From contig NMRA01000800.1 in assembly GCA_002633005.1 (NCBI GenBank), positions 1 to 64,000 of the forward strand: a stretch of 64,000 nt of DNA. Direction: 5' to 3'. Origin of the DNA: Phoronis australis (Eukaryota; Animalia; Phoronida). Positions 1 to 64,000 of the stretch are shown here, piece by piece (position 1 is the first letter of the stretch; each line of letters starts with the position of its first letter). The notes under the pieces were generated by a model, which was not told where the DNA came from, did not search any database, and worked only from the letters and a program-made list of their open reading frames with translations. The position numbers were made by a program, and so were the translations under genes.

Positions 1-1775
1 GGCGAAAGTGCAAGCTCTTGAAAATAACAATCTCTCAAAACTGCGATAAATTTAAAGTAAAGCATTATGCTATCATAATGCCGTGTAACGGTTACGGTAC
101 CGCTCCGTTGCCAATGAACGTCTGTGAGGAATCATCGATGTCTAATTATATGACCAATACACAACACATTTTGCGAAAGCTAACAACTTCAAGAAGCCAG
201 TCCCTCGAAAAATAATCCCCCTAGGTGCGTGTTTGGCTGTGAAACCCGTTGCATCTTTTTCGGAATGACAACTTAACTTACCATCACGACTGATGAAGGG
301 ATACATCAAGAAGAAAATCGCTAAATACTTCACTGTATTCATTTTCAAATCTAGTTACAGAAGATATGAAGCGAGTCTTTGTGTGCACATTTTGTTCTGA
401 AGCATACAAGGAAGCAAGGTGCGATATTTACATGTATGTATGCTCAAGGTGCATGTGGGCCAATAACTATTAATCGTGACGGCAATGGATTGTAGAAAAA
501 TTGATCTTGATCGATTGTGGGGATGTGACTTCCATTATGTAGTCAAACGCTTAATTTCCTAATTAATGAAGGGGTGAAGGGGGAGGGCTAGGATCACGGT
601 TCGTACGTGGAAAATTATCGATTTTATGAGTGACGGGAATTTCTTTAACATTCACAGGTCACAAAACCTTTTTGCTACCCACCCGTGGTCGCCCATTCTA
701 GATACTAATGCCCAATCCCTTACTCCGATCACCGCGATCCTGATTAACGTCCACGTTCATTGTTCACGTTAAAGGAGCATGCCACCCAAAAAAAACAACC
801 TAATTCGTATCAATTTAGATCGAGTAGTTCTACTCCATAACGACAAGTGCGGTTGCGTTACCTGACACCTAACGGCAGACGAAGGTATTGAAATTATCCA
901 AATACGTCATCGGTTTCGCACGCGTTCTGTACAGCAGTTCACAACAGGGGTTAGTGGTGTCACCTTATCGCTTGGAATCATCGTTTAGCACCAAAAAATC
1001 ATCAAACTTCGATGTAAAACCCTTAAAATACACAGAGTTCTTGCAAAAACGTGTTGTTTCTTTTCGCTCTTACGGATTTATTGATATTTGGACGTACCGT
1101 AGCAAAGTTCGGCAGGACAATAACAGGTCCGTAACAGGAGTTTGGGGTGTGTTCGGAGACAATTTCGAAGTATTTTCCGTGAGATACAGACAGGAGAACC
1201 TAGATCTATGTTGTTTAGACTTGTGATTTTCTGAGTTCTAAACACAAAACGCTTGTTATCCTGGCCAGTGGCTCGGAGCCCGATCAGGCCAATCGGGGCC
1301 GGCCGGAGTGACTCGCTATCCCGGCCAGGTCCTCGGAAACTGATCAGACATCACGAACAAACCAGCCAAAGTTCAGTGGAAACTAAACTTCCAGTCAAAA
1401 AAATACTATACTAGTGAGCCAAAGTAATATGCACGTGATTATGTTGGTGAATTAGCCACGAAACTGCAAATCTACTTACTCGTCGGGGGCCGCGAATTNA
1501 TTAGTTTTATTGCACCTAAAGCCGGTAAGGCAGTGATTTATTAATTGCTGGCTTCTCAAATCATTTTGTGCACTCACGAACACATTACACACACGAAGGC
1601 ATTACAAATTGCATCTAATGAGTTAGGCTTTGTTTCAGTTTTATATAAGTATTGGTTAGGGTGAGAATAATTCATTTTGAAACAGAACGCTCAGTAATAA
1701 ACGCCAACTTGGCAACTCGCAATCCCGACTTAGGACGAGCTAGAGCGGCTCATCAATCCCGACTTCGCAGGTGGA

Positions 1776-1915
1776 TTGTTAAGTTTTACAGGCTACCAAT
1801 TCGAACAGAAATACAGTGATGAAGAAATACTAGAGAGGCGCCGTGAACAAGCTCAGACAACGGAACGTATGAAGTTATTTGGTAAGCCGGCATTCGTGAG
1901 GCACTGTCGACGTCG
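1776..1915 (+). pseudogene. N-terminal remnant of the Kolobok accessory (KolX / P2X7-ballast-like) protein
   Basis: GYQFEQKYSDEEILERRRE resembles the YQFEP..SDEE start of these proteins. It is truncated where it meets the opposite-strand remnant. Confidence 0.45.
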
Positions 1916-2109
1916 TCTGCAGGCCACAGACACGGAGATGTTTCACGACCTCATACTTGCTATTTACAGCGTATATTTCATTCTTCACTACCATGAGCCA
2001 CTTCCTAAGCATTTTGGACTCTCGAGGAAATAAAAAAACGATATACTCGCTTTCCTCGCGGCTGCTTAGTTCGGACAAGCGGGAATGATACACCGCAACA
2101 TAGCGGCAT
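1916..2109 (-). pseudogene. Degenerate THAP zinc finger, N-terminus of Kolobok transposase
   Basis: FLFPRESKMLRKWLMVV...HLRVCGL matches the THAP pattern F-FP...W...RVC..HF. The start is frameshifted and the domain is truncated. Confidence 0.6.
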
Positions 2110-4342
2110 TCACTCTGCATATGAACCACTGACGTCGCTAGCGTCATTTCTCACCTTCCTCACAGGTTAACGCGACACCTCTTGGCACGGTAAGGTCGAC
2201 CGTATGCGAGGCGATGTGGAAATAGACCGATTAAGACGGCAAAGAAGACTAATTAAATCGGGTGGCTTTCTCCTTTAACTCCACGGTAAGCAAAAATCTG
2301 GAAATACAAATTATGGCCCATGGATATAAAAACGCCAGCTTCTCCTTCACGCACGGCAGAACGCTTCATGAAAAAGCACAGCCCATTCCGATTTAAAGGA
2401 ATGCAACCGTATCCGAGGTTACGTTTACGTGAAAATACAGATTTTTTGTTGTCTTAGAAATACATTTTCCATTTCAATTAGCAACGGGGTAAATTAAAAA
2501 GACGCCAATGCGTTCTCAATGACTGCACAAGGTAATTTGATATTGGTTAAATTGGTACATGTAACTCAAGACTAGCTAAGGCCAGATATAATGTATAACA
2601 GCGGTATCAACTCCAGCCTGAGACTGCAAAGAGTAACAAAGACTGTTGGGCTTCGGAACCGATGTAAAAAGAACATTTTGCTTACTGCTTTGGCAATCTT
2701 TGGTACAACTACGAGATGGGAAATGAAGTTGCCATTCTGGATATTTTCAAAGAGCGTTGTGCCGACATTGGCGACCGTAGCTAGCTTGCAGCCTTGTTAT
2801 CTACAAACAAATTGTAAAGACAACTTGCCATAGAGATGTTCGTCACAGTAATGCACGAATAAGCGTGATCGTTATCCATTTTTTTCAAAACTCGTCATCT
2901 GTTCGAAGGTAACACGAATTTCAGCATATGTTGTTCGTTCATATTTACAAACTACACTCTACATTCCATGCTTTTAATAGATTAAAATGTCATCAATCTT
3001 TGCTTTAAAGTCCTTCTCTCACGCGTTGTTAACCCTTATTAAATGGTAAGAAGATGTTATAAGGATCCAAGAAGTACCTACCCCATAACTAATGCACGAT
3101 CCGTACTCGAAAAAAGTTTAAATGAACGCGCCACTCACGATTCGCACCCGAAGAACCACCGCCATTTTGAACTTGCCGCGAACCCGAAAGTACAATTCAT
3201 TCAGGAACCCAGGCCGGGAAAACGNNNNNNNNNNNNNNNNNNNNNNNNNNNNNNCAGCCAGCAAACGGGGATAAAATAATCGACAGCGCGCCTTAATTTT
3301 AATAAAATCAAAATACGGACAATTTTATCGAATTTGGTGAAGAAATGTGGCGAATAAATTTTGACAAAAATTATTTTGCCAGACTCGGGACCGCAGCCTG
3401 TCGGACCTGGTGCGGATCGAGACCAGACAATGACGAACGGTAAATGCATGCGGTTGCAAGCTATTTGTTCGAAGTAAAATGGTAACGAGAGCGCTCGGAG
3501 GAGCGACACTTGGCGGAATTAATCGAAAAGACGACGATGGGTAGGACGACGACAATCAAGAGGATCAAGGCGGCAATTATGAATAACACGATAACATTGA
3601 TGTGACTAGCGAAGAAATCAAATAGAGAGCACACAATCAACTACAATAAAGAGCAATAGATGGCGCAACATGACGGACGAGCCATGTCTGTTCCCACATT
3701 CTAAAATAGGTGGCGCTATGTGACAGTCTGCAAAGCAAAGTTATGTTCACAATAAGTATTTGGCCTGGAATTGTACAGTCTACAAAGAGCTATTCCGCCA
3801 CAGTAGGACAGTGCTGCTGGGTCAGTCTGGGTCAACTAGGCATAACCAAAACAAAGTTAACTGAAAACCGGCCAGCTGGGTCCTTGCATAGGTGACCGAA
3901 TTGGAACAACGGTATCCGTAAATCTCGAATAATTAAAAAAGTAGACGTCGTAGCGCAAAATGGAAAATATCTTCGGAAAGCCCGTTCAAAATTCTATCTA
4001 AAGTGGTAGTTTGGCAAAAATCAAAAAAAAAAAAAAAATTTTCGAGAAAATTGAAAATTTGCCGGTTTCTTTTGAAATTCAAAGTCAAATAACTCGAAAA
4101 CGGAAAGTCTGAGAAATACGCTCCCGCAAACTTTTTGAAAGGCCATACTTCAAGGAATCCACATGCAAAAATTCACGTCATTTATATTTCATAGCACTGT
4201 TTACGCTCTTCTAATCTTGTAACGAAATATTTTGATAAAAAATTCAGGTTCATAGCTCAGGTACACACTCATCTCGGCCTGGCCAAACAGTTAGCTCCGG
4301 TAGGTCTAGGGCTGTGTCTAAGTAAAATTAATATCTGGAATT

Positions 4343-4656
4343 CAGTGGCGGATCTAGGATACCACAGGGGGGCCCAACATATGTTGCCTCGTGGAATTGG
4401 GCAAAGTGCGATTGTATGTGCACAGGCGGCCCGAAAGTTGCAGGGGCCAGGGATGTAGACCATTGGACCTTCTGTTCAGAAAATCTATCGGTGGACTAAA
4501 AAAACAGGAACACGACTCCGCTGCGATCTGGGCTCTGAGACCCCCCTCTTCCGCTACCGGTCCTAGTTACTGAACTCAAAATTTCCTCACGCTCTTGCTG
4601 TTTCATTTTGCTTGCGGCAGCCAATGGGGGGACCTGCCCCCCTAAATCCGCCTATG
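4343..4656. mobile_element. MITE with hAT-like termini
   Basis: Ends CAGTGGCGGATCTAGG and CCTAAATCCGCCTATG are inverted. GAATT flanks both sides, but there is no clean 8-bp TSD. Confidence 0.5.
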
Positions 4657-5989
4657 GAATTGTCCGTTTGCACCATTAAGACATTTAAATTAGGCCTACC
4701 TTATTACGAACTTGGCATTTTTTGTAGTTTCATTCATAAAGGTAGCTTTCATTTAATTTTGAAGGTAGCATGATCACTAAGTCGTGGTATGGTTACAAAA
4801 GATTACAAGTCTGGTGTGGTAGTTGCAAAAATAGGATATTTACAAAAATAACTCAAATTCTTTTTTAAAGCTTCATAAATCTAAATATCATGTTTGAACA
4901 ACTTCAAAGTGAACTCTCTCTAACTCTACAGACATAGTGTATACATGTACTAGAGGTACACGTCAAAAAGTAATTCAGCAGTTTATTTTTAGTGACAACA
5001 GCTCGACCAAGGCTTTGAGTTCCGGCAGTAATCCAGTGCCCTTCCCTGTGCATGCCGATCGAATCTCTGAATTTTGACCGGTAGAGAAGTTCAGTTGAAC
5101 GCCAGCTTACGGTTTATGAATAAAAAAATGTACTCTGATACGAAACGAAATAATGTCCATTAGGTTGACATAAATAAAAAAACATAAAATAAAAATGTCC
5201 TTGAAAACGACAATTTCCGGGGACTACCGCTAGAGTGCTGAGATCCAGCAGGTGCCGAGAAAAAGGCGGCCAGACGTAGCCAACTCGGGAGTCAAAATCT
5301 GAGATAGCCCTGCACCATAGCCACCAAGCTGAAAAGTGCGTATCTTGGAACTAATATATTTGTGTTTATAATAGCCTTCGAGTTATCAAGCAACATCGAT
5401 AAGTTCAGCTGCTCGTGTGGCCGTACAGTTTGATCTGACGCTTTTCAACATCATTTTTCGGTTTAGGACATGCCAAAAAACGACGGTATAATATTCTGGA
5501 GCAGCATAACGACACAGCACACGTCATATCAACACCTTTTCCCCATTCTTAGCGGACAATTTCTTGAGCTATAGACTAAAGTAAGTTTTACTCGACTGCG
5601 TGTGGTTTGTCGGGTAAAATGGCGGCTTGGAAACGCAGATAAATGTTTTTTGCCAAGAATGCTGCGTTCTGATTGGTCAATTAAGCCGTCCGTCATAATC
5701 CTGGCGATAGGTCAATTGTTGAGGTCTTTCTGAAGTCGGCAGCGTTGGGGGCACGAATGCGATGATAACTGCTTTTGAATGCTGTTGTGCAAATGTCGAT
5801 GATTCGACAAGTTTATTTTGACATGAACCAACGTTGATTAGAATTTACAGCAGAATCCTAAGTTGGATATCACCAAAGCAACTCCTAATTATTTTCACAC
5901 AAGAAATTTGTGTGTCGTGTCAGTTGGAAAAGTTATGTGCTTCCCAGTTTATTGAGCAAGTCTATGGGCAGACATTTATACAAAACATT

Positions 5990-6930
5990 TCTGAGGAATT
6001 GAATTACACTAAAGATGCTATTGCAAAGTGCGGTTATCCACGTTGTTCGTTCACCAAAGCGGAAAGATCAGAGAGGAGAAAAGTAAACACTCAGACAACC
6101 ACTACTGTGAGCTCTCCTACTCGGGTCGTGATTCCCTACGTCCAGAGTCTTTCTGACCGCCTCAAGAGGACTTTTAAACAGGATTGACGAAAAACAATCG
6201 ACGAAACTGGATTGAATTCACAACACTACTGGATAGATGGAACATAAACGACGGAACATCATGGAATTCACAAAACAGGATGGAATAAACAAAGCAGCTT
6301 TGGGTTCATGATATGGAACACACTACTGTGGATTGAATTGATGTAGATGCATTGAATGCTAAGACAAGATTGAATAGTCGTACCACTGGCATTAAATGGA
6401 ATTAAATATGAGTGCGAACTTTAAAATCAGCTCACACGTAAAAATGACATTGTATTATTCGATGATTCGGTTTATTATCTCCAAACCATTGTAAAGACAA
6501 ATGTTCACAATACACTACGAAGGTCGACTTACAGTTTAAAGAATAATTGAAGCTGTTGCTCCATGTTTGCAACTGTTAACAATTTTTAAAGCCGTTAACA
6601 GACTTTGCCAATGTCTGGGCTCAAAACACCATAGAGTATGTCTCAAGGAAGTGATATTGTGTATTAACAGACCTGTAGTGAACAGTTTTACATTGGAATA
6701 ACCAACAGGATTCTCAACATTAGAGTTACAGAACATTTTAAAGACACATGCAGTGCTGTTCTTGTCATTCATTGACCACTGGTCACACAATTGATAACTC
6801 TGGTGTTCAAAGTTTTGACAAGGATAATGACACCTTCAGGCTCCTCTTTAAAGAATCTTATTCATTTACATATGCAGCTGAATCACAGTGAATGCTATAT
6901 TAATAGAAACATTAGATCAATCAATGAGGT
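5990..6930 (+). mobile_element. Degenerate Penelope-like element fragment(s): RT C-terminus and GIY-YIG endonuclease
   Basis: AKCGYP...VVIPYVQSLSDRLKR at about 5990-6185. Frameshifted FYIGITNRILNIRVTEH...TGHTID...LLFKES...INRN at about 6650-6920. Confidence 0.7.
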
Positions 6931-7361
6931 AAATGTCTACCTCATTGGTTCACTTAAGCCCAACTGTTTTGAATTCAGGTCTCTCCCCTCACAATGCATT
7001 TTGAAATGTACCTCTGCAGACTCTTCTAGTGCTGTGTTACCTAACTGGAATATTGTGAACATTTGTCTTGAGAATGGTTTAGTGATTATAAACCGAAACT
7101 TCGATTAATACAATATCTGTTTAGATATGCGCTGCTTTTAAATCCTATAATCATTTTTTGGACAAAAAACAAATAGAACCGAATATAGTATTTGATGTTT
7201 TTTGGACAAAGGGCCGCCAGTAGGAACCTGTTGTTGGCTGGGAGAAATTTTACCCGTGACCGCAAGACAAAATGATGCCGTCTTCATCGTTCAGACATAC
7301 ATACATGTAGAATGCCTACAGTAGGTCTATATCAGACAAGCTTTTTGAGATTTCATTTTGA

Positions 7362-7392
7362 CCAATAATATCACACGGAAGTGGGTCACGTG
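7362..7392 (+). promoter_or_regulatory. Candidate Pol II promoter cluster (CCAAT, ETS CGGAAGTG, E-box GTCACGTG)
   Basis: Three motifs lie within 31 bp, about 1.2 kb upstream of the first ankyrin exon. Motif evidence only. Confidence 0.3.
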
Positions 7393-8571
7393 TTGCTGTA
7401 AATCTTGCTACATTTCACTGAAAGACAAAATCTCGAGGTCCACTCTGTGGCAGATTTGAACAAAGTGAAACGTCAAATTCAATAGACTTTCTACATTTAA
7501 ATACTATTATTGGGTTGAAATCTATAATTTGCAGTGGGCGTTTGGATAAATACACAGACTAGTCTGTAAGACCCTACATGATCTGAGCAAGAACTGAGAT
7601 TGGAGGTCCTCATGTTTTTCTAACACTTGTTTCTCATACTACTGGTGTTAACATTGTGGCATTGGTGTGAAACGAGTGAAATAAATCTGCCCAAAGTCTC
7701 TTAAGTAGTGCAGACTCAACTGTTTCCATGAAGGTTGTTTGACACAATTTGTCAAGAGTCCGTATTTAGCATCCATTCTTATAAAACATTGACCAATGAT
7801 TACACATTTGAATACAATTTTTATTTCAATTAATGTATTATTTGGTTAGAAATATGTTGATTTTATGTCGCCTTTTTAGTTTTGCGTTTGTTAATTGTGC
7901 ACGACATCTGATTTCAAAATCATGTCATACTAATTAATCCGCTAACCAAAGTATAGACATAGCGGTGAATTAATTTAAACATTAATTTTGAACTTATTTA
8001 TAAAGGAAGCTTCTAATCCCAGATTGCTGCCACCAACTAATCACATTCCGCAACTCAAAAACATTCGCCCTGCAGCATTGCAGTGGCACAAAATGAAAAA
8101 GACTCACATTTTTGAAGACGTCATAATATTGTATTTATGCGATGTTATGTTGCTGAAAACAAAATTCGTTGCCTCCTCACTTTTTGTGGAAAGAGCCAAA
8201 CCCTAACATGTTGATGAACCAAAATCAAGACGAACACGTTCATTTATGCGGACGTAAGGGAATGTTAAACACCCATTGTAACATAAAAGTGTCATCTTAT
8301 CAAAATAATCCGTTTTCAAAGGAACTTCAATCAATTCACACTTTGACACTGATGTGCATATTAGACACTGTATTACAGAAAAGATATCCCATCACCCCTT
8401 AAGTTTTTGCAAACATGTATTTGGCGAACATCCCGGTACAAAATGAAAAAGTTAAAAAATCAAGTAAAATTTTGTTAATCACCCATAAAATGCGTCCGCT
8501 GTTTAATGCTAACTTGATGTTATCCAACAAATATGTTTTTTTAACGCCTTTATGTATTATATATTCGACAG

Positions 8572-8667
8572 AGGGAATTCCCACTTCATCATGCAGCGGA
8601 ATTTGGGGACGTAGATGATCTGAAGTCGGAGCTTGGAAGAAATACCAACGTGAACGCACTGGATAAG
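8572..8667 (+). CDS. Ankyrin-repeat exon (phase 0-0)
   Basis: cag|...|gtacgg, 96 bp, translates REFPLHHAAEFGDVDDLKSELGRNTNVNALDK. Confidence 0.75.
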
Positions 8668-10009
8668 GTACGGCAGTCATTGAGTGACTGACTTGTTACA
8701 GAACTACTCCTGAAGCAATGATCTCTTTATTGAAATCTGCTTTAAACAAATATTTTTACAATTTCAGTATTGTTGAGCAGCAAACTTATTTCACCTCTGT
8801 GGTATTTATGGTTGAGCTATCAAACATATGCCTGAGTAGAAACGGTCGACATCTTTTCTGCATCTTCCGCAATTACCGAATTGTGGTTAGAGAGACCTGG
8901 ATGTACATGTAACTGGTCCATTGAATGGTTCATAATGCATCAAGGACACGTGATGTTAACACTTGGACATAATGTGAAAGGAGTGATATGTTTGTGTACA
9001 GCAACGTGTTGAGTATTTTTCTGAAATATTCAAGGTATCTCTCAGCCAAACTAATGTTAGATACTTGGTCTATTGTTCCTTCTGACAAAGATCCCATGTG
9101 ACAATTTGCCTATTTTTGGTTAAGCTAACCTGGGATCTTCAAAAATATTTTAAGGAATCAGACAACGTTTAAGACAATGCAAGCATTTCAAAATAATCTG
9201 AAATTTTAAATCCAATATTAGTTCCCTCCTTAATATTGAAAATAAAATAAACGGACACGCAGTTTTTGGATTTTTTTTTGTACATGTACCTGGATCAAAG
9301 ATTCCCTATTCATTCCAATGTGTGCTCTGATTTAACATTTGACTTTCATAGATTATACAAGCATATATCAGAAGAATAATATATACTGTACCTTGTACAG
9401 TGTGCCATAAACGTGCATGTCTATTGAGTACTTAAGATTTCGTAATATATCTACGGAACTCTTTAGTTTGACAGAACTAATTTTTTCTATGTTAGGAGTA
9501 ACGAGATCATTAGTTCAAAGTTTTTTACCATGTAATTAATACACAATATTTAATCATAATTTCACTTTCACGATCAACTAACCTTAGCCATTGAACTTCA
9601 AATTACATTGTAAAATGAGTTTCTAACTGTTCATGTACATGTACACCACAACTTTGACCTTTTTTACAATTACATGTATTTAATTTAAATTTTTTCACAA
9701 CTCCCAAAACATTGATACCACGATGTTAGTATAACGGTTTCTTGTGTGGTTTTGTGTTTTATAAACGTAACACAGAATAGTTTCCCATAGTCTTTCAAGA
9801 ATAAATTAAAAACTGGACCCAAGACCGCATGTGACTGATAATCAAGACCATCACAACATCACAACATCACAATTACACTATTATTTCTATAGCTTAGGCC
9901 CAGTGCTTTTTAAAATCGGTGCCATCCCCATGTACATCCTTGTTTAAAATTATCAACCTGTTGTCCTACCAGTTGCCAAACGTTTCCTTGTACTGTATTT
10001 TGAATTGGT

Positions 10010-10185
10010 GAGTACTATATTTTCTTTGTTCCGGTAGGCACAACTTGTTCTGTACACAGTACAAGCCAGAGGTGGTTGTGGTGCAGATAATGAGGATTTG
10101 GAAAATGGTTTTGTTGTTCTACACTGACAAAAATAATAAGTAATGCCTAACATCATGATTGTGATTGTCGAGACAAATGTAGCCA
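10010..10185 (+). repeat. Dispersed repeat, copy 1 of 3 (others at about 16895-17300 and 28590-28910)
   Basis: Shares GATAATGxGGATTTGGA with copy 2 and CATGATTGTGA with copies 2 and 3. Confidence 0.6.
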
Positions 10186-10911
10186 ACCACTCAGTAATAT
10201 CATTTTTTATCCGTGAGTAGAGGGAGTTGTCGCTCGTGCCTTTTTAAGAGGGTCGTAGGGTGAGGGGTTCAAGTGGGTTTTGGAACAATCACGCCTGGTT
10301 TGGACGAAAATTCTAAAAATAGTCGCACAAGACTCTTCTAAATTAAGTGATTGAAAATAGAAAATGGCTACGATAATACCCATCTCTTTTACACAGTGAT
10401 GCGTAGAGATAATGGCCAGATTCATACAAAGCTTATGATGTTCACAAACGGCACCCAGCCTGACAACATGGTATTATGCTGACTTGGTAGATTTAATGCA
10501 CCTGCAGTTAAACATGCACAAACCTTCTTTAACATTGTCACTCTGTAATTAACAACCGTTCAATGCTTTGTTGTTTAACCTCAGTTGTAAACATAAAAAA
10601 CGAAAGCAGGATTAACGTATAAGCCTACAATGGATTTCATGTTGTTATTTGGAGCTAAGGACGTTTTAGTTATATTTTATTGGTTGTTGGAGGTGATAAT
10701 TTCTGCCTGACCATGAAATCATTGAAATGATGTTTTGATCTGTAGGAAGCACGGTAGTGCTATTTGCATAACTTTTTTAATGTGACATTATCAGCCAGAA
10801 AACTTAGTTTGTGTGATTATACCCGTCAATGATTCGAATCCAAAGCTTAGTCCTTCCAGTTGAACATGCCGCTGGTTAAATGACTGATCATAATCCAACT
10901 GATGCATGATA

Positions 10912-13900
10912 CAGCACACATCACGAATTTTTGGCCGCCCGGTCGGAAATTGGTCGACGACTAGCCGTCGACCGGTCGTCTAATTTGCCGACCGGTCGGC
11001 TAAAAATTAGCCGACCGCCAGCCGCCCGCAGTGCCGACTCATAAGGCGACTCCCCAGCCGACCCTTCAGCCGACCCTTCAGCCGACCGGCCATCAGCCGA
11101 CCAGCTGGTCGGCTGCTATTTTTAGGCAAGAGTAGCAGTTGCGTAATAGGTTGTCAGGCTGATACCACTTTGCGTGTCGATGCATATTCGTCTTAGCACA
11201 GGGTCAAATAAATTAACCTAGTTTTACTGTCTCGGTTACATGAGTTCACGTCGGTTGTGTAATACCACTAATTCGAAGGTTGAAGGCAAGCGGTAATAGT
11301 AAACATTGGATTATGGACAATGCAACAAGTTTTGGATGAAAAACGTGAAAGTTTTCTTTACATTTGATCTTTAATTTGACTCGTGACGTTAACAAGATGT
11401 ATTAGATCGGTTGCTTCCCGGTCAATACAACGCTGTAGTCATTTTGTAAACGCAGCTATTTTAGCAGTCTTCGCCCGCAGTTGATTTCAAGTTGTTTGTG
11501 TAACGCCAAACTGCATCTTTTTGCGTTTTTTTAAGTTAGTCACCGGTCTCCTGTCACGCGCCCATGATGATGGATTAGTGAGTGAGTTCTTACACCGCGA
11601 AAAGCTCTCACTCCAGGGATTTTATTTTCATAGTATTGACCCTTGCAGTACAGACGCGAAATTCACGGTCCAGTATGCCCTAAACCCACGGACTTCGATG
11701 GCTCTAACTTCGAAATCATATTATGGTTACGATTTCCACGAACTAAGACGGTGACATCACCACTGTTGAGGCTACAGCAAAGTAGCCTTGCGCATTCCGT
11801 TTTCAGTGTATCGGTGACGTTAAAATCTGGGCTAGCAGTTACATGTATACACGTAGTCCCCTATCAGTTGGTCGTTCACGTTGTTCCAAAAATAAATATT
11901 TTCTGTCAACAACATATTGACAAATTATGCAAAATAAAACAATTGTGAACGGCAAGATGTGAATACGTGGTGAAGAGGTATTTGTCTCTACGCGGCATAT
12001 GTGCGTGAAACTTTGGTAAAGCGATTGCGATGGCAAAAAATGATAGAAAATACACAAAGGTGCACTTTTGAGAAGCAAAGCGTCTGGTGATCTTGACAGC
12101 GTACATGTATGATCTGGCCACCTCAGGTAGTAAGTGACGCTGAATGAGAAGTGGTAACTACATGTTTGGCGCGAAAATAAAAAAATCATGCTTGTATTGC
12201 CAGCCACCCCCCTCCCCGAATTTTGCACATTCTAATGAGTCACCACTCGAGATTTGGTTCCGTTTCAGTCCTAAAATCGCATAATAATTCTGTGCTCAGC
12301 TGTAAGAAAAAATACAATTTTTTGAAACGGTGCTCAGTCTTAATAAAGTTTCCAGCATGAGAGCGCTTTGATCAGAAATGCCAAGCACACGCAGAGTTGT
12401 AAGACAGAGACGTTGGCGTTTCCGTATGTCCACAAAAGTGCTTTGAGCAGTGTGTACAAATTTGTTCATTTCGCTTTTCTGCACTGACGACTATGATCAA
12501 CACGGTGTTTTAACTACACTTTTGAGTGCATTTTCAAAAATAAATGTTTGGTTGGTGAATTCAGCGAGTCGGTGCCCACGGGCAGGAAAACGTATCTGCG
12601 TAAATAAAGAGTTGCGTTTTCAAAACATTCAGAGCATGAGCTCAAGGACTACCTGAGACAGAAAATAAAACCGATTACCAAACAGAAACTTGTCCAATGA
12701 ATATATAGCTCTTGGAAAACTGTTACCCCGAAGAAATGTGCAAAATACGAACGTCGTTTACGAAAGATTGTACCAGAAGTGATTCGTTGCAGTGGAGCCG
12801 CACGGGATAGTAAAAACACTGTGCTGTGCACTAGTTACCTGAATGGAAAGCTGAAGCGGAAAAATCCAGAACACACATTTTCTATTCAGGAATTGAAATC
12901 TCTGTAGAATCAAAAACAATTGGCAACCAGGATTTATTGCGTTAGAAAACTTATCACGCCTGGAGAGAATTGTTTTCATGCCCGGAGACTACGTGATCAC
13001 CCATTATGCAATGATGACAATCCAGTGTGTACCTATACATTGGCATCTATTGTAAAACGTGGATTAGACGAAAGAAATTCAACCCCATTTCGAAGATAAT
13101 ATGTCTGTTGTCGGCGAGAGGTTGAACATATAGCCCTTGTTTAGTATAGTACGGACAGTATCACTTTGAAAGATCAATGCTTGGGGATGGTGACGTGGTG
13201 TTCTGGCGTGAAAGTTACTGACATGGTAAGTTTTTGAACCTGACTTATTAAATTTTCAGTTCGGTCGTATTTTATTTTGATCCTGAAGTGAAGAATTTTT
13301 GGTCCTCACTTGATAAATTATAGGTGCTGATGTGATAAATTTTCAGTCTTGACGTGGTGAATTTGGTCTTTATTTGCTCTTTGGTCTTCTGTGTGAAAAC
13401 AATCTCAATGTATTGGATTGTTTTAATTCCTGCTTAAGTAAAATGTCTGGTTTTGAGATATTTATTTTTGGTCCTGGAGAGTTTGCATGTTTTGCTTGGT
13501 TTTAATCATGCATAGAAAAGATATGTCGTTAAATGTTTCAAATTAGGCCTCCCATAAATGGGGGGAGAGCAGGTTGTGTAGCATCGTACTATGTAACTTC
13601 TAATATAAATCTAGGTGTTCGTGATTTAGTAATACTATGAAAAATGAGTAGTTATGACTATGAAAAATGAGTAGTTGAGGCTTCTTTTGAAATACTGTAT
13701 CCTTTGTATATGCCTGGTGTACATGGCTCAGTGTGATATTATCTAAGCTTTATTATCCTCTATGGCTTAACAACTATATATCTTCATTCATGCCTGTAAA
13801 AGAGGTACTCCCAGGATCATCAAGCATGTGTATGTTTTTATTCTAATGAGGCGTGCTTCGAATGTACAATTAGTAATTATACTTTTGCAGTGGTTCATAA

Positions 13901-16083
13901 CAAACGGATTCATTAAACCCAGTAAATATTTTTGCAACTGCTGACTCTGCATATCAGACGTGCATATTGCATCATACCTCATCAGAGTAAAACTTGTTAT
14001 CAATCATAGTAGAAAAAATTATTTTTATCATTGCCACAAGACGTTAACAAACGCAGTGAGTGTCTGTAACTGTTGTGTCTAGATTGCTGATGAACTAAAG
14101 TCGGTCTACATGTATTTCCATTTTTATATCACTGATTCATGCCAAAGGTTTGAAATTGCGCCCCTTTAAGAGTTTTGACTTGCCCTGTGATCACTAGAAT
14201 CCGATGCAATAAACTTATAGAAGTTGTTTTTTAACCAGTGTAATATAGCTGAAAATTGTGTGCGTTTTCGTTTGCGAGAATGTTCTTTTTGAATCAATGG
14301 GTTAATCATTTTACGCTCTACATGAAAACACAGACTACTTTTTTTAGGATTACATGTACCAGGTTACCCCGAAAATATTATTTTCAAAGTTTTACCCCTT
14401 GGAGTATACGCGAAACGCCAAGTATTGTGTTCTTACGCGAAAGGGCTCGGAAGGCTGTAGCCTTGGTGCGAAGCTGTTTACTAAATTAAATATACAAATT
14501 TGCGCCATTGTGGGTAAAAACTGACCGAATAAAATCTTCCTAGAGTAAACTAAATTATTTACCAGCGTTGCAAAAAATGGTTTTCTACAATTATTCTGCT
14601 GCTAAAGTTATGTTGTGATCTTATGCGTCGACTTTCGCCCCAATGAAATATTGCGTCACCTTTTAGCCAGTTTCTTTTTCCCAGATTCTTCAATCAAACG
14701 TTCTCCCTCGAGGTTACGTAAACGTCACAACAAATGATCAGAATTGGTTTCACTTCATTATATGTTTTTGGAATTTTGATATCAGTGAACCGAATTTTAG
14801 AACAAATTTTGCTGAGATGTGTTCATCATCTAATGGGAGATGTTGAAAACATTTTGGAAGTGGCGCGTGTCACAATGAACTTTTTTCAAAACGACGATAT
14901 ACGTTTTTTCGTTAAAAAGGCAGAGAATTACGCAAGAAGATGACGTCGGATGTTTCTCACTTAAACGGCCGTAACGGGCAACTTGAATGCCAATTGACTT
15001 CCAGATTTTGCATGCACACCCGCCAGTCTTGAGCTCATGTTGATACAAGCTTTTCGACGAGGTGACAAACGTAACTATCCGGGCTGTGTGAAGTATCGAG
15101 GTCTGTTTGGTCTCAATAAGCAGTGGCACCTTGCTGTATTTTGAAAATAGTCTTCATGCAACTAGCTGGCTACATAGGAAGGCTCTAGTTTCGAAAAGAT
15201 GTTTTACTGCGAAAGTGACAACAATTTCTGAATGATGATGGATGATGGATGACACTATAAACCGATCAGTCTTCCGTTTTCATGCGCCCATGATTTAATA
15301 TCGGCGCTATGTTCAAACCATTGTTTATGTTGTTTCTAAAATAAAATTGGGTTCTATTGCTGTACCAACATATTAAGAAATTATACAGAAATAAGCAATA
15401 ATTATCTGTGGTAAATCGCAATATACAGCGTGATGAAGTGATCATCAAGAGCAATAACGGATGAGCGCAAATGCGTGATGCTTGTTGAGCATTCCGCTGC
15501 ATGAAAACACTTGAGGTCGTGTATTGAGTGTTGTATTCTGATTGTTATGCAATTTTACTGTAAATTTCAAATTTCGTGCTTGTTTTTGTGCAAAATGTAC
15601 TGTATAAAAAGTCTCATATCTAAATTTAGAAATTATGCTTCCGCGATATCACTTAACGTTTGATTTTACCACGCCGTCATTAATTCAACATAAAGTTTTA
15701 GGCTGGTGTAATGTCACGCACTTCGTATTTGTAGGTTGATTCGATTTTATTTCCTTTCAATAGTTGAACAAAACTTTATAAACCGATGTCAAGACCTGAG
15801 TTGCCAGTGGTGAACGAACAGCGAACAGTAAAATGTTTGTTTGGCCAAAGTTCACCCGTTAAGTCATAAAATGGTAATTGCCGACCAAGGACACGCTTAA
15901 TCCGAATTGGTCGTCTATGCTAGGCGACCACTTAGCCGACTCAAGTGCCGACCACAGAGGCGACTCAGTAGACGGCTCCTAGCCGACCGTTGTTGGTCGG
16001 CTGCTGGTCGGCTAGACGACCGGTCGACGGCCGGTCGTCGACCAATTTCCGACCGGTCGGCCAAAAATTCGTGATGTGTGCTG
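10912..16083. mobile_element. 5.2-kb non-autonomous TIR DNA transposon (CMC/EnSpm-like or Tc1/mariner-like ends)
   Basis: About 70-bp near-perfect TIR CAGCACACATCACGAATTTTTGGCCG..., with TA on both sides. Dense subterminal GCCGACC/GGTCGGC repeats at both ends. No transposase ORF recognised. Confidence 0.8.
14560..15200 (-). repeat. Dispersed repeat, inverted homolog of about 17690-18178
   Basis: AAATATTGCGTCACC here vs GGTGACGCAATATTT there; AAAAGGCAGAGAATTA here vs TAATTCTCCGCCTTTT there. Confidence 0.6.
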
Positions 16084-16894
16084 TAGCATAAGGTACGACA
16101 TGGCATTTTGAAACTGGCAACTATGAATGCTTCTTACCCTATTGGATTATTGAAATTATTCAATATCTAAACAAAAATTGTGTCATGTGGTTGAAAATTA
16201 TAGACACGTCGAGTTTTTGGGCAAAAAGATAGTTTTTACGGTTGATGGAAAAAGAAATATTACACTCGTCCCAGGTTGATGACACAGGCAAAACCTCTTG
16301 AAAATTTTGTCAAAATCCCCAGGCTTGCCAAATTTTACACTGGTGCAGACCTTATTGTCAGAGAGAACATGACAGACCAGGTACATTTGTAGCTGATACA
16401 AGTTTTGGCATGTGAAGAACTTTAAATTTTTGAGACAAGGGCTGCAAACAAACTCAAAAGTCATTATACAACAAGTTTAGCCTAACTGCAAATTAGCAAC
16501 AATATCAAATGATTAAAACACGCATGCTTGACAACGCATGAGGAATTTGAAGTATTAGCTTTCATGAATTTCTCTCCTCGGAAATTGCAAGAGATGCAAA
16601 GATATCAAAGATATTTATTCAGTCACAAATGTGTGATTGGGTGGGGCTTACCAATTGATCAAACACCGAAGCATGGATCTCAGCATTTCTTATTGCCTGT
16701 ACTACTGTGGCACCATCCTCATCAGAGTTTGAACTTCATGCTCTGCCCTCCTGTGGATACATTCTTTGCCTGTCTATCCGATCTTCTTGTCCATTTACGT
16801 GCACAAAAAGTCCCCCTCTCGTTGGATACCGGCTTGCAGTTTTCACAATGGGAAATCAGTTAATGAATATAAATACGTTAAAGTGATGTGCGTA

Positions 16895-17300
16895 ACATTT
16901 TCTTTTTTCCGCTAGGCCAAGCTTGTTCTGAACCCAGTCTAAGCAAGAGATGATTGTGGTGCCGATAATGGGGATTTGGAGACATTGTTTTGCTGCATTA
17001 CGCTCTCTAAATAATAAGTAATGATTAACATGATTGTGACAGTCAAGACCAATGTAAATTGGGAAAATGTATCTAAAATAGGCATAATCAATAGAATAAG
17101 GGTTGATCTAAAGCCCCTCAAACCCCTCGAAGCCCACACCCCAAACCCCTTCGATCCACGACGCCCTCGACCCCCTGCGAACAACCCCCTCGACCCAGTC
17201 TACGCAAGCTCGACTGGATCTGAGCATAGAACAAGCGATGATTTGCAGGACCAACGAGTCTTGCTGTGAGCTCGGCGTGCATTTTCCTGTTTTTGTTTTG
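16895..17300 (+). repeat. Dispersed repeat, copy 2 of 3
   Basis: Aligns by eye with 28590-28910 (CCCTCGACCCAGTCTACGCAA; ACGAGTCTxGCTGTG) and with 10010-10185. Confidence 0.65.
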
Positions 17301-18180
17301 CAATTGAGAGAATTGATTCGGCAAGTTCGAAAACCAAAAAGTACAGAAAAAAACTGCACCATGTCAATTCAAAGACCTACCAACATTACAGGTAGTATCG
17401 TTCCGGGCAGAGTGTAATCGTCTCGTCTGCTCTTTAGTGAATTCCATATTCGAGCTAGTTTTGGATATGTGCAAAAAGATCACGAATATTTTTTCCAGTG
17501 AATACAGTTTGAAAAATATAAAGTGAGCTAAAAAGTATTCCAGTTATTTTTAGTATTTTGTAATGCAGTATACCTCACAAAAATATAATGAAAATGTGAA
17601 ATTATGTGTATACACGTTAATATACTCTCTCCTTAAGTTCAGTGCAGCATGGCTGATGGTAGTCGCTCTTGGAACTATTTCCCAGGCAGCCTGGAAGCAT
17701 TAGGAAGGCTATCGTCAAAATACAGCTAGATTGTGTGCTGAGTCCCCTTAGACCCCGAAAATTCACACAGCCCGGGTAGTTCTCCTCGTGACCTCGTCCT
17801 TAAACTTACATGTAAATCAGCACGTAAGTCGAACGACCGGCGGTGGTGCTTGCAAAATCAACTAGTCAACCGAGACTCAGCTTGGGTGAAGCCGTCTTCA
17901 AGTGAAAAACAATCTGATCAGCGTCATTTGCTTGCATAATTCTCCGCCTTTTGCACAAACAAAAATAACCGTTTTAAAACAGTGCGCACGTGATAGGTGC
18001 ACGTACCATTTCTCAAGCGGCAGCTTCGCAGCAAAATTTGTTCTGAAATCTGGTTTGTACCCAAATCGTGGACGAGAACAAAAATTGATTGAAGAATCAA
18101 AGAAAAGAAACTGAGGTGACGCAATATTTCTTAGCTCCGAAAATCGACGCAAAAGATCGCAGCACAATTTTAGAAACCGA

Positions 18181-19443
18181 ACTAGAAAGATTATTGTCAC
18201 GGCGTGACAATAACGGACTCTGCGCGTGCGTATTACTGGAATTATTATGGAAAGTTACTGACAGCAACAAATTTACCAACATGGAAAGGAATTCTTTAAA
18301 ATTGTAGAAGAAATTACACATTAATTTTTTGATGACCCTTCCACTAATTGACCTCTTCCGTTGCATTATGAGCCCCGATGAGGGAGTAATTGTTAACTCG
18401 ATTAAAAGTGTGGTTAATGCTAAAAATCACAAATGTTTTACTTTAAGCACTTCAGAATACAAGATGAATGAATTGGTCAAACTTTCAGATGAAAAATGCA
18501 CCCAATAACCCAAAGGGTACACCAAATGACCCGAAAATTTAGAATTCAAACTCAATCGCACTTAGTAAACAGATTTGTAATTTTGAAGTCTCTGACTCAA
18601 AATTTTAGTTTGCACTCAATGACCTTTGACCTATTTTTTCTGATTGGTTAGGCCTATTGCGAAGTAAAGTTGGGTATTTAATTGGCATGTTGACTTACAC
18701 CACTGTGTTGAAATTGAAAAGAATTCCTTGAAAAATGTAAGAGATATACATGTAACATTTTGAACGTTACATGACCTTTGCACTAATTGACCTTATCCGG
18801 TGCATTTTAAGTATCTTTAGGAGAATTATTGCAAAGCCCATGGAAAATGTGTTTAACGCTGAGAAGCACAGTTGTCTAACGGTTGACACATCAGAATACT
18901 TGCTGATTGAAAAGGTCAAATGCACCTAATGACCCCATGCTTGCACTAAATGACTTGAAACTTTGGATTCCGATTTGATTTACCTGTGGCAATCAGACCT
19001 GTCAATTTGAAGTGTCTAGCTCAAAATTTTAGTTTGCACCTAATGACCTTTGACCTATTCCACCTGATTGGATGACCCGATTACTTAGAAAAGTAAATTT
19101 TTAAATTGTCATGTTGACTTATACCTGTGCACCGAATTTGAAAAAGATAGCTTTAAAACTGAAGGAGGAGTAGCATTTTGAAAATTAAATGACCTTTGCA
19201 CCAAACGACCTCTTCCGTGCAATATGGAATATGATTATATAACCAATCAAAATTTACATTTATATACTGTCAAAAGTCATATGGTGAATTTAAAGACCGT
19301 ATCTGCACCCAATTTGGAGTTATTAAGCCTCAAAGTTGGTCGGAAAAAGAATAAGAATAAGAATAAGAATAAGAAGAATAAAAATAAAATTGAAGAAAAC
19401 CCAGGAACAACAGTACTCTGCGCTTACACGCGCAGAGTAATAA
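18181..19443 (-). mobile_element. Helentron-associated non-autonomous element (HINE / pearl / DINE-1-like)
   Basis: Subterminal IRs ACTCTGCGCGTG (18217) and CACGCGCAGAGT (19427). Hairpins at 18191-18213 and 19414-19439, an (AAGAAT)n microsatellite, about 420-bp periodic core repeats, and a CTAGT end on the minus strand. Confidence 0.8.
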
Positions 19444-22400
19444 CACTAGAGCGCTTATGTTTCCGATAACAGCTTATTATTTAATTTACTCAAAGGAGAG
19501 TGCATTTTGATTACACTAATTTTGGGTCACATTTTATTTGGTCAGTTTTTACCCACGTCTGCGCAAAGCTGTATATTTAGAATACAGCTCTGCACCAAAG
19601 CTAACTGCTTCCATGACAACGACAGTGAACTCACAATTCGCTATTTCTTACGCCACTTTCTGTTTTTACCATCGGTCTTGAGCCAGATCAAATTCGTGTA
19701 GTCAAGTCTTATGGTATAGTCACTCGATAGTGATATACTAAAATTAGGATATGTGTCTATATCTGTCTCAGCAGGCCGTGGGTCAAAAGGGTTGTGCTTT
19801 ATGGGTCATGGGGTTTGTGGGTCGAAGGGGTTGTGGAATGTGGGGAACGAGCGGGTTTTGCTACATTCCGAATAATGCCCTACATGGCATTTTTGATCTG
19901 GCAACTACGAATACTGCTTACGCTTTTGGATTACAATAGACACATAATAACCCAGTGTCAGAGGTTTTATTGCCAGCTTCTTTGGGTTTGGGGAGAAGTG
20001 AGCGAAGATGGGTGGCAATGATAACCGCTTCTCATTAGTAGCAGTGATTTCTGCCATTTAAGATACTACTCAGTTTATTTGTCGTTTAACGTTGACCCTC
20101 TTCACTGTTTGCATGGTAAAATTCAGTTAACTACAAAAGAAGGGAGGGATATAGTATCCATTGCAACTACAGTCTCTTTGTTGATAGGCCTCTGAGTCAA
20201 CCTGTGTTGGATAGCCTGCTTGAGCAACACAATATTGAACAACATGACTTGCGTGCACCACCCGTTACCATGGTGGCTTTCATATCCCCGATAATGAAGC
20301 AATGAGTGAACTTCTAGAATTACCTTGATTTTTGCAGAAGATTAAAATCGAGTTTTGCGAAACACCTATAGACGATCAAATTAAACAAATGTGTAGTGAA
20401 TCAAATAAATGACGGGAAGTAATTAATGAAACAAATACACTGTGAGCCAAAATGATATATCAGTGGAAATAATAATTTGACACTCGATATTTTAATAAAA
20501 CTGTTTTGTAATAGTATTTAATAAATGATTGGTTTAATGGGAAGTCAACACAAATATCCTGTATAAAGGCATGATGGATTCTGAAAAAAACAAATAGCAT
20601 GGACCAATGCTACTGTACACACATACTTGTCAATGGTTTAAACATTCATTAAATGTCCAATACTCGGCATACTTCATAAAGTAAAGACCTCATGTATCAC
20701 TTCCTATTCCCATTATGTGTTTTCTCTCATTGCATGAAATAAACCTGCTTTTGATATTCTAAAATTGCTGCTTTCGGTACGCAAAAACGTGACATTTTCT
20801 TCGTAAACATTTGAAAGCCTATGAATAAGTGCAAAAACGGTGACTTGTGTATGAGAGCCACACTATAGGGACACATACACAAAGTTTTAAGCTGATTTTT
20901 CATTTCTTTTCATTTTCTCGGGGAATACCCCGTAATAGAGAGTTTCTGTGGATACATACATGTACATGTATAGTGACTCCCACAAGTGCATGTACATGTA
21001 GTATGCTGATGATATTGCAGATATTGCAAGTGCACCAAGACGGTTGTTACAACGAAAAAAATTGATTAAACAAAATTATGAGGTTCAGAAACTGGGATCA
21101 TCTACAGAGCGTTAAAAGTTGTCGCGTAATCTCCAAGTTGAGTTTAAGATGATCACGAAACAGCAACCTGGGGGACTTATGCTAAACATTTTCTAGGGGT
21201 CCAGCATAAAGTGGATAATATCGAAGAGATTCTCCCTGTACTAAAATTTTGTGCTTTAAAAAATGAGAGACAAGGGGAGAGGAGAGCAAGAGGTAGAGGG
21301 AGAAGAAGAAGGATAGGGAGACAAGTTTATTCACAACAGACCTTCTTTCAAGCAAGTCTCATTCAACGACAAAATACTTTGTACCCTCTTAAGCTGCACA
21401 AATATTTTCATAAATTGCCGCGCAACCTGTCTAGTCTCGCTGTCTAATTCGCACATGAGACTTAAAAGACTCAACTTAGATTAATAGGTATTAATATGTG
21501 TGACGCTACGTAAATATAGGTTATACAACGTTCGTGTTTGTACCAGTGGTTATTATATCGAGGTTCGTGATATGCAAACGTATTTGAACGAGGGCGAAGC
21601 ACCGTTGATGATTCTTTAAAGAAGCGGGTTTACACAGATTGCTCGACTTGTTTTTGTGTCGTTTGTCATCTTTTATCAAGGATGATCGCAGATCCCGTGA
21701 CACGTATACGTGCATGCAATATTTTAATGAATGGAGTTTTTTGCTGCCTGCATGAGGAGGCAGTTTAAGTTGTGTCTTACACCAGCCACAGGCTTGGGAT
21801 GCATGCATACATGTATCTGCTATTTTCGGTAATTTCGTCAGTTTGAGCTATATTATTTCTTAGTTAAAGTTTGCTTACTATTCGAACGATTTTTCTTGAC
21901 TTTGTTGAGTAATATCTGTGCAGGACACCCAGACGCTGTGGCTGATGCACGTTTAGATGCTTCTTCAAAATGATTCTTGCGCGCGGTTCTTATCATTTTT
22001 AGATAAAAAGTATTCCGAAGTTTATTGTAAAATTGACAAAAATACAGTGTTTACAGAAAATGCAGTTTTGCTTTTGGACTCGACGTATTTTGAATGTTTT
22101 GAGAACGAATTTAAAAGTTGACTCATATTTGACCGTAAAGAACCTCAACTGGTGTAGTGCAATCGGTGACCAAAAGGAGGCATGCATTTGTAATGTATAT
22201 TGCTTTCCTAATCCCAAATATATTGTGGCAAGTTCGAGATTTTTTGTGATTTAAGTGTTCTACCCTGGTACAAAATTTCACGGTCTATTAAGAAACATTG
22301 GCAACGATATTTTTATTTCATTTTTTGTTTAGTTTCCAGTACTCATGTCATCATATTGGCATCAAAAAATATTCCGCACGGAGCTCAACCCAAAGTGATT

Positions 22401-22612
22401 CAACACGCGATGAATACGGAAAATCCATACTCAACCAGCGTTGAATACAGAAAAGTAGTTCTTCCATATCAAATCTTACAATACAACCCGTACTTCATGG
22501 CCATACTATCACGCGCATAGGATAAGTATGTTTATACCACAATAGTAGCCTCGAATGGCAGGTACAACCGTGTAATAACCCATAAAGTTATCTCACTAGT
22601 GAGATAACGTTT

Positions 22613-22688
22613 TGGCGCCGAGGACGGAGTCGAACCCGCGCCTCAACAGTTTTGAGTCGCCGACTTTATCACTACACCACTGAGTGGC
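22613..22688 (-). pseudogene. tRNA-derived sequence (pseudo-tRNA or SINE head)
   Basis: A-box TGGTGTAGTGA, B-box GGTTCGACTCC and terminal CCA are present. The acceptor and T stems pair poorly and there is no oligo-T terminator. Confidence 0.55.
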
Positions 22689-23400
22689 TGACATCATCAA
22701 ACGTGAAAATAGAATACTTAAATGAGCACGCGCAACAATCGCATGTTCAGCAAAGGGCATTGCACCGACACTTATACGCTATGAAAAATAAGACGCATTA
22801 TTTCCTTAAAAACGATATTTTAATTCGGTGAAATTTTTCTCTCGTGTTCTCTCACTTGTAAATCACCGATCTCTAATTTGAATGAAGGTGTCGTGTGGTC
22901 GGGATCCTTTGACTTGAGCATTATAGTCAGTTACTAGTGGTAACCTACTTTAGCAGACGATATATTCCCGGTCGAAGCTTAGCATGATAAAATGTGTAGT
23001 AAGCTATAATAGTTGCTAAACCTTAATTTATAGATTCACTTTATTTCTGTTTTGTTTTATTTTTCAATTGATTTTGAGTAAGAGCATTATTTTACAAAAA
23101 TATCTCGGCTTTTCTTAAAAGGTCACGACCTCCGACCCCGGGCCTCTGACATTCTTGTAGGAAGGAGTTACAAAGCCGAGTTGAGTCGAGAAAGGTAGTT
23201 CGATTTATTGCAATGTTTCTCGTTCAGTATGTGGCGATAATTCTCCAAAATCCACTCGGGCTCTAGATAACGGGGGATAACGACTTCGCCATGCAATAAT
23301 CTATATATATGTATCGTATATACAGCGTATGTATATAACAACTTCGAAGAGGACCAACATACAGTAGAGTGAAATGCATACACAAAGTGTACCGAGAGTG

Positions 23401-23595
23401 TGTAATGGCTTGTGGAGAGAGGGGTAAAGAAGACTCTTTACTTGAACACCACTTTATTGCGGACTGACTACTGTTCAACAACATGCATATGAGTCACATT
23501 TCTTAGAACTGTTTGGCAAGACTTATATAATAAACTATTCTTATTGTGCCATATAAGGTAAGTGTAGTTCCAGTACAAATCACAATACTATTGCA
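23401..23595 (-). repeat. 3' LTR of the Gypsy element
   Basis: Direct repeat of 26047-26275 with a few indels, preceded on the minus strand by the PPT. Confidence 0.93.
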
Positions 23596-23824
23596 TCCCC
23601 TTTTCTTTGAAAAAACAAGAAAGTAGCACTAAGAAACCTAAATTAACAAGTGTTAACCACGATAAACAAATTACCATCCTAACAGATGTTTCACTCAACA
23701 AGACTATCAGTTGAGTGCTAAAATAATAAACAAATAGTATCTAACCATACCATAACAGACTAATCAAATCACAAAAGTTGGTATTCTTGCAAACTGATAC
23801 TCAGCAATACACACTTACTGGCTG

Positions 23825-25070
23825 TCAAGAATTTATAAAATCATTAAACCTGGAGGGTTTCTTGATTTCCCTTCCTGTCCTTGTAACTACAGGTTTTGAT
23901 TTAATATCTGGTGAATCATTATCAGTGTCACGTGTTGATTGAATAGGATTGTGTGTTTGTTTGACTTTGTGACGAAATGCACTGGGCAAAGTAGGCTGTA
24001 CAGAATGTGGAGATTCTGCAGCGGACATTAACTTTGTCGATTGCGGCGATACTCTCGCGCTTCATCACCTGATTTGACAATGTAAGATGTATCAGAATGT
24101 TGTTTAACCAATTCTGCTGGTTCCCAACCACTCTTAATTTTGCCATGAATTAGAATATCATCCATCACAATTTCTACTCCCGAAATGTGACCAAACATAC
24201 TTTGCATAGCCCTTTGATAAATTTCTGGGGAACTCTTCAAGCCCGTTAGCAACCTAAGATGCCTGTATCGCCCAAATGGGGTGTTAAATGCTGTATAGTA
24301 AGAACTTTGCTCACTCAGCCTGATTTGGTACAGTAATAACCCATGTTTGCATCAAGTACACTGAAAATTTTACTCCCATGTAACCTGGTTACATTATCAT
24401 CAATTGAACTCATCGGGTGGTGTTCACGCAAAATAGCCTTATTTAAGCTCGAGGGATCAATGCACAACCTGACTCTATTATTGTGTTTCCGAACACATAC
24501 TAACGGAGATACCCAAGGTGTTGGCTCTGTGACTTTCGCAATAATGCCACACCTTTCTAAGTGATCTTAAATTACAGTTTTACCTGTTCTCTGATAGCAG
24601 CGGGAACTGGTCTGGGAGGGTGAACTACTGGCGGTATAGACGAATCTACCTGAATATCGTATTCCCCTGGAATACACCCGATTGTTTCTTCAAATACGTC
24701 AGTGTATTTTCTTACAAAACTGTCATGACTTGCATTTTGTTTCTGAGAATCGACTTCAAATACTCTCTGGACCACATTTAATTTAACACTGTCATCACGA
24801 CCTAATAAATCTACTTGTTTCCTGTTGTCTAATACAAGAAACTCTAGCATATGTCTTTCATTCTTATAAACAGCTGGCAGTACAATTTTTCCATACGCTT
24901 TATGTGGTTTGCCATGAATACCATTGATCATAACGTTGCTCTGTTTTAACAGGTGTTCCCTACCTAACTTTCTGAGTGTAACTAGTGACAATACATTGCA
25001 ATCTGCAAACGTATCAATTGCTAAGGATACTTTTAACTTATCAACTTGTACTGCGACATTCTAATCATCA
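23825..25070 (-). pseudogene. Disrupted pol (protease, partial RT, integrase tail)
   Basis: IDTFADCNV protease-like motif, LLGRD, and RT GLKSSPEIYQR...MDDILIHG joined directly to the terminal ...TRTGREIKKPSRF. Contains stops and frameshifts. Confidence 0.85.
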
Positions 25071-25153
25071 GAATTGGTACATGCAAAATTTGAATTTATA
25101 CCAAATACATCTTTAATATTGCATTGTACCACCATATTTGACATTTCGTCCTC

Positions 25154-25993
25154 CTATGTTCTGTGTACATTTGTGTGTCCTTGGTGATTCCGACCACGAT
25201 TTCCCCTGTAACGCCCTCTAGATTTTCCTCTTCGCTGTTGTTGATGGTGGTTTTGCTGTCGTAGCGATCTCTGCGAGGATGTCTGTTGTGCTTTGCAAAT
25301 TTTCGAAATCGCAAAATGACCAAAACTGCCACAAGCGTGACATGTTTTGCCTCTGGCAGGACAGTTATCTTCGTAATGCGTTCTCGTGCATTTTTTACAA
25401 AACATCATGTGCCTTGTGTGACACACATTGTCCTCTGCTGTTTGGTTTTTTAGGTGCTGTTGTGACAGTTCACTTGCACGGCAAATTTTAATGACATTTT
25501 CCAACGTATAATCATTTACTTCTAAGTCTAGAAGTTTCAACTTGATGTGACTGTCGCGGACACCATTGACAGTTCTGTCACAAATAAATGTGTCTTCTAT
25601 GTCACCATAGTCACATCCCTTTGCGCGATGCTTCAGATCGGCAACAAAAGCCATAAGCGACTCACCGGCTTTGTGGTTGCGTTCCAAAAATGCTCGTCTG
25701 CGAATATTTCGGTACTTCTTGTGGCCATAGTGTTCATCAAAACATTTCAAAACCACGTCTAAATTATACCTGTCTTCCGGCGACAAATCAAATGTATTAA
25801 ACAATTTGACACCATCTGCCCCAAGGAGATGAAGTAAAATGTTTACTTTCTGTTTACCTGACGCATCCTCGAGTCCGCTTGCAATCAGGTAAATGTCAAA
25901 TCGCTGTCTCCACGGGCTCCAACTTTCTCCTGTTTTGTCAGTCTCTAGCTGTACAAACGGTTCTGGCGGGCTCACGTCTAGATTAGCAGCCAT
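25154..25993 (-). CDS. gag: Gypsy Gag protein, 279 aa, open frame
   Basis: W..WRQRFDIYLIA, LLHLLG.DG, FVADLKHRAKGCDYG and tandem Cys/His knuckles CKKCTRTH...C / CHACGSFGHFAISKIC. Confidence 0.9.
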   Translation of the reverse strand: MAANLDVSPPEPFVQLETDKTGESWSPWRQRFDIYLIASGLEDASGKQKVNILLHLLGADGVKLFNTFDLSPEDRYNLDVVLKCFDEHYGHKKYRNIRRRAFLERNHKAGESLMAFVADLKHRAKGCDYGDIEDTFICDRTVNGVRDSHIKLKLLDLEVNDYTLENVIKICRASELSQQHLKNQTAEDNVCHTRHMMFCKKCTRTHYEDNCPARGKTCHACGSFGHFAISKICKAQQTSSQRSLRQQNHHQQQRRGKSRGRYRGNRGRNHQGHTNVHRT

Positions 25994-26033
25994 TGTTTAG
26001 AACAGTAAGCGACATCTGAACAAAAAATCGCCA

Positions 26034-26046
26034 ACTCCTGACACCA
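26034..26046 (-). promoter_or_regulatory. Primer-binding site, probably tRNA-Leu
   Basis: TGGTGTCAGGAGT directly follows the 5' LTR and is complementary to the ...ACUCCUGACACCA end of animal tRNA-Leu(CAG). Confidence 0.75.
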
Positions 26047-26275
26047 TGTAATGCCTTGTGGAGAGAGGGGTAAAGAAGACGTCTTTACTTGAACACTACT
26101 TTATTGCAGACTGACTAACTACTGTACCACAACATGTTTTTGCAATACACAAGACCACATGCATATGAGTCACATTTCATAGAACTGTTTGGCAAGACTT
26201 ATATAATAAACCATTTTAACTAATTGTGCCATATAAGGTAAGTGTAGTTCCCGTACAAATCACAATACTATTACA
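26047..26275 (-). repeat. 5' LTR of the Gypsy element
   Basis: TG...CA ends, adjacent PBS, TSD GAGTG at 26276-26280. Confidence 0.93.
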
Positions 26276-27931
26276 GAGTGGAATTGATGAAATGATTGCA
26301 AGACAATACTCTGCTTATCAAGCGACACCAAACTAAAAGACAAACGGGAAATTCTTCGGTTTTTAGGCACTTGCATTTATCCATTCATCCATAAAATCCA
26401 CTGTCGGGCATTTGGGCATATTTCATTCAACAAAAATCGCTGTCTGTACATCTTTGTTTGATGCAGGTAACATTTCACCTTAAAATGTTTTGGCTTAGAC
26501 CTAGATGTCAGGCTTTGTACCCTCATATCCCGCTTTCGATCCATTTGTTTCGTTTTTTCATTCTTGAACGTTGACCGTGACAGCTATGCAACAGGTGTCC
26601 AAAATAACATTGTCTCTTTTAATAAATATTGTTGTTTTCCAAAGTCCACTTTTTAGTACATTGCAATCATAAAAATTAAGTTTTGTTCCACTGTTTCTTG
26701 TTTACGATAGCCTACACTACATGCATCAGGATCAAAAACTTTTATTTTCCGTAAGAAATAGTTGATGTCTATACATTTCTGGAAAGACCTGCACTGTAAC
26801 TAGCGCGGTGACTTATCCACATTACATGTACATTTCAAAATTAAGTGAGGGTTGTTGCACACTTTCTATTGATTAGAAAACTTTTACTTCCAAATTTGAG
26901 ATAGAAGCTTGGAGTAGCTTTTCTTATTTTTGGTAAAATAAAACTCCTTAAAGATTGTAATTGTGTCAAACCGCACCGAAAGTCTAATAAATTATTATAT
27001 ACAGTGTATTAACATCAAATAATTTTGGATGAATGCGTGAATAAATTATCCATAATAAGTGTGAGAGATTCATATTTTTAATCCTTTGTCTTTATAGGGT
27101 AGAAATTTTTGAATCATGCGTAATGGTTTTACTGAACATTTTCATAAACAACCATTCGTATGAAGTTAAAATAACTTATTTAGTTAAACTTGCTGCTGTT
27201 ACTTTAACCGATCTAAATCCCACTGGATGCATGACAGCATTATGTCCTACAAGACATTTGGAACGGACAACTATGGATGATTCTTACTCTACTTTGATGA
27301 CAATAGACACCCCACTGTCAGGAGTTTAATTTCCAAATTCTTTTGTTGAATTTTATTTCATCGTTTCAATGGCAAAATTCAGTCGATTACAACACATTGC
27401 AACTACTGTCTCGTTGTTAAGAGGCCTCAACCTCTATTGGTTAAACTTCTTGGGGAACACAATTGGGCAACATGAATTACATGTAAGTGCATCACACTTT
27501 ACCAGTGTGATCTTAATATTTCCTCAGAAAGCAGTAAATTTCGAGAACAACGTGATTGATTTTTGCATATGTCTAGCAGACTACAGCGACAATTGGCAAC
27601 ATTCCCTCCAATAAAATCATAAAGCGCAACAGACATTGTTGGATGATGGCTATGATAAATTTAGCTTTACAGCCTGCGAACCAAGTATGTATTCTCAGAT
27701 GTAGAAACAATATTGTTTGTTTATTATGAATAAACTACCACATATATTGCATGTTTTTGCCAAGAATTTTCCTCATGCTTTGATGTTATTATGCTTGTCT
27801 TTTGCATCCTTGCTCGTCTTCGGAGGGCAAAATCGGAACATATCAGACTAAAATTGCCTTCAAATGGGTTTCTTTAATTATGTTACTCCATGCAATCGGA
27901 ATGTTAACTTGTCTTAATGTTCTTTTCACAG

Positions 27932-28030
27932 GACGGACGTACTCCACTTCATGCAGCAGCAGAACGTAGCGATGCAAGCAACGTAAAGGTACTGCTAGAG
28001 CATAATGCCAATGTGAACGCCCTGGATGAG
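27932..28030 (+). CDS. Ankyrin-repeat exon (99 bp, phase 0-0)
   Basis: ttttcacag|...|gtacag, translates DGRTPLHAAAERSDASNVKVLLEHNANVNALDE, a canonical 33-aa repeat. Confidence 0.88.
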
Positions 28031-28589
28031 GTACAGTAGTCATCGTGTGAAGTATAAATGGACATACGAAGCAATCTGTTGTCTTCTGAAATTGTGTTTA
28101 CTACAAATTTTGTCTTAACGTTGGATATTAAGGTTTTATCGAACCTTATATATTGACCTTCATTCTAACTCATATATCAGTAAAAGTATATTTTCTGAAA
28201 GAAAATTGTCAAAGATTGCAAAAATATGTTTTATGTTGATGTGCTATTATATTCATTATGTTAACATCATTCTCAATCAAAATTACAAGGAAGATCAATT
28301 CCATACCAAAATAACCTCTTGGAGAATTTCAATGAACTCCTTTTTAAATGAAGTTTTCAACCTCAAAATAGCTTGTAGAAATTTTTAGTTTACTCTGTTT
28401 GTTTTGTTTCTTTACCAAAGTTACTTGCAAAGCGTAAGATATTTTTGTAAAAAATTGAATTCGCTTTTGCCATACATGTACAGTTCGCAAAATGTAGTTG
28501 TTTAAAAACAGAATAGAAACAAAGTAAATGGCAGTATTAATAAAATAACGAAAACGGACACATTTATGAAACATGTGGTACGGATAATG

Positions 28590-28910
28590 GAAATTCTTTG
28601 CTGCATTACACTCACTTAAATCATAAGTAACAATTAACATGATTGTGACAGTCAAGCCCAATGTAAATTCGGAATATATATTTTGAAACTGGCATAATCA
28701 AAGAAATCAATTATGATTGATCTAAGGCCCCCTCAACATCTCAAGTCCGACACACCAAAACCCCCTCGATTCACGATGCCCGCGACCCCCAGCCCAAAAC
28801 TCCCTCGACCCAGTCTACGCAAACTCGACTTTATCTAAACATACAAGAAGCGCTGACTTGCAGGAGGAACGAGTCTGGCTGTGGCCTCGGCGTGCTTTTT
28901 CCTGTTTTTT
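28590..28910 (+). repeat. Dispersed repeat, copy 3 of 3
   Basis: Homologous to about 16990-17300. Confidence 0.65.
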
Positions 28911-29815
28911 AAACTGAGAGAAAAATAAACTGATTAGGTATGCAATATGAAAATTGATGAATTATTTTTTTTTATTTTTGCTTCTATTATAGTCATCAAG
29001 AAATTACAATTGGGTTTCTTGTGATATGGCAATTCGGTTGAAGAACGACAGAGTTACAAAAAGTTTTAAGGGCAGTAAATCCCATTGCACACAACGGAGC
29101 AAAGGAATGCAAACAACTCTATTAAAAGCGCAGCACAACCTCAGCGGCTGCAAGATGTGATTGGTATTCCAGGGAAAGATTTCCCTGTATTGCGTTAGCA
29201 CCAGTACGAGCGATTTGATTTTAACATTTAACTGCCTTTCCAACATTCAGTATTTTCCGTTAGTAAACAACCATTCGTATGAAGTTCAAAAATTACTTAT
29301 TTATCGTAATCTATTTTGCCCGGGGTACGCCACGAGCTATGTTGCAGAGTAAAACAAGAGGAGGATTGGGAATATTTGTCATTTATTATGACGTAATAGA
29401 TAAAACTAACTAAGACTCTGCAAGATGGGCATGCAGAAAACGCCATAGTGGCAGCACGGGAATGCTGACATCGCCCATCCGAGGTGCGAAACCCGGGCAA
29501 TAACAAGGTTAGACTATGATAAAATATAGGTACTAAACAGGATAACAGCAAATTAGAATACATAAGGCTAGAATATAAAAAACAAGAACATAACGAAATG
29601 GAAGTAAAGTTAACTAGAACTAATGACTAGAAATTGAAGCCTGCAACTACAGGCATTGGGCCACAGGCTGCAACAACAGACCTGCGAACGGGAGGAGGCC
29701 GGCTGCAACAACAGTCCTGACCTAGTGGGCTGAAACCACAGACCCAGAGGAGTGGGAGGGGCTGAAAAGCAAAGTGAGAGAAGTGGGGAGCTGCAACAAC
29801 AGGCTCACCAGGAGT

Positions 29816-30225
29816 TCAAGAAGCCTGGGGAAGAGGAAAAGCAGACATGCGAATGTAGTTTTTTAGTGCGTCAGATTTCCAGCGCCCCATGCGCTGGATC
29901 ACCGGTTCAGGGACGCCACGGCTGGCCGCAGAGGTGGCGGCGCCAATGCGAAAGCTATGAGACGTATAAGCCTTGGTGTCGAGTCCTACAAAGGAAACCA
30001 CTTTAGTTAACATGGAGTTGAAGCAGGAACGGGTAACCGGTGATCCACTGAGGTGTTGGAACAAGGGGCCAGGAGAGGGCTGAAAGGTAGACAAGTACAA
30101 GGTTAGGACAGCTAGTGGGCAATGGGGAGAGTGGCTGGACGGAATTGTAAGTGACACTGGTCCCGAGCTGTGCTTGAAGGTACGCAGAGTGATGAACACA
30201 GAATCGCCAGAGCGGGGGAAGACGA
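29816..30225 (-). pseudogene. Tyrosine recombinase, C-terminal fragment
   Basis: FKHS...CPL...PLF...HSFRIGAAT...GRWKSDALKNYIR retains catalytic H-x-x-R, W and Y. The N-terminus is deleted. Confidence 0.9.
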
Positions 30226-31395
30226 CGGCGCAGGAAGGCGCGGCCGGGCACGATGACGGAGCAGGCGAAGTTTAGTAGGCCAATGAGGGATTGCAGGTCA
30301 CGAAGAGTAACCTTGAGGCGCTTTTGGAAGTCGAGCAGGAGGTTGGAAGCTCTGTCCACCTTGTCCTGTGGGAGAGAAGCAGTCATGGTGGCAGAGTCAA
30401 GGTGGATGCCATAAATGGTGATGGAGGTGGTCGGTTGAATTGTCTTGTCGTGGTTGATAGGGATGCCTAGAGAGTCGCAGAGTGACATGAATGAGGCGAG
30501 GTTCCGGGAGCATGTTGGCGAGGATGGGGGGCCCACGAAAAAGAAGTCATCGATGTAGTGAGAAACGCCGGCGACCTTCAATTTGGTTTCCAGGATCCAT
30601 TGAATCGCAGAACTGACCTTTTCGAAGATGTTGCAGCTGGAGGCACAGCCAAATGGCAGGCACCTGTCGTAGTAGAAGTTGTTGGCCCAGGAGAGACCTA
30701 AGAAGTGGTAGTCGTCAGGGTGCACCGGTATGATGCGGAAAGCGTCATTGATGTCAGTCTTAGCCATGAGGGAGTGGCGCCCAAACCGTTGAACCAGGCG
30801 GATAGCGTCCGTGATGGATTGGTACTGGACTTGGGAGAATTCAGGGGGTATGAGGGAGTTAACTGAGTTAGAGTGACGGGATGGGTATGACAAGTTATGA
30901 ATGAGACGAAAACTGTTAGGGTGAGATTTAGGGATGAGGGCAAGGGGTGATGAAGAGAAAAGGGGGAAAGGGGGGGATGGGAAGGGACCAGCATANNNNN
31001 NNNNNNNNNNNNNNNNNNNNNNNNNNNNNNNNNNNNNNNNNNNNNNNNNNNNNNNNNNNNNNNNNNNNNNNNNNNNNNNNNNNNNNNNNNNNNNNNNNNN
31101 NNNNNNNNNNNNNNNNNNNNNNNNNNNNNNNNNNNNNNNNNNNNNNNNNNNNNNNNNNNNNNNNNNNNNNNNNNNNNNNNNNNNNNNNNNNNNNNNNNNN
31201 NNNNNNNAAGGTAACTTCGGGATTACGGAGAGCTGATGGGTGGTTGGTGGGGGGACTGGAGTGACATATCGGGGAGGCGCCGAATCTGAAACCAAAAGAG
31301 AAACCATTGATTAGCTCCGTAGTCGAGAGGGAGTCATAACCTGAAAGGAGAGGTTTAAGTTTGCTTACTTTTACGGGTGTTGGGATACCTGGCAT
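30226..31395 (-). pseudogene. DIRS/Ngaro reverse transcriptase (assembly gap inside, RNase H deleted)
   Basis: FRLIHNLS, KTDINDAFR, LPFGCASS, HYIDDFF, LQSLIGLLNFAC..GRAFLRR. Confidence 0.9.
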
Positions 31396-32180
31396 GTGGG
31401 TTGGTGGTTTTGGAGGTGCATGACCGCGCTGGGTGGTTCGCGCCGCAGAAGCCACAACGATGCTTGTATCGGCAGAGGGGAAGGTTGCAGGACTGGTCGT
31501 TGAACTTCCAGCAGATACCTGTGGGGAAAGAGTTGGTGTTTGGGGTGGGGGCACGGGGCCTCGAAAAAATGTGGAGGTGGATGAGCCCTGACAAAAGGAC
31601 TGACTGTTGGTTGGGTGGCGTTGGATCTTGTTGAACTTGAGTCAAACTTGGCGCCACAGGTCCCAGTGGATGTGGTCCCACTCGAAGGGGAAAGAAGACC
31701 GGAATTTCCTGAAATGGGTATCATAAAACAAGGCTGCAGAAAGGCCGTAGTGTGTGTTGCAGTCATGAACTATGGTCGAATACTTTAGGAGCTTAGGGGC
31801 ATCCTGTGGAAACTTCTGGACCAGGATGGACTGGAAAATATTGAAGGCCTGGGTCCACTGCAGAATGGATGAGATAGCCTTTGGACGTGCGGAGCTGTAA
31901 AAGACGGGAGTGTTACCGGTGAAGGAAATGGAGACAGAGGGAGTGGAGGAGGCGGATGGCTCACCTGAAAGGAGAGAAGAAAAGTCAATGAACTCGTTGT
32001 TGAAGATGCGTTGACGAGTTTTGGAGTCGACATGAAACCCCAGAGGCAATGACACATACAAATTATTCGAAGAAGGGTCAATACCCGAAAAAGACGGAGT
32101 GGTAGTCACATTGGAGGCTGAAGGTGGGGCAGTGAACGTCGGCTGGGAGGGGTAGATCGGAGGTGACAGGTCCAGCTGCT
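31355..32180 (-). pseudogene. Ngaro gag-like ORF1, C-terminal part, disrupted
   Basis: RIFNNEFIDFSSLL, W..AF.IF, YDTHFR and CWKFN...C...CRYKHRCGFCGANHPARSC, with a stop and frame change near 31640. Confidence 0.8.
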
Positions 32181-32442
32181 GCATTTAACAAGTTAAATTT
32201 AATTTATAGCAGTAAAACTGTTTTTTCGGGAACGACGCCTCGGATTTATGTTTTAGGTAACACAAATGAACGAACCTAAACAAATTTGGCGTTGTACATG
32301 CAAATTTACTCAACCAGCAGACTGCACTCCAACAGTGAAATACGGCCCCTACCGTTGTATACGGATTTGTTTTGCTTTCCCGTATTTCACACCACAATTT
32401 CTGGTTTATTGAATGTCCGTATTTATACGTATATCAAGGCCT

Positions 32443-32745
32443 ACAGGGGCAGATCGAGGATTTTGAGTTGAGGGGGTGTGAAGGGCAGAGTATTAGGCAA
32501 GGTTTCGCCCGTCAGACGTTCGCACCCCCGAACTGACAAATGTATCTGGGAGAACTTTAGGGGGGCATGACCCCCTTGGCCCCAATCTAAATCCGCCTCT
32601 GACAGGGGCGGATCCACGATTTTGAATGGGGGGGGAGGGCAGGGCAGAGGATTAGCCGGGATTTTGCCCGCCAGACATTCGCACTCCCGAACTGCCAAAT
32701 GGAATGTGGGAGAATTTATAGGGGGGCCTTTAAAATAGCCACTGG
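32443..32745. mobile_element. Two tandem hAT-like MITEs
   Basis: CAGGGGCAGATC...AATCCGCCTCTG is followed by a related CAGGGGCGGATC... unit. Confidence 0.5.
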
Positions 32746-32858
32746 TGTATTCACTGTTGACTAAATGACGGAGTAGAGCAAGTGCAATTAGCTAAATCCG
32801 TAGTTGTTCATGATGGGAAGAAAATGTAGACTGCTCAATTCCTCTGAAAGCTTTCATT

Positions 32859-35371
32859 AGGCCTTGATACGTAAAATGTAACAATTTCGTAAAATATAAC
32901 AAGTGTTATATTTCATATCATTGTTACATTTTTCGTTGATAGGCCTCTCTCTAAAATGTAACGAGTTGTTAATTTTATGCAATTGTTACAATTTACGTCG
33001 AATTAACATGCGAGAAAAGTACGATCGTTACATTTTACGAAAGCGACGTCGTATTTCAAGTGTTTGAATGGTATTTGTCACACGGAGGAAAATCGTTCAC
33101 ACACTTAACGCCTTCTTTCTCGGATTGTGTGAATGAAATTCTATCAAATGTGCCAGGTCGAATTTTTAGATGTATCTCTATGTGCTTTCTGTGGTTTTTT
33201 AACAGGAGTTGTTTGATGGTATAGTCCAAAATGTACAGCGTAATGTTTCAATTCCACACGAAAGGAGTTTCCAGGATCAGGTGATTCTCTTAGGTCATAA
33301 CCCAATTGTGTATCAGGCAAACTTCCCTTGTTCAGCACAACAATGACATCGTGTTTGGCTAATATTTATCACATTTCTTCGAGAACAAACGACAAAAACA
33401 ATTTTCACGATAATTCAATTTTGGAAGCCAATTTGATAGAAAATAGATCAGTTTTAGTCAACGATAGTTTATTTCGGCCATTGTTTTATTGTCTTGGAGT
33501 CATTGCTAATGCAGTAATTGCCCTGCTTCACACAAATGGATCAAAACCAAAGTTGCTGATACCCACGGGTTCTGTCTACCACCTAAGTTACGAATGACAC
33601 ATTCTTAGACATATTGTGGTGGAAGAAGAGCACGTATTTATTTGCCGGCAGGTTGACTGGCTTTGCCAAAGCAACAGCAAAATATCGCCTTTGAGCACGG
33701 CGACCCAATCTAGTGTAAAAAGTGGCGGCATAGTAACGTGTGTTCTACAGCTGAAAGAAAGTTCCTATGTTGTCTAACCTGCCTGAAATAGTGGTGGTAA
33801 CAACAGATGAAAGCGTGACGTGTATACGTAAAATGTGATGCCTAGCTGGGGAAATAGAAAATATTTTACACTCTGAAAGGACATAATCAGTTTGCTCAAA
33901 CCTGGTCCAGGTCGATAATTTAAAGGAACAGTAGTCCAAAGAAGCTGACTGTCGGCCTTTAGGACTATAAAAACGTGCACTTTCTCTTTCTGTTATCTTT
34001 TAAGATAAAATATGAATTAAACTTGCTATTTGGTCAATGTTCGTCGGTTCGAAGTGCATATAAATGAAGACAAAAATTGGACATTCTATTATTAATGGTG
34101 TGAAGCCACTTGTCTGATGAGACGCCATTTCTGTGTTTCGCAGCTCGCAGATAAGGGTATTTGGTATATTAAACTTTTGATACAGTGCATTAATTGCTCA
34201 TATTAAACATCACTGACTTTGACTTTGGCCGTTTTTGTTCCATACAATCCACTTTCATCGAAACCTAGTTCAAATGACTCTGTTAAATCACTGTGGTTTT
34301 CCAAGAATTAGGGTGCCCGTTCCACATAAAATTGTTGCGCGTTTTGTATGTCTGTTACCAGCTACTCTAATGACCCGGTGACCAAACCCGACTAGTCGTT
34401 AGTTTTCGAAAAATGTCTGCCTCCACAGTTCGACTGAACGCAAGTTTTGAACCTACACATAATCGTGGAACGATACCCAATTCTTCTTCAAGGAATTTTT
34501 TCAACGAGAGACAAAAATGATTGCACGGTGGCTATCCTCACGTGAGTGCTTTTATTTCCGTCCACCACAATGTTTTTAAGAAATTGTCAGTCGTAACTTA
34601 GGTGGTAGACAGAACTCTTCGGCATCAGAAATTTGGTTTTGCTCCTTTTGTGTGGAACAGGGCAATTGCTGCATTAGCGATGATTCCAAGGCAATAAAAC
34701 ACTAGCCAAAATAAACCAAAATATTGTGGACTAAAACTGGCTTCCAAAATTGAATTCTCCATGAAAATTTTTGTTATTGTCGTTTGCTCCCGAAGAAATA
34801 TTATAAATATTAGCAAAGTACGATGTATTTGTTGTGCTTACCAAGGGAAGTATGTTCACTGTAATGCCGGATACACAATTGGTTTATGACCTGTGACCGT
34901 CAAGGTTTTTATTAACGTTTGAACAAGAGAAAACTTGTTACCTGATCCTGGAAACTCCCCTTGTGTAGAGTTGAAACTGTACGCTGTATATTTTTGAATA
35001 TACCATAAAGCTACTCATGTTAAAATAAACACGGAAAGCACATAGGGACACATCTACAAAATCGACCTGGCACATTTGCTCATAGAATTTCATTTACACA
35101 ATCCGTGATAGAAGGCGTTAAGTGTGTGAACAGTTTTCCTCTGCGTAACAATTAACATGCAAACTCATGAAATATGACGTCGCTTTCGTAAAATGTAACA
35201 CTAGTACATTTCTCGCATGAGCATTCTACGTAACTTGCAACAATCAAATAAAATGTAACAACTTGTTACATTTTAGAAGAAACTTAGCAACGTAAAATGT
35301 ATACAATGACGTAAAATGTACCAGTTGTTACATTTTACGAAACTGTTACGTTTTGCGGGGTATGGAGACCT
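32859..35371. mobile_element. Foldback-type non-autonomous DNA transposon with about 780-bp inverted arms
   Basis: 32859-33640 is the diverged reverse complement of 34545-35371. AAAATGTAAC motifs are iterated at both ends. Confidence 0.8.
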
Positions 35372-36745
35372 TCTTGTTTCCAGATCCGAAAATTCGCTAA
35401 AATTTCTGAACCAGGGAAGGGAAAATTTCTAATGCTATAATTTGATATCTTGAACCTCAAGCATACTTTATCTGTTAAGAGTGACTCCATATAAAAACCA
35501 ACAGGTAGAGTCTATACCCATAATCACTGATTTTTTTGAAACTTAGCACATGAGTTTGGTTTGTTGAGATATAGAAAAACCTCACTTTTTAAGAATTTTC
35601 ATTCATTATTTTTCTTTTTATGACCTGTGCCTCCATTTTGCAACAAAATTGGGCGTCGAAGTAGGCATGTTTGAATGAATTTTACTATCATGTGTGGTAA
35701 GGTCAAAACAAGTGAATAATACGAATTGAAAGGGCAATGACGGAATAATTTAATGACATAACTTTCAAATCCATTTTTAAATTTGTACGTTTTGAATTTG
35801 TGAGGCAAAAACGGCTATTTTTCAGGTTTTCACTGAAGCCATTTTCGGTCAAATTTGTTACTCTGTAGCAGCCATAACGCACCTTTCCTGAAATTGACTT
35901 TAAAATAATTTGTTCAGTCATTCCTAACCTGTTCATAATCTAAAATAAAAAAATCTTGCCTCTAATGTAGTTTTTGCGTACGAAGCATTACACGAACTGC
36001 ACTTCGTCCTTTTGCATGTTCTCAGTTGCCTCTGCTGCCAATAGGGGGCTCTTGGAACATATAATTAGCTTGCGAAACACGACATAAAAACCTTGTATTT
36101 TGGAGAAAAGGCAGACAGCATTATTACATGTAATTAACATTCTCTGAAAACGGCATTGATTATTATTGCTCATTACAAAAATATGTAAGTAAATCAACTG
36201 GCATGCGTGCTTATAAATGACAGATGGCGCTGCTTTTGTTTACGTGGAGACTGAAGAGCATCTAGAATAAGAGCAGTAACACGAGGACCTTGCTATAATT
36301 CAAGGCTTCGCGAGATATTGTCCTGCATTTTAAATCAGAACATATGGTTTTGGATAAATTTAAGAGAGGTTCTAGCGTTACTGAACTCACCCCTGCCTTG
36401 TTTTCTATCTGCCTTATTCGTTCCACAAGTAAAGGAAGGCACCCAAGGTGGATATGACCCCCTAGTGTTCAGTGCAAAAAATCCTTCAACTTGTCAATAG
36501 TCATTGTAACTTTGGGTTCATATTGTAATGTCCCTGCTGGTTGCTACAAATTTTAGTCGCCACCAGTCGCCAGAAATCTGGTGTTCCCCCACACATCGGG
36601 CACCTTAAGATGACGCTGAATACTTCTGCCAATGTGATCATCAGTGGTATAAAAAGGTACACATTCACAGTCAATAAAAAATAATTCACGAGAGACAATT
36701 TTATTAATGACTCATTCATGACAGACATGAAGTAAACAGAAGTAA

Positions 36746-39700
36746 TAGACCGGCAGCCCAGAGCACTTAGCATAGATGAACGAGGTACCAACATCTGACC
36801 ACGGGAGCATTTAAAGTCCACCTCAGTATGTACAGAAATGGACGTCTGCCGTTGTCTGCACTCTGGTTGTGACCCCTGGGGGCCTTACAAACACCCCAAA
36901 AGATGAGCTAGACTAGATATTCGAGGTACCAACCAAAACTGATTTTAAACGAATAATAGTACCGCACTGAACACCGAAAGACACATGACAGACAAATTGC
37001 ACTCTGGAATGGGTCCGGCAGAAACCAAAAAAGTACCCCCCAAAAATGAGCTAGCACATACATTCGAGGTACCACACAAAACCAATTCCATATGATTCAA
37101 TACATGTCACAGATCACTAAAACCCCTATGACAGACAAATTACACTCTGGGTTGTGCCCGGCAGAAACCCCCAAAAATCTCAACCATGGTATGCCATCAA
37201 AAATTTGAGCTTAACTAGATTTTCGAGGTACCGGCCAAAACTGATTTTAAACGAACAATAGTACCGCACTGAACACCAAATGACCCATGACAGACAAATT
37301 NNNNNNNNNNNNNNNNNNNNNNNNNNNNNNNNNNNNNNNNNNNNNNNNNNNNNNNNNNNNNNNNNNNNNNNNNNNNNNNNNNNNNNNNNNNNNNNNNNNN
37401 NNNNNNNNNNNNNNNNNNNNNNNNNNNNNNNNNNNNNNNNNNNNNNNNNNNNNNNNNNNNNNNNNNNNNNNNNNNNNNNNNNNNNNNNNNNNNNNNNNNN
37501 NNNNNNNNNNNNNNNNNNNNNNNNNNNNNNNNNNNNNNNNNNNNNNNNNNNNNNNNNNNNNNNNNNNNNNNNNNNNNNNNNNNNNNNNNNNNNNNNNNNN
37601 NNNNNNNNNNNNNNNNNNNNNNNNNNNNNNNNNNNNNNNNNNNNNNNNNNNNNNNNNNNNNNNNNNNNNNNNNNNNNNNNNNNNNNNNNNNNNNNNNNNN
37701 NNNNNNNNNNNNNNNNNNNNNNNNNNNNNNNNNNNNNNNNNNNNNNNNNNNNNNNNNNNNNNNNNNNNNNNNNNNNNNNNNNNNNNNNNNNNNNNNNNNN
37801 NNNNNNNNNNNNNNNNNNNNNNNNNNNNNNNNNNNNNNNNNNNNNNNNNNNNNNNNNNNNNNNNNNNNNNNNNNNNNNNNNNNNNNNNNNNNNNNNNNNN
37901 NNNNNNNNNNNNNNNNNNNNNNNNNNNNNNNNNNNNNNNNNNNNNNNNNNNNNNNNNNNNNNNNNNNNNNNNNNNNNNNNNNNNNNNNNNNNNNNNNNNN
38001 NNNNNNNNNNNNNNNNNNNNNNNNNNNNNNNNNNNNNNNNCCAGAGTGTAATTTGTCTGTCATAGGGTATTTAGTGATCTGTGACATGTATTGAATCATA
38101 TGGAATTGGTTTTGTGTGGTACTTCGAATGTATGTGCTAGCTCATTTTTGGGGGGTCCTTTTTGGTTTCTGCCGGACCCATTCCAGAGTGCAATTTGTCT
38201 GTCATGGGTCATTTGGTGTTCAGTGCGGCACTATTGTTCGTTTAAAATCAGTTTTGGCCGGTACCTCGAAAATCTAGTCTAGCTCCCATTTTTGATGGCA
38301 TACCATGGTTGAGATTTTTGGGGGTTTCTGCCGGGCACAACCCAGAGTGTATTTTTTCTGTCATAGGGGTTTTCGTGATCTGTGACATGCATTGAATCAC
38401 ATGGAATTGGTTTTGTGTGGTACCTCGAATGTATGTATATGTCAGTTGCTACAGCTACTACAGGTCCAGCCTCAGTGACCCCAGCTCAACGTGGACTGAA
38501 AACTTGTGCATCATGAATATTAAACAAATGAAAGACATTTCAAAAGCTTTAGCTCAGAGAAACTACAAAGTTTGTACAAATACAGAACATCCTATAGTTA
38601 ACAATCTATGTAACATTACATCTTGAACAAATTGGCAGCCGTTGCATTTTACGCAGATTTTCATGTGGTAATTATTTGTCTAATGATGCAAAATAAGATG
38701 TGACATCAACCATTGAACAAAATTCCAGTTTGTTCTTAGCTTGTAGCTAAGCGAAATATTTGAGATACAAGATGGGATAAATATACCTTTCCGTAATTGG
38801 TGAAAAAATCTCCTAAATTTCAGAGAAAAATAAATGCAATAATCAGAAAAAGTGGTAGAAAGAGAGTGATGAGCCTTTAAGAGAAGAAGAAATCCGAAAA
38901 TCGCAATGAAATTCCTTGGCACGTTGATGAGATTTGAATGGGAATGACGGGGTGTCATAAAAACAATGAATTTGCTATCATCAAAAGCTGAGTGTGCATC
39001 AGCTGCATAATGAATCCTGTGGATACCACCCAAATCTGTAGACATTGTCTCCATCGTGGTACTTATTGAAGCTATCTCCTGCAACATCCTCCCGACCAAA
39101 CTCTTCATCTCCAAATCCGACATCGCTAATATCCACCCCATCTGGGATACTTTCTGGACTGCAATAAGAAAAACCGTGATGATCTTGCCCAGTAGAATTT
39201 CAAAAAAGGACACAACACCTTGACTCTATAACGCAGTTGAATTATTAAATAACAGGTCTTATATTTTGTGCACTGGAGAAAAGATTAATCCACCCCACCG
39301 TGCTTTCATTAGCGAGTTTTCAGGACCTGATAGTTACTAGAGTGAAAGGATTTCTGTCCAGTCAGGGCCTCAAACCCGAGATTCCTTGCTGACCATACAA
39401 ACTCTCTAGAACACCAAACTATTAGGACCATGTAAGTGAAAGATATATTTCCCCTATATACATTAACACCGTAGAAAGTAGACAATAATTATCTATTTTT
39501 TATAAAAAAATGGATAACTGATAATTTAAATGTATGTACCCAATTGCTATGTTGCATTTAAAGTCATCGTCCATGTCATCGCATGCTGTGTCCTCAGCAA
39601 CATCATTCCAGAGCACACATGTATGAGTTGTTGTAAAATGAAATACCACCACAAATTTTATGGATTGTGAATGCTACTTATAAAACCTCTTTAAAATCTG

Positions 39701-42700
39701 AACGATTTCAACTTTCCACTTCATCTTCTAATGTAAACTTTTGAATTATACAACAGTCAACTCCGAAAAAGAAAAACGTCAAATTCGGTACAAAGAATTG
39801 TACAATGTAGCTGCAAAAGCAATCGATGAATTCCACTCTGACCACACTACATTCCAATAAGTTATGAATAAAAACTTGTCACGTTAAATAAACAAATATG
39901 ACCAAGATTAGTCTCAAGATGACTTATAAGGCTACACCCAGTAGATTGTACTAATTCAAAAGAGGCAACGAAACTGCTGCCCATCGGCTTTTTGATGCAT
40001 TCTCTTTTAGGTACATCTCTGCAAATCCCAAAAGTGTACAGTACATGTATACAAAGAATGCAAAATTCAGTCATGCTTAGAAGAGAAACATGTGCACACC
40101 ACTCCTGACTGTACCAGACATGTAGAAATAATTCATTTTATGGAAATATACATATGCATATTACATATATTCTACACAATATTTTACAAAAAATAATTTA
40201 ATTACCAGTTACAGTGATTATTTTTGTAAAAAAATGATGTAAATACAATTTATGAACACTGACTAGTTCTCTTAGACTTTAAATATCAGTGCTTTCACGT
40301 TACCTTTATGTGAATATCCTGGATACATACCTCAAAGCTTAGTCGTGACAGGCAGAATCATGTGATAAAACTAAACTATGTGAATCACCGTCATAAACAT
40401 TGTGAGTGCAATTCACTATTTTTTGCTCTGGATTGGAATTTGTAACCAAAAATTATCCTGAATTGATGTATTTTGAATTTTGAAAATCGACCAAGTGCTT
40501 TTACTTTGTGAACTTTTATATGCCAGCGAAACTGTGATTGCTTAGACTGCATACAACATGTGCAACTTAGCAGAGAAAACAGAAGCAGAATACTGTGGCT
40601 TCAATTTGATTAATGGCGTCTTGGAAGTGGGCTTTTTCAAATTCTTGCATAATTTCTTTCAAGAAGAGCATTCGAAAGAACCAGTGGGCGGGGCCATTAG
40701 ATTTTTGGCCGGGTCACTAAATTTTCATGTATAGGCCCTATGTGGACATGTACATAGGTCTGTAGTGATATAAAATACAACAATTAAAGTCAAACAAGGC
40801 TACTAACCCATGAGAAATGACTGTACCTAGTATGTAAGTGCTAAATGTAATTAGTGTAAAATCCACAGCTTTCCAGTAAAACAGAACCATCGTCTGAAAT
40901 GGGCCAGCCCAGCTGGCACAGATGGTCTTATAGGCGTGGCAGGAAGGAAATCAAGCCTCGCACAGACTAAAACATCAAAGTCACACTGCTTAAGCACCTT
41001 TAAGAGGCTATCGATGTCTTTAATTCCTTCCAATTTAAACAAAAAAATTGGTAATTATGATTCCTTTCTAATATGTTTCTTTGTTCGTCAACAATCCGTT
41101 TTTATAAAAGTTGCAACCCTGGCGGCCAAGTTTCAAACACTAGCGAACTCTCAGACTGGTGGACCACCAGTATAGTGCGTTAATGATTGGTTTACTCAGC
41201 CATGGAGGTTGACCTCGATATGATTTCAAAATACTTTAGCAGTGATGCAGTCAAAACAGAAATGGGTCAGTTCCCAGAAATCGTCAGTTCATGATTTTGT
41301 TAACTGAACGAAGGACAGTTAGAAAAAAGTCTTAATGGAGTAATTGTTGGAGCTGGGAAGAGTTAGACACCAACGACCTGTTTAAGGTGTCCCTCTATGC
41401 GCAAAAGGCATGTATAGCAACATGACTACGATGGTTTAACCAGTGTGGCACAATTCGCCAAAAAAGCTTCCGGAGTATGCAGGGCCTATGGGACAACTAC
41501 CGTCTTTAGTGCGGGTAGTTGGGACGGTGATACTATCTTGTATTATGTATACTTTTGGTTTAATAATATGTTGTGATTTTGAATTTTTTGCAGACACAAA
41601 TAGAAACTAGACAGTGACTCGAAAAAGTGTAACTCCTATATAGGAGCTTCATACGCTAGAAGGTAGATGAATTATGCCTCACTCCGAAAAGCTTCCGGCG
41701 TATGAAGCTCCTGTAGGAGCTACGTCGTCTCCAGTCAGCTATAGAGACGGTGGTCACTGTCTAATTAGAAACAATTGTTTAAGATCATTCCAAAGCTAAA
41801 TTTGTTCATCTTCCCCATACACAAATCAACGTTTTGTGTTCTAGGGTGAAGGTTAGGTCACTAGCCAAATGAGAAACCACAGCTAATATCAATACAGACA
41901 ACGGAACTCGATGAACAGGTCACTAGCCAAAGTAGGAACCATATATAGATAGCAATGTCAACAGACCATGAAACTCGATAAAATTTGTCTGAATTTATCT
42001 TTCACACAAATAAGTTTCCCAGTGAGTTCTCGGACCACTATTTTATCGGCTCGAGGTGACTTTAATTCCGGGGCTGCTATGTCCCAATAACTACAGAATG
42101 TATATAATATAAGCAGGATAGAACAAATACTTATTACTACTAGTATGCATCAAGCAATCGTTTGGCCAGCTCGGAATTAGTGGCCGATAGTTTACCTCTG
42201 AGATATTCCCAGCGATCATACTCTGTGCCCAAAATAATTGCGCAAGCTTTTATTTAATTTGAGTTGCACGTCTTTGCTACTCTTCTTTCTATCTGAGTAG
42301 TTTAGGTTAAGGGCCTTTTATCTTGTCGACCTTCTCACTGTCATCCATCTTGTCTCATTGCTTTGTAAATCCCTGCGGTTATTTAACGCAGCGCCGTCCT
42401 CAGACGTATAATGTCTATGGGTAATAGTTCAGAGCAGGTATATGGTCAAATCTCCAGTAATTGTCAAATCATGAAAGATCGCAGATGCAGGCACAAAGCA
42501 CGTATAAAGCACGGTCATGTCCAGACATAATAATCGCAAAATACATGAAGAAGTGCCCAGAGCACAATAAGTTGATGGCTTCTTGACAGATCAAAGTCAG
42601 ATGTTGCTGAGTACATGTACAGTAGGCCACATTAACAAAACACACTCATTAGCTCCATCACGGCTAGAAGTAAAAAGCACACTGGGTGGCCAGGTATTCA

Positions 42701-44213
42701 ATCCACAGCCATCTACTATCCTGTATCTTGTCAATGAGTCAGGTGTTTGTCGAATGGGTATAAGCGCATGCGCGCATTTATCATAAGTGGGAGGGAGATT
42801 AGTAATGTTATGTGTTTACCACGTTTCTTCGTACCTATTTAAAAACCGTGAATTGTGTGATTTTTGTAGAAATCCCCCCACAGCGGAAAGTGGACAACTC
42901 TGTGATAGAGGTTGCAAGAATGTACGCATGTTAAGGATTGTTTAAAACATATCTTTTGTGATATTCCTGGCAAAAATTATGCATAATTTATTATTTGAAT
43001 CGCGTCTTATATAACCCTACTTAAAACTTAGTAAGTAGGCCTACTAATATATTATTCTACTGCAGTACTGGCTCGTGTCACGGATCAGTATATACTTGCC
43101 AGCAGTAGTACAAAATATGTAAGGATGCCTTTCTTCGTATGCGTTTCTGAAACTGCAACTGGCAGCCTCACACTTCATGCCTCTTTTATGTTTTTTTCAG
43201 CACCAGACGGCACACTCACATTGCAGTCATTCATGTTGTTGCCCATTTGAATTGGCTCCTCTCAGAAGGTGGCGCTACATGTACTGCTTTGACATATTTA
43301 GATCAAAGACGTACATCTTGATGTAAACTATAATATCATTACAATAAATCTGAAACAATTTTTGTTTGGATTGCAACTCGGGCAAATGTGACTTTTTTGG
43401 TATATTAGAACCACGCACTATTTTGGCCGGTACCTCGAAAATCTAGTCTATCTCAAATTTTTAATGGCATACCATGGTTGAGATTTTTGGGAGTTTCTGC
43501 CTGGCACAATCCAGAGTGTAATTTGTCATAGGGCATTTAGTGGTCTGTGACATGTATTGAATTACATGGAATTGATTTTGTGTGGTACCTCGAATATATG
43601 TGCTAGCTCACTTTCTTGGGGGGGGGGGGCTTTTGTGGTTTCTGCCGGACCCATTCCAGAGCGCAGATTTGTCTGTCATAGGTCATTTGGTGTTCAGTGT
43701 GGTACTGTTGTTCGTGTAAAATCAGTTTTGGCCGGTACCTCGAAAATCTAGTCTAGCTCAAAAGTTTGATGACATAACATAGTTGAGGTTTTTGGGGGTT
43801 TCTGCCGGGCACATCCCAGAGTGTAATGTGTCTGCCATAGGAGTTTCAGTGATCTGTGACATGTATTGAATCACATGGAGTTGGTTTTTTGTGGTACCTC
43901 GAATATATGTGCTAGTTCATTTTTGGGGGTCCTTTTTGGTTTCTGCCGGACCCATTCCAGAGTGCAATTTGTCATGGGTCGTCTGGTGTTCGGTGCGGTA
44001 CTATTGTTCGTTTTAAATCAGTTTTGGTTGGTACCTGGAATATGTACTCTAGGTCATTTTTGGGCCCTTTATAAGGCCCCCAGGGGTCACACCCACAGTG
44101 AAGACAACGGCAGACGTCCATTGCTGTACATACTGAGGTGAACTCTAAATGCTCCCGTGGTCAGATGTTGGTACCTCGTTAATCAATGCTAAGTGCTCTG
44201 GGCTGCCGGTCTA
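36746..44213. mobile_element. Long-TIR element with TAG...CTA ends (Academ-like) and tandemly repetitive arms
   Basis: TAGACCGGCAGCCCAGAGCAC at the left end is inverted at the right end. Arms 36746-37300 and 43420-44213 are built from about 305-bp dimeric units. No TSD found. Confidence 0.65.
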
Positions 44214-45427
44214 TTTATCATTTTTAGCGGAATGGGAAAATAGGGCTATGTCGCGTGGGAAACGACACTAATTAATCATATCATGTCAATTCTACCGTCA
44301 GTCAAAAACGAGTATACTAGTCAAAACATCAAAAAATAGGGCCGTCCGCGAAGGGGGGGGGGACCATTTAGCAAGAGCAATGTACGTTGTCGATAACACA
44401 AATTATTGGTCAGGATTCTTATAAGTGGTGAGCATGGCATTTTGTAAGTGTATTTCGCAGGATTAGGAAAATACTATAAATAAGATCAATGCTCATAAAT
44501 CGAATTAGCAATATGTATAGGCAAAAAGTAAACATTGGATAAATAAAATATCATAGAACCAATACAAAAACACTTATAATGTATACATGCATGTATTCAC
44601 ACGCACTTAAACACGGTCCTAGCTACGCAAATGAATCCACGAGGAGTTTTTCGAAAGTTACTTTAAAGCATAATTATATGTGTTTAACACATATACGTGT
44701 CAGTGAGCTTTTCATGTATAATAGCAGAACAAACATTAAGAAACCAAATACCACGTCTTTCCATTAAATACTGTAGCATGGTTTTAACACCCAAACGTCT
44801 TGTTCAAACTCCTAACATGCACTTTGTGTTGTCGAACGTGGCCCTCAAACTGGAGCTAGATATCAGCTAGATAAATATCAGAGGTATTCGGCCAGGGCCA
44901 CAGTTCGGTGCCCTTAAAGAATGACCAGCTTTCAAGTGACGATTTGTAAGTTGATTAATTTTGCCGCGTAATTGCCGGTTGCCTAAAACCGTGCCTCAAG
45001 AGTCTTGAGTGTGAAAAACGACAAAATGAAAATGAAGCAATACAATTAGACTTGATTTCATAACAACGCTTGATCAAAACTCAGTCGAGCAGACAACCGG
45101 AATCTCACGGAGCAAACTATCGCTGCAAGCCAGTCCTGTGAAATCTCGGAGTCGCAAACTAGAATGCATGGGAATTCCATTCCTACAGTCATGTGCAACG
45201 TGGACTGACTCTAGTGGCTTCAAAGTTTTCATGGGAACAAAAATAGTCTTGTTACAACGATATGCACAAACATAGCTAAAACGTTACGTTGTGGTAACGT
45301 TGTGACTTTGCTGAGCAATCAGCTGTAGAATCTGTGTTCGAGTCTATAATTATATTTTCTGAGCGCAGGTACATGTACCACAAGTGTTGGTCAACAGATA
45401 AAGCTTGAAGTCCTGCTTGCTTCCGGC

Positions 45428-45681
45428 TCAGTTGAATTCCAACATTATACAGGTGCCATTCCGTATGTGCGAAATGCGACCACAGCAGTCGTGCTGCTGG
45501 CATAGAGCCAGGCATAATAATTCGTTCATGTCGGAATAAACGCCCAAGCTCTTAAACACAGAGGGCGAGTTGGTGACTCTCGCAAATGTCCGTTCACCTT
45601 TCTTGTCGAAGACGGACAGCCCGTTAGCTTGCAGGATGGCTTTATCCACTTCGTATGTTCCTCGATCGCAGAAGGATATCC
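45428..45681 (-). CDS. Terminal exon, PAN/apple-like domain, of the C-type lectin gene
   Basis: caacag| phase-1 acceptor matches the previous exon. Translates GISFCDRG...LLCLALCQQHDCCGRISHIRNGTCIMLEFN*. Confidence 0.7.
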
Positions 45682-46569
45682 CTGTTGATGTGTTTCAAAG
45701 TTTAACATATTTTGTCTTACCATTTAAAGTGTACGTCTAAACCCCACCATGGTCATCCATCATAGAGGTAGCACCGAGAAATGTCCCCTTTCTCAATTAC
45801 TTGATACAAATGAGGCTAAATTACTTTAGCACTTCATAAGTAGGAACTGACCTTCACCAATGACATCTATACTAACTTCAGTCTTATGCTTTAGGTTATG
45901 TATGACCCTAAATAATCAAAGTTCAACTTTGGCTACCATCGGAGCATCATATCCAAATGTCTATTCGGATTTATATGAAACCTTCAGATAATTATCTCCA
46001 TGCATTGGTCTCCAAAACGGTGTAAATAAGGACGTTTTTTAAAAAGTTCCATTTTTGAATCATGGACTATCAAAAACACGACTTTTATGATTTCATGAGA
46101 AAATTGTGAAGTTGCATAATTAAAACGGAAACAAAAAGACCGTTTTAAATAACTGTAACAGCATTTTTTGAGATCTCATCGTGAACATTTAATAAATAAT
46201 GAAATTTGATCATGTTATTGATACTATTTTTTTGCTATCAATGTAACGTTTTTTTGGTAAATTCAACTAAAAAGACATGGTCATGTGACCTCATTAATGG
46301 CAAATTGGCAAAAAGAAAAAACTCCACAAGCATTCTACTTTCAAAAAGCATATACTTTTACTCAGTTGAAAACGACAGTTTCGTAGATAGTTACTAAATA
46401 GGCTGACCAGGCAGTAAGCTAAAAGCAAAATTTGAATAATCTGTGATCAGTGATCCTTTTGTCCACCAGTAAAGTTGTTCAGCATCCAACATGCGTTTTT
46501 GCCAAGATCTATGCTTGCCAATTTGCTGCTTGCTGACAATTTCAAAAAATGATCTTGCCACGCTCTTAC

Positions 46570-46692
46570 CCAGTAGTTGACAAACGAATGACTCCATTTC
46601 GTTTAAGCACGACTCATCGCTCCAAAGTCCCGAACTGTTCATGAACAAACACGCTTCAGCGGAACCACTTGATGCCTCCTCGGTCTCCAGAT
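46570..46692 (-). CDS. C-type lectin domain, exon 3
   Basis: ttttcag|...|gtaag, phase 1-1, EACLFMNSSGLWSDESCLNEMESFVCQ. Confidence 0.88.
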
Positions 46693-46716
46693 CTGAAAAG
46701 AGTTAGTCTCGAACAC

Positions 46717-47003
46717 GGGCGCTTATTTCCACTCACCTTTTCATTTACTCTTCACTAACCCTCATTCACTCCATGTTGGATAGTCCTACAAAAATTCTCG
46801 TTCAATCTCGTCACTACGTGTCCCGGTTTTCGAGATCATAGCGCCCTGATCTTCTGTAAGACCGGCGCTAACCGCGACACATAGTGACGAGATTTAACGA
46901 GAAGTGTGGGAAGACTACCCAACATGGAATGAACGAGGGTTGCAGACCCTTCATCTCTTATGAAGAGTAAATGAAAAGGTGAGTTGCAATGTAACAAGCG
47001 CCC
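46717..47003. mobile_element. Palindromic MITE
   Basis: Arms CTCACCTTTTCATTTACTCTTCA / TGAAGAGTAAATGAAAAGGTGAG and AATCTCGTCACTA / TAGTGACGAGATT. Confidence 0.7.
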
Positions 47004-49445
47004 TTGGTCTTAAATAAACGTGAAAACCGAAATCAAAGGAGCAAGTGATGTTTGTGTACATGTGGTCACTATGCAACACAGAACTGCAGACCGAGAATGC
47101 CAATTGCCATCTCGCGCCGTTGAGGTTGCTGCACGCACGCGTGACAATTGTTTGCCTTGTTTGCTAAGCTGTTGTTTCTTGCTATGGAATTGGCTTAGGA
47201 TGGAATGATTGTTTAGCACAAAAAGAATGTTTAGAACTGCCGTCATCAAAAAACTTGTACGGACTAAGTTTCAGTACATTTTTGGAATATTTTTGGCCAC
47301 AAGCATTGTCTGAGGACTATCTGATTGCAGTTCAGCGATTTGCGAAGCTGACCGTGGGTAGTAACGCTGCCTAGCTGCTGGGCGTAACGTAAATCCATCT
47401 AGGCGTATGTCAATTTTTTCGAAAGTGTACAATTTTTTAAAAATATATCCACGTGATTAAGTACCATCAGAGCTCTAACACGATAACAACGTGATATATC
47501 TAGGACAAATAGAAGCGAAATCAACACAAGGCTAAAGGAAAAAACGTCACATTCGTTACTTTCACTGCAACGTTTCGTAACTCCTCCGCTTTTATACCAA
47601 ATTGCATACGGGTCATATCATTAGAAAGCCTTTCAGCAGCTTTTGATGGTACAGAAGCAAAAGATAAAAATTACTTGATAAATAATTATCATTTCACATA
47701 CCTTACAAATTAAAAAATGAGCAATTCTAGAAATCAAGAGTGTTACCAAAATGCGAAAAATAACATAGTTTAATTATGAAATCATTCATGTACTAAATGG
47801 CTGATCAATAAACTAATTAGTGAATTAATTAGAAATAATTTCAATTAATCTAGGGTAACAAATATAGTAATAATAACTGTAACGAACTAGGGAGGTTATG
47901 GAAGTAACTCAGTAAGCCAGCAAGGAAAAAGGTTCAATGATTCAACAGATTGCTACCGGATAAAGACCAAGATCTTATGAACATGTAGTTTGGTAGGTTA
48001 TCGTAAGTGCCTCTGAAGCTGAAACTGAAAGAATGTCAAGGGGCAGGTTATTCCCGGTATCCTCCTAGGGATACAACTTCACTAAAAGCCCCATTTATGA
48101 AATACTACTCAAGCCTTCACTAATTTGTAATTTGTGTTTATTAGCCACTGGCACGATTTGCAGTTGTTACTTTCATACCCTATTTCTTTTCAAAAGTTTG
48201 TATGATATAACTGCGAATTTACAGACGTGAAAACTTAGTTTCCAAACACTTTGTACAGGTTTTATATTCCAGATGGCAACATTTTTCAAAAAGTGTAATT
48301 AAAATGTTGGACGGACTTGCATGACGAGGGTGATTTTCGGGTGATAATCGCACCCACGACAAAAAATTCCAGGTTATAGATGAATCCGACAGGATCAGGG
48401 TCTGCGCCCCTTACAACTTAAAAAAAGTAAACATGGGACAGGAAAAACGAAAATAAAAAACAGAAAATCGGACTCAGGTTGCACGCATCATTAAACAACA
48501 TTTCTCAAGCGGGAGAAAACCATCTTTCTATGGAACATGGATGTGTATTTTTAAGAATATGTGTAATGCACTCAGCATACGCATGGAATGCACACGTCAG
48601 ACGAGTAAAAAACTCTTGTTGAAACGAGTGCATGGCTTCGTTCCTTCACTGCCAGCTGGAATCGGGCACATGTCAATACATATGGAGTGCCATAGAGTTA
48701 TTAAAGAAGTAATTTTTGCGCATGCGTTGAAATATGCTTAATCATGGCCTAGTTTTGCTTAATCTACGCGTAATTTTAATCACTTCATATAGTCAAACCA
48801 CGACCGTGCTCTCGAATTAATTTGATTAAGAGCAGAACGATGATCGTTTAAGAACAAAAAGTACGCGTATACTAAGTAAAAGTACGCGTAGATTAATCAA
48901 AAATGCACGTAGAGTAAGCAAAAGTGCACGGAAATTAAGCACATTTCAACGCACAAAATAATGTGTTTAGGAACCCTGTGGCGCTTCGTATATAGGAGTG
49001 CTGCAATCGTCAGTTTACACGTATAATGCACGCGTGAATCCGGAAGTCTTGCTGCTCAGTTTTGGTAAATGAGAACATCTACATTTATATTGCAAGTGTC
49101 CCGGACACATTGCACTTGTATGTTGATATGTGTACGATAAGGCCACTGATCCACATTAGAAATAATAACATATAAACAGCACACATTATACTGTGTATTT
49201 CACTCGTGCGTGCATTCACCTGGCGGCGAAAGAGCAAAGATACGGACTCGTTAGAGCGAGTATAATCCATTTGGATGGCGAGAGCATTACACACGTTCTC
49301 AAAAAACACATTTGGGTTCGATATCTTTCTGACCACCGCCGATAACATCCCCACAACAAACGTCAAATGAAAAAATGGCTAAGGTAGACTCGATTCAGTC
49401 TTATTAGTACTGTCTCAAAAATCAACACAATGGAACAACACTTAC

Positions 49446-49548
49446 TTGTGTACGTGACTGGGTCGTTGGTGGCAGTTAGGAAAGTACTGTCTGAACCACT
49501 GTTATGTACGCCTATCCACAGTGGAAAAGTTAATGCCAAGTTTTTACC
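49446..49548 (-). CDS. C-type lectin domain, exon 2
   Basis: tttcag|...|gtaag, phase 0-1, GKNLALTFPLWIGVHNSGSDSTFLTATNDPVTYT(N), containing the WIGL-type motif. Confidence 0.88.
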
Positions 49549-50119
49549 CTGAAACAAACATTAATCGGGGTTGTCCGACAAAGATAACAAATGAAGCCAG
49601 GAACATTACGTCACAACATACAAACAAACAAAGGACGTTGGAAAATCAATACTGTTTTATGGATTCGGCGTAATTTGCCCCAAAGCTGTCGTTTTTACGA
49701 CACTGACTAATTTGTAAAACATTTGAAAATAAGTTTTGACTTATATAGCAAACAACTTAATTTGAAAAAAATGTTGATAATGCTCTGAGATTCCCCGACA
49801 TCATATATTATCACAGTGAAGTCCTGCCGACGTTTAAACGCAAGTGCTGACTTGTGTGACTTCGCAGTAAAACGACAAACTTGAACTTATTCAGAAGAAG
49901 AAAGCTTGTGAACATTAACTTATTATACAATTTCAACCACACAAACTCGTCTTCTAATGAATCCGGCGAGAGTAGTCTTGATTCTGAAGTTGGGGCTCTC
50001 CTGTCAAGAATGTAGTTGACTGCACTTTTGTAAACATAATGAAAACAAGCAAAGTAATATGCAAACGAGTTCAAAATGTGTAAAAACCTGCAGAAAGACG
50101 CGGATCTATTGTCAAAATG

Positions 50120-50173
50120 TTAAAGGAGAATGCCACCCGATTTAATTAGTCTTTTTTACATTCTTAATCGGTA
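50120..50173. repeat. Solo terminus of the Kolobok family found at 773-2274
   Basis: TTAAAGGAGAATGCCACCCGATTTAATTAGTCTT... is the near reverse complement of about 2225-2278. Confidence 0.7.
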
Positions 50174-50485
50174 GGGATACAAAACTGCCCAAATGTTATA
50201 AAAGTAGTCTGTAATTTGCGTCAGTGGCCTTTTTACTCAATCGTTGCAACTGATGGATAAGTACAAATACAGGGCGAACAATTTGATGAGTTTCTTACGC
50301 ATGCTCTCGCCCTGTAGCCTACCAAGACTTAATGGTACAATGTTAACAACCAAATAAAAAAACAACATAATTTGGATCCCATTGCATCTATTATTGAATT
50401 TAAAACACTGGCAATGTTTGCAGAATATATATTTTCGATACAGATGAACAGTATCTTATAGTTTGGACATGCTCTACACTCATAC

Positions 50486-50631
50486 CTGTTGCTTTATCCA
50501 TTCATTTTCTACAGCATTTTTGGGGGTTGCCAAGTTGCCTCCCGCTTGCTGACAAGTTATTTGAGCATTTTGCCAGGTTGTCAATTCGGGTAAGAAAAGA
50601 AATCTGTTCCCATCGTGCATTAGGAAGTCAA
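50486..50631 (-). CDS. C-type lectin domain, exon 1
   Basis: ttttgtag|...|gtatg, phase 1-0, DFLMHDGNRFLFLPELTTWQNAQITCQQAGGNLATPKNAVENEWIKQQ. Confidence 0.88.
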
Positions 50632-51269
50632 CTACAAAATGAACGTTTTATAAAAGCATGAAATCAATGAAGGTAATCAAAATCTTGAAAACGCGTTTAC
50701 TTACGCCAACATAAAGAAATCAAAAGAAGGAAATGTGATTAGAGACCCTAAAAATAAAGCTGACACAGTTAAACGAAATTAATTAGGCTTATGAAACTAT
50801 GTCATAAATCGCTTTATTCGGGTAAATGAACTAAATAGTTTCCCTGTTTAGTGCCTCCATAGCCCTCTCGCACTTCTGACTGGCTAGGTCAACGCTACTC
50901 CTCTGTCAGACGTTCGAGCGACCTACAGTGTACAATCACGCCAAAATCCATGTCTCCACAGACACCAGACATGGACACTAGGTAAACAAAGACAGTAACA
51001 AATAGGGGTGCCAAAGACCTTGCCGAGACCTCCAACAGCGAGACCTCTGCATCCCAAAATGCTGTTAATCCGCTGTCTCCAGTGGGTTAATGGTCCCAGT
51101 TAAGAGGTGCATCTCAGCCTCTATTCTCAGTGTGTACCCCATAATGGATACTCGTGTGCCCACTTCCCTCCACGCAAAAATTCATGACGGCCAGTATATT
51201 CACATAAATACCCTTTTGTTTACACCCATCTCTCCTCCACAACAGGTTACGGTTACGGATATACATGTA

Positions 51270-52608
51270 GCTTCTGCTTTCGACTGTGTCCCTCACGATC
51301 TTCTTCTTCACAAACTTCGATCCTATGGCATCACTGGGAATCTTTTAAACCTGATCACCTCATATCTCTCCGATCGTACATACAGTGTTCGTGTCGACGG
51401 CGTACTTTCATCTTTATCCCCTCCTGGATTTGTAAACGCAGGTGTACCGCATGGTAGCGTATTGGGCCCTCTTGTCTTCTTGGTTTATATTAATGACCTT
51501 CCTGATAACCTATCATACCTTTATGCAGATGACACGGCGCTTTTTTACTCCTTCGCGGGGAGCAGCCCTGAAAGTTCTTTGCAGCTTCATCACGACTTGA
51601 ATAAAGTCAGTTATTGGCCACAAGAATGGAGAATGAATTTTAAGCCAGAAAAAGCGTTGACCTCACCTCCTCCAAATCTATTAATATTCTCTTCCTTGTT
51701 GACCCGTCTTATGACCTTAAACTTAATGAAGAAATCATTCCTAGAAAACAGTCGCACAGACATCTTGGTATACTATTAGATAAAAAACTCTCATTCACAC
51801 CTCACGTTCGGGAGCTCGTAAAAAACTCAGGAACTAATTAACCCACTTAAGCTTGTCTCTCGTCATATGAATTCTACACATTTAGAAGTTCTGTTCAAAT
51901 CCTTTATACTTCCACACATCGATTATTGTGATATTATATATCAGTCTGCCAATACTGGTGCACTCCAGCATTTGGACAACAACTGGAATTCTCTTCCAGT
52001 CTCTGTTAAGGAAAGCAACTCTTTTCCGAGTATAAAAATAATTTTAGAACTGTTTTTCATAATTTCGATAACTCAACACCATTGACTCAATTCTCCCTTC
52101 CCGCGATATCGAAATAGCAAACTGTAAATGTGGTGACCATCAGTCTTATCCTCATGTTTTGCCTCAAATGTCTCCTCACCGAATACCTGAGAGGCTCACT
52201 CTTTCGTGCACTCAATGAAAACCAATCAATTGTTGAAGCTCTCAATTCTTGTAATAATATCCCTACTAAAATTACATTATTATTGAATGGTAGTCCTAAC
52301 CTTGAACTTGTTCTCAATGAATTCCTCCTAAGCAAAGTTTTATGTACCGTTTATAAACATTGTTGCATCTGATTTCCATTCACAAATCTGTTACATGTTT
52401 TTGTCTTTATATGATCGTAATAGCATACCTAAATATTGGAAAGCTTATATTAGATACTACTTGAATTTATAAACCTCTAGGTATATTAATTTCGTTCATG
52501 AATCGTCTACAACCCAGATATAATGCTTCGCGATTTCTGGGTTTGTCATTATTTCTTTGTATGTTCTGTGTATTCTTCAATAAATATATATCACTTTAAA
52601 CAAAAAAA
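51270..52608 (+). mobile_element. CR1-type LINE, 5'-truncated and degenerate
   Basis: SAFDCVPH..LLHKL..YGI.G, GVPHGSVLGP..FLVYINDL, YADDT, and a 3' AATAAA with an A-rich tail. Confidence 0.88.
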
Positions 52609-52702
52609 TAACCAGATGGTTGTGCAAAATCAACCTAAATCTAAAGTAACGTCTATTGGAAAATAGACCGATGCATTCCTTATCTTTTCACCCTTATTTA
52701 TG

Positions 52703-54331
52703 GAGGCGCACTGATACGCCGTACAATGTAACAATTTTGTAAAATGTAACAACTGTTACATTTTACGTTGTTGAGCCTCTCCTAAAATGTAACAAGTTAC
52801 ATTTTATGTAATTATTACAATTTACGTCAAACGCACATGCAAGAAAGGTACTATTTTTATATTTTACGAAAGCAACGCCATATTTCATGAGTTTGAATGG
52901 CATTTGTCACACGGAGGATAACCGTTCACATACTTAACGCTTTCTTTCTCAGATTGTGTAAATCTAATTCTATCAAATGTGCCAGGCCGAATTTATAGAT
53001 GTACCCCTATGTGCTCCCCATGGTTTTTAGCATGAGTAGTTTTATGGTGTAGTCCAAAATGTACAGCGTGCAGCTTCAACTCCACAAGAAAAGAGTTTCC
53101 AAGATCAGGTAACAAGTTTTTTTATTGTTTAGGCGTTCTTGCAATCTTTTTTGACGCTCAAAAGTCATTAACCAATTGTGTGTCCACCATTACAGTAAAC
53201 ACACTTCCCTTCGTATACACAACAATGACATCGTATTTGGCTAATATATATAACGTTTTTCGGGAACAAAGGACAATAACAACATTTTAATGAAGAATTC
53301 AATTTCGGAAGTCAATTTGATAGAAAAAAAATCAGTTTTAGTGCACGATAGTTTGGTTTATTTAGGCTATTGTTTTATTATCCTGGAGTCATCGCTAATG
53401 CAGAAATTGCCCTGCTCCACAAAAAAAGAGAAAAACCAAAGTTGCTGATGCCGACGGGTTCTGTCTACCACCTTAATGGAAGAAAATAAAAGCACGGATC
53501 TATTTGCCTGCAAGTTGATGAATTTTGCCAAAACAACAACAAAATATCGCCTTTGAGAAGGGCTAGTCAATAGTTTATTAAAGTGGCCGCATAGTAACTT
53601 CTTTTATAAAGCTTAAAAGCTGAAACAAATATCATTGTTCCTATGATGTCAAACCTGTGAGAAATAGTAGGGGTAACAACAGGTCAAATAGTCACGTGTA
53701 CAGGTAAAAATGGGATGCAAAATGGGGCAATTGTCCAAAAAAGCTGACTGTCGGCGTTTCGGACTACGAAAACATGCTCTTTCTTTTTCTCTTTTCTTTT
53801 TAAGATAAAACATGAATTAAAGTTGCTATTTGGTCATTGTTTGTTAGTTCAAAGTACATGTAAATAAAGACAAAGGCTGGCCTTTCTATTATCAATGGAT
53901 GTGAAGCCACGTGTCTCATGAGGCTTCATCTTTGTGTTGAAGCTCGCAGATTAGGGAATTCACGCTTTTGATATTTTGCAATAAATGCTCATATCACACA
54001 TCATTGACTTCGACGTTGGCGGTTTTTTTCCGTACATTCTACTTTCAGTGACACCTAATTCAAATCATTTTGTAAAATCATTGTGTTTTCTAAGAACATT
54101 GGAGCCCGTTCCACATAAAATCGTTGGGTGTTTTGTATGTCCGTTACCAGCTATTCTAATGACCCGGTGACCGCAGTCGACAAGTCCTTAGTTCTCGAAA
54201 AATGTCTGCCTCCAGAGTTTAACTCAACACAATTTTTGAATTTACATATCATCGTGGAACGATCCCAGTTCTTCGACAAGAAATGTTTTCAACAAGAGAC
54301 AAAAATTATTACACAGTGGGTATCCTCACGT
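52703..54331 (+). mobile_element. Second, one-armed copy of the foldback family at 32859-35371
   Basis: Colinear with 32859-34543, ending at TATCCTCACGT. Confidence 0.8.
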
Positions 54332-54400
54332 TTAAATGCAAGTCACGGGTAAAATATGACGGTCTGAATTAAGTTCTTCGAGAAGAACTAAAGATGGTTA

Positions 54401-54891
54401 TTTGGACGTGTAGAGCTGGAAAAGACGGGAGTGTTACCGGTGAAGGAGATGGAGACAGAGGGAGTGGAGGAGGCGGGTGGCTCACCTGAAAGGAGAGAAG
54501 AAAAGTCAATGAACTCGTTGTTGAAGATGCGTTGACGAGTTTTGGAGTCAACATGAAACCCCAGAGGCAATGACACATACAAATTATTGGAAGAAGGGTC
54601 AATACCCGAAAAAGACGGAGAAGTAGTCGCATCGGAGGCTGAAGGTGGGGCAGTGAACGTCGGATGGGAGGGGTAGATCGAAGGTGACAGGTCCAGCGGC
54701 TGGCTAACAGTGAGCGGCGGAGCGGTAGAATCTGCGTCGTAGAGCTTTTTCAATTCTGCAGCCAGCTTAGTATAGTCAATGACGGGTGGCGACGGCTGGA
54801 TTTCGGGTAGTGCTGGTGGCGCTGGTGGAGGACGCCCGAAGGGACTTGCAGACTTGCGGGTGGATGCCCTGGTGGCTTTCTTGGGTGCCAT
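54401..54891 (-). pseudogene. Ngaro gag-like ORF1, N-terminal half (3'-truncated)
   Basis: MAPKKATRASTRKSASPF...IDYTKLAAEL...RIFNNEFIDFSSLL. The ATG lies 1 nt after a strong splice acceptor. Confidence 0.8.
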
Positions 54892-55050
54892 GCTGGAAAA
54901 GGAAAAACATACTGAGTAGACCACCGAGGAAAAAAAACCATGGTGGGGACACCTGGGGGCACAACTGCCAAAGGGAAATGAGTAAAAAATGGGAAGTACA
55001 GGGAATATAATCATCCCGAAAGGGAAGACAGAACCTCGTCGTGGAAAAAC

Positions 55051-55421
55051 ACCGCCGAAAGTAGTGGTTAGAACAGGGTATTATAAGGCCCCCTGCAGGC
55101 AAACCGCCGAAATAGAATTGAGCGAGCGAGGTGTAAAAAGTGGAAACAAGAGGTACAACCCCTAGGAGGGATAGAGAAATAACTAGAGGGCTATGTAAGC
55201 CAGAACAAGGAGAAAAAACCTCCAAGTAACCGCCGAAATAATGTGTAGTTGGCAGGGATTAAGCCCCCCTGAGGGCAAACCGCCGAAAGTGAAAGAATTG
55301 AGAGGAGGCGAATATGGGGATATAATAATCCCATGAGGGAAGAACCTCGTGGAGAATACCGCCGAAAAGGAGACTAATATGACAGGGCATTATAAGGCCC
55401 CCTGTAGGCAAACCGCCGAAA
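55051..55421. repeat. Array of six ACCGCCGAAA motifs in three pairs
   Basis: Motif starts at 55051/55103, 55229/55279 and 55358/55412. Confidence 0.85.
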
Positions 55422-55529
55422 GTCAATACTTAGAACGAGGTGTAAAGTAAGGGTCCGAATGTAATGATACAAAAACTACCAGGAATAACTGGACGGAAAG
55501 GGGAGGGGAGCGGGAAGGGTGGGGCGGAA

Positions 55530-56132
55530 CTAGAGGGTGAGAAGGCCAAGTTCACGAAGGTGGTGACCGATGGCCACGCGAATGCTGAAGGCGTGTTTAT
55601 GAAGGCCAGAGTGGTTAAAGTGGATGCCGTCGGGGCGGTAGAGGTGGTTGGGGTTAGCCCAGAAACCTCCCTTGTGAGTCCAAAAATGAATGTGGGGCTC
55701 GTGGGATAGGAGGGATTTAAGTGCTGAATTGAAGGAGAGAAGGCGAGAACGAAAACGCCTACCGGCGTGTAATCGGTGAAACGCCTGTCCGACGAGGACC
55801 CGACGGACGTCGTAGGCAATTAACAAGAAACGGGCGAAAGAAACGAGGTGGGAGGCCAAGGCGTGGGGTGAGATGGTGGTGGAGTGGAGGTCATTCCCTC
55901 CGATCTGGAGAAAAACGAGGTCAGGAGAGGAACGGGGAAGGGAACGGGTGGCCGGTTGGATGGACTTAGGGCCGGGGAGAAGGGTCCCGCCCGATATGCC
56001 CAGGGACGAAATAGTGACCTGGGAAGGGCGGAAGCCGTAGTTATGGAGGTAGCGGGCCTGGGGAGCGTCGGACACGAAGTTGTGCAGCCAACGAACGTAG
56101 GAACTGCCAAGGATGAGAACATGGGGCGACAT
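55530..56132 (-). CDS. SGNH/GDSL-family hydrolase (esterase), 200 aa, retrotransposon-borne
   Basis: Block I LILGSSYV, block II LGISGG, block III QIGGNDL and block V DGIH are all present in an uninterrupted ORF. Confidence 0.85.
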   Translation of the reverse strand: MSPHVLILGSSYVRWLHNFVSDAPQARYLHNYGFRPSQVTISSLGISGGTLLPGPKSIQPATRSLPRSSPDLVFLQIGGNDLHSTTISPHALASHLVSFARFLLIAYDVRRVLVGQAFHRLHAGRRFRSRLLSFNSALKSLLSHEPHIHFWTHKGGFWANPNHLYRPDGIHFNHSGLHKHAFSIRVAIGHHLRELGLLTL

Positions 56133-57977
56133 GGGGTATAACGTGAATAAAAAGGTTGGTTAAAATCAGAAAAAACGGGACTTACCTCGAAAAGGACGAA
56201 GTAAAGCAGGAACGAGAAGTGACAGAGCGTCGCACCCGAACGGAGTAAGGGTCAAAGGTCGAAAGGAAACGAAGAAATGCAAACAAAAAATGAAGAGAAC
56301 GAACGTAGGTCTTGTAGATGACGAGGTAGGTGGCTGAATGAGAGACCACGTTGAACAGAACAAAGGAAATATGGGCGACCAATCAGGAGTCGCGTAGAGA
56401 AATGCATGAATACAAAAGTAGGCCCTAGAGGCTATAAATAGAGATGAGTAATGCAAAATAAACCCTAAGGAGTGGTATCAAAATAAAGAGACAAGTGTCA
56501 AAATAATGACGATAAATGCATTTAACAAGTTAAATTTAATTATTTTATGGATTGTAACTCCAAAACGTGTGTTCACAGGGACTTACCTGAAACGGATGGG
56601 TTTATTAATCTGCGTAGCAAAATGTTTCATGTACATCTGTTTTCCACTGCGTATTAGCATGACTTGATTATGCTTGACAGAAACGATTAGGTGAAAATGA
56701 ATACTGGCATACTCCTTTCAAAGGTAAAGTTTAAGTACGTTTTAAAAGGTAAGGATACATCATTATCTTTACAGCGTATTATTCCGAAAACTATTGCCTA
56801 AACCACGGATTCGATAGCGCACCCTGGTGTTACACTACCTCCAAAAATAAAAGATGGGAATTGTGCGATGTTCCGGTCTGTGGTAAGTTAAACATTTATC
56901 GTTCCACGCTAATAAGATATAGTCTATCACAAGCACGCTCATGGCTAATTGCCAGATGGCACTGAGGGGGATTTCCTACAGATCTCTTCTCTAGATTGCG
57001 TACATCAACTCTCGTTGTCTCGTATTCTCTAAAATGGATTGCCAAGAGATCGTTGATAGAAATATAACTTGTCCATAACGCAATTTACATTAAATCATTA
57101 TGACAGAACTAAAATAACCCTATAAGTTAAATAATATAAACGATATCTATGTTAAATGACCCGTTTTCGCGTCACTAATACAGCACTTTAAAGTAATTTT
57201 GAATTTTTGGTTACCGTAAAATCAGCTCAGTCTTGAGAACCTCCAATTTATGATGTCCTTTTGTAAAATATTTGTTGAGCTGACGACTCAGTCAAATTCA
57301 ACGATTACGCATTCACAATAACACTGGTTTGTGGAACCTTATCAACAAGTCTACATATTTTGCTTAATATCTGCAAAATGAAGGTAGGTTACGTTCAGCA
57401 TAGTGCCGGGTCATTAAAAGTTGGCCCTCTCCAGCCGACTTTTCTACTGCTTTTGTACCCACCCATGTTCAATTGTGTTTTAAAAGTTTATAAAAACACT
57501 TCTGACAGATAGAGATGGAATCTGAAGTTGCAAGTGATATACACAATAGAGTCGAGAATGCTTTCGTTGTCGACGAATCTGGATCAACACACCCTCGAGG
57601 TGCCCTGTCTCAAACTCAAAAACCAGTTGGGATAACCGACCTAAATAAACAATTTGTGCTCATTCCACTTAGCTATATGTGAGAATGTGAAACAGGTTAA
57701 AGAAGACGCTTATATAGCAGCCAACGAATCTAAACCTATGAGTGTCTTTGAAGTGCAACATAGACACAATGAGCACTCGTATGACTAATCTACAGAAACG
57801 TGCCACTGAATTTGGACTACAGACCAGGAGCACACTTTGATTGTCAGGCAATCTGAAGAACCCCAGAGGTCCTGGAACAATTTTGAATTCGTCGTTAAGA
57901 ATTTTCCCTGGAATCAGCTTAGTACTGGTCAGGATATTTGTATTGCGAACCCTTGTTACTTTCTCTGTAGATAGATC

Positions 57978-59160
57978 TTTTTTAAGTGATATGTATTTAT
58001 TGAAGGATGCATAGAGCATACAAATCAATAATAAAAAACCCAGAAACCGCGAAGCATTATATCCGGGTTGTAAACAATTCATAAATGAAAGTTATATACA
58101 TAGAGGTATATACAATTAAGTAGTATCTAAAATAAGTATTCCAATACTTAGATATGCTATTACAGATATATAAAAACAAAAATATGTACAGATTCATGTA
58201 GGGAAATCAGATGCAACAATATTGATGAACGGTACATGAAAATTTGCTGACGTTGCTTAGGAGGAATTCGTTGAGAACGGAGTCAAGGTTAGGACTACCA
58301 TTCAGTAATAATGAAACTCTAGTAGGGATATTATTACAAGAATTGAGAGCGTTAACAATTAATTGGTTATCATTGAGTGCACAAAAGACTGAGTCTCTCA
58401 GGTATTCGATGAGGGGACATTTGAAGAAAATGTGAGGATAAGATTGATGGTCACCACATTTACAGTTTGGAGAGACATTACTAAAGTTGTGCCTGAACTT
58501 GTCAGAGTTGAGGAAAATGCCACATCCTGATCTGTGCAATGTTATTTGGTTATCGTGGGTAAGGGAGAATTGAGTCAAGGGTGTTGAGTTATCAAAATTA
58601 TGAAAAACAGTTCTAAAATTTTTTTATACTCGTAAAAGAGTTGCTTTCCTTAACAGAGACTGGAAGAGAATTCCAGTTGTTGATGCACATCATGACTGTA
58701 GACCTTCTGAATGCCTGACTGAACGACGGAGGAATTGCATATGGGGTGGAGGATCTCAAATCACTACGATGGCCTTGTCTAGTATATAGATCAAATATTT
58801 TTTGACAGACATGTTGTTGTGTTTCTTACCTTGAAAGTAAATGTGGTCATGTGAAGATTGCGTCGAGTAGACAGTTTGGGCCACTTGAGACTATTCAAAA
58901 CCTTAACACTATTGGATCCCCTTTAAGCTCCGGTTATGAGTAAGGCGGCTTGATATAATTGTAACTTTTCCAAATGTTGGAGTGCACCCGTATTGGCAGA
59001 CTGATATATAATATCACAATAATCAATGTGTGGAAGTACAAAGCATTTGAACAAAACTTCTCAATGTGTAGAATTCAGATGACGAGAGACAAGCTTAAGT
59101 GGGTTAATTAGTTTTTTGTACGAGCTCCCGAACGTGAGGGGTGAATGAGAGTTTTTCATC
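57978..59160 (-). mobile_element. CR1-type LINE 3' fragment, same family as 51270-52608
   Basis: Reverse-complement match to about 51780-52600; C-terminal SPNCKCG...HIFFKCP. Confidence 0.85.
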
Positions 59161-59732
59161 AAACAGTTTACCCAGATGTAGATAGATCTCGTCAACCAAA
59201 AATTGTCTTCTAATTATTCTTTTAGGGACAAAGAACTTGCTTGAAACCAAAACTACAGTCTCAAGAACACTGGATTTTGGTTTAATGAATGCTATCCTTG
59301 TACAACTAGAAAAGGCACGGGCACAATTAAAACCGTTTTTCAGGACAAAATGGCTTACTTTACAGATCATTAGCTTGTTAAAGACGGCACGTTTTTCATG
59401 ACAGTAACGGATCACCGGCTTAGCAGTTCATTTACTAATGCTTCAAACCGATGCTAGTGTTGGGGATGTTTTTCGATACATTTGGAACTGGGAGAGCTCA
59501 CAGCAGGTAGTGATTATTGGTAAGGTAGCCGTATTCAATTACTCTTAGGAGTGTCATGGCTGCATCTGTTTATCTTAAAAAATGTTCCACTCACGGTGCA
59601 TTGCATTCGAGGCCCGTTTCATGGATATGTTGTCTTAACGTAGAACAAACGTCAGCCCAAATTGTCTTAGCTCCATTTCATGAAATTTCTAAGACCATCA
59701 TCTACCCTATAACCTTACTTTCCCTACTTCAG

Positions 59733-60017
59733 AAGTTCCAGGATGCTACGTTGATAGGAGTGTCTATCGTGACCTACAATACTTTGCATACGCTGGCAAG
59801 AAGAACAGTCGCTCCTTCTGTAAAGAAGAATGCAAGAAGAGACTTTTCGCTTTTGCCGGGGTTCAGAACGGCGATAGTTGCTGGTGTGGAAATTACTACG
59901 CCAAGTATGGTCCAGCCAAACCCTTCGAATGTGAACAGGTGCGGTGTAAAGGAAATCGCAAGGAATTATGCGGTGGCTACTTGCGGAACTACATCATGAA
60001 GAGCGGTTACGTTTTGC
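59733..60017 (+). CDS. WSC (carbohydrate-binding) domain exon, phase 1-1
   Basis: cttcag|...|gtaagt, translates VPGCYVD...FCKEECKKRLFAFAGVQNGDSCWCGN...ECEQVRCKGNRKELCGG, with the full eight-Cys WSC pattern. Confidence 0.9.
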
Positions 60018-61023
60018 GTAAGTATTTAACGGGGCAGTCGATGAATTCAGTCAATTTGAATTTCAACTACAACAACAACCCCTGCATACCTCGGTTCCAT
60101 CTCCATCTTCACACCAATTCAGGTTTTCAGTACATTCTCTAATTTTGACTGAATTTGGTTGTGAGTTTGAGTTCAGAAAACATTCTTGTTCTCTGCCTCA
60201 TCCTCGGCCCTGTCCAGGAACACCAAAAAGACAGCTGGTAGAGATCACCGAGGACCCCTTTTATCATGAATCGTCGGAGTAATTTCTCGCTGTTGCTAAA
60301 GTGAGTTACGCCAGTGATCATCGTTTCTGTGCTGGGATATTGAGCAATGTATAGGGTCTGGAGCGGGGACGTTAAAATTTCAGGAACTGCACTATCTACG
60401 GATGTGAATACCGACATTTGAATTGCACTTATCTGATATATCTACAAAGGAAGTTTGATTTAATGTTAGTCTTACAAAGTTGTTAGGTGTCCTAACTGTG
60501 GTGTTGAACTGACCCAGAAAATGTAGCTCAAAATAGCACCTACAATGCTGATACAGCTGCGGTGTTAGGGACATATGCTCACTTGTCATGACATGTAAAA
60601 CCTATTTACTCAGCTGTTTTCTAATGAAAAAACTGCTGGACTTGAAGTTGATAGGCCTAACATAGACAGTAACAATCGTGTTAATGACATGTAATTAGGA
60701 ACGCTACCCCACTGCATGGAAAAACAAAACACATGGTACAATACCAAAAACGTGGTTCTCAAAGTTGGCACCATATAGGGCTTAATGGGTTATCACTGAT
60801 ATTTATTCGTTGAACATTTTTCTTCATGTAAATTACGCCATCCTGCTGAACTAGAAAGTGAGTGATACATCCTTGATAAAAAAACTTAAAAATGATACCA
60901 CAAGAGGGAGCAGCTCACTAGACGGAGGTGCACAGGTACGAAGGAGCACTGCTTAAAAAGTTTTCTAATAAGGCGAAACTGATCCATAAAACGTTAATTG
61001 CAACTCTTGTCGGCATTCTACAG

Positions 61024-61050
61024 AACTCACTGATGTGCCTGCAAACCATG
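61024..61050 (+). CDS. Candidate 27-bp microexon of the WSC gene
   Basis: ttctacag|...|gtaaga, phase 1-1 compatible, (Q)LTDVPANH. Confidence 0.35.
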
Positions 61051-61550
61051 GTAAGAATCGTGCCGAAGGCTGCATTAGAAATGCCTCAATTTGAGATTTT
61101 TTAATCATTTTCTATTCCGTTCGGGTAGTCTTCCCAACAATTTTCAGCCCACAATTAAAGACTGTTGTTGTTAAAAGGACCAATTCCATTCTTGAAAGCC
61201 TCGGCGACTGTCCTCGTTTTTAGAAATGGCTCATACAGGTAAAAATCAGAACGAAAGATGAGTTGTGAATGACTAAAACGATTAGTTCGTATTTGACGTC
61301 TTTTCTAAACACGCGACATTAAATTTTCGACAAATGCACTTGTGCTTTCTATAAAGATCATCATTGAATAAGAAATATCAGAGAACCCCATTAAAAGAGA
61401 CAGCTTTGAAGTTACATTTAGAATATTCTCTTATTAATTGAAGTTGCCATGTTAAACTATTAATGTAACCAGCTTGTGTTATGAGGTTAGTGATGAACCA
61501 CATGTGCACGTTAATCAACATGGTCCTAAAACTGTTTGTTTACCAAACAT

Positions 61551-64000
61551 AATCAATCAACTTTTTATTTCAGTACTTAGACCTCCGTCCCGTATACAAG
61601 TATGAAAGTAGGAAATACAAGCGTAATTAAAAAGTGGTCGACATAATAAAGACTTTAAACTTAACTAATCACAAAAAACTGAAACGAGCTAAGTTCCAAA
61701 CGTTGCAAGACTTCATCAAATAAATGAAGTGATCACCATCAAAGTTATTACTAGTAAGACAAGTATCAAACTTTCTCCTAAGATCTTCATATACTGGACA
61801 CTCTAGTGAAACCCGTTTTATATCCACAACAGTGTCAGAACACACAGAGCAGAAACGCTGACATCTAGGTATACCCACGTGTCTGCCAGTTTCGATTTTT
61901 GTTTATGATTTGAACATCTAAAACGTGCAAGAGCTGTGATAAAATATTTTTTGTCTAGACATCTTGCATATTCTTCTAGAATGAGTCTATTTATAAACAA
62001 TTTATACTAAAATATAACATTTCATCCAGCCATTGCTGCTCATTTATGTTTTTACATCTTTGTTTGAATTCGTCTAAAAACAATTCTTCGTTACCAACTA
62101 CTTGACTGACCCAAAAAATACCAAACCAAGCCCTGAAAATTAGGTTTTTAACGCGGAGATCTCAGCTTTCGTGATTTCTTTCTGCAAAGCCATTCTGAGG
62201 CAATTTCAACAATTTCAAACAATATTTAATAATCCTAGTAATCCTCTTTGACACCATTGTAAACCTGCCTAGCTCATTCCTACCACGAATTTACCAAATT
62301 TATTTTGAATAATCTCGACATTTGGTTAGCGTCAAAACCTGACAATTCCGAACCATACATACAATAGGGCACATTTTAGTATCAAACAGTTGTAACCAAA
62401 CATTTACAGCAACACATTTGTATAGTGACATGTACTTTTTCAACAAAAACAAGACTTTTCCAGCCTCATCTGCTGAATCTGACTGTGATATTTGTAACTA
62501 ACCTCATCAATGATTTGTTCTCTGTTAATGAACCATTTTTCATAATTACGTAAGTATCCTCCTTAAATACACTAGATCGCGCAAAACATACAACCCATCC
62601 AAAAACAGGAACGTGCCATAGTTCATAAAAATCTGTCAAGGAACTTCTTAGAAACAAAAGAAAACAGAATAAAATGAAATTGCCACTAGTGGGCACAGTG
62701 TCCGTTGGATCCGCCTGAAAGTCGTCGTCGTCGTCTGTTGTTATCTTCATATAAATACACTTACTAAATTTAGTAAAGATCCTGCAGTGGGAGAAAAACA
62801 AAACTACCACTAGGAGGCGCCACAGTGGTCAGTCATCATCATCAAAGTTCGTCTTCACAATGAGAACATATATGCTAATTTTCAAATGATTTGGTTGATA
62901 CAGGGGTAGACACGAAAAACAAGATTTGAAAACAGCAAAAATGGCCACTAGGTGGCGCAAAATACCTTGATTCCATCCAAAAACAGAAAGATAGCGTCAT
63001 AAAACCAATAAAGGTCTATATTTAAAATTTTATGAAAATCTGTCGAGGACCTTTGAAGATACAGAGTTAAACGTAAAAAACTAAAATTGCCACTAGGGGG
63101 CACAGCAGTAGTCAGATAGATCTGTCCGAAAGTCGTCGTCATCCGTTTGTTAACATCATATAAATATACTTACTAAATTTCGTAAAGATCCTGATAACGG
63201 TTTACGAGATACAGACATAGGCGCAAAAAAACTGCCACTAGGAGGCGCCACAGTAGTCGAAATCGTCGGAAAATCATCGTCAACTCAACTGGACTCTTCA
63301 TAGTAAGCACATACATGTACATGCCAATTTTCACAATCATCCTTTGAGCAGTTTGGTTGATAGAGGCCTTGGGCACAAAAACAGACTCAAAAACAGTAAA
63401 TATGGCCACTAGGTGGCGTAAACTATGTCGAATCCACCCGAAAACGGGAGGATAGCGTCATCTCACTAATAGTTGCCTTCCTATCAAATTTCATGAAAAT
63501 CCGTTCAGGACTTTTGAAGCGTAAAAAACTAAAATTGCCACTAGGGGGCTCACCGGTATTTGAATGCGTCCGAAAGTTCGCTCATGCCGTCCCATTTATG
63601 AATGGAACATTTGTGCCAAATTTCATGAACGTACAGTATGTCAAAGGGTTTTGGAGATAGAGCACCGGACGGACGGATGGACGGACAGAGATGACGGCAT
63701 AATGCGTCCACATATAAATATGTGGGCGAATAAAAATAGTCTTCATTTTCTCCAACATTGTTGGTGAAGACACCCTTAAAACTTTCGAACCAATCAATAG
63801 CCGTAATTGCTTCCTTGGCTTCAGCAGAAACCGAAACTTCTTTATATTGCTGTCTTTTGAAGCTAAAGGAAGATCTTTAGTTAAAAATATGGAAAATATC
63901 TTTCTCCGAGCACACATCGATTTGAAATCTTTACGTTTATCTCCATAAATTTGTAAAGAAGCATTGCTGTCATCCCTCCGAATAAATGTCAGACATTATT
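61551..64000 (-). mobile_element. Degenerate RTE-X-like LINE, interrupted by a HINE
   Basis: LARFRCSNHK...R.C..C...ECPVYEDLR zinc-finger tail, AATAAA and a short (TTGA)n end. Coding-like remnants appear to continue past 63736. Confidence 0.7.
62571..63735 (-). mobile_element. Helentron-associated element (HINE) with about 140-bp core repeats
   Basis: Terminal hairpin CGTCCACATAT-AA-ATATGTGGGCG (63705-63728), (GGAC)n microsatellite, seven tandem core units and a CTAGT end on the minus strand. Confidence 0.75.

Follow-up and report, generated by a model that had tools for sequence, protein, structure and literature searches.

An SGNH hydrolase gene lies within a spliced intron 5' of gag in a Ngaro-like retrotransposon of Phoronis australis

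How tyrosine-recombinase (YR) retrotransposons express several open reading frames (ORFs), and what role the hydrolase carried by some Ngaro elements plays, are questions that bear on a locus of the phoronid Phoronis australis. The window, i.e. the whole stretch of DNA that was analyzed (64,000 nucleotides, positions 1 to 64,000 of contig NMRA01000800.1), carries on its minus strand a Ngaro-like YR retrotransposon with a hydrolase gene within an intron 5' of gag. An earlier, sequence-only reading had proposed that splicing selects the product, esterase or Gag, and we ask here whether the intron is used, whether the hydrolase belongs to the same element as gag, and which protein each RNA would give. 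The intron is spliced out, and we consider it likely, with a probability of roughly 0.7, that unspliced RNA makes the hydrolase and spliced RNA makes Gag. Selection of the product by splicing is thus supported at the RNA level, and translation into each protein is what we infer from it.

Table 1. Features of the two element copies in the window
Feature	Position	Strand	Remarks
5' terminal repeat (A), first copy	56285..56541	-	first 25 nt common to second copy
AUG-free leader, first exon	56186..56404	-	start provisional
Splice donor GAG/GTAAGT	56180..56188	-	used in 53 reads
GT-AG intron, 1293 nt	54893..56185	-	contains hydrolase ORF and 8 ATGs
SGNH hydrolase ORF, intact, 200 aa	55530..56132	-	S11, G48, N80, D168, H171; pI 11.4
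Six TTTCGGCGG motifs, three two-motif units	55052..55421	-	between hydrolase stop and acceptor
Splice acceptor, one base 5' of gag ATG	54893..54909	-	sequence and RNA reads
gag, 5' part, first copy	54401..54891	-	95% match to second copy over 302 nt
Second copy: 25 nt of repeat A, internal deletion, then remaining gag	31355..32204	-	
Second copy reverse transcriptase	30231..31395	-	
Second copy tyrosine recombinase, C-terminal part	29816..30226	-	passes cut-off for Phage_integrase (E 5.5e-7)
Second copy 3' non-coding region and 3' terminus (B end)	29299..29815	-	hydrolase-free

Two damaged copies of one family are present, the first at 56541-54401 and the second at 32204-29299. On the minus strand, the first copy runs from the 5' repeat through donor (56185), intact SGNH ORF, motif array and acceptor (54893) into gag, inside which it is broken off at 54401, so that reverse transcriptase (RT) and YR are known only via the second copy and reads. 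Four runs were mapped to 54330-56700, namely the raw RNA runs X2, X3 and X4 (three samples of one study, picked by species label, of each of which less than one fifth was examined) and the contig set X1 (DNA or RNA: not on record), and three of the four were also mapped to the second copy. The start of repeat A matches 32204-32180 of the second copy at 25/25 positions. The remaining gag of that copy ends, in a shifted frame, in a Cys/His region that resembles a zinc finger, and a deletion near 30230 removes RNase H and the recombinase start. At 32180 and 32181, loose read ends carry the repeat and gag sequence that the second copy lacks and the first copy has, and those at the gag break of the first copy run on into the gag of the second. 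Each break being thus continued in the sequence of the other copy, the family order can be read as A, SGNH, gag, RT/(RH), YR, B. Loose ends also occur at both ends of repeat A (56541 and 56285), and no reads cover the flank bins from 56570 onward, so the reads likely stem from other copies. X1 depth is raised approximately 10-fold over 56250-56489, and our guesses for the raised segment (56285-56490) and the loose ends are solo AB repeats (PMC8547959) or a sister family.

The element appears Ngaro-like, a name suggested by gene order, head-to-tail termini, the hydrolase and the absence of methyltransferase matches among relatives scanned. The genes gag, RT/RH and YR follow one another on one strand as in Ngaro, RNase H itself being visible only in relatives, and the RT motifs of the second copy have what we take to be a Ngaro look. 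No methyltransferase family (Pfam, E 0.05) was found in any of nine RT relatives scanned (of 482 matches); in the window this region is deleted. Unlike in DIRS-like elements, which have inverted terminal repeats and an internal complementary region, the termini give no inverted match and join head to tail. With regard to split direct repeats of the A1-ORFs-B1-A2-B2 type, a B-end to A-start junction is present and X1 depth is raised at both termini, both window copies being incomplete, and an A-end to B-start junction of the family was not seen among the loose ends listed (24 of 104 for the first copy, 18 of 112 for the second).

The 200-aa ORF previously read as an SGNH hydrolase does pass the Pfam threshold for Lipase_GDSL_2 (E 2.1e-8). 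Its catalytic blocks Ser, Gly, Asn and Asp-x-x-His (S11, G48, N80, D168, H171) are at least 90% conserved among 40 aligned sequences, and the same residues are kept in relatives at 32-52% identity. The best PDB sequence match is 4C1B, the ZfL2-1 LINE esterase (E 0.0036), and a structural model predicted from 40 sequences (pLDDT 96.5) resembles SGNH esterases, PAF acetylhydrolase among them, with TM ~0.6-0.76; on this model, the protein is predicted to have the SGNH fold. By homology, it is likely a basic membrane-binding esterase like the ORF1 protein of the ZfL2-1 LINE, whose esterase, according to the available part of PMC3905857, hydrolyses esters and binds acidic lipids, but would differ in being a free protein. 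Of the 150 best homologues, 111 are short and Met-initiated, but since contig gene callers force Met starts, this does not prove that the protein is free; that no longer, fused form turned up in a search counts as weak evidence. Read variants in the ORF (six among those listed, four amino-acid changing and two silent) are a small subset and prove nothing.

The sequence upstream of and around the intron bears out every coordinate that had been read from it. As claimed, the stretch from 56404 to 56133 lacks any ATG; on its own, the AUG-free leader carries little weight, given that 9% of shuffled sequences have no ATG either. Candidate promoter words that are TATA-like, CCAAT-like and initiator-like stand at 56440, 56383 and 56341. 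Further upstream, an ATG at 56407 is private to the first copy, nearly all reads having another base at 56405, and, were the RNA to begin upstream of 56521, the ATG there would start an ORF of 7 codons. The proposed donor, CGAG/GTAAGT with the intron starting at 56185, has the top score among 89 GT sites from 56541 to 54890 (scored with a crude weight matrix), and beyond its own AG there is indeed none before the hydrolase ATG at 56132. The acceptor had been called strong; it does end at 54893, followed by C-ATG, and is used in RNA, but it is not outstanding by sequence, ranking below sixth among 34 AGs when pyrimidines are counted, on a strand rich in them. Likely, gag starts at the ATG at 54891, in a good AUG context (A at -3, G at +4), and a Mytilus gag-pol model has a similar basic N-terminus and shares IDYTKLAAE with it.

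Splicing was directly visible in the RNA reads. The sequence-only reading had named 56186 and 54892 as the bases that spliced reads would join, and reads join exactly these in all three raw runs (20 in X2, 9 in X3 and 24 in X4; 53 in total), giving the expected intron length of 1293 nt, with 1861, 1710 and 946 reads, respectively, mapped over 54330-56700. Junction reads start at 17, 9 and 21 different places, and their shorter side reaches up to 69-73 nt. The first mate lies on the plus strand in 53/53 and on the minus strand in none, and the intron ends, CT..AC on the plus strand, read GT..AG on the minus strand. No further GT-AG joint occurs among those listed for 54330-56700; the three other listed joints are all non-GT-AG, one in an X1 contig and two in X3, the latter on the other strand (a 79-nt skip after the hydrolase in 3 reads, and a 571-nt skip in 6 reads).

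Sense reads also cover the intron, with an X4 sense depth of ~12-35 in intron bins vs 61-96 over gag; antisense over the intron equals sense in X2 and X3, and X4 has little antisense over the coding part. The spliced share comes roughly to 0.45 (X2), 0.22 (X3) and 0.50 (X4) by junction reads, and to 0.53, 0.33 and 0.64 by depth, values that mix counts with depth and are no measure of regulation. In X1, contigs run unspliced through both splice sites, at depths of 112 and 83, and contain no spliced form, which is no proof of absence given that contigs drop rare forms. As to their origin, intron-covering reads could also be pre-mRNA or read-through of host genes.

Relatives of the hydrolase place the locus in a wider context. 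Among 1.84 billion representatives searched, 888 relatives had an E of at most 0.001; 20 of these were looked up and yielded three animal names, all bivalves, and one generic enzyme name. The accession numbers of a mussel SGNH protein and a mussel RT protein are two apart, which fits either gene order. In a FastTree phylogeny (midpoint-rooted, 88 sequences, comprising 84 of 151 proteins taken by rank and length and four translated from DNA), the window and L001 proteins fall into the two halves of a 16-member clade (support 0.90) together with scallop and mussel proteins, examples of scallop and mussel members being XP_069128360.1, XP_033731234.1 and CAG2213335.1. L001 is one of four loci (L001-L004) found in a metagenome scan; viral contigs gave no loci when scanned, and prokaryote genomes gave two weak bacterial matches. 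In L001, a single degenerate copy read as DNA only, SGNH (1778; 32% identical), gag, zinc finger and RT start lie in the same order on one strand, with no recombinase match, including in the 1.8 kb before SGNH. A modest donor, AAG/GTATAA, stands 76 nt before its SGNH ATG, and its gag start follows a pyrimidine tract with AAG/ATG. Conservation of the splice sites, one of the checks asked for earlier, was followed in the reads and at this one distant locus. The intron of L001 holds three motif-like words vs 0.5 expected, a lead since the pattern was chosen afterwards, and the shuffle value of its ATG-free stretch is inflated because that stretch, too, was delimited afterwards. Two further loci, L002 and L003 (the latter left out of the tree), matched SGNH but neither gag, RT nor YR. 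L004 is ambiguous: its SGNH, a distant one, lies 1.37 kb past a recombinase, and a strong donor and an acceptor-like site both stand just before the SGNH ATG. To judge from the contexts in the window and L001, the 5' position of the hydrolase may extend across the clade.

Taken together, we propose that a promoter inside the 5' repeat would give one transcript with two fates. Where the intron is kept, a scanning ribosome would reach the hydrolase AUG first, the context of which is weak (C at -3, U at +4), and the eight AUGs in the intron would bar scanning to gag; where it is removed, the gag AUG would come first, and RT and recombinase would follow from the same spliced RNA. Given that new copies keep the hydrolase, unspliced RNA would have to be the template for them, and Gag and RT made from spliced RNA would then act in trans. 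For the RT of DIRS-1, action in trans has been reported, according to the available part of PMC7192593.

One alternative to this proposal takes the hydrolase for the 3' ORF of a Ngaro element of the ordinary kind, made to look 5' by a tandem or rearranged copy, and here the 3' end of the family is informative. Read depth is unbroken from the recombinase stop (29816) to 29299, and the flanks beyond 29298-29300 are mixed (agreement 0.55-0.67), as a terminus common to many insertions would give. This 3' end (29299) is joined to the A start (32201) in X4 (41 reads), X2 (58 reads) and an X1 contig; 6 letters at the joint belong equally well to either side, an overlap that may represent a recombinase crossover core, which it resembles. 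Such joins would also be expected of tandem copies, and the SGNH of L004, distant as it is, does lie after a recombinase. On the other side, the terminus set by both copies and the mixed flanks places the hydrolase just inside the 5' end of the element, the 5' flank of the first copy differs from the B end, and the window contains one SGNH match in all. The earlier description of a copy as being hydrolase-free after YR is borne out, in that the second copy has no hydrolase downstream of its recombinase, and none was recognisable between recombinase and terminus among the loose ends listed (18 of 112); nor was a tandem neighbor with the hydrolase as its 3' gene, the outcome that would have undone the earlier proposal, seen. 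In spliced RNA, gag is linked to sequence that lies upstream of the hydrolase; gag and hydrolase therefore share a transcription unit, and L001 offers no recombinase upstream of its SGNH. We hold a 3' origin to be very improbable.

Two other explanations accept the splice and differ on what becomes of the hydrolase. In one, the splice yields the Gag message, and the hydrolase is made from a separate short RNA that starts in the intron or ends in the motif array; a dip in sense depth (2-13) at 55450-55529, right after the hydrolase stop, 7 X2 molecules that start at 55220, and the weak hydrolase AUG context are all in line with it. However, the dip coincides with many mismatches and an X1 contig break, and can thus be a mapping effect, the pile-up at 55220 is present in one of the three raw runs, no AATAAA was seen in the intron, and X4 depth is level from the donor into the hydrolase ORF (~31-35 at 56169-55930), which leaves a separate RNA unlikely. 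The other explanation regards the hydrolase as a seldom-translated passenger, with the intron keeping it away from gag and unspliced RNA serving as genome alone. Frameshifted copies are indeed transcribed (an 8-nt hydrolase deletion is found in some expressed copies, in 11/69 reads of X2, 18/52 of X3 and 0/18 of X4), and most described Ngaro families have three ORFs and are hydrolase-free, as far as the available parts of PMC8547959 and PMC7192593 go. A passenger is nevertheless hard to reconcile with an intact ORF that has a full catalytic set, with the conservation of these residues in distant relatives, with the recurrence of the layout in L001, and with an X1 contig that crosses the ORF free of gaps, and we regard this explanation as quite improbable. 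Production of the hydrolase from unspliced RNA and of Gag from spliced RNA is the reading that we prefer.

If this preferred reading holds, unspliced RNA is predicted to be selectively copied, and a candidate signal would lie inside the intron. The motif TTTCGGCGG occurs 6 times in the window, always within the intron, vs 0.17 expected, and the array showed no unusual folding energy (z -1.3). We speculate that these motifs may be a signal to select, export or protect unspliced RNA. A broader scenario, which we put forward tentatively as possible but doubtful, is that in a mollusc-type Ngaro clade the esterase moved 5' of gag, that gag, RT and recombinase became dependent on splicing and genomic RNA lacks its own Gag, and that the intron motifs let Gag pick unspliced RNA for copying. 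If true, message and genome would be separate RNAs in this retrotransposon, which would also carry its own packaging signal at a locatable place.

A natural intron whose exact ends are seen in RNA defines both a gag message and a predicted free 200-aa esterase. Introns in some elements were reportedly mentioned by Goodwin and Poulter in 2004. In the literature searched, which includes the available parts of PMC9210276, PMC7192593, PMC6681497, PMC4157794, PMC8547959, PMC7599744 and PMC3735527, neither a 5' hydrolase nor a natural intron is described in Ngaro; an earlier record, for instance in repeat databases, is possible. PMC3783388 likewise makes no mention of intron, hydrolase or splicing, and preprint 10.64898/2026.02.25.703748 none of hydrolase or SGNH. 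The hydrolase-bearing Ngaro elements of Xenopus, DIRS-53_XT and DIRS-54_XT, resemble the present one in having gag, RT/RH, YR and an SGNH ORF, and their 5' repeat is 236 bp vs ~257 bp here. There, all ORFs overlap and SGNH comes after YR, as the sequence-only reading had also stated; hydrolase function is considered unproven, and intron or splicing is not mentioned, in the available part of PMC9210276. Here, in contrast, the hydrolase stands before gag, with its own ATG and within a spliced intron, and none follows YR.

Likenesses to elements of other classes are partial. The ORF1p of the ZfL2-1 LINE (4C1B), as described in the available part of PMC3905857, shares the SGNH set, a position at the 5' end of a retroelement and a basic pI (10.8 vs 11.4 here), but its domain is joined to a coiled coil in a non-LTR element, and ours is a predicted free 200-aa protein in a YR element. 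In BARE1, Drosophila copia and Ogre, splicing also yields the Gag message and unspliced RNA must be copied; their splices, according to the available part of PMC3735527, remove pol or a small gag piece, or lie between ORFs. The splice described here, in contrast, removes a whole accessory gene upstream of gag. In the gag/env arrangement of retroviruses, one donor in the 5' leader gives spliced and unspliced RNAs that differ in their first ORF. The present element is alike in its single leader donor and in the different first ORFs of its two RNAs, but the order is reversed, with the accessory gene on unspliced RNA and gag on spliced RNA.

When X1, a contig set whose DNA or RNA nature is not on record, was mapped to the retrotransposon, we found that depth over positions 56285-56490, at the 5' terminus of the first copy, and over 29303-29405, at the 3' terminus of the second, was about tenfold above that of the coding parts. 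The high-depth X1 sequences at these two segments carry flanks differing from those of the window copies, and strong antisense RNA covers the 5' terminal segment in the RNA runs X2 and X3. These observations suggest that the raised terminal depth reflects either solo repeats or a related family, sister or non-autonomous, that is present in high copy number.

Other features of the window are collected below. Another dispersed repeat adjoins both retrotransposon copies, and lies near the point where the first copy breaks off. One motif occurs four times in the 3' non-coding region of the second copy, compared with 0.01 expected by chance, and constitutes a second motif array.

Additional features of the window and of the element's 5' flank
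Feature	Window position	Strand or orientation	Remark
Second donor-like site, CAG|GTAAGT	56586	(-)	Flank, 45 nt beyond element
Dispersed repeat	52801-54331, 32972-34543, 34561-35259	direct and inverted copies	
RT fragment of a different retroelement	51090-51779	(+)	
Arrays of ~140-160 nt units	36894-38468, 43421-44226, 62662-63558	direct and inverted	
CTGTWGTTGCAG, 4 copies	29641-29802	(-)	3' non-coding region, directly past recombinase stop
Gag-like ORF, 279 aa	25154-25993	(-)	Weak zinc-knuckle match

No reads covered the donor-like site in the flank when the runs were mapped to the first copy with its flank. Directly before the hydrolase ATG, the 5' end of the intron (56180-56133, minus strand) resembles a pyrimidine tract devoid of AG, which could, speculatively, be a relic acceptor, inherited from an ancestral element whose hydrolase was 3' and spliced. 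At L004, a metagenome locus with a distant SGNH gene after the recombinase, a pyrimidine tract with CAG is followed by AAG|GTACGT and, within 15 nt, by the SGNH ATG (1455-1495), 1.37 kb past the recombinase stop; the site before this ATG may be either an acceptor or a donor.

Among the SGNH homologues, P0027 is a protein of 2341 aa that contains several SGNH-like repeats and also matches OSK in Pfam. Three near-identical SGNH proteins of Mytilus edulis and one RT protein (P0008, P0153, P0154, P0201) have accession numbers close together and lie on contigs of equal size, a hint that such elements may be clustered.
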